From assembly GCA_041946805.1 (NCBI GenBank), contig JBHGBC010000089.1, forward strand, positions 1-24,271: a stretch of 24,271 nt of DNA. The letters run 5' to 3'. Under the pieces are notes generated by a model, which saw nothing but the letters and a program-made list of their open reading frames with translations, was not told the origin of the DNA and ran no database searches. The stretch comes from a bacterium. GTDB lineage: Bacteria > Hinthialibacterota > Hinthialibacteria > Hinthialibacterales > Hinthialibacteraceae. Below are positions 1 through 24,271 of this stretch, piece by piece (the first letter of the stretch is position 1; the number at the start of each line of letters is the position of its first letter). The translations under genes were made by a program, and so were the position numbers.

Positions 1-774
1 TTCGTGAAGATCAACTGTCCCTCGATCCCCGAATCCCTGCTGGAATCGGAGTTGTTCGGCCATGAGGCGGGAGCGTTCACCGGCGCGGACAAACGCAAAC
101 CGGGCCGTCTGGAGCTGGCCGCGAACGGCACCACGTTTCTGGACGAAATCAGCGAGATCCCGCCGGTGATGCAGGCCAAACTGCTTCAGTTCATCGAACA
201 AAAACAATTCAGCCGCCTGGGGGGCGTCGAATCCCTTCACGTGGATACCCGCATCATCGCCGCCACCAACGCGCCCCTGCCTTTCCTGATCGCGGAGAAG
301 AAATTCCGCGCCGATCTTTTCTACCGGCTCAATGAATTCTCCATCCATCTGCCGCCGCTCCGGGAACGGGTGGAGGATATTCCCCTGTTGGTGGAGCATT
401 TTTGCCGGACCTTGAGCGAAGAAGCCGGACAAGCCCCCCCCCGCGTCTCCTCGTCTACCTTGTTGGAGCTGATGCGCTATCCCTGGCCGGGCAACATCCG
501 GGAATTGAAGGCCGTCGTGAAACGGTTCGTATACAGCCGGCAGGAAGCAGTCCTGCTGGAGGCCATACACAAACCGGAACTGGATATTCACGGGGATCTT
601 TCCATCTACCGGGTCCAGGAAACCGAAAAAAACCTGATTCTGTCGGCGCTGATGGAAACCCATTGGAACCAGCGGAAAGCGGCCTTCAAACTGGGCCTCA
701 GTTACAGCGCCCTGCGCCGCCGGGTGAGCAAATACAACCTGAAAAACGTGGACCTCGCCATCAAAGCCGGATGA
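1..774 (+). CDS. Sigma-54-dependent transcriptional activator (AAA+ domain plus Fis-type HTH), 5'-truncated by the window edge
   Basis: Frame is open from base 1 ([29 protein letters not shown]). Has the GAFTGA loop, Walker [24 protein letters not shown] and a C-terminal HTH ([21 protein letters not shown]). Confidence 0.96.
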
Positions 775-974
775 CGGCCGCTTCTCCTGGAAATCCAGGC
801 CCGGGCCGGATTTATCCCCATTCGGAGAAATCCCCCTAGGCAAATGAGGGGCAATGCTTTATATCAATGGAACCTGGATTTGCCGATAACACGCCCGCTC
901 ATCGGACTTTTTTTACGGATCAATCCAGGACGCGGGATCCTGAATGAAAAAGAGCGCGAACGGGAGATCTTTCG

Positions 975-1967
975 ATGAATACCCCCATCACCCGCAGAAC
1001 ATTCCTATCCACCACGGCTTCCACCGCCGGTCTGACAGTCCTGGCGCCGGGCCGTTCAGCCGCCCAACCGGCGGAGAGCTGCGCCATGCCCCTGCGGCCG
1101 CTCGGCAAAACCGGCCGGATGGTTTCCATCGTGGGTTTTGGAGGAGGATCCCGCTATCTCCTCCAGGACGACATGGAAACCGCCGAGAAGATGATTCACC
1201 GCGCCATCGAACTGGGGATCAATTATTTCGATACGGCCCACAGCTACACGAAGGATGGCCAACGGGAAAGCCATCTGCGCTACGGCCGTTTTCTCATCCC
1301 CACGTACCGCCATCAAATCACGTTGACCACCAAACTGGAAGGACGGGACGCGGAGACCGCGAAGCGGCAGTTGGAGGAATCGCTGAACGATCTCAAAACA
1401 GACCATATCGACATTCTTCATTTTCATGGTCTGGCCGCCACGGAGGAAATCGACCGGATACTGGCGAACGATGGCGCGCTCAAAGCGTATCAACAGTGGA
1501 AAGAGGAAGGCGTGATCGGGGCGATCGGCGTCACCGGCCATGGCGACAGCCGCGTCATCGCGGACGCGCTCCGGCGCATCCAGCCGGATGTCGTCATGTG
1601 CCCGCAAAATCCGGCGCATGATGGCAACTACATCGGCTTGAATTTCGCCGCGGATGTCATTCCGTACGCCCTGGAGCATGGCATCGGCCTGTTGGCGATG
1701 AAAACCACCGCGCAGAACGGGCTGATCGGCAAGGGCGGAGTGACGGCGGAAGCGCTGATCCGTTACGCGCTGACCTTGCCCATCGCCGCGGCCGTCATCG
1801 GCATGCCCAATCTGGAAGTCGTCGAATCCAACGCCCAAATCGCCCGGTCCTTGGCGCCGATGACCGCGGAACAACGCGAGGAAATCCGGAAAAAACTGGC
1901 CTTCGCCGCCGTGGACGGAAGTTTGCTCTACCGGGCGGCCGGATATATCGACGGGCGGTTGGCTTGA
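975..1967 (+). CDS. Aldo/keto reductase with twin-arginine (Tat) signal peptide
   Basis: N-terminal TRRTFL followed by a weakly hydrophobic stretch. AKR motifs RPLGKTG, GINYFDTAHSY (Asp/Tyr), TTKL (Lys), SLNDLKTDHIDILHFH (His), IGVTGH, AMKT. Confidence 0.92.
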   Translation: MNTPITRRTFLSTTASTAGLTVLAPGRSAAQPAESCAMPLRPLGKTGRMVSIVGFGGGSRYLLQDDMETAEKMIHRAIELGINYFDTAHSYTKDGQRESHLRYGRFLIPTYRHQITLTTKLEGRDAETAKRQLEESLNDLKTDHIDILHFHGLAATEEIDRILANDGALKAYQQWKEEGVIGAIGVTGHGDSRVIADALRRIQPDVVMCPQNPAHDGNYIGLNFAADVIPYALEHGIGLLAMKTTAQNGLIGKGGVTAEALIRYALTLPIAAAVIGMPNLEVVESNAQIARSLAPMTAEQREEIRKKLAFAAVDGSLLYRAAGYIDGRLA

Positions 1968-2047
1968 GGAGAAAACCGGCTCGCCGGCCCTCCGCGGCGA
2001 GTCAGGAATGCAGGTCATCCCAATCCATTCCCCGAAAGAGGACGGGT

Positions 2048-3271
2048 ATGAAAATCCAATGGCCGCGTGAATTTCCCGGGATTCATTGGTTGGACGCGCG
2101 GGAAGAGAAAGCCGTGCTGGACGTGATCCGCGGCAAATCGCCGTTTCGGTATTACGGCGTGCGGAAACCCAAATATGTGGACGCCTTGGAAGCCCGCGCC
2201 CGCCGGTTCTATGGCGCGCAATACGCCTTGGCCGTCAACAGCGGCACCGGCGCGTTGATGACGGCGATGCAAGCCCTGGGCATCGGGCCGGGGATGGAAG
2301 TGATTCTCCCGTGCTTCTTCTGGACCGCCACCGTCAGCGCCGCCGTCCAAGCCAACGCCATCCCGGTTCTGTGCGAAGTGAACGACAGTTTCACGATGGA
2401 TCCCGAAGACCTGCAGAAGAAAATCACCCCGCGCACCCGCCTGATCGTTCCGGTCCACATGGCCGGGGCGGTGTGCGATATGCAGGCGGTCATGCGGATC
2501 GCCCGCCGGCACAGGATTCCCGTTTTCGAAGATTGCGCCCAGGCCAATGGCGGCGAATTCCAGAGCCGGAAAATCGGCACTTTTGGAAAGCTCGGCATGT
2601 TCAGCCTGCAAATGAACAAGAACGCCACCGCCGGCGAGGGGGGGTTGTTGATCACCAACGACTCGAAACTGTATACGCGGTGCGTCTCCGCCCACGACGT
2701 AGGTCTGCCCTGGATCGGCGGCGCGCCTTGTTTCGCCGGCCCGGAATCCATGACCTGGGGCGGCGGCCGCCGCATGAGTGAACTGACCGGCGCGGTGGCT
2801 TCGGTCCAGATCCAAAAACTGCCGCGGATCCTCAACCGCATGCGGGCTTCCAAACGCCGCATCAAGGCCGCGCTGGCGGGAACGCCCGGCCTCTCGTTCC
2901 GGCGGCTGAACGATGAAGCGGGCGATACCGGCTGTTTCTTGATTCTGCTTTTGGAGACACCCGCCGCCGCGCGACTCGCGGCCGGACGCCTCCAGGCCCA
3001 GGGCATCGCGAGCGCCTGCCGCCTCGCGGACTACGGCCTGCACATTTATTCCAACATTCCTCAATTGGTCAACCGGACGCCGCTTTCGCCCGCGGGGAAT
3101 CCCTGGAATCTGCCACAAAACCGGGCGCTCGTCCGCGATTATCAAAAAGGCGCCTGCCCCCAAAGCGACGCGCTCTTCGCCCGGTCGATCTCGATCCCGA
3201 TTCCATCCTGCCTGACCCGGGAAGAGGAGAAAATGGCGGCGCAAATCATTCAACAAGCGGTCCCGGACTGA
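2048..3271 (+). CDS. DegT/DnrJ/EryC1/StrS-family PLP-dependent sugar aminotransferase
   Basis: Motifs AVNSGTGAL, VPVHMAG, EDCAQANG and FSLQMNKNATAGEGG (PLP lysine). Start moved from the ORF track's TTG 1964 to ATG 2048, which follows GAGGA (2038-2042). Confidence 0.93.
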   Translation: MKIQWPREFPGIHWLDAREEKAVLDVIRGKSPFRYYGVRKPKYVDALEARARRFYGAQYALAVNSGTGALMTAMQALGIGPGMEVILPCFFWTATVSAAVQANAIPVLCEVNDSFTMDPEDLQKKITPRTRLIVPVHMAGAVCDMQAVMRIARRHRIPVFEDCAQANGGEFQSRKIGTFGKLGMFSLQMNKNATAGEGGLLITNDSKLYTRCVSAHDVGLPWIGGAPCFAGPESMTWGGGRRMSELTGAVASVQIQKLPRILNRMRASKRRIKAALAGTPGLSFRRLNDEAGDTGCFLILLLETPAAARLAAGRLQAQGIASACRLADYGLHIYSNIPQLVNRTPLSPAGNPWNLPQNRALVRDYQKGACPQSDALFARSISIPIPSCLTREEEKMAAQIIQQAVPD

Positions 3272-3337
3272 AAAGCGCGGATTTCCATTGCACCATCCGC
3301 GGCCGGTTTATGTCATCGCGGGAGGGAACCGGATCGC

Positions 3338-5806
3338 TTACCAGGCTGCCTGTAAGCCCAATTCGCGGCAAGGCTGGCGCAGATAAAACAAGTCGAATTC
3401 CCACCAATCACCGCCGCCTTCCACATCATCGAGATACAGGGTGACCGTGTAGCCGTTCTCCTCGGACGGCTGTTCCAGGATGAAGGGATGCAGCGGGCGG
3501 GTCGCGGTGGAACGCGGAATCACCGAGACCGGCTGGGCGGGAAGCGGATGAATAATCGACGATTCGGCCACGGTCATGGGGTCCCAACGCAGGTGTTCGA
3601 TTTCGAGGTCACCGCCCCGGATGCGAATTAAATCGCGTCCATCCACCTTGCATTGGAAATGAGCCAGATGAACCGCTTCGCCGGCATGCGCTTCCAGCAA
3701 CCGTTCGTATTTCCACTGCTCTTCCTGGATGGAGCGCTCGATCGTCTTCGTGTCCGGGGCCGCCGCGAAACGCTTTTCCGCCGCTCGTAAATCAGACAGA
3801 ACCTGTCGGCAATTTTCCATCAATTGCGTCACGCCGAATAATTGATATCCATATCCGGGGGCGTTCGAGAATGCAGTGCAGGCATTCTCCAGCTCGTCAC
3901 AGAGATGCCGGAGCCTCGACTGGTTCTCGAGGCTGGGATTCTCTCGATATTGGAAAAAAGCAAGGCCGGTACGGACATAGAGATTGTTGGTCTGAATCAG
4001 AAGACGAGTCAATTGCAACGAGTTCCCCGCCCGTTCCGCCAGGGAGAGATCCCCGATGGCCGGCCGGATGCCTTCCAAATCATGGATCATGGCCTCCGCG
4101 GTTTCCAATCCATGATCCAGGTTACGCAGGGTTTCGGGAATCCACGGTTTACAATGCAGATATATTTGGCGCAGGAATTCCCGGTGCACTTTTCCCTGGT
4201 CCAGGCGGGTATATCCATCCGCGATGAACATGCCGACGCGGATGTGCGGCAGGGAGTTGAACTCGCCATACGCAACCGGTTCAATATACAAGCCATACTT
4301 GTACGCGGCGGGCGATTGCATGAGAATCCGGGCCATGCCGGGCGCCGCCGGAGATCCGAAGTACATCGACGCAAAATCCCCGGCTATCCGTTCCACGTCA
4401 TCGTGATGATCCCATGACAACCGCGAAACCGTGTACGCGGTGAGGGTGCGCGTGTCCCAGCCGTCCTGCTCCGGCAGATCCAGGCTGCATCCTTTCAAAT
4501 TACTGGCCTCCCGGTCGAGCATCAGTTGGAGACCGGCCTGAAAATACGGGCCGGGATAGACCGGAAACAAATCGCCTCCCGCGTGATAATCCATGGTCTC
4601 GAATACCACCATCATGTTGTGCGGGGTTTGATTCACGGTCGGATTGTACCGTTGATACCACCACCGGTCGTTCTGCGTGAAGCTGGGAATCAAATACAAA
4701 TTTTCCACGGGAATCTCATCCGTGAAAATGCCGCGGTACACCTCGGGCTGGGACTGTTGTTCGTAACTCGAGGTGGTCCAGGTGCGATGCATGTAGCTTT
4801 TCTTGAATTCCCCGGCCACCACGCTCCAGACATTCCGGACGTACGTCCGGTACCGTTTTTCCAGGCTCCAGTCGCAGTTTTCGCCGCCGTGCATGGGATC
4901 GAACGTCTTGTAGTTGCCCCAATACTGCTGCTCGGGTCCCGTGAACGTGACGACACCGTCCAGTTCGGGCAGGGCCCGCAGCAGACGCCGGTATTTCTCT
5001 TTCACCGCTTCCCAAAACCGATCATCGGCGGGGGACAAGCTCGCATGGAATTCCTCCAGCAGCGAAGGATGATAGGTGAAGTCCGTGCCGAAGGCCGCGC
5101 ATTGGATATGCAACGCATGCGCGTAATCGATCAACTCTTTCACGCGGGCGCGGCTTTTTTCATTCTCGCCGCGCTCGGGTTCGGCATTCCAGGGAACGAA
5201 ATTCAAGACATTGCTGACCAAAACCCAATTCAAGCCATACCGCAGAGCCCGGCGGATGTCTTCCTCATTGGATACCGGAATCCGGGTATACCGGATTCGC
5301 AACGCCGGTTCCCGTTTGGTGTTGATCGCCGTCATGGATTTGTTAATCCGCAGACGGTCCCGTATCCAATGCAAGCCATAGGCGTCCCCCAGCACCGATC
5401 CCCCGGCCACGAGTATCAGCGTTCCCCCGCCTTCGGCCCGGGTCGCGATTTCGAATCCCTCGGGATTTGGCACTCCGGCCAAAACGATTTTTTTCTGCTC
5501 GATCAACTCCCGGGTCAGTGGATTTCGTTGGGGATCACCCACCACGAGAATGTTGGATGGCGCCGGATTCCCCTCCGGCTCCGCGCCGAAGGTTAGGCCG
5601 TAATCTCCGCCGGTTTCGCGCAAATCGGCCCAGGCGGCCTGGAACGCCGCATCGCGCCATATCTCGGGAGTAGTCCTGACCGTCCAGGTTTCCCGGGACC
5701 GCGCCGCCGATGGAGCCGGGGGCGCCAGAAGGGCGAAAACCATCGAGAGACCCAGGAGAACGCGGCAAGGATTGAAGGAGAGTGATCCAATGGGATTCGT
5801 ATCCAT
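3338..5806 (-). CDS. Secreted multidomain protein, probable glycoside hydrolase (GH67/GH115/GH20-type N-terminal domain, putative barrel, helical region, C-terminal beta domain)
   Basis: Signal-like segment (VLLGLSMVFALLAPPAPSAA). N-terminal pattern ILVVG...PEGFEI...LILVAGGSVLGDAYGLH...EPALRIR is typical of the domain preceding GH20/67/115 barrels. Lies 16 bp downstream of the GH106-like gene. Family assignment is inference. Confidence 0.7.
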   Translation of the reverse strand: MDTNPIGSLSFNPCRVLLGLSMVFALLAPPAPSAARSRETWTVRTTPEIWRDAAFQAAWADLRETGGDYGLTFGAEPEGNPAPSNILVVGDPQRNPLTRELIEQKKIVLAGVPNPEGFEIATRAEGGGTLILVAGGSVLGDAYGLHWIRDRLRINKSMTAINTKREPALRIRYTRIPVSNEEDIRRALRYGLNWVLVSNVLNFVPWNAEPERGENEKSRARVKELIDYAHALHIQCAAFGTDFTYHPSLLEEFHASLSPADDRFWEAVKEKYRRLLRALPELDGVVTFTGPEQQYWGNYKTFDPMHGGENCDWSLEKRYRTYVRNVWSVVAGEFKKSYMHRTWTTSSYEQQSQPEVYRGIFTDEIPVENLYLIPSFTQNDRWWYQRYNPTVNQTPHNMMVVFETMDYHAGGDLFPVYPGPYFQAGLQLMLDREASNLKGCSLDLPEQDGWDTRTLTAYTVSRLSWDHHDDVERIAGDFASMYFGSPAAPGMARILMQSPAAYKYGLYIEPVAYGEFNSLPHIRVGMFIADGYTRLDQGKVHREFLRQIYLHCKPWIPETLRNLDHGLETAEAMIHDLEGIRPAIGDLSLAERAGNSLQLTRLLIQTNNLYVRTGLAFFQYRENPSLENQSRLRHLCDELENACTAFSNAPGYGYQLFGVTQLMENCRQVLSDLRAAEKRFAAAPDTKTIERSIQEEQWKYERLLEAHAGEAVHLAHFQCKVDGRDLIRIRGGDLEIEHLRWDPMTVAESSIIHPLPAQPVSVIPRSTATRPLHPFILEQPSEENGYTVTLYLDDVEGGGDWWEFDLFYLRQPCRELGLQAAW

Positions 5807-5822
5807 GACCGGCAGTCCGCTT

Positions 5823-8800
5823 TCATTGATTTATTGGGTGAGGAATTGCCAGTTCCATTTTCTTGTACGGGATGATCGACACCGGCCCCAGCAAACCGGA
5901 GGGAGGCAGCGGCGTGAATCCAATGGGGCTGTGCCTTCCGCGCGGCAAGGGGGGGACGGCGCGCCCGTACAGGGGGACCAGGTTCTCGGGTATCGGCTCC
6001 GGCCCGGTGTAGTGGGAGATGCGGTTGATCAAGGTGTTCGTGACATATACGGTCATTCGGTTCGCGCCCGGACGCAGGGCGCCGGTGAGGTCCAGCGCCT
6101 GCCCCCGCATCCAGACCGTCCCCCGCGGCGTCTCATTGATCCAGAATTCCCCCACGTTGCCGATTTTTCCCGGATCCAGTTCCAATTGGATGTTTTCCTG
6201 GAAATAGGAAGAAGGAACCTCGAAAGCGATGTCATAGCGGGCCCTCCCACTGAAATGCCGGGTTTGCGGATCCAGCGTCCATGATTCCAGCCGGTCGAGC
6301 GTTTTCTCGATGCGGGGAAACTCACGGCCTTCCAAGGTTAATATCCATTCTCCCTCGACCGCCAAGGGCGCGGGAAGATCGTCCACGCGCACGGGATCGG
6401 TTTTGCCCCGGCCATGCGACAATTGCGCGCTGAAGACGCCATTCCGGTTCACGATGGCTTCGAGGGTGGTCCCGGTCATGCGGGGGATGTCATGGAATGA
6501 GCTTTGCGTCACATGGATCGGGGGCTCACCCGTTTCAAACAAAAAAAATGTGGATTCGTAAGGCGCCAGAGCCAGGGGGATTTCGATTCCCTCCGGTGTT
6601 TCGCGGTATTGATGGAGGGGACGAACCGCGCCGGCGCCGGGATTCCATTCCTGGGGAACGGCGCGCCGGACGCGGAAGGTGACGGGGAAATGAACCGGCC
6701 GGTCTTGGATGTTCGTGACGAAATAGAGTTCCGCGTTATCCAGCCTTCGATGAATAAAGGTTAAGCCATCGTTTTGCCGCATGCCTTCCCGGTTGCAATC
6801 AATATCAAAATCCGGATGGACATGCCGCCGCAAGGTATTGACGAAGGGATCGAGCGCGCTGCTGCGCCGGTCCAACGGATCGGTCCGGCCGATGACGTTT
6901 TTGATGCAATACGTCAATCCCTCGCCGTAGCGCTTCGGGGCGGTTTCGTCTTCCTCCCGGGATTCATCGAACAGTTCATGCACTATTTCCCGCAGCCGCT
7001 GGTCATTTTGAGGATAGCCGCGCAAGCCGGTGGAGGAGCCGGGCAGGCGTTCCAAGGCGATCGCCGTTCCTCCCATCCGGACGAAGGTTTGGATGACTTC
7101 CAAGGTGGCGAGGGGAAGCGCCTGGAGGTTGGGGAGAATGATGATTGGGTATTGTAAGTGACGAACGCGCAGGCGGCCGCCCTCCACCACGGCATGGTTC
7201 TGGATGATGTCGTCGTTCAACAGATCGAAATCGTAGCCGTTGGCGGTGATCAATCCGCCCAAGCTCCCCCAATCGAAGTCGCGCGTCCACCGCCGCGCGT
7301 TCAGGCAATCCAGCGTCCATTGGTTGGCCAAGGGAGAATAGACGGCGATGTCGGCGGTGCATTCCCCCTGCCGGAGCATCCAGCAACACCGGGCGAGGTA
7401 TTCGGCCAGGAGGGGATAATCGTTCCACCATACATTGTCGGGACTGATGTGAATGGCCGCCCCCATGCTGCGCGAAGGGACTGCGTCCCGCTCCGGCAAG
7501 CACGTATACCCGTGATTATAAAATAGATTCGCGCCGTTCCGCAGGAAATCATCGCCGGCGATTTTCAGTTCTTCGAGCGTCGCCCGGTAAGGCTGCCAAT
7601 GCAGAAACGTATACGCTTCGGCCGAAACTAGGTTTCTCCCATACAAATGGGCGCCGGACGCCACATACTTTTTCGGTCCGATGCGCGTGTCGAACCAGGG
7701 CACGGCGTCCTTTTCCCCCGCCGTGATTTCCATCTCCGGGATGGGCGTCATTCCCGCCCCTTGGATGGTATCGGTGGCGAATCCATAGGGCTGGATACGG
7801 CCTGGCACGCCGTGTTCCGCGCACCAATCGAGGAAAGTCTGAAAAAACGCCTCCAAACCGGTTTGATGCAAAAATTCGTTGACATCATAACGGATTTTCG
7901 GCGTGATTTCGCCCATGTCCCACCAGACCGCCGGAAGGTAAACGGTCAAATCATAGCCTTTTCTCCGTTGGAATTCCTCCAGCAGCCCCTCCGACCAATA
8001 GACGCCATTGGGCGCGAGGGCCACTTCGAAACTGTCACAGAAAAAGGAATCGACGGTTTTGCCGAATTCGCTACCCAATTCTTCATAAAAGCGGCCGCCC
8101 AAGTACTCACAGTACCGGCGCATGGCGGACCGGCTGAAATGATCCACGGCGTCTCCCTGGCCGGTATATTTCAACCAAAACGCCATCAAACGCCAGCGGC
8201 CTTCGGGCACTTGCCATTCGATCGCGCCGTCCTTGACACGGGAAGTCAGCACGATCGCTGGCGTCGCCTCCAATCCCTCCCCGCTCCGCTTTCCGGCCAC
8301 CACGGCGAGCAATTGGTCGTCCCGGGTGATTTCTTGGGCCGGCAATTCCCACGAATGGACAGGCCGTCTCAATTGGCGGGGGAGATACATCCGGATCGTT
8401 TGGGGGCCTTCCAGGTCGATGGAGGTGGGAACCAGGCATTTGCTACGGTCCCGCGGCGGAACCCAGGCGCCGCCGATCACCCACCCCGGGCCCCCGAAAT
8501 TGATGGAAACATTCATGCCAAGCCGTTTGGCCGTTTGGACGGCATGGCCGAGTTTTTCGAAATATTCGCCGGACAAATAGGGGACATTCCCTTTTTCATA
8601 CACCGCCTCCATCGTGATCTGCTCTACCCCGCCGATCCCCTTGTCCGCCATCTCTTCCAACTGCCAGGTGATGTCTTCCTTGGCTGCGGCGTTCCCCATC
8701 CACCACCACCGGGTGCGCGGGCGGCAATCGCTGGGGGGGTGGAGAAAATGGCGGCGCATGGCTTCCAGATCCGTCCCGGCGGAGGACCCATGGGAAAACC

Positions 8801-8882
8801 AACAAAGTATCATCACCGCCCAAAAGAAGATTGTGAGGCTTGATTTTTTCCCCGTCACGGTCTTTTCCGGATCTCGTGTCAT
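5823..8882 (-). CDS. GH106-family glycoside hydrolase (alpha-L-rhamnosidase-like), secreted
   Basis: Signal peptide; PP..CRPRTRWWWMGN, GIGGVE, PYLSGEY, GWVIGGAWV, DSFE, ASGAHLYG...SAEAYT and GYDFDLLN motifs; C-terminal beta-sandwich ending PSGLLGPV. Confidence 0.88.
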   Translation of the reverse strand: MTRDPEKTVTGKKSSLTIFFWAVMILCWFSHGSSAGTDLEAMRRHFLHPPSDCRPRTRWWWMGNAAAKEDITWQLEEMADKGIGGVEQITMEAVYEKGNVPYLSGEYFEKLGHAVQTAKRLGMNVSINFGGPGWVIGGAWVPPRDRSKCLVPTSIDLEGPQTIRMYLPRQLRRPVHSWELPAQEITRDDQLLAVVAGKRSGEGLEATPAIVLTSRVKDGAIEWQVPEGRWRLMAFWLKYTGQGDAVDHFSRSAMRRYCEYLGGRFYEELGSEFGKTVDSFFCDSFEVALAPNGVYWSEGLLEEFQRRKGYDLTVYLPAVWWDMGEITPKIRYDVNEFLHQTGLEAFFQTFLDWCAEHGVPGRIQPYGFATDTIQGAGMTPIPEMEITAGEKDAVPWFDTRIGPKKYVASGAHLYGRNLVSAEAYTFLHWQPYRATLEELKIAGDDFLRNGANLFYNHGYTCLPERDAVPSRSMGAAIHISPDNVWWNDYPLLAEYLARCCWMLRQGECTADIAVYSPLANQWTLDCLNARRWTRDFDWGSLGGLITANGYDFDLLNDDIIQNHAVVEGGRLRVRHLQYPIIILPNLQALPLATLEVIQTFVRMGGTAIALERLPGSSTGLRGYPQNDQRLREIVHELFDESREEDETAPKRYGEGLTYCIKNVIGRTDPLDRRSSALDPFVNTLRRHVHPDFDIDCNREGMRQNDGLTFIHRRLDNAELYFVTNIQDRPVHFPVTFRVRRAVPQEWNPGAGAVRPLHQYRETPEGIEIPLALAPYESTFFLFETGEPPIHVTQSSFHDIPRMTGTTLEAIVNRNGVFSAQLSHGRGKTDPVRVDDLPAPLAVEGEWILTLEGREFPRIEKTLDRLESWTLDPQTRHFSGRARYDIAFEVPSSYFQENIQLELDPGKIGNVGEFWINETPRGTVWMRGQALDLTGALRPGANRMTVYVTNTLINRISHYTGPEPIPENLVPLYGRAVPPLPRGRHSPIGFTPLPPSGLLGPVSIIPYKKMELAIPHPINQ

Positions 8883-9012
8883 GAGCTGATGCCCTGTCCC
8901 GCCGTTGCATCGAGGGATCCCGATTACTTACATTGGAATACCATCCAGGCCGAGAAGGCCGAACCGGCGCAGCGGCAAATAGTGATACTGATACTTTGAT
9001 GTTCCATATATT

Positions 9013-9069
9013 GTGGTTCAGGCATCCTGCCTGCAACCATATTGAGCGCGGACAAGATGTCTGCACCAC
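9013..9069. repeat. REP doublet (REPIN-like inverted pair with GTGG ends), family D
   Basis: gtggttcaggcatcctgcctgc (9013-9034) and gcggacaagatgtctgcaccac (9048-9069) are inverted copies (17/22 match), each with its own internal hairpin, 13 bp apart. Confidence 0.7.
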
Positions 9070-9341
9070 CCTCAGATGACTTTTTGCCGCTCCGTCAGAA
9101 CGGCGATGGGAGCGAATACAGTATCGGCGCGCCTAGTATCGCAAAAGAGTGACCGGTAGCCAACCGCGCCAACCGGAGTGATCAACGCAAATTTCCCGCC
9201 CGGAGCCTCTCGGAGCAGGTCCGGAGGAGGGAATACAGCCGGGAAGAATCCTGGGATCCGGCCGCAATGGGATCCGGGAACGAAAACCAGATTCAATATC
9301 ATGAAGGCCCATGCCGGAGGAAGCCATTTTTCCACATTCCG

Positions 9342-9367
9342 GGAACCTGGATCCCAGGGATCCCGTA
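9342..9367 (+). promoter_or_regulatory. Candidate ECF-sigma promoter (-35 GGAAC, 17 bp spacer, -10 CGTA), probably autoregulatory
   Basis: GGAAC 9342-9346 and CGTA 9364-9367, about 36 bp upstream of a TTG start with an AGGAGG ribosome-binding site. Matches the AAC/CGT ECF promoter consensus. Confidence 0.7.
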
Positions 9368-9403
9368 TATACCAGCGTATGGGGATCACAGGAGGGCGAG
9401 TCT

Positions 9404-9946
9404 TTGATCGAGGAATGGGTGGAGCAATGCCGCAACGGCCAGACGCGGGCGTACGCCCAGGTCGTGCAAGCCATGCAAAACCGGATCCTGGCCTTTCTCT
9501 TCCGGATGACCGGCAACCGCGAGACGGCGGAAGACCTCGGCCAGGAAGTGTTCCTGCGGGCCTACCGGCAACTTCACCGCTACGATCGAAAAAAAGCCGC
9601 TTTCTCCACCTGGCTGTTCACCCTGGCCCGGAACCTGTGTCTCGACGCGATGCGCAAGAAGCAGGCGGTTTGCGTGCCGTGGGACGAATCCGGCGGGGTG
9701 GACATCTGCCCGGATCCCAATCCGAGCGCGCGTCTCTACGAACAGGAACTGGAAAGACGGGTTGCCGCCTCGGTCGGAAGCCTCGATCCGGAGTACCGGG
9801 AAGTGTTCATCCTGCGGGAATATGAACAACTCCCGTTGGAGGAAATCAGCCAGGTCACGGGATGCCCGGTAGGAACGGTGAAATCCCGCCTGCACCGCGC
9901 GCGGCTGTTGTTGCAGGAAAAACTGACGCCGATTCTCAATCTTTAA
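9404..9946 (+). CDS. ECF RNA polymerase sigma-70 factor (SigW/RpoE-like)
   Basis: Region 2 (AEDLGQEVFLRAY, FSTWLFTLARNLCLD) and region 4 (LREYEQLPLEEIS...GTVKSRLHRAR). Start revised to TTG 9404 (AGGAGG at 9390-9395); the ORF-track start at 9311 would overlap the promoter. Confidence 0.93.
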   Translation: MIEEWVEQCRNGQTRAYAQVVQAMQNRILAFLFRMTGNRETAEDLGQEVFLRAYRQLHRYDRKKAAFSTWLFTLARNLCLDAMRKKQAVCVPWDESGGVDICPDPNPSARLYEQELERRVAASVGSLDPEYREVFILREYEQLPLEEISQVTGCPVGTVKSRLHRARLLLQEKLTPILNL

Positions 9947-9958
9947 GAGGGAAACAGA

Positions 9959-10528
9959 ATGAACAAGATTTGCCGGCAATATCAGGAATCGTATGGAGAG
10001 CCCCTCCTGCCGGAATCGACGCGGGAACACGCGTCCGTTTGTCCCGCCTGCCAGGAATTCACCCGGCGGCAGCAAGCGCTGGAAGCGAAGCTTCCCGCGT
10101 GGACCCCACCGGATTTTTCGCCGGATTTCACCCTGGCGGTGATGTCCCGCCTGGCGGAAGAGAAACAACACCCGGAAGGACTCGGCGCGAGACTCCGGCA
10201 TTGGATCCATATCCGGATCCCGGTTCCCTTGCCGGCCGGAGCGCTGGCTTCGCTGGTCTTGTTGATTTCCTTGGGGCTGAATATGTTCTTCTGGAGCCGC
10301 GAACAAGCCGGTCCTCGCGATACGCCCGCCGTCGCTCAGATTCCGGAAGCGTTTCCCACGCCGGTGGTAATGCAAACCAGCTTTCCGGCATCCTGGCCAC
10401 GGAGAGATTTCTTCAGTACAGGCGCTTTTTTGCTCATCCCTCTGGGTGACGTCCACTTCCCGATGGACTCCGGGGAGGCGCTCTCCATCCCCGGCAATGG
10501 GAACGCGCGGCCCAGCCAAGCGTATTGA
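9959..10528 (+). CDS. Zinc-binding anti-sigma factor (ZAS/zf-HC2 type), single transmembrane helix
   Basis: C5 plus HxxxCxxC (HASVCPAC); PPDF..AVM; TM segment ALASLVLLISLGLNMFFW. Starts 12 bp after the sigma gene with a GAGGG ribosome-binding site. Confidence 0.88.
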   Translation: MNKICRQYQESYGEPLLPESTREHASVCPACQEFTRRQQALEAKLPAWTPPDFSPDFTLAVMSRLAEEKQHPEGLGARLRHWIHIRIPVPLPAGALASLVLLISLGLNMFFWSREQAGPRDTPAVAQIPEAFPTPVVMQTSFPASWPRRDFFSTGAFLLIPLGDVHFPMDSGEALSIPGNGNARPSQAY

Positions 10529-10639
10529 TCACCGCGAGGCCGGAAAAGCAGGAGGGATTTCACGCGTGGTACGTTGAGAATGCAGAACATTCTCGGGGCT
10601 TTATTTGTTGGATGCGCCTTGATGGGGTTCCTGAAAGAT

Positions 10640-10683
10640 CCCCTCTCCCCCTGGGAGGGTTAGGGTGAGGGAAGCCCGGAAGG
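10640..10683 (-). repeat. REP-like repeat family B (CCCTCACCCTAACCCTCTCCC...GGGAGAGGG), reverse orientation, slightly shortened
   Basis: cccctctccccctgggagggttagggtgagggaagcccggaagg; shares the flank gaagcccggaa with the copy at 17583. Confidence 0.8.
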
Positions 10684-10873
10684 ATGGAATTCATCTTTTC
10701 TCTGTAAAGGAGTAAACAGTTACATTGAACAATGAAAGCCCGCTGACGAAATCATTGTTTCCTTTCCATCAGGGAGACCGCCGGGGTGTGGGCATTTTCT
10801 AAGCGCGAACCAAGGTGTCCGCCCGGATAGGATACGAGACAATCAATCCCAACAAAGGAAGGAGAACCAAATC

Positions 10874-12289
10874 ATGAAAAGAACCGCAATCCTGGCAAGT
10901 TGTCTGATGGTGGCGCTGGCGGGTTCGATGGCCTTCGCGGAGGACACGGAGCTGCGCGCCAAGGTGGAGGCCTTCTACCAAAAACTGGACCGGGCCACGG
11001 AAACCGAAAACCTGGATGAGTTCATGTCTTGCTTCACGCCGGATTATATGGAAGCGTGGGCGGGACCTAACCGGGCGCAGCTGAAGGCGATCATCACGAA
11101 GAACAACGCGGATCAGGAAAACATCACGGCGCGGCGGGAGTTCAAAAGCATCACCCGGGCGGGGAAGTTCATCCAGGTCTTGTCCCGCGTGGAGATCAAG
11201 GCGGACAAGGCCGGGGGCGGAAAGCACGAGATGAATCTGGATGAAGTCCAGTTCCTGATCCCGGACGGCGATTCGTTCAAAATTCAGAGCCGGGCCAACG
11301 CCAAACCCGAACAATACGCCAAATATCAGGGAAATACTTGCATGGACGACATCACCGGGATCCAATTTTCCGTACCCGAGGGCTGGGTATTGGTCCCGGG
11401 CGCCCATCCCTACATGCAGGGCGTCACCTTCATGCTCGCGCCGGACGGGACCAGCGCGGCCATGTTCGGTTACCTGGAGTTGCCTTCCAACCTGGGAGCG
11501 AAAGAAGGCCTGGAAGGTGACGACGCGGTCTGCAAAACCGTCGCCAAGGATTTCGAAAAGTTTCATGCCGGCGATTATACAGTGGGGAATCTCAAGGGAT
11601 ATGAGAGCATCACCCGCTTCACCATTCCCGGGGATGACCGCGACCGCAAGCGTTGGCGCGTGTATTTCACCGGCGGGGGGTTGCTGATCACGTTCAACTT
11701 CGACGCCATCCCCGCGGAAGGCTGGGACAGCGTGAAACCCGATTTTGAAAAAATCCTGGCATCCTTCTCGATGACTCCCGAAGCCCAAAAGGATGCCGCC
11801 AGCCAGGTCCGCGCCCTGACCGCCAAGGGAGAAGTGGCCGGCCAGATTTACAGCAACGACGAGCTGGGCTGCCAGATCGCCGCGCCGAAGGATTGGACGC
11901 TCAAAACCTCCACCCTCGGCTCGCAATTCAAATTCTTGGTGGATATCAATCCCCCCGCCGGCGAAAGCATCGTCCGGTTTTTGGCGGTGGACACCCAGGG
12001 TCAGGGCAGCCTGGAACAATTCATCAAGGGGGACATGGACGCGCTGAAGAAGATCTCCAAAGACGCGGAGCTCGGGGAGGTCCAGGACCTGGAACTCTCG
12101 GGGTATCCGGCCAAACTGCATGTGAGCCGTTTCGCGATTGAAGGATTGGGGAACATCAAGCGCAAGGCAGTCTATATCTTGGTGAAAAACATGCTGTATT
12201 GCATCGTCTGCGACGCCAAGCCGGCGTCCGAGTTCGACTCGGTGGAACCACACTTCGACGCGGTGATTCAATCTTTCACGATCAATTGA
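10874..12289 (+). CDS. Secreted protein: NTF2/SnoaL-like N-terminal domain plus two tandem PsbP/Mog1-like domains
   Basis: Strong RBS (AAGGAAGGAG) and signal peptide ending AFA. Two similar units begin DDITGIQFSVPEGW and NDELGCQIAAPKDW and end FEKILASFSM and FDAVIQSFTI. Fold names are inference. Confidence 0.75.
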   Translation: MKRTAILASCLMVALAGSMAFAEDTELRAKVEAFYQKLDRATETENLDEFMSCFTPDYMEAWAGPNRAQLKAIITKNNADQENITARREFKSITRAGKFIQVLSRVEIKADKAGGGKHEMNLDEVQFLIPDGDSFKIQSRANAKPEQYAKYQGNTCMDDITGIQFSVPEGWVLVPGAHPYMQGVTFMLAPDGTSAAMFGYLELPSNLGAKEGLEGDDAVCKTVAKDFEKFHAGDYTVGNLKGYESITRFTIPGDDRDRKRWRVYFTGGGLLITFNFDAIPAEGWDSVKPDFEKILASFSMTPEAQKDAASQVRALTAKGEVAGQIYSNDELGCQIAAPKDWTLKTSTLGSQFKFLVDINPPAGESIVRFLAVDTQGQGSLEQFIKGDMDALKKISKDAELGEVQDLELSGYPAKLHVSRFAIEGLGNIKRKAVYILVKNMLYCIVCDAKPASEFDSVEPHFDAVIQSFTIN

Positions 12290-12294
12290 GCTGG

Positions 12295-12366
12295 AGAGGG
12301 GCGGACCTCGATGTCCGCCCCTGTCAACATTCCCTAACCCTAACCCTCTCCCAGAGGCAGAGGGAA
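12295..12366 (+). repeat. Composite REP element: family A hairpin followed by family B
   Basis: aggggcggacctcgatgtccgcccct (about 12297-12322), then tccctaaccctaaccctctcccagaggcagagggaa (12331-12366), directly after the stop codon. Confidence 0.82.
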
Positions 12367-12416
12367 CCGGTTCCCGGTTTGATGACCGGACGAGGGCGTC
12401 AACGGATCAAATGAAT

Positions 12417-12444
12417 CTGACCATGGAGTCGAAACACCTATAAT
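12417..12444 (+). promoter_or_regulatory. Possible sigma-70 promoter for the 12463 gene
   Basis: Perfect TATAAT at 12439-12444 with CTGACC 16 bp upstream; the -35 match is weak. Confidence 0.3.
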
Positions 12445-12462
12445 CGGCTGAAAGAAACGATC

Positions 12463-13203
12463 ATGCGTTCCTCTCTTCCTCACCGTCTCTATTTCTCCAC
12501 GGGTATCCTAGCGGGAATTCTCCTCCTGTGGCCCTCGCTGAAGGTTCAAGGCCAAGCCGTTCCGGAGATTTCCGGCGAGGCGGTCCTCGAGACGGCGGAC
12601 GGCATGATCGTGGCGGGCGTCATTCAGGGCGCCAGCGGGCCGCATACCGTGCTGGCCACCCCGTTCGGCGAGTTGCGCGTGCCGGTGGACCAGATCCGGC
12701 GCATCAACGGCGATCTCTTCACGCCGGACCGGGGGATCATCCGGGAACATAATGTCACGCTCTCTCCGGACGGCGGCGCGGTGGTGGACTATTTGCAACC
12801 GGTCCCCGGCCGGGCGGAGAGCGAATCGGTCCAAATCCTGATCCAGGGAAAAGTATTGGAAATCAAAGACCTGCAGGACGATCCGCTCGCGTTCCTGTCC
12901 CAGGAATTTGACGGATTCAGCCGTTGCACGGTGCAATGGCCCCACTACCGGCTGCCGGCGGTGCGGGTCCGAACGCTGCAGCCGGAAGCCGCCATGCATG
13001 AAAACGGTCGAATACAATACATCTACCGCTACACGCCCCGCTCCGATCAAACCTTCCGGCTGAAACTGACCCTCCCCCCGGGAGCCCGCGAACTCCAAAC
13101 CTCGCCCGATCCGCTCCGCTTGAACGAAAACCAGATTCTCTGGGAACAAGCCGCGCGGCGGCAACAAAAACTGGTGTTTCAGATTTCGTACCGGCTGGAC
13201 TGA
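12463..13203 (+). CDS. Hypothetical secreted protein (small N-terminal beta module plus beta-sandwich-like region)
   Basis: Signal-like N-terminus (GILAGILLLWPSLKVQG); pattern LETADG..VAGVI...LATPFGELRVPVDQIRRI; fills the gap between repeats co-directionally with its neighbours. Confidence 0.75.
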   Translation: MRSSLPHRLYFSTGILAGILLLWPSLKVQGQAVPEISGEAVLETADGMIVAGVIQGASGPHTVLATPFGELRVPVDQIRRINGDLFTPDRGIIREHNVTLSPDGGAVVDYLQPVPGRAESESVQILIQGKVLEIKDLQDDPLAFLSQEFDGFSRCTVQWPHYRLPAVRVRTLQPEAAMHENGRIQYIYRYTPRSDQTFRLKLTLPPGARELQTSPDPLRLNENQILWEQAARRQQKLVFQISYRLD

Positions 13204-13443
13204 TGGAAATCACATTGATCCTTCACCGTGCGCTTCCCATCCACACCCTATTCACCCAGAATTAATTCGACCGCCGCGATGAAAAAAACACCCGCTTTGA
13301 GGTTGAATCAGTCGATAAATCTAGATCCAGCCGGGTCTCCGTAGTATATATGTATAGATGATAACTAGAATTTCAGCGGATTGTCATGTTTTTTCAATTG
13401 ACCTCGATGAGGTATACACTGCCAATATAGGAGGACCGAGAGT

Positions 13444-14220
13444 ATGAGGAAGCCTGTAGTAATGAAATTGGTGTTGCTGGGTTTGTTCATGGTGTTCACC
13501 GTAAGCCCTCAAGCGCAGCTGGTCAAAAAGATTAATTTTTCCGCGGCGGAAGGGTACACAGACGGCTTGCTGGCCGGTCAGCCGGCAGGCAGCGGCGCCC
13601 AATGGACCGAGGCGAGCGCGGTCCAAGGCGAAAATGTTTTCACCGTGAAGAACGAAGCCATGTTCGTTCATCCGGACGGGACCAGCGTCATTTGGTTGTA
13701 TATGCCTTTCCCCGCACAGAAGAAAAACATCATCACCGTCACCTGGGATTGGCAGTATTTCGGTCCCCCAGAAAAGAAAATGGATTTGGGTTTCACCACC
13801 ACCGACACGGTGAACTTCCTGGCCGATGGGGATCCCATGACGGTGTTCAACGAACAATGCACCCCCACCCGCATGGGCGATGTGGTCGACGCCCGCCGGG
13901 GTAACGACCTGGTCGGCGGCGGGGATTGGATCTCCGACAACGGCGTCGAGTATCGCGACGGGGTGCTGGTGCATATGCGGATGGTCGTCAACAGCACGGA
14001 TTGGGTCTTCGACGTGTACGCGCAGCGGGAAGGTGAAGAGGAAGTCTTGGTCGCGGCCGATTTTCTATTCCGGCGGGCGCCCAGCGTGGAGACCGACGGC
14101 GTGAACGCCATCTCGATGTGGCTCAACGGGGGGGATCCCGAAACCAGCGTGGTGCTGGACAACATCCTCATCGTGGGCCCCAATCCCATCACCGGTGTCA
14201 GCGATTGGAATTTGTATTGA
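13444..14220 (+). CDS. Secreted hypothetical protein, predicted beta-sandwich, ending in the tail PNPITGVSDWNLY
   Basis: AGGAGG RBS; signal peptide ending PQA; FSAAEGYTDGLLAGQP...W at the start and VVLDNILI at the end of the domain; followed by a terminator. Confidence 0.85.
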   Translation: MRKPVVMKLVLLGLFMVFTVSPQAQLVKKINFSAAEGYTDGLLAGQPAGSGAQWTEASAVQGENVFTVKNEAMFVHPDGTSVIWLYMPFPAQKKNIITVTWDWQYFGPPEKKMDLGFTTTDTVNFLADGDPMTVFNEQCTPTRMGDVVDARRGNDLVGGGDWISDNGVEYRDGVLVHMRMVVNSTDWVFDVYAQREGEEEVLVAADFLFRRAPSVETDGVNAISMWLNGGDPETSVVLDNILIVGPNPITGVSDWNLY

Positions 14221-14254
14221 TGATCAACCAATAGGCCGCAGGCACAGATGCAAG

Positions 14255-14289
14255 AAGGGTGGGCGAATTCTCGTTGCCCACCCTTTTTT
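14255..14289 (+). terminator. Rho-independent terminator
   Basis: Stem aagggtgggc (14255-14264) / gcccaccctt (14276-14285) running into a T6 tract, about 35 bp after the stop, between convergent genes. Confidence 0.8.
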
Positions 14290-14312
14290 AGGGTTCATCC
14301 GGGAAGTAATCC

Positions 14313-14350
14313 GGGCGGACACCAAGGTCCGCCCCTCCCAATTCCCTCAC
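14313..14350 (+). repeat. Family A REP hairpin plus truncated start of family B
   Basis: gggcggacaccaaggtccgcccctcc followed by caattccctcac; same layout as 20357-20424 and 23291-23356. Confidence 0.75.
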
Positions 14351-15303
14351 GCGCGGCCGGTTTTTTCCAGGATGGCTTTCCGGTAGAATGCGGCCGCGGC
14401 CTCGGCGATGCCTTCGGCGTCTATCTGATAATGCCGGTAGAGTTCCTTCTCGCCGCCGGATTGCCCGAAAGTGTCCAAGATCCCCCAGCGCTTGACGGGC
14501 ACGGGATGACGCTCGGCCGCCACCTCGGCGACGGCGGAACCGAGTCCCCCGATAATGGTATGGTCCTCCACGGTGAAGAGGCAGCCGGTCTCGCGGGCGC
14601 AACGGACGATCAAATCCTCATCGATGGGTTTCAGGGTATGAATATTGACCACGCGGGCGTCGATTTTTTCCGCGGCCAGTTTCTCCCGGGCTTGGAGGGC
14701 TGGCTGGACCGTGCCCCCGGCCGCGATGATCGTCAGGTCCGTGCCGGGAGCCAGTTGGACGCCTTGGCCGGGCTGAAAGGCATAATCCGGCCCGTTCACG
14801 TCCGCCAGTTTTTGCCGGGTGAGACGGATGTAGACCGGGCCGTCGTGATCGGCGGCAAACGCCACGGCCTGCTTGGTCTCGATTTCATCGGCGGGTTGCA
14901 GGACCGTCATGCCGGGGATGGTGCGCATGAGGGCGATGTCTTCCAGGCCCATCTGGCTGTGGCCGTCTTCGCCGATGCCGACGCCCGCGTGCGTGCCGAT
15001 GATCTTGACGTTGGCCTGGCTGTATCCCACTGACATGCGGATGGTGTCGAAGCGGCCGGTGATGAAGCAGGCGAAACTGCACACGAAGGGGATTTTGCCG
15101 GCGAGGGCCAGGCCCGCGCCCGCGCCGATCATGTTGGCCTCGGCGATGCCGAATTCAAAGAAGCGGTCGGGATATTTATCCGCGAAGAGGCAGGTCATGG
15201 TGGATTTGCTGAGGTCGGCGTCCAGCACCACCACCCGCGGATTCTTCGCGCCGATCTCCACCAGGGCTTCACCAAACGCTTGCCGGGTTGCTTTTGCTGC
15301 CAT
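14347..15303 (-). CDS. tkt: Transketolase, C-terminal subunit (pyrimidine-binding and C-terminal domains)
   Basis: ATRQAFGEAL, LDADLSKST, GIAEANM, GEDGHSQMGLED, GPVYIRL, TVEDH..IGGLGSAVAE; AAGGA RBS. Confidence 0.95.
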   Translation of the reverse strand: MAAKATRQAFGEALVEIGAKNPRVVVLDADLSKSTMTCLFADKYPDRFFEFGIAEANMIGAGAGLALAGKIPFVCSFACFITGRFDTIRMSVGYSQANVKIIGTHAGVGIGEDGHSQMGLEDIALMRTIPGMTVLQPADEIETKQAVAFAADHDGPVYIRLTRQKLADVNGPDYAFQPGQGVQLAPGTDLTIIAAGGTVQPALQAREKLAAEKIDARVVNIHTLKPIDEDLIVRCARETGCLFTVEDHTIIGGLGSAVAEVAAERHPVPVKRWGILDTFGQSGGEKELYRHYQIDAEGIAEAAAAFYRKAILEKTGRA

Positions 15304-15545
15304 GATGTCCTTCCGTTCTATTTCACTTTGATCCTAGATTCATTGGGTCCTGTTGAGTTTTTCCATGTTGATATAAAACAAATATATGTAACACCCAATC
15401 CGGAGGCACACTGGGTATGTGCATCACCCTCTCCGGGCTTCCCGTACATTCCTCCAGCCTTATTGTGGCGCGGGGATTTTGCCTGCGCCTCATCCCCCTC
15501 GTGGCTCGATCCACCAACGAATGCGCCAAAATCCACTCCCCGATC

Positions 15546-16379
15546 TCAGACGGCCGCCAGTTCCCGCACGGCTTTCTCCATCTGCTCGCGCGTGGGGGCC
15601 TTGCCGTGCCAGCTGACATCGTTTTCCATGAACGAAACGCCCTTGCCCTTGACTGTCTTGGCCCAGATCAACGTGGGATGTCCCTTCATCGTCCGGGCTT
15701 CGTCCAGGGCCGTCAGGATCTGTTCCAGGTCATGCCCGTTGATCGAGACGACGTTCCAATTGAACGCGCGCCACTTGGCGTCGATGGGCGTGATGGGCAT
15801 CACGTCTTCCACGTAGCCGTCGATCTGGCCGTTGTTGTTATCCAGAATCACGGTCAGGTTGTCGAGGCCGAACTTGCCCGCCGCCATCGCCGCTTCCCAG
15901 ATCTGGCCTTCCTGCGATTCGCCGTCGCCGATCAGGCAATAAACCCGCCAGGAGGCCTGGTCCAGTTTCGCGGCCAGCGCCATGCCCAGGGCGATGGAAA
16001 GCCCCTGCCCCAGCGATCCGGTGGAGGCCTCGATGGCCGCGAGCCGCGCGCGGTCGGGGTGGCCTTGCAGGGGCGAGTTCAGCTTGCGCAGCGTCATCAG
16101 TTCGGACTCATCCAAATACCCGGCCAGGGCCAGGGCGGCGTACCAAGCGGGGATGCAATGCCCCTTGGACATGATGAAACGGTCCCGCTCCGGCCATTGG
16201 GGATTTTGGGGATCATGCCGCATGACTCCAAAAAGCAGAGCGGCCACGAGATCCGCCGCCGAAAGGGATCCTCCCGGATGGCCGGAACCGGCCTCGGTGA
16301 GCATCTTCACCGCATGGATGCGGATGGCGCGCGCGCGTTCTTGCAACATGGCGATATTGCGGGTGAGCGGAAATACCAT
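15546..16379 (-). CDS. tkt: Transketolase, N-terminal (ThDP-binding) subunit
   Basis: SGHPGGSLS, RDRFIMSKGH, LQGHP, STGSLGQG, ThDP motif GDGESQEG...DNN, TVKGKGVSFME...WHG. Start set at ATG 16379 (AAGGA RBS upstream). Confidence 0.95.
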   Translation of the reverse strand: MVFPLTRNIAMLQERARAIRIHAVKMLTEAGSGHPGGSLSAADLVAALLFGVMRHDPQNPQWPERDRFIMSKGHCIPAWYAALALAGYLDESELMTLRKLNSPLQGHPDRARLAAIEASTGSLGQGLSIALGMALAAKLDQASWRVYCLIGDGESQEGQIWEAAMAAGKFGLDNLTVILDNNNGQIDGYVEDVMPITPIDAKWRAFNWNVVSINGHDLEQILTALDEARTMKGHPTLIWAKTVKGKGVSFMENDVSWHGKAPTREQMEKAVRELAAV

Positions 16380-16606
16380 GGTGGAATCCTTATGTGGAAA
16401 TATATCCAAAAATGGAGATTTTCATCGGAATGTACGGCCATTCGTCATCACAAATCCGGGAATTCCTTCGGGGAGGAAATTCTACAAAAAATACCTTTCG
16501 CCCGGCATCCCAGGCCAATGAATAAACCATAAGTTTACTCCCATGATTCGATAAAGGAAGCCGCGCGAAAGACTAGATCATCCAGCCCGGGGATCATGTC
16601 CCGGAT

Positions 16607-17221
16607 TCACAGCGCGTTGTTGATTTCGCTTTGCCGGTTGGCGGGGGTGACGCCGCCCACGATGCCGATGTCCCCGGCGCTGATAAGCCCGTTGGAGGGG
16701 TGATAAATCATCCCCTTGTTGCCCGCGCCCACGGCATACCACTCGAGGGCGGTCTGGGCCTTGTCCGGGCCGAAGCTGTAGAGGAGATAGCCTTCCGTGG
16801 ACATATCGCCCAATCCCGCGCGGCCGACCCAGGTGCTGGCGGGTTTGGCCGGGTAGTATTTAAAGCCAAAATATTTGTACGTTTTCTGCAGTTCGAAGGA
16901 CGAGCCGAAGCTGAATTTATCCGCGCCGCCGAAGGGATCGAACATGGCCACCGTGGAAATATACGCCACGGGCGTGGTCAGTTCGGTCAGTTGGCTGAGC
17001 AGATCCGGCCCCGGACCCAGGGGATAGGCGTTGCGGTCGAGGTGGTACATTTCGATGGCGTTGCCGACGGCCTTGAGGTCGCCCTTGACGCGCGCCACCT
17101 TGGCCCGCACCTGGGCGTTGAGAAAATTGGGAACCGCGATCGCGGCCAGAACGCCGATAATGGCCACAACGATCAACAATTCGATGAGGGTAAATCCGGG
17201 GGATTTCTTTTCGGGAATCAT
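16607..17221 (-). CDS. Prepilin-type N-terminal cleavage/methylation protein (GspG/type IV pilin-like), paralog 1
   Basis: KKSPG|FTLIELLIVVAIIGVLAAIAVPNF class III signal with E5; later LTTPVAY, DPF, SFGPD and YHPSNGLISAGDI. Start is ATG 17221 or the ORF-track start at 17260. Confidence 0.9.
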   Translation of the reverse strand: MIPEKKSPGFTLIELLIVVAIIGVLAAIAVPNFLNAQVRAKVARVKGDLKAVGNAIEMYHLDRNAYPLGPGPDLLSQLTELTTPVAYISTVAMFDPFGGADKFSFGSSFELQKTYKYFGFKYYPAKPASTWVGRAGLGDMSTEGYLLYSFGPDKAQTALEWYAVGAGNKGMIYHPSNGLISAGDIGIVGGVTPANRQSEINNAL

Positions 17222-17398
17222 CAGCGAATCCTTAGCTTTCCTAGGGATTGAGACTATCAAGCACGCGAATCGTATCAGGATGAATGGATCAATTTTCCAT
17301 CATTTTAAACGGTTTTCCAAGGAAGCGGGCATCATTTCGGCCTAAAGAGATGAAAAGAAGGGCGGCGTCCAATCGGAACCATCCATTTTTCACATTCC

Positions 17399-17559
17399 AA
17401 CCGTAGGCTGCCGCCCGCGGTTATACATATTCATCCCCTGTGGGATGAAATTGCTTGGATTCGGTTGCGTTTTCGCGATGAATGATTGAATGGAAAGCGG
17501 CACTGCCTTTCTAGCGCCATCGGCGCGGCATGTGCGTAGCCCAGGGTGTAAGCCCTGGG
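17399..17559. repeat. Two double-hairpin REP-like elements in mirrored layout (family C and relative)
   Basis: aaccgtagg..cccgcggtt (17399-17422) plus ttcatccc/gggatgaa (17430-17449); then gcgcc/ggcgc (17514-17526) plus gtagcccagggtgtaagccctggg (17536-17559), the latter an inverted relative of 23197 and 24247. Confidence 0.65.
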
Positions 17560-17582
17560 GAAAAGCCGGGAAAAGCAATCAT

Positions 17583-17629
17583 TCCCTCTCCCTCTGGGAG
17601 AGGGTGAGGGTGAGGGAAGCCCGGAAAGG
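17583..17629 (-). repeat. REP-like repeat family B, reverse orientation
   Basis: tccctctccctctgggagagggtgagggtgagggaagcccggaaagg. Confidence 0.85.
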
Positions 17630-17650
17630 GCGCAACAGAACCTGGCCGGA

Positions 17651-19000
17651 TCATGGCTTCGGCGCGGGATTGGCCGCTTTCAACTTGCGGCGCAGCCGGT
17701 CCAGCGCCTGGTCGACCAGGCGCGCCTGGGCGGTCTTGCCGCTGTCCCGCATGCCCACCTGTTCCACCGCGAACTCCGCCTTCGGGGATCCATACACCAG
17801 CCAGACAAAGCGGTTGCCGCTTTCACCTTCCAGAATCGAACTGACGGCCACGCACCATTGATTTTCGTTTTTTTCACACAACCGCCGCGCGATGGTGGCC
17901 ATCATTTTTTTCTCGTATTCCGGATCCTCCGCGGCGATTCCCGGATTGAACTGCAGGATTTCAGCCATGTCCCGCGCGCTGGGAGCGACGTAGCCGCCCG
18001 TGTAAACGCGTTTCGCGCCCTCGGCATGATTGAGGCTGGCGGCCAGAGCCCCTCCGCTGCCCACCTCGGCGGTGACCAGGATCTGGTTCCGTTCCTCGAG
18101 GAGGTCGATCACGTGTTTCTCGAGCGTGATGCCGGTATCGGAGTACAGATATTCCCCGATATAGGTCAGCAACTGGTATTCCAGGTCTTTCAACACCGCG
18201 CGGTCCTCGGGAGTGTTGCCGGAAAATCCAAAAGTCAAATCCACGCGGCTGAGATCGAACTGGAATCCGATGATCAGGTTTTCGGGCAGTTGCATATTTT
18301 TATGCAGTACTTCGTCGATGTTGGATTCGCCGATGCCGACGAACCGCATGGTGAGCGACGAACCGATCGTGTGGATGCCGAAACGCTTGGCCAGATAGGG
18401 AATCAACTGGTTTTTGACCATCGGCTGCAACTCCCGGGGCGGACCGGGCAGGGCGGCCACCACTTGCTTGCCGTTATCGAATACCAGCCCCACGGCGGTA
18501 CCTTCCGGATTGGGGAGAAAGGTCCCTTGCGTGGGCGTCAGGGTCTGGCGGCGCAGATTGGCGCGTAGATTCTCCGCGGTGACGTTGAACCGGCGAAGGA
18601 GGGTTTGCAACGCTTCTTGATTTTCCGCGAGGGGGATGCCGGTGAACTCGGAGAGCGTGGGACGGGTTACGTCGGCATCGGTGGGGCCCAGACCGCCGGT
18701 GACGATGATCAGATTGACCCGTTCCGCCGCGTAGTGCAGGGCATCATGGAGATCTTTCTGGATATCCCCGGTGACCAGCGCGCCGGCGCATTGGCACCCC
18801 AACGGCTCGAGCGTCCGGGTGATGTATTGCAGATGGCTGTCGGCGTAGATGCCGCTGAGCAGTTCGCCGCCGGTGAGGATGATCATGTACGGCGTGGGCG
18901 CGTCGGGATCGGAGGGATTGCCGGCGCGCGCGGGGGAGGGAGGCCGGACGATGGCGCATACCATCAAGGCTGCGAGACAGCGGCAGGCGGTCCAGGTCAT
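17651..19000 (-). CDS. cinA: CinA-like protein (MoCF/ADP-ribose pyrophosphatase-like domain, KH-like linker, degenerate PncC domain) with signal-peptide-like extension
   Basis: IILTGGELLSG, TGD, IIVTGGLGPTDADVT, NPEGTAVG, LPGPPREL, GIGESNIDE, LVTAEVGSGGALAASL. GAGGT RBS 6 nt before ATG 19000. Confidence 0.88.
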   Translation of the reverse strand: MTWTACRCLAALMVCAIVRPPSPARAGNPSDPDAPTPYMIILTGGELLSGIYADSHLQYITRTLEPLGCQCAGALVTGDIQKDLHDALHYAAERVNLIIVTGGLGPTDADVTRPTLSEFTGIPLAENQEALQTLLRRFNVTAENLRANLRRQTLTPTQGTFLPNPEGTAVGLVFDNGKQVVAALPGPPRELQPMVKNQLIPYLAKRFGIHTIGSSLTMRFVGIGESNIDEVLHKNMQLPENLIIGFQFDLSRVDLTFGFSGNTPEDRAVLKDLEYQLLTYIGEYLYSDTGITLEKHVIDLLEERNQILVTAEVGSGGALAASLNHAEGAKRVYTGGYVAPSARDMAEILQFNPGIAAEDPEYEKKMMATIARRLCEKNENQWCVAVSSILEGESGNRFVWLVYGSPKAEFAVEQVGMRDSGKTAQARLVDQALDRLRRKLKAANPAPKP

Positions 19001-19120
19001 GGTTTTACCTCACAAGCCTCTGGGAAATAGAACCATAGGTATTGAATTGTAAGGCGGGAATGGCATTCTGAAAGGCCGGGTACGGAATTCTTTTCATCCT
19101 AGAAATAAAGGAATGGCGCC

Positions 19121-20290
19121 ATGACCACAACCCGGTTTGGTTCTCATCCATTTCGATCCATTGGCTGGAATTGGATTCTTTCCGCGGGATTGATATTGCC
19201 CGCTTGGCTTCTCCCGGGTGGCTGGGCCGGCGAAACGCCCGCGCCGCTGCATGTGTTCGGCGCGACGGACACGATCACGCGGGTGGAGGTGGGGGTGGCT
19301 TATTACCTGCCCCGCGGCCGCGTTCCGCTGCCGGATTGGCGGGAACGGGTGGAATATCACATGAAACGGGTGCAATCGTTCCACCACCGGGAATTCGGCC
19401 GGCAATCGCTGCTGACCTATCGTGTGCTGCCTGAGCCGTTCACCGCCTCGGCGGCGCGGGACGGATTGCCAAAAGACGATGTCAATAATTATTTCTGGCA
19501 TATCGTCAACGAGGTGTGGGAATCGGGCAAGCTGACATTCTCACCGCAAGCGTTTCCCATCGTCCTGGTGCTCTCCGACGTGAATTTTTCGCCTGGGTAC
19601 AGCGACTGGACACGGGAATGCGATGGAAAGGAATGCCTCTTTCCCGAACCGCATTCGGACTGCGCGGGCCATGTGGCCAGCACGGGTGAGGACCGGCCGG
19701 GAACCCGCTGCGGCGGGGCGCGGGCGTTGTTCTGGCCGGAGAACCATATCGGTCTGGGCCTGGTGACGGCGGACGGTTGGCGGGTGCCGATCACCGGCAC
19801 GGATTGCGTGGTCTATCACGAGGGTGTGGGACACTCGCTGGGTTTGCCGCATCCGGAACCCATCAACGATTCCGTGATGGGCTTGGCGCAGTATGTTTAT
19901 CCCATCAACCAGACCTGGATCGACGAGGACCAGAAAGAAGCCATGGGCTGGATCAAGCACGAGATCGATCAGACGGATCTCTTTTCGGCCTTCACGGTCA
20001 GCCATACGCCCGCGCGCCCCACCGCGGAGGACACGGTGACCGTAACGGCGAAACTGCCGAAGCGATTCACCGTTCAGTCGATCCACATGGAATATCAGAC
20101 CGGATTGTGGCTGCCCTTCCGCCCGGCGGTTTCCCTGGGACGGGAGGAGCGGGACGAATCTCAATATTACCGGTGGAAGATCGGGCCGGTTTCCGCGGGT
20201 CAGAGCATCGGTTACCGGGTACGGGTGGAGGTGAGGGGAGGACAACGGGAGGAGTTTTGGAATTACTACAAGGTAAGGGGTAACGGATAA
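19121..20290 (+). CDS. Secreted zinc metallopeptidase-like protein (metzincin-like) with C-terminal Ig-like region
   Basis: AAGGA RBS; hydrophobic N-terminus; YHEGVGHSLGLPH followed by SVM (Met-turn-like); beta-rich C-terminus (HTPARPTAEDTVTVTA...IGYRVRV). Confidence 0.8.
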   Translation: MTTTRFGSHPFRSIGWNWILSAGLILPAWLLPGGWAGETPAPLHVFGATDTITRVEVGVAYYLPRGRVPLPDWRERVEYHMKRVQSFHHREFGRQSLLTYRVLPEPFTASAARDGLPKDDVNNYFWHIVNEVWESGKLTFSPQAFPIVLVLSDVNFSPGYSDWTRECDGKECLFPEPHSDCAGHVASTGEDRPGTRCGGARALFWPENHIGLGLVTADGWRVPITGTDCVVYHEGVGHSLGLPHPEPINDSVMGLAQYVYPINQTWIDEDQKEAMGWIKHEIDQTDLFSAFTVSHTPARPTAEDTVTVTAKLPKRFTVQSIHMEYQTGLWLPFRPAVSLGREERDESQYYRWKIGPVSAGQSIGYRVRVEVRGGQREEFWNYYKVRGNG

Positions 20291-20356
20291 GAAAAACGGT
20301 TCATCCGAGAAGTGCGTAGCTGAAGAAGTAAAATTGATTCCATCCGCCACGGGGTG

Positions 20357-20461
20357 AGGGCGGACACCCAGGTCCGCCTCTACAAAAATTCCCTCACCCC
20401 GGCCCTCTCCCAGAGGGAGAGGGAGCAGAATAAGACCAAAGGGAGAGGGAACAGAATAGGA
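20357..20461 (+). repeat. Composite REP element A+B with tandem duplication of its 3' end
   Basis: agggcggacacccaggtccgcctctac (20357-20383), tccctcaccccggccctctcccagagggagaggga (20390-20424), and a 26-bp tandem repeat at 20410-20435 / 20436-20461. Confidence 0.85.
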
Positions 20462-20537
20462 AGGTTATCAAGGGCGGGCTACGGCGCGCTTTGGGCCTGC
20501 CCGGCCGCTGCTTCCCTGTCTTGCTCCATCCTGCAGG

Positions 20538-21755
20538 TCATTCTCCAATCCATTTTTGATAAGCCGCGATGAGGTCGGATTCCTTGAATTGAATCACATA
20601 GCCGCGGGCTTGGGAGAAGTCATAAGCGTCCTTGGCGGGGCCGGCCCAATAGTACATGTAGGCCAGGTTCCCATTGGGCAGCAACACGCCGCTGGGATAG
20701 CCGAAATCGCCCTTCACCGGCCGGGACATAATAATCGTGTGTTCCACATCCCAGGTCAGGGCGTGGTCGCGGGAAATGATGCCTTTGATGGTGTGTTCGC
20801 TGCCGCTCCGGTCGCCGAAAATCATCAGAATCCAGCCGTTGGAGAGCGTGATCAGGTCGGCGGGATGCTGGCTGGGTCCGGTGAGCCGCAAGGGCGCGGA
20901 CCACGTGCGGCCTACGTCCTTGCTGATGGAGTAATCCAGGCGCTGTTGGTTGTTGCTGCCGCGCGAGACGGCCAACAACCGTCCATCGGAGAGGCGCAGA
21001 AGAGCGGTTTCATTATGCGCTCCCAAAATCAAGGAAGGATCTTTCCACGTCTGGCCGTTGTCGCTGGAGCGGACCAGATAGGCGTAATCGCCTTGATCCG
21101 AGGGTACGGATTTCATGCCCGGCACGTCCGCGGCGTAAGGTCCATAGACGTTCATCAGCAGTGTGCCATCGGGCAAGGAAATAATCCGTCCATAAGGAGA
21201 GCTGGTTTCGAGACCGGCGATTCCAAGAAGTTGGGGGGCTGACCAGGTTTTCCCCAGGTCATCGGACACGGTGATTTTGCAAAGGGCCTTGTTGAGGCTG
21301 GGATTGTATTTTCCCTCCGGCGTGTAGCTGCCTTGCTCGTGATAGCCCACGATGATCCGGTTGTTTTTACCGAAACCCACGGCGGGATTGCGGTCATCCT
21401 CGGGGCCGTCCACCACGGTGACCCGGGGCGACCAGCGGGCGGAGTCCGGTTGGGAATGGGTGATGACCAGCGCCCCGCCGCGTCCCAGATGGCCGCCGCC
21501 GGTGCGTAACACGGCGTAGAGATCGTTTTCGAGATTGTTCAAGATGGGAAAATACCCGCCCCCCTCGATCAGCACCATGTGCTGAATGGAGGGGAACGCG
21601 AAAATATCGGCTGGAGATTCCGGTTCCCCTGCAAAAGCCATCAGGGAATCGCCGGCCAGGATTCCCCAAAGAATCCCTGCCAGAACGAACATCCGAATGG
21701 CCGGGTTCATTTTCACATGAGATCCGGTGGATTGGGTGGATTGCGTTTGCGTCAT
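20538..21755 (-). CDS. Asp-box (BNR repeat) beta-propeller, sialidase/GH33-like, secreted
   Basis: Asp boxes SDDLGKTW, SSDNGQTW, SKDVGRTW, SRDHALTW; NE, SR and DFGYP motifs; signal-like MFVLAGILWGILAG...AFA. Start overlaps the upstream stop (ATGA); alternative start at 21710. Confidence 0.88.
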   Translation of the reverse strand: MTQTQSTQSTGSHVKMNPAIRMFVLAGILWGILAGDSLMAFAGEPESPADIFAFPSIQHMVLIEGGGYFPILNNLENDLYAVLRTGGGHLGRGGALVITHSQPDSARWSPRVTVVDGPEDDRNPAVGFGKNNRIIVGYHEQGSYTPEGKYNPSLNKALCKITVSDDLGKTWSAPQLLGIAGLETSSPYGRIISLPDGTLLMNVYGPYAADVPGMKSVPSDQGDYAYLVRSSDNGQTWKDPSLILGAHNETALLRLSDGRLLAVSRGSNNQQRLDYSISKDVGRTWSAPLRLTGPSQHPADLITLSNGWILMIFGDRSGSEHTIKGIISRDHALTWDVEHTIIMSRPVKGDFGYPSGVLLPNGNLAYMYYWAGPAKDAYDFSQARGYVIQFKESDLIAAYQKWIGE

Positions 21756-23137
21756 GATTCGTTATCCTCCGCTGATTTGGTGACACCATATTCATGCAAT
21801 TTGCGGATCAAGGTGCGGCGGCCGATGCCCAGGGCTTCGGCGGTCTTGGTGCGGTTGCCTTGGTGTTGTTCCAGGGTTTCGAGAATGACTTTTTTCTCGA
21901 TATCCGCCAAGGTGGCGTGGCCGGGGACCAGGGCGGGCGCCGGCACAGCCAGTCCAGGTTGGACTGCCTGGCGGATTTCGAGGGGGATGTTATCGAGATC
22001 CAGCCGGTTGCCGCGGGCGAGGATGACCATGCTTTCCAGCACGCCTTGCAGTTCGCGGACGTTGCCGGGCCACTGATATTTCCGGAGGCAGTCGAGCGCA
22101 TCCGGCGTGATTGACATCGGCCCTTTCCCGTTTTCGATCGCGTAGCGGTTGATAAACGCGGTGGTCAGGAGGGGAATGTCACCAGCGCGTTCGCGCAGAG
22201 GTGGCACATTGAGTGTTACCACCTTGAGGCGGTAGTAGAGGTCTTCTCGGAATTTTACCTCATCCACCAATTTTTGCAGATCGATGTTGGTGGCGGCCAG
22301 GATGCGGATATCCACCGATATGGTTTCGGTTCCGCCCACGCGCTCGAAGGCTTTTTCCTGGAGCACGCGCAGCAGTTTGACCTGAATCGCGGCGGAAATT
22401 TCGGAGACTTCGTCCAGGAAGATGGTCCCCTGGTGGGCTTGCTCGAAACGCCCTTTTTTCTGCTTGATCGCGCCGGTGAACGCCCCGCGCTCGTGGCCGA
22501 AGAGTTCGCTTTCGAGCAGGTTTTCGGACAACGCGGCGCAATGGATGGGGACGAACAGCCGGTGCCGCCGGGAGCTGAGGTTGTGGATGGCGCGGGCGAC
22601 CAGTTCCTTGCCCGTCCCGGTTTCGCCGGTGATGAGGACGGTGGCCTTGGCAGGGGCGATCTGCTTGATCTGGCCGATCAGCTGCTGGATGGGTGGGCTT
22701 TCGCCGACGATGCCCTCGAAGCCTTCCACCGCTTTGTCCTTTTCACGGTGAAATTCGATTTCCTGCTCGATCTGGCGTTTTTCCAGGATCTGATTGACCA
22801 GCAATTCGAGTTCGTCCAGATTCACGGGCTTGGTGAGGTAGTTGTACGCGCCCAGTTTCATGGCCTCGACGGCCATTTCGATGGTCCCGTAGGCGGTGAG
22901 GAGGATCACTCCCGGGGGCGAACTGAGTTCCCGGGTCTTCCGCAGCAACTGCATGCCGTCCAGGCCGGGCATGCGGATGTCGGAGATCAGGACGTCGTAA
23001 TCCTGGCGCTTGAGTTTGGTTAACGCTTCATTGCCGTCCGCCGCGGTATCCACCTTGCGGTAATCGGAAGCGAGGGCCTTGCGCAGCCCTTCGCGCGTGT
23101 TGAGTTCGTCATCGGCGATCAGAATCGATGGGCACAT
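21752..23137 (-). CDS. NtrC/AtoC-family sigma-54-dependent response regulator (REC-AAA+-HTH)
   Basis: ILIADDE, SDIRMPGLDG (phospho-Asp), TAYG, YLTKP; Walker A GETGTGKE, GAFTGA, FLDEV, WPGNVREL; HTH GNRTKTAEALGIGRRTLIRKL. Confidence 0.97.
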   Translation of the reverse strand: MCPSILIADDELNTREGLRKALASDYRKVDTAADGNEALTKLKRQDYDVLISDIRMPGLDGMQLLRKTRELSSPPGVILLTAYGTIEMAVEAMKLGAYNYLTKPVNLDELELLVNQILEKRQIEQEIEFHREKDKAVEGFEGIVGESPPIQQLIGQIKQIAPAKATVLITGETGTGKELVARAIHNLSSRRHRLFVPIHCAALSENLLESELFGHERGAFTGAIKQKKGRFEQAHQGTIFLDEVSEISAAIQVKLLRVLQEKAFERVGGTETISVDIRILAATNIDLQKLVDEVKFREDLYYRLKVVTLNVPPLRERAGDIPLLTTAFINRYAIENGKGPMSITPDALDCLRKYQWPGNVRELQGVLESMVILARGNRLDLDNIPLEIRQAVQPGLAVPAPALVPGHATLADIEKKVILETLEQHQGNRTKTAEALGIGRRTLIRKLHEYGVTKSAEDNES

Positions 23138-23195
23138 GGTTACATAAACTCATCCGGTAACACAGGCATATGGTTCAATCGATGTGACGTATTTG

Positions 23196-23221
23196 TCCCC
23201 GGGCTGAAGCCCTGGGCTAGT
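23196..23221 (+). repeat. REP-like hairpin family C
   Basis: tccccgggctgaagccctgggctagt, 25/26 identical to 24246-24271. Confidence 0.8.
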
Positions 23222-23290
23222 TTAAATACGGTTTATCCGGCCACTGAGTACATGATTTCGCTTGCGGTTCTCTTACGATTACCGATATTC

Positions 23291-23356
23291 GAGCGGACAC
23301 AAAGGTTCGCCCTTACAATTTTCCCTCACCTTGGCCCTCTCCAAGCGGAAGAGGGG
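23291..23356 (+). repeat. Composite REP element A+B (degenerate)
   Basis: gagcggacacaaaggttcgcccttac, aattt, tccctcaccttggccctctccaagcggaagagggg. Confidence 0.78.
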
Positions 23357-23444
23357 ATGAAAAAACGTGAGAGAGTTGTTGATGGGTTTTTTGCCGCGCG
23401 CTGATCCATCATCCTACCTCGTACACGATGATGAATTACCCCGA

Positions 23445-24098
23445 TTATTCAACCCCTCTCGAAGTGAACATGATGTCCCCTTGGCTGGCCAGGCCGTTGG
23501 TGGCGTCGTACTTGATGCCCCGGTAGGTCAGTTGAGTCGTGGAGTTGTTGGTCCCCGTCCCTCCCCAGCGGCCATCCGGCCCGATGCCTCCCAATCCCCA
23601 TTCGCCCACGCGCAGGCCCACGTTGCCATAGATATGCGCGGTCGCCAATTTGAACGAGGGAAAGTCGTGGTCTTCCCCGGGAAATTCGGGATCGTCGTCG
23701 AGATAAAAATAAGCATTGGGTGTTTGCTGGAAGGGATCGTAGGGAATGGACGTTAGGTACGCGATGGGGGATGTCAGCGGCGCGAGCACCGCCTGGCAGC
23801 TCCGCGCCTCGAAATCGGGACCGGCCCCAACCAGGTTGAAGACGCCGCGGAGGCGTTCGTGGCCGGCTTCCAGGTCGTCATCCCACCAGTCGATCAGCAT
23901 GACTCCCTTGTCGAGGCGCAGCTGCTCGATGGCCGTCCCCAGGGAGCGCATGTCGGCGTGGTTGCGGGCGATCTTGGCGCGGATCTGGGCGTTCAAAAAG
24001 TTGGGCACGGCGATGGCGGCCAGGATGCCGATGATCGCCACCACGATCAGCAACTCGATCAGCGTGAAGGCGGCTTGACGTGACATGGGATGATTCAT
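23445..24098 (-). CDS. Prepilin-type N-terminal cleavage/methylation protein (GspG/type IV pilin-like), paralog 2
   Basis: RQAA|FTLIELLIVVAIIGILAAIAVPNFLNAQIRAKIAR; LTSPIAY, DPF, GIGPD, YDATNGLASQGDI. Start is 24098 or 24086. Confidence 0.9.
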   Translation of the reverse strand: MNHPMSRQAAFTLIELLIVVAIIGILAAIAVPNFLNAQIRAKIARNHADMRSLGTAIEQLRLDKGVMLIDWWDDDLEAGHERLRGVFNLVGAGPDFEARSCQAVLAPLTSPIAYLTSIPYDPFQQTPNAYFYLDDDPEFPGEDHDFPSFKLATAHIYGNVGLRVGEWGLGGIGPDGRWGGTGTNNSTTQLTYRGIKYDATNGLASQGDIMFTSRGVE

Positions 24099-24133
24099 CC
24101 TCTCAGCCGGCGACCAGGTAAGTGACCTGTTTC

Positions 24134-24221
24134 TCCCTCGCCCTTTGGGAGAGGGCCAAGGTGAGGGACGCCGAAACCAAGACCTTTCCTCACCCTACCC
24201 CACTCCCAGAGAGAGAGGGAA
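24134..24221. repeat. Inverted pair of family B repeats
   Basis: tccctcgccctttgggagagggccaaggtgaggga (24134-24168, reverse) and tcctcaccctaccccactcccagagagagagggaa (24187-24221, forward). Confidence 0.8.
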
Positions 24222-24245
24222 TGGGTTACCTTGGTCCCGGCAATT

Positions 24246-24271
24246 TCCCAGGGCTGAAGCCCTGGGCTAGT
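24246..24271 (+). repeat. REP-like hairpin family C at the window end
   Basis: tcccagggctgaagccctgggctagt (stem cccagggct/agccctggg). Confidence 0.8.

Follow-up and report, generated by a model that had tools for sequence, protein, structure and literature searches.

A short C-terminal tail on an exported lectin-like protein

The 24,271-nucleotide stretch of bacterial DNA analysed here (the window) encodes an exported protein whose globular domain is followed by a short tail ending in V-x-D-W-x-L-Y, which raises the question of whether this tail is a C-terminal sorting or surface-attachment signal. An anatomy of signal peptide, globular domain, linker and terminal motif had been proposed in the original prediction and agrees with direct reading of the sequence, an alignment of orthologues (alignment A1) and an AF2 model. 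The features of the locus are as follows.

13444..14220, + strand: gene for the 258-amino-acid tagged exported protein, stop codon counted (open reading frame list and 15 orthologues)
13444..13515, + strand: Sec-type signal peptide, residues 1-24, MRKPVVMKLVLLGLFMVFTVSPQA (direct sequence reading, A24/Q25 conservation, model helix 4-17)
13516..14178, + strand: passenger, residues 25-245, predicted ConA-like lectin/glucanase beta-sandwich (AF2 model and Foldseek)
14179..14187, + strand: Pro-rich linker P246-N247-P248, of varying length across orthologues (variable, gapped columns 283-290 of alignment A1)
14188..14217, + strand: ten-residue tag ITGVSDWNLY, residues 249-258 (logo match, invariant W255, position outside the fold)
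14257..14289, no strand assigned: GC-rich hairpin then a T-run (GGGTGGGC ... GCCCACCC TTTTTT), likely a terminator (sequence reading only)

The signal peptidase cleavage site (MRKPVVMKLVLLGLFMVFTVSPQA/QL), which we infer without a dedicated predictor, is flanked by A24 and Q25, both invariant across the 15 orthologues. Pfam and NCBIfam searches assigned the 258-residue protein to no family. Foldseek matches to its AF2 model (pLDDT 72) include legume lectins, alginate lyases and calreticulin (E about 2e-6, TM 0.4-0.5). The final strand of the model spans residues 235-245 (..VVLDNILIVG) and the tail (residues 246-258, PNPITGVSDWNLY, coded by 14179-14217 on the + strand with the stop codon at 14218-14220) is placed outside the fold, with pLDDT below 50 for residues 256-258, which rules it out as an integral strand of the domain. 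Counted from the C-terminus, ITGVSDWNLY has T at -9, V at -7, D at -5, W at -4, L at -2 and Y at -1. The orthologues, with identities of 44-80%, keep the tail with an invariant W255 while the linker varies. The 13 residues of the tail contain neither a hydrophobic helix nor a basic cluster, and the absence of a transmembrane helix and basic tail, as originally described, extends to the logo of 73 tails presented below. The window holds one copy of the tag, as the original prediction had stated. The hairpin lies between the tagged gene and a convergent transketolase gene.

The tag recurs at the C-termini of unrelated exported proteins

To place the tail in its proteome, we used the 4351 genes called in the window's own genome, with genes and signal peptides called by in-house heuristics instead of standard programs. 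C-termini of the form W.[LIMV][YF] are found in 72 of the 4351 genes compared with 1.4 expected from the internal frequency, and those of the form [VI]..W.[LIMV][YF] in 66 genes compared with 0.14 expected. The latter 7-mer occurs 123 times in the whole proteome and 66 of these occurrences are exactly C-terminal. A looser core, [VI]-x-x-W, ends 114 genes when followed by 3 residues (8.2 expected) and 39 when followed by 4 (8.1 expected). The proteome-wide scan thus yields a strong C-terminal excess that rules out a chance origin of the tag. A signal at the DNA level is likewise ruled out, because tag codons differ synonymously among the listed matches.

The logo of 73 tagged open reading frames (ORFs) is conserved at positions outside the selecting pattern, namely -7 (V 61, I 7), -9 (T 39, V 17, A 12) and -5 (D 23, E 17). 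Conservation stops at -11 with none further upstream, and its peaks are at -4, -7, -5 and -2. L at -2 (52/73) and Y or F at -1 (73/73) dominate the canonical set, which was selected on these positions, compared with L at -2 in 15/48 and Y at -1 in 11/48 of the variant-ended set. In dozens of ORFs the final residue is Q, H, K or R, or the end extends one position further, and ends in E are found too. The consensus is P-T-P-V-x-[DE]-W-x-[LIV]-[YF]-COOH, with a core of [TVA]-x-[VI]-x-[DE]-W located 3 (sometimes 4) residues before the free C-terminus. The core of the end first proposed, [ST]xVxxWxL[YF], does recur, but that pattern was too narrow: the terminal residue can be non-aromatic, and ends longer by one residue also occur.

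Tagged proteins are strongly enriched in signal peptides, detected by a strict heuristic in 51/63 tagged as opposed to 734/4043 untagged genes (odds ratio 19, p = 1.5e-26). The heuristic is passed by 48/58 canonical and 45/84 variant-ended ORFs, and the lower rate of the latter indicates that the looser set is partly noise. Single-linkage clustering separates the 73 canonical carriers into 40 sequence clusters, 34 of them singletons. Among 72 carriers searched against Pfam, CBM9 (8), Laminin_G_3 (7) and CotH (4) are accompanied by multihaem cytochrome, WD40, S15 peptidase, FGE-sulfatase, FG-GAP, beta-helix, F5/8C and DNRLRE families, and 36 have no family. The carriers are Sec-exported, folded and mostly carbohydrate-binding or surface-type proteins. 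Recurrence on unrelated secreted proteins of the lineage, suggested in the original prediction, is confirmed by these data, and the tag is not confined to orthologues of one protein. About a hundred exported proteins of this bacterium and its relatives, unrelated to one another, share it, and it is carried by roughly 2-3% of the phylum's genes.

The tag differs from known C-terminal sorting signals

Like the LPXTG/sortase, PEP-CTERM/exosortase, GlyGly-CTERM/rhombosortase and MYXO-CTERM/myxosortase systems, the tag is a short signature found on many unrelated signal-peptide proteins in certain lineages, with a many-to-one relation to a presumed reader. These tripartite signals, however, depend on an integral-membrane processing enzyme and continue beyond the motif with a hydrophobic helix and a basic cluster, whereas the tag is trailed by only 3-4 residues. 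Membership in the LPXTG and GlyGly-CTERM classes was rejected as neither the tail nor the 73-tail logo contains a transmembrane helix or basic residues and no NCBIfam model matched. PEP-CTERM membership was rejected on the absence of a hydrophobic stretch from the 13-residue tail, of matches to models TIGR02595 and PF07589 on the window protein and 72 other carriers, and of an exosortase (EpsH, PF09721) match in the window's own genome (G000), which is 96.8% complete; the control search matched in M. jannaschii.

The type A C-terminal domain (CTD) of the type IX secretion system (T9SS; PF18962/TIGR04183, Bacteroidota) is likewise anchorless and sits at the extreme C-terminus of unrelated, Sec-exported, folded surface or secreted proteins. 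That domain folds into a beta-sandwich of 70-100 residues. The tag, by contrast, is a flexible peptide of ~10 residues with nothing conserved upstream of -11. The tail lies outside the fold and PF18962, TIGR04183 and TIGR04131 gave no match on the 73 tagged carriers searched, so that assignment to the T9SS CTDs was also rejected. Searches for T9SS machinery in G000 returned no SprA_N (PF14349) or Por_Secre_tail (PF18962) match, a negative of little weight because both searches were silent in control genomes too. A type I secretion signal was rejected in view of the Sec-type signal peptides on the window protein and, by the strict heuristic, on 51/63 carriers. An outer-membrane beta-signal of BAM substrates was discarded, the passenger being a soluble ConA-like sandwich of which the tail is not a strand and the carriers belonging to soluble-domain families. 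The distinction drawn originally from PEP-CTERM, LPXTG, GlyGly-CTERM and T9SS CTD thus stands, with none of their elements present in the tail and no Pfam or NCBIfam sorting model matching the carriers.

A parallel by analogy only is PTS1, the C-terminal tripeptide that is read by the TPR domain of PEX5 in eukaryotic peroxisomal import. PTS1 is likewise very short, dependent on a free C-terminus and present on folded unrelated proteins, but it is a eukaryotic import signal, no homology is implied and the TPR-secretin found here does not track the tag.

No description of the tag was found in literature on C-terminal sorting signals, Hinthialibacterota/OLB16, Hydrogenedentes, T2SS/pseudopilins, Planctomycetes and candidate phyla. 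The words 'pseudopilin' and 'C-terminal' gave no hit in the work on Ca. Hinthialibacter antarcticus (PMC9324843), nor did tryptophan, Trp, Armatimonad, Hydrogenedent and Omnitroph in bioRxiv 10.1101/2023.06.07.544157, and passages of PMC6121073 hold no description of the tag. With no Pfam or NCBIfam model and no description found in the literature, the tag is probably an undescribed address label.

In relatives the tag is replaced by other C-terminal modules

In a family of LamG-LamG proteins, the 120 listed homologues comprise 29 with the canonical tag, 8 ending in W-x-[LIMV]-[HQKR], 72 in which a different module, here called FYR, takes its place and 11 with other or truncated ends. The FYR module is a small C-terminal beta-sandwich of roughly 75-90 amino acids ending in [FY][YF]R[LV]. 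It has no Pfam or NCBIfam match, and a fold search gave only generic Ig/FN3-like matches with E values of 0.04 or worse, because of which it cannot be called a T9SS-type CTD. Similar exchanges are seen among the best 150 of 578 matches to the window protein's family, where short close homologues are tagged (7 canonical and 8 variant ends), at least 7 longer homologues carry the FYR module and distant homologues end in a T9SS-CTD-like manner. Such swapping shows an equivalent position and does not establish an equivalent function. As the tag is exchanged for a C-terminal module or T9SS-like ends in two passenger families, it most likely acts in sorting or docking.

The tag is restricted to two phyla

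We profiled genomes with a DNA pattern of the tag. Within the phylum of the window's genome, likely Ca. Hinthialibacterota/OLB16, 28/35 genomes contain 10-46 matches compared with 0-8 for controls, while 85/86 genomes sampled outside the phylum remain at background (0-4 matches). The single exception pointed to a second phylum in which several families carry the tag. Of this phylum, 61 genomes were sampled. All 10 genomes of family f36 have 6-30 matches, and a stricter pattern gave 51 matches in five f36 genomes and 0 in the control. Families f93, f96, f97, f105 and f106 are tag-less, with counts of 0-4, at or near control, in f97. Tag-rich are f1, f5, f36, f99, most of f101 and genome G154.

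An exosortase is present in 5/5 f97 genomes, the family just mentioned with near-control tag counts. This complementarity is partial: f93, f96, f105 and f106 have neither tag nor exosortase, two of ten f36 genomes have both and one f97 genome (G143) combines an exosortase with 4 tag-like ends. The proposed reading as a sorting or attachment tag draws support from the near-background tag of the exosortase-bearing family and from the module swaps in two families, all of it indirect.

Pilin-like genes neighbour a minority of tagged genes

The original prediction suggested that the tag might be handled by a T2SS-like machine. The tail would then dock on a T2SS or type IV pilus apparatus, for example on a GspG-like pseudopilin, of which there are 119 paralogues, and the passenger would be extruded or presented on a fibre. 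A precedent of this kind is provided by TcpF of Vibrio cholerae and CofJ of ETEC, whose terminal peptides bind minor pilins of type IVb pili. These are also short flexible terminal peptides on Sec-exported folded proteins encoded near pilin genes, but they are N-terminal and belong to one protein and one pilus operon, whereas the tag is C-terminal and found on about 100 proteins. Gene neighbourhoods favour such docking to a degree. The prepilin-like family accounts for 18 of 234 neighbours within 2 genes (6.3 expected), and 22/76 tagged genes have a pilin-like gene no more than 3 genes away, compared with 9.7 +/- 2.9 for random genes. Relative to untagged signal-peptide genes, adjacency is raised both at +/-1 (9/63 vs 46/734, p = 0.03) and at +/-3 (18/63 vs 98/734, p = 0.002). 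Eleven adjacent tagged/pilin pairs are on the same strand, some almost abutting or overlapping, and in the second phylum a pilin starts 87 nt downstream at 2/30 fetched tag loci.

However, about 70-85% of tagged genes have no pilin-like neighbour, and 29-112 N_methyl paralogues are present in 61/61 second-phylum genomes, tag-less families included. In a survey with one GspD query protein, which does not prove absence in f36, neither tag-rich f36 nor most of f101 yielded a match over the N0-N3 domains, and the listed best matches in 9/10 f36 genomes span the secretin domain only. Matches to the GspD N-domains are present in tag-less f93, f96, f97 and f105. The TPR-secretin and the cohesin-domain protein of a pilus-like locus are present in tag-plus as well as tag-minus genomes. 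The suggested link to a T2SS-like machine is thus not borne out: pilins are equally expanded in tag-less families, GspD N-domain matches were not found in f36 and adjacency is raised only about 2-fold. As the tag tracks neither pilins nor GspD (one query), the tail was not classed as a T2SS substrate or pseudopilin-docking signal, and we regard docking on this apparatus as distinctly improbable. A complex prediction was run for the tagged gene at C146:16356-18410 and the pilin-like protein coded downstream, pairing the pilin-like globular part (A2, residues 31-186) with the last LamG domain plus tail (A3, residues 505-685). Its score of 0.00 weighs neither way.

Proposed role of the tag and alternative explanations

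On balance, we favour reading the tail as a single instance of a C-terminal address tag, ~10 residues long and without a membrane anchor, that is found throughout the lineage. The protein would first be exported by Sec, lose its signal peptide and fold in the periplasm. The flexible tail would then be read near its free C-terminus by a candidate dedicated envelope component, which present evidence does not tie to a GspD-type T2SS, and the passenger would be sent or fastened to the cell surface or exterior. This role would parallel that of T9SS C-terminal domains or PEP-CTERM/exosortase in other phyla. As no reader was found among the candidates compared, we infer sorting, and with it destination, mode of reading and retention or removal of the tail, by analogy and position. 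A broader proposal, which we put forward tentatively, is an unrecognised diderm sorting pathway shared by Hinthialibacterota and the second phylum, in which an anchorless 10-mer at the free C-terminus would route folded periplasmic proteins to the surface. Its reader would lie outside sortase, exosortase, rhombosortase, T9SS and GspD-type T2SS, and the FYR module of verrucomicrobial relatives could be another uncatalogued signal serving the same purpose.

The tail might alternatively be processed by a sortase-like peptidase or transpeptidase that recognises the core [TVA]-x-V-x-[DE]-W, releases the last 3-4 residues and joins the passenger covalently to an envelope polymer or lipid. Sortase, exosortase and PorU tags are mostly cleaved, with PorU joining its substrates to A-LPS and sortase to peptidoglycan. 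Better conservation of the core through W than of the last three residues, which may be Y, F, Q, H, K, R or include an extra residue, and the constant distance of 3-4 from W to the end would fit such cleavage. Yet there is no membrane anchor to keep the substrate at a membrane-embedded enzyme, a candidate enzyme was not found and the strong preference for L at -2 and Y or F at -1 is unexpected in a mere leaving group; we consider cleavage unlikely. The tail could also serve a periplasmic PDZ protease (Ctp/Prc S41 or HtrA/DegP-DegS type) as a degron or as a sensor ligand, and would then set the lifetime of exported proteins or report export load. The genome encodes two S41 Ctp-type peptidases, three HtrA-type proteases, RseP and two M61-PDZ peptidases, and hydrophobic or aromatic C-termini are classical ligands of PDZ proteases, whose groove recognises a hydrophobic terminal residue together with the one two positions upstream. 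This explanation appears very unlikely given that such proteases occur almost everywhere whereas the tag is limited to two phyla, that conservation peaks fall off the PDZ-read positions, that ends in Q, H, K, R and E are common, that a PDZ + 3-keto-disaccharide-hydrolase protein was not found in two of three tag-rich genomes and that a degron on about 3% of genes of unrelated function has no obvious rationale. Still less credible is a tail acting without any protein reader, either by direct binding to envelope lipid or glycan, with Trp as an anchor at the outer-membrane interface, or by self-association of passengers. Trp and Tyr do favour membrane interfaces and surface retention would make sense for the many lectin-like passengers, but a ten-residue peptide whose Trp has an acidic neighbour is a poor anchor, and interfacial partitioning does not explain the strict C-terminal distance or the conserved T-x-V-x-[DE].

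C-terminal sorting signals allow surface proteomes to be recognised during genome annotation, and to our knowledge each of those discovered to date has brought a dedicated machine to light. Because HMM libraries are unsuited to so short a motif, the proteins that bear the tag are currently annotated as hypothetical or lectin-like and unrelated to one another. The tag marks an uncultured, polysaccharide-degrading phylum, recurs in a second one and offers a straightforward criterion by which the likely surface or extracellular proteins of tag-bearing organisms can be listed. If the proposed sorting role is correct, a diderm sorts folded periplasmic proteins by a signal that requires a free C-terminus, and we know of no bacterial precedent for this; if ten residues suffice, the tag could serve as a compact export or display tag.

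Tag-positive and tag-negative families also provide a clean phenotype for phylogenetic profiling of the reader. Candidates were compared in three tag-rich (G064, G131, G145) and two tag-less (G121, G160) genomes, and none discriminates between them. The cohesin-domain protein of the PilMN/TPR-secretin locus was rejected, as it is present in all five test genomes and in 60/61 genomes of the second phylum; most tag-plus families score higher, but tag-less f105 and f106 do so as well. Presence in all five test genomes also led us to reject the TPR-secretin, and the PDZ + 3-keto-disaccharide-hydrolase protein was rejected on its absence from the matches in tag-rich G064 and G131 as well as tag-less G160. 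When the 234 genes within 2 genes of tagged genes were clustered, the pilin-like family alone was strongly recurrent. The other clusters were the window's own split transketolase and one 10-member family with 3 neighbours.

The tail is a C-terminal tag outside the fold of an exported lectin-like protein

The C-terminal tail of the exported protein encoded in the window is a real, lineage-wide and strongly selected tag on exported proteins. The gene is laid out as follows:

13444-14220 (+): ORF, gene for the window protein, 258 residues
residues 1-24: Sec-type signal peptide
residues 246-258, nt 14179-14217 (+): C-terminal tail PNPITGVSDWNLY, then TGA

Searches of Pfam and NCBIfam at E up to 1 leave the protein without a match. 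An AF2 model built from an alignment of 15 orthologues (44-80% aligned identity) is a beta-sandwich with a mean pLDDT of 72 and a last strand at residues 235-245; the tail lies outside the sandwich and its final three residues have pLDDT <50. Foldseek matches to legume lectins, PL14/PL36 alginate lyases and calreticulin (E ~2e-6, TM 0.4-0.5) place the predicted domain among ConA-like lectins/glucanases. The anatomy given in the original prediction, with a signal peptide, a globular domain ending at VVLDNILIVG and a short linker and tail after it, is borne out by sequence, model and Foldseek. In the alignment, W255, a small hydrophobic residue at -2 and Y/F at -1 are kept in 14 of 14 complete orthologues while the stretch between last strand and tag is variable and gapped; orthologue P0008 extends beyond the tag position. 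An orthologue with 70% identity occurs in 'Candidatus Omnitrophota bacterium SURF_12', which PMC9324843 places in phylum OLB16, i.e. Ca. Hinthialibacterota; on this basis the genome of the window probably belongs to the same phylum.

The motif is concentrated at C-termini

A heuristic codon-usage score called 4435 genes on the assembly (6.70 Mb, 315 contigs, 58.4% G+C; the window is contig C304); they occupy 84% of the DNA, and 4351 have a stop codon. Expected counts were derived from how often each pattern occurs inside proteins. The proteome scan for the tryptophan end motif that the original prediction called for finds it at C-termini far above expectation, and 66 of the 123 proteome occurrences of [VI]-x-x-W-x-[LIMV]-[YF] form the exact C-terminus.

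Observed and expected counts of C-terminal patterns
W-x-[LIMV]-[YF]: 72 observed, 1.4 expected
[VI]-x-x-W-x-[LIMV]-[YF]: 66 observed, 0.14 expected
[VI]-x-x-W-x3: 114 observed, 8.2 expected
[VI]-x-x-W-x4: 39 observed, 8.1 expected

A logo was made from 73 carriers: of 76 ORFs that were either called genes or at least 300 aa long, three short ones without signal peptide were judged to be chance matches and dropped. The selecting pattern did not include positions -5, -7 and -9, and the logo has no conservation upstream of -11.

Residues in the logo of 73 carriers
-10: P 28
-9: T 39, V 17, A 12
-8: P 26
-7: V 61, I 7
-5: D or E 40
-4: W
-3: S 22
-2: L 52
-1: Y 53, F 20

The same T-x-V-x-D-W core is found with ends such as L-Q, L-H, I-Q and M-W-H in dozens of ORFs, and 16 ORFs have one additional residue after [YF]; the definition of the tag therefore needs widening. 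By the looser counts the tag would be on about 135 proteins, or some 3% of genes, but this set is noisier: the signal-peptide heuristic accepts 45 of 84 variant ORFs versus 48 of 58 canonical ones. Three ORFs on contigs C93, C128 and C217 have the common end GIDRKIYVFDSHLPSHAPGWEVYP, tag-like plus one extra residue, and the presence of near-identical copies on three contigs suggests a repeated or mobile gene. Four long tagged ORFs (C65:13293-14450, C94:1382-2425, C164:882-5633 and C294:72662-74599) have codon usage atypical for the genome and were rejected by the gene caller; they may have been acquired recently and carry the tag all the same.

Carriers are exported and otherwise unrelated

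By home-made heuristic rules, a signal peptide is present in 51 of 63 complete tagged genes versus 734 of 4043 untagged genes under the strict rule (odds ratio 19, p 1.5e-26), and in 61 of 67 versus 1891 of 4161 under the looser one. Only one of the 73 carriers has a lipobox-like motif. With the last 12 residues removed, single-linkage clustering at E <1e-5 resolves the carriers into 40 clusters (sizes 24 and 7, four pairs and 34 singletons). A Pfam run on the 72 carriers other than the window protein (E up to 1e-4) gave CBM9 (8), Laminin_G_3 (7), CotH (4, three with lamin-tail domains), right-handed beta-helix (2), multihaem cytochrome c, WD40 propeller, S15 X-Pro dipeptidyl peptidase and FGE-sulfatase domain (1 each), as well as FG-GAP, F5/8C with CAP and CARDB, CBM96/DNRLRE and DUF11; 36 had no family at this threshold. 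Among NCBIfam models, none run on the carriers reaches into the tail; the passengers show weak sub-threshold 'choice-of-anchor' X and Q matches and good DNRLRE matches. Both the enrichment for signal peptides and the unrelated passengers are as originally proposed. Since the carriers are diverse, the tail lies outside the modelled fold and no NCBIfam model covers it, the motif is neither confined to orthologues of one protein, nor an integral strand, nor a described domain, the readings that had been set against a sorting tag.

The tag spans two phyla with tag-less families

Other genomes were scanned for the DNA pattern GTN NNN NNN TGG NNN YTN TAY TRR with the reversed pattern as control. The pattern captures the tag in its V/L/Y form only, and related genomes are not independent. 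The genome of the window has 31 matches (control 3). Within its phylum, represented by a single class, 28 of 35 genomes have 10-46 matches (controls 0-8) and the remaining seven have 3-9. One of these low scorers, G032, has Arg at -3 in its tags, [VI]-x-x-W-R-[LV]-[YF]-stop, a lineage-specific variant that could help find a co-varying reader. Across Bacteria, 85 of 86 genomes of other families are at control level (0-4 matches), the exception being G064, a member of a second, larger phylum. Among 61 genomes of that phylum, all ten of family f36 have 6-30 matches (controls 0-3). Enrichment is moderate in families f99, f104 and f107 and in much of f101 and f98, and f93, f96, f97, f105 and f106 are mostly at background (exceptions are G142 of f93, with 5 matches versus control 1, and G143 of f97, with 4). 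Adding D/E at -5 gave 51 matches versus 0 for the control in five second-phylum genomes, and translation of these tails gives [ST/A]-x-V-x-[DE]-W-x-L-Y.

The tag is interchanged with another C-terminal module

A tagged LamG-LamG paralogue on contig C124 (480 aa) was searched against 5.8 billion proteins.

C-terminal ends among the 120 of 130 LamG-LamG matches listed
Canonical tag: 29
W-x-[LIMV]-[HQKR]: 8
Extension of ~75-90 residues ending [FY][YF]R[LV]xx(x): 72
Other or truncated: 11

The extension is joined to the same LamG end, at up to ~58% identity, and extension-bearing homologues with a named source are from Verrucomicrobia. For the window-protein family, a profile search of 1.84 billion representatives gave 578 matches (E up to 1e-3). 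Among the best 150 of these, short close homologues (~255-266 aa) carry 7 canonical and 8 variant tags by pattern; P0012 and P0154 of this family have near-variant tags. At least seven longer homologues (P0143, P0147, P0158, P0161, P0162, P0165 and P0176) have instead an FYR-type module ending KFYRxxx, and distant domain-level matches such as P0172 and P0179 have ends that, by eye, resemble T9SS C-terminal domains. The FYR modules from these two unrelated passenger families can be aligned. In the model (pLDDT 85) the module is a small beta-sandwich with about six strands; it has no Pfam or NCBIfam match, and in a fold search finds generic Ig/FN3-like neighbours only (E 0.04 or worse); it may represent a second uncatalogued C-terminal sorting module. 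Verrucomicrobial-type homologues including P0035, P0028 and P0107 bear it as ~60-90 residues ending [KR]-F-Y-R-[LA]-x-x.

Sorting signals in the 'choice-of-anchor' sense are defined by just such an exchange of C-terminal modules on a single passenger, and this is the chief, though indirect, argument that the tag may have a sorting function. Exosortase was found in all five genomes of f97, a family with tag counts at or near background; only 2 of the 56 other second-phylum genomes have it, and a search of the window's own genome found none. Complementarity of tag and exosortase is partial, because four other tag-less families are also without exosortase.

A putative reader of the tag

We lean towards the tag being a sorting or docking label that is read near its free C-terminus by a putative envelope component. 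The fixed distance of 3-4 residues to the end argues for a role of the free C-terminus or of a short leaving group; the latter would suit a cleaved, sortase-like version of the label, which we consider unlikely. The conservation peak at -4, -7, -5 and -2 and the variable last residue argue against a classical PDZ groove. PDZ proteins of the genome are two Ctp, three HtrA, RseP, two M61 peptidases and one PDZ-lectin protein.

Handling by a T2SS-like machine, as originally suggested, or by pilins draws on gene neighbourhood. Only one gene family recurs strongly next to tagged genes, namely 119 GspG-like prepilin paralogues (~190 aa) with the common N-terminus FTLIELLIVVAIIG and a C-terminal SNG-x-x-S-x-GDI motif. 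It makes up 18 of 234 neighbours versus 6.3 expected, and lies at most three genes from 22 of 76 tagged genes versus 9.7 ± 2.9 for random genes; relative to untagged signal-peptide genes the excess is ~2-fold (p between 0.03 and 0.002). Tests that take in tag-less families lend the link no support: N_methyl paralogues number 29-112 in 61 of 61 second-phylum genomes, tag-less ones included, and GspD matches covering the N-domains (one query protein) occur in tag-less f93, f96, f97 and f105 as well as in some tag-plus genomes. Reading by a pilin or T2SS, with the cleaved version the main rival to our preferred view, is considered improbable. In f36, the GspD matches listed cover only the secretin domain in 9 of 10 genomes, the tenth being G145, whose matched region is not listed.

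Eight secretin matches in the window's genome include two Tad loci, one GspD/GspK locus and a PilMN/TPR-secretin locus. A pilus-like operon (C35:6310-26083) encodes a sigma-54 activator, a 656-aa cohesin-domain protein, a PilM-PilN fusion, a TPR protein and a 1061-aa secretin with N-terminal TPR repeats; the cohesin-domain protein has homologues in 60 of 61 second-phylum genomes. By presence and absence in three tag-rich and two tag-less second-phylum genomes, none of three reader candidates (the cohesin-domain protein, the TPR-secretin and a PDZ protein with a 3-keto-disaccharide-hydrolase domain) tracks the tag.

We found no description of the tag in Pfam, NCBIfam or the literature searched on C-terminal sorting signals and Hinthialibacterota, and it appears to be undescribed. 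The analysis contributes a wider definition of the motif, a quantitative map of its phyletic distribution that includes tag-less families, evidence of module swapping in two families of passengers, and negative tests of T2SS, pilin, PDZ and cohesin candidates.

Neighbourhood of the tagged gene

9311-9943 (+): ECF sigma factor
9959-10525 (+): 189-aa ORF, no family
10874-12286 (+): PsbP-like secreted protein
12463-13200 (+): 246-aa ORF, hydrophobic N-terminus, no family
14347-16409 (-): transketolase as two genes (N-terminal TPP-binding part; pyrimidine-binding plus C-terminal part), convergent with the tagged gene
16607-17260 (-): prepilin of the 119-copy family
23445-24098 (-): prepilin of the 119-copy family

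The prepilins have an N-terminal helix that is near-identical across their family, and the gene at 16607-17260 is the third one downstream of the tagged gene, in the opposite orientation. A same-strand run (9311-14220, +) ends with the tagged gene. The 189-aa ORF could be the anti-sigma of the adjacent ECF factor, and the run is possibly a sigma-controlled envelope cluster.
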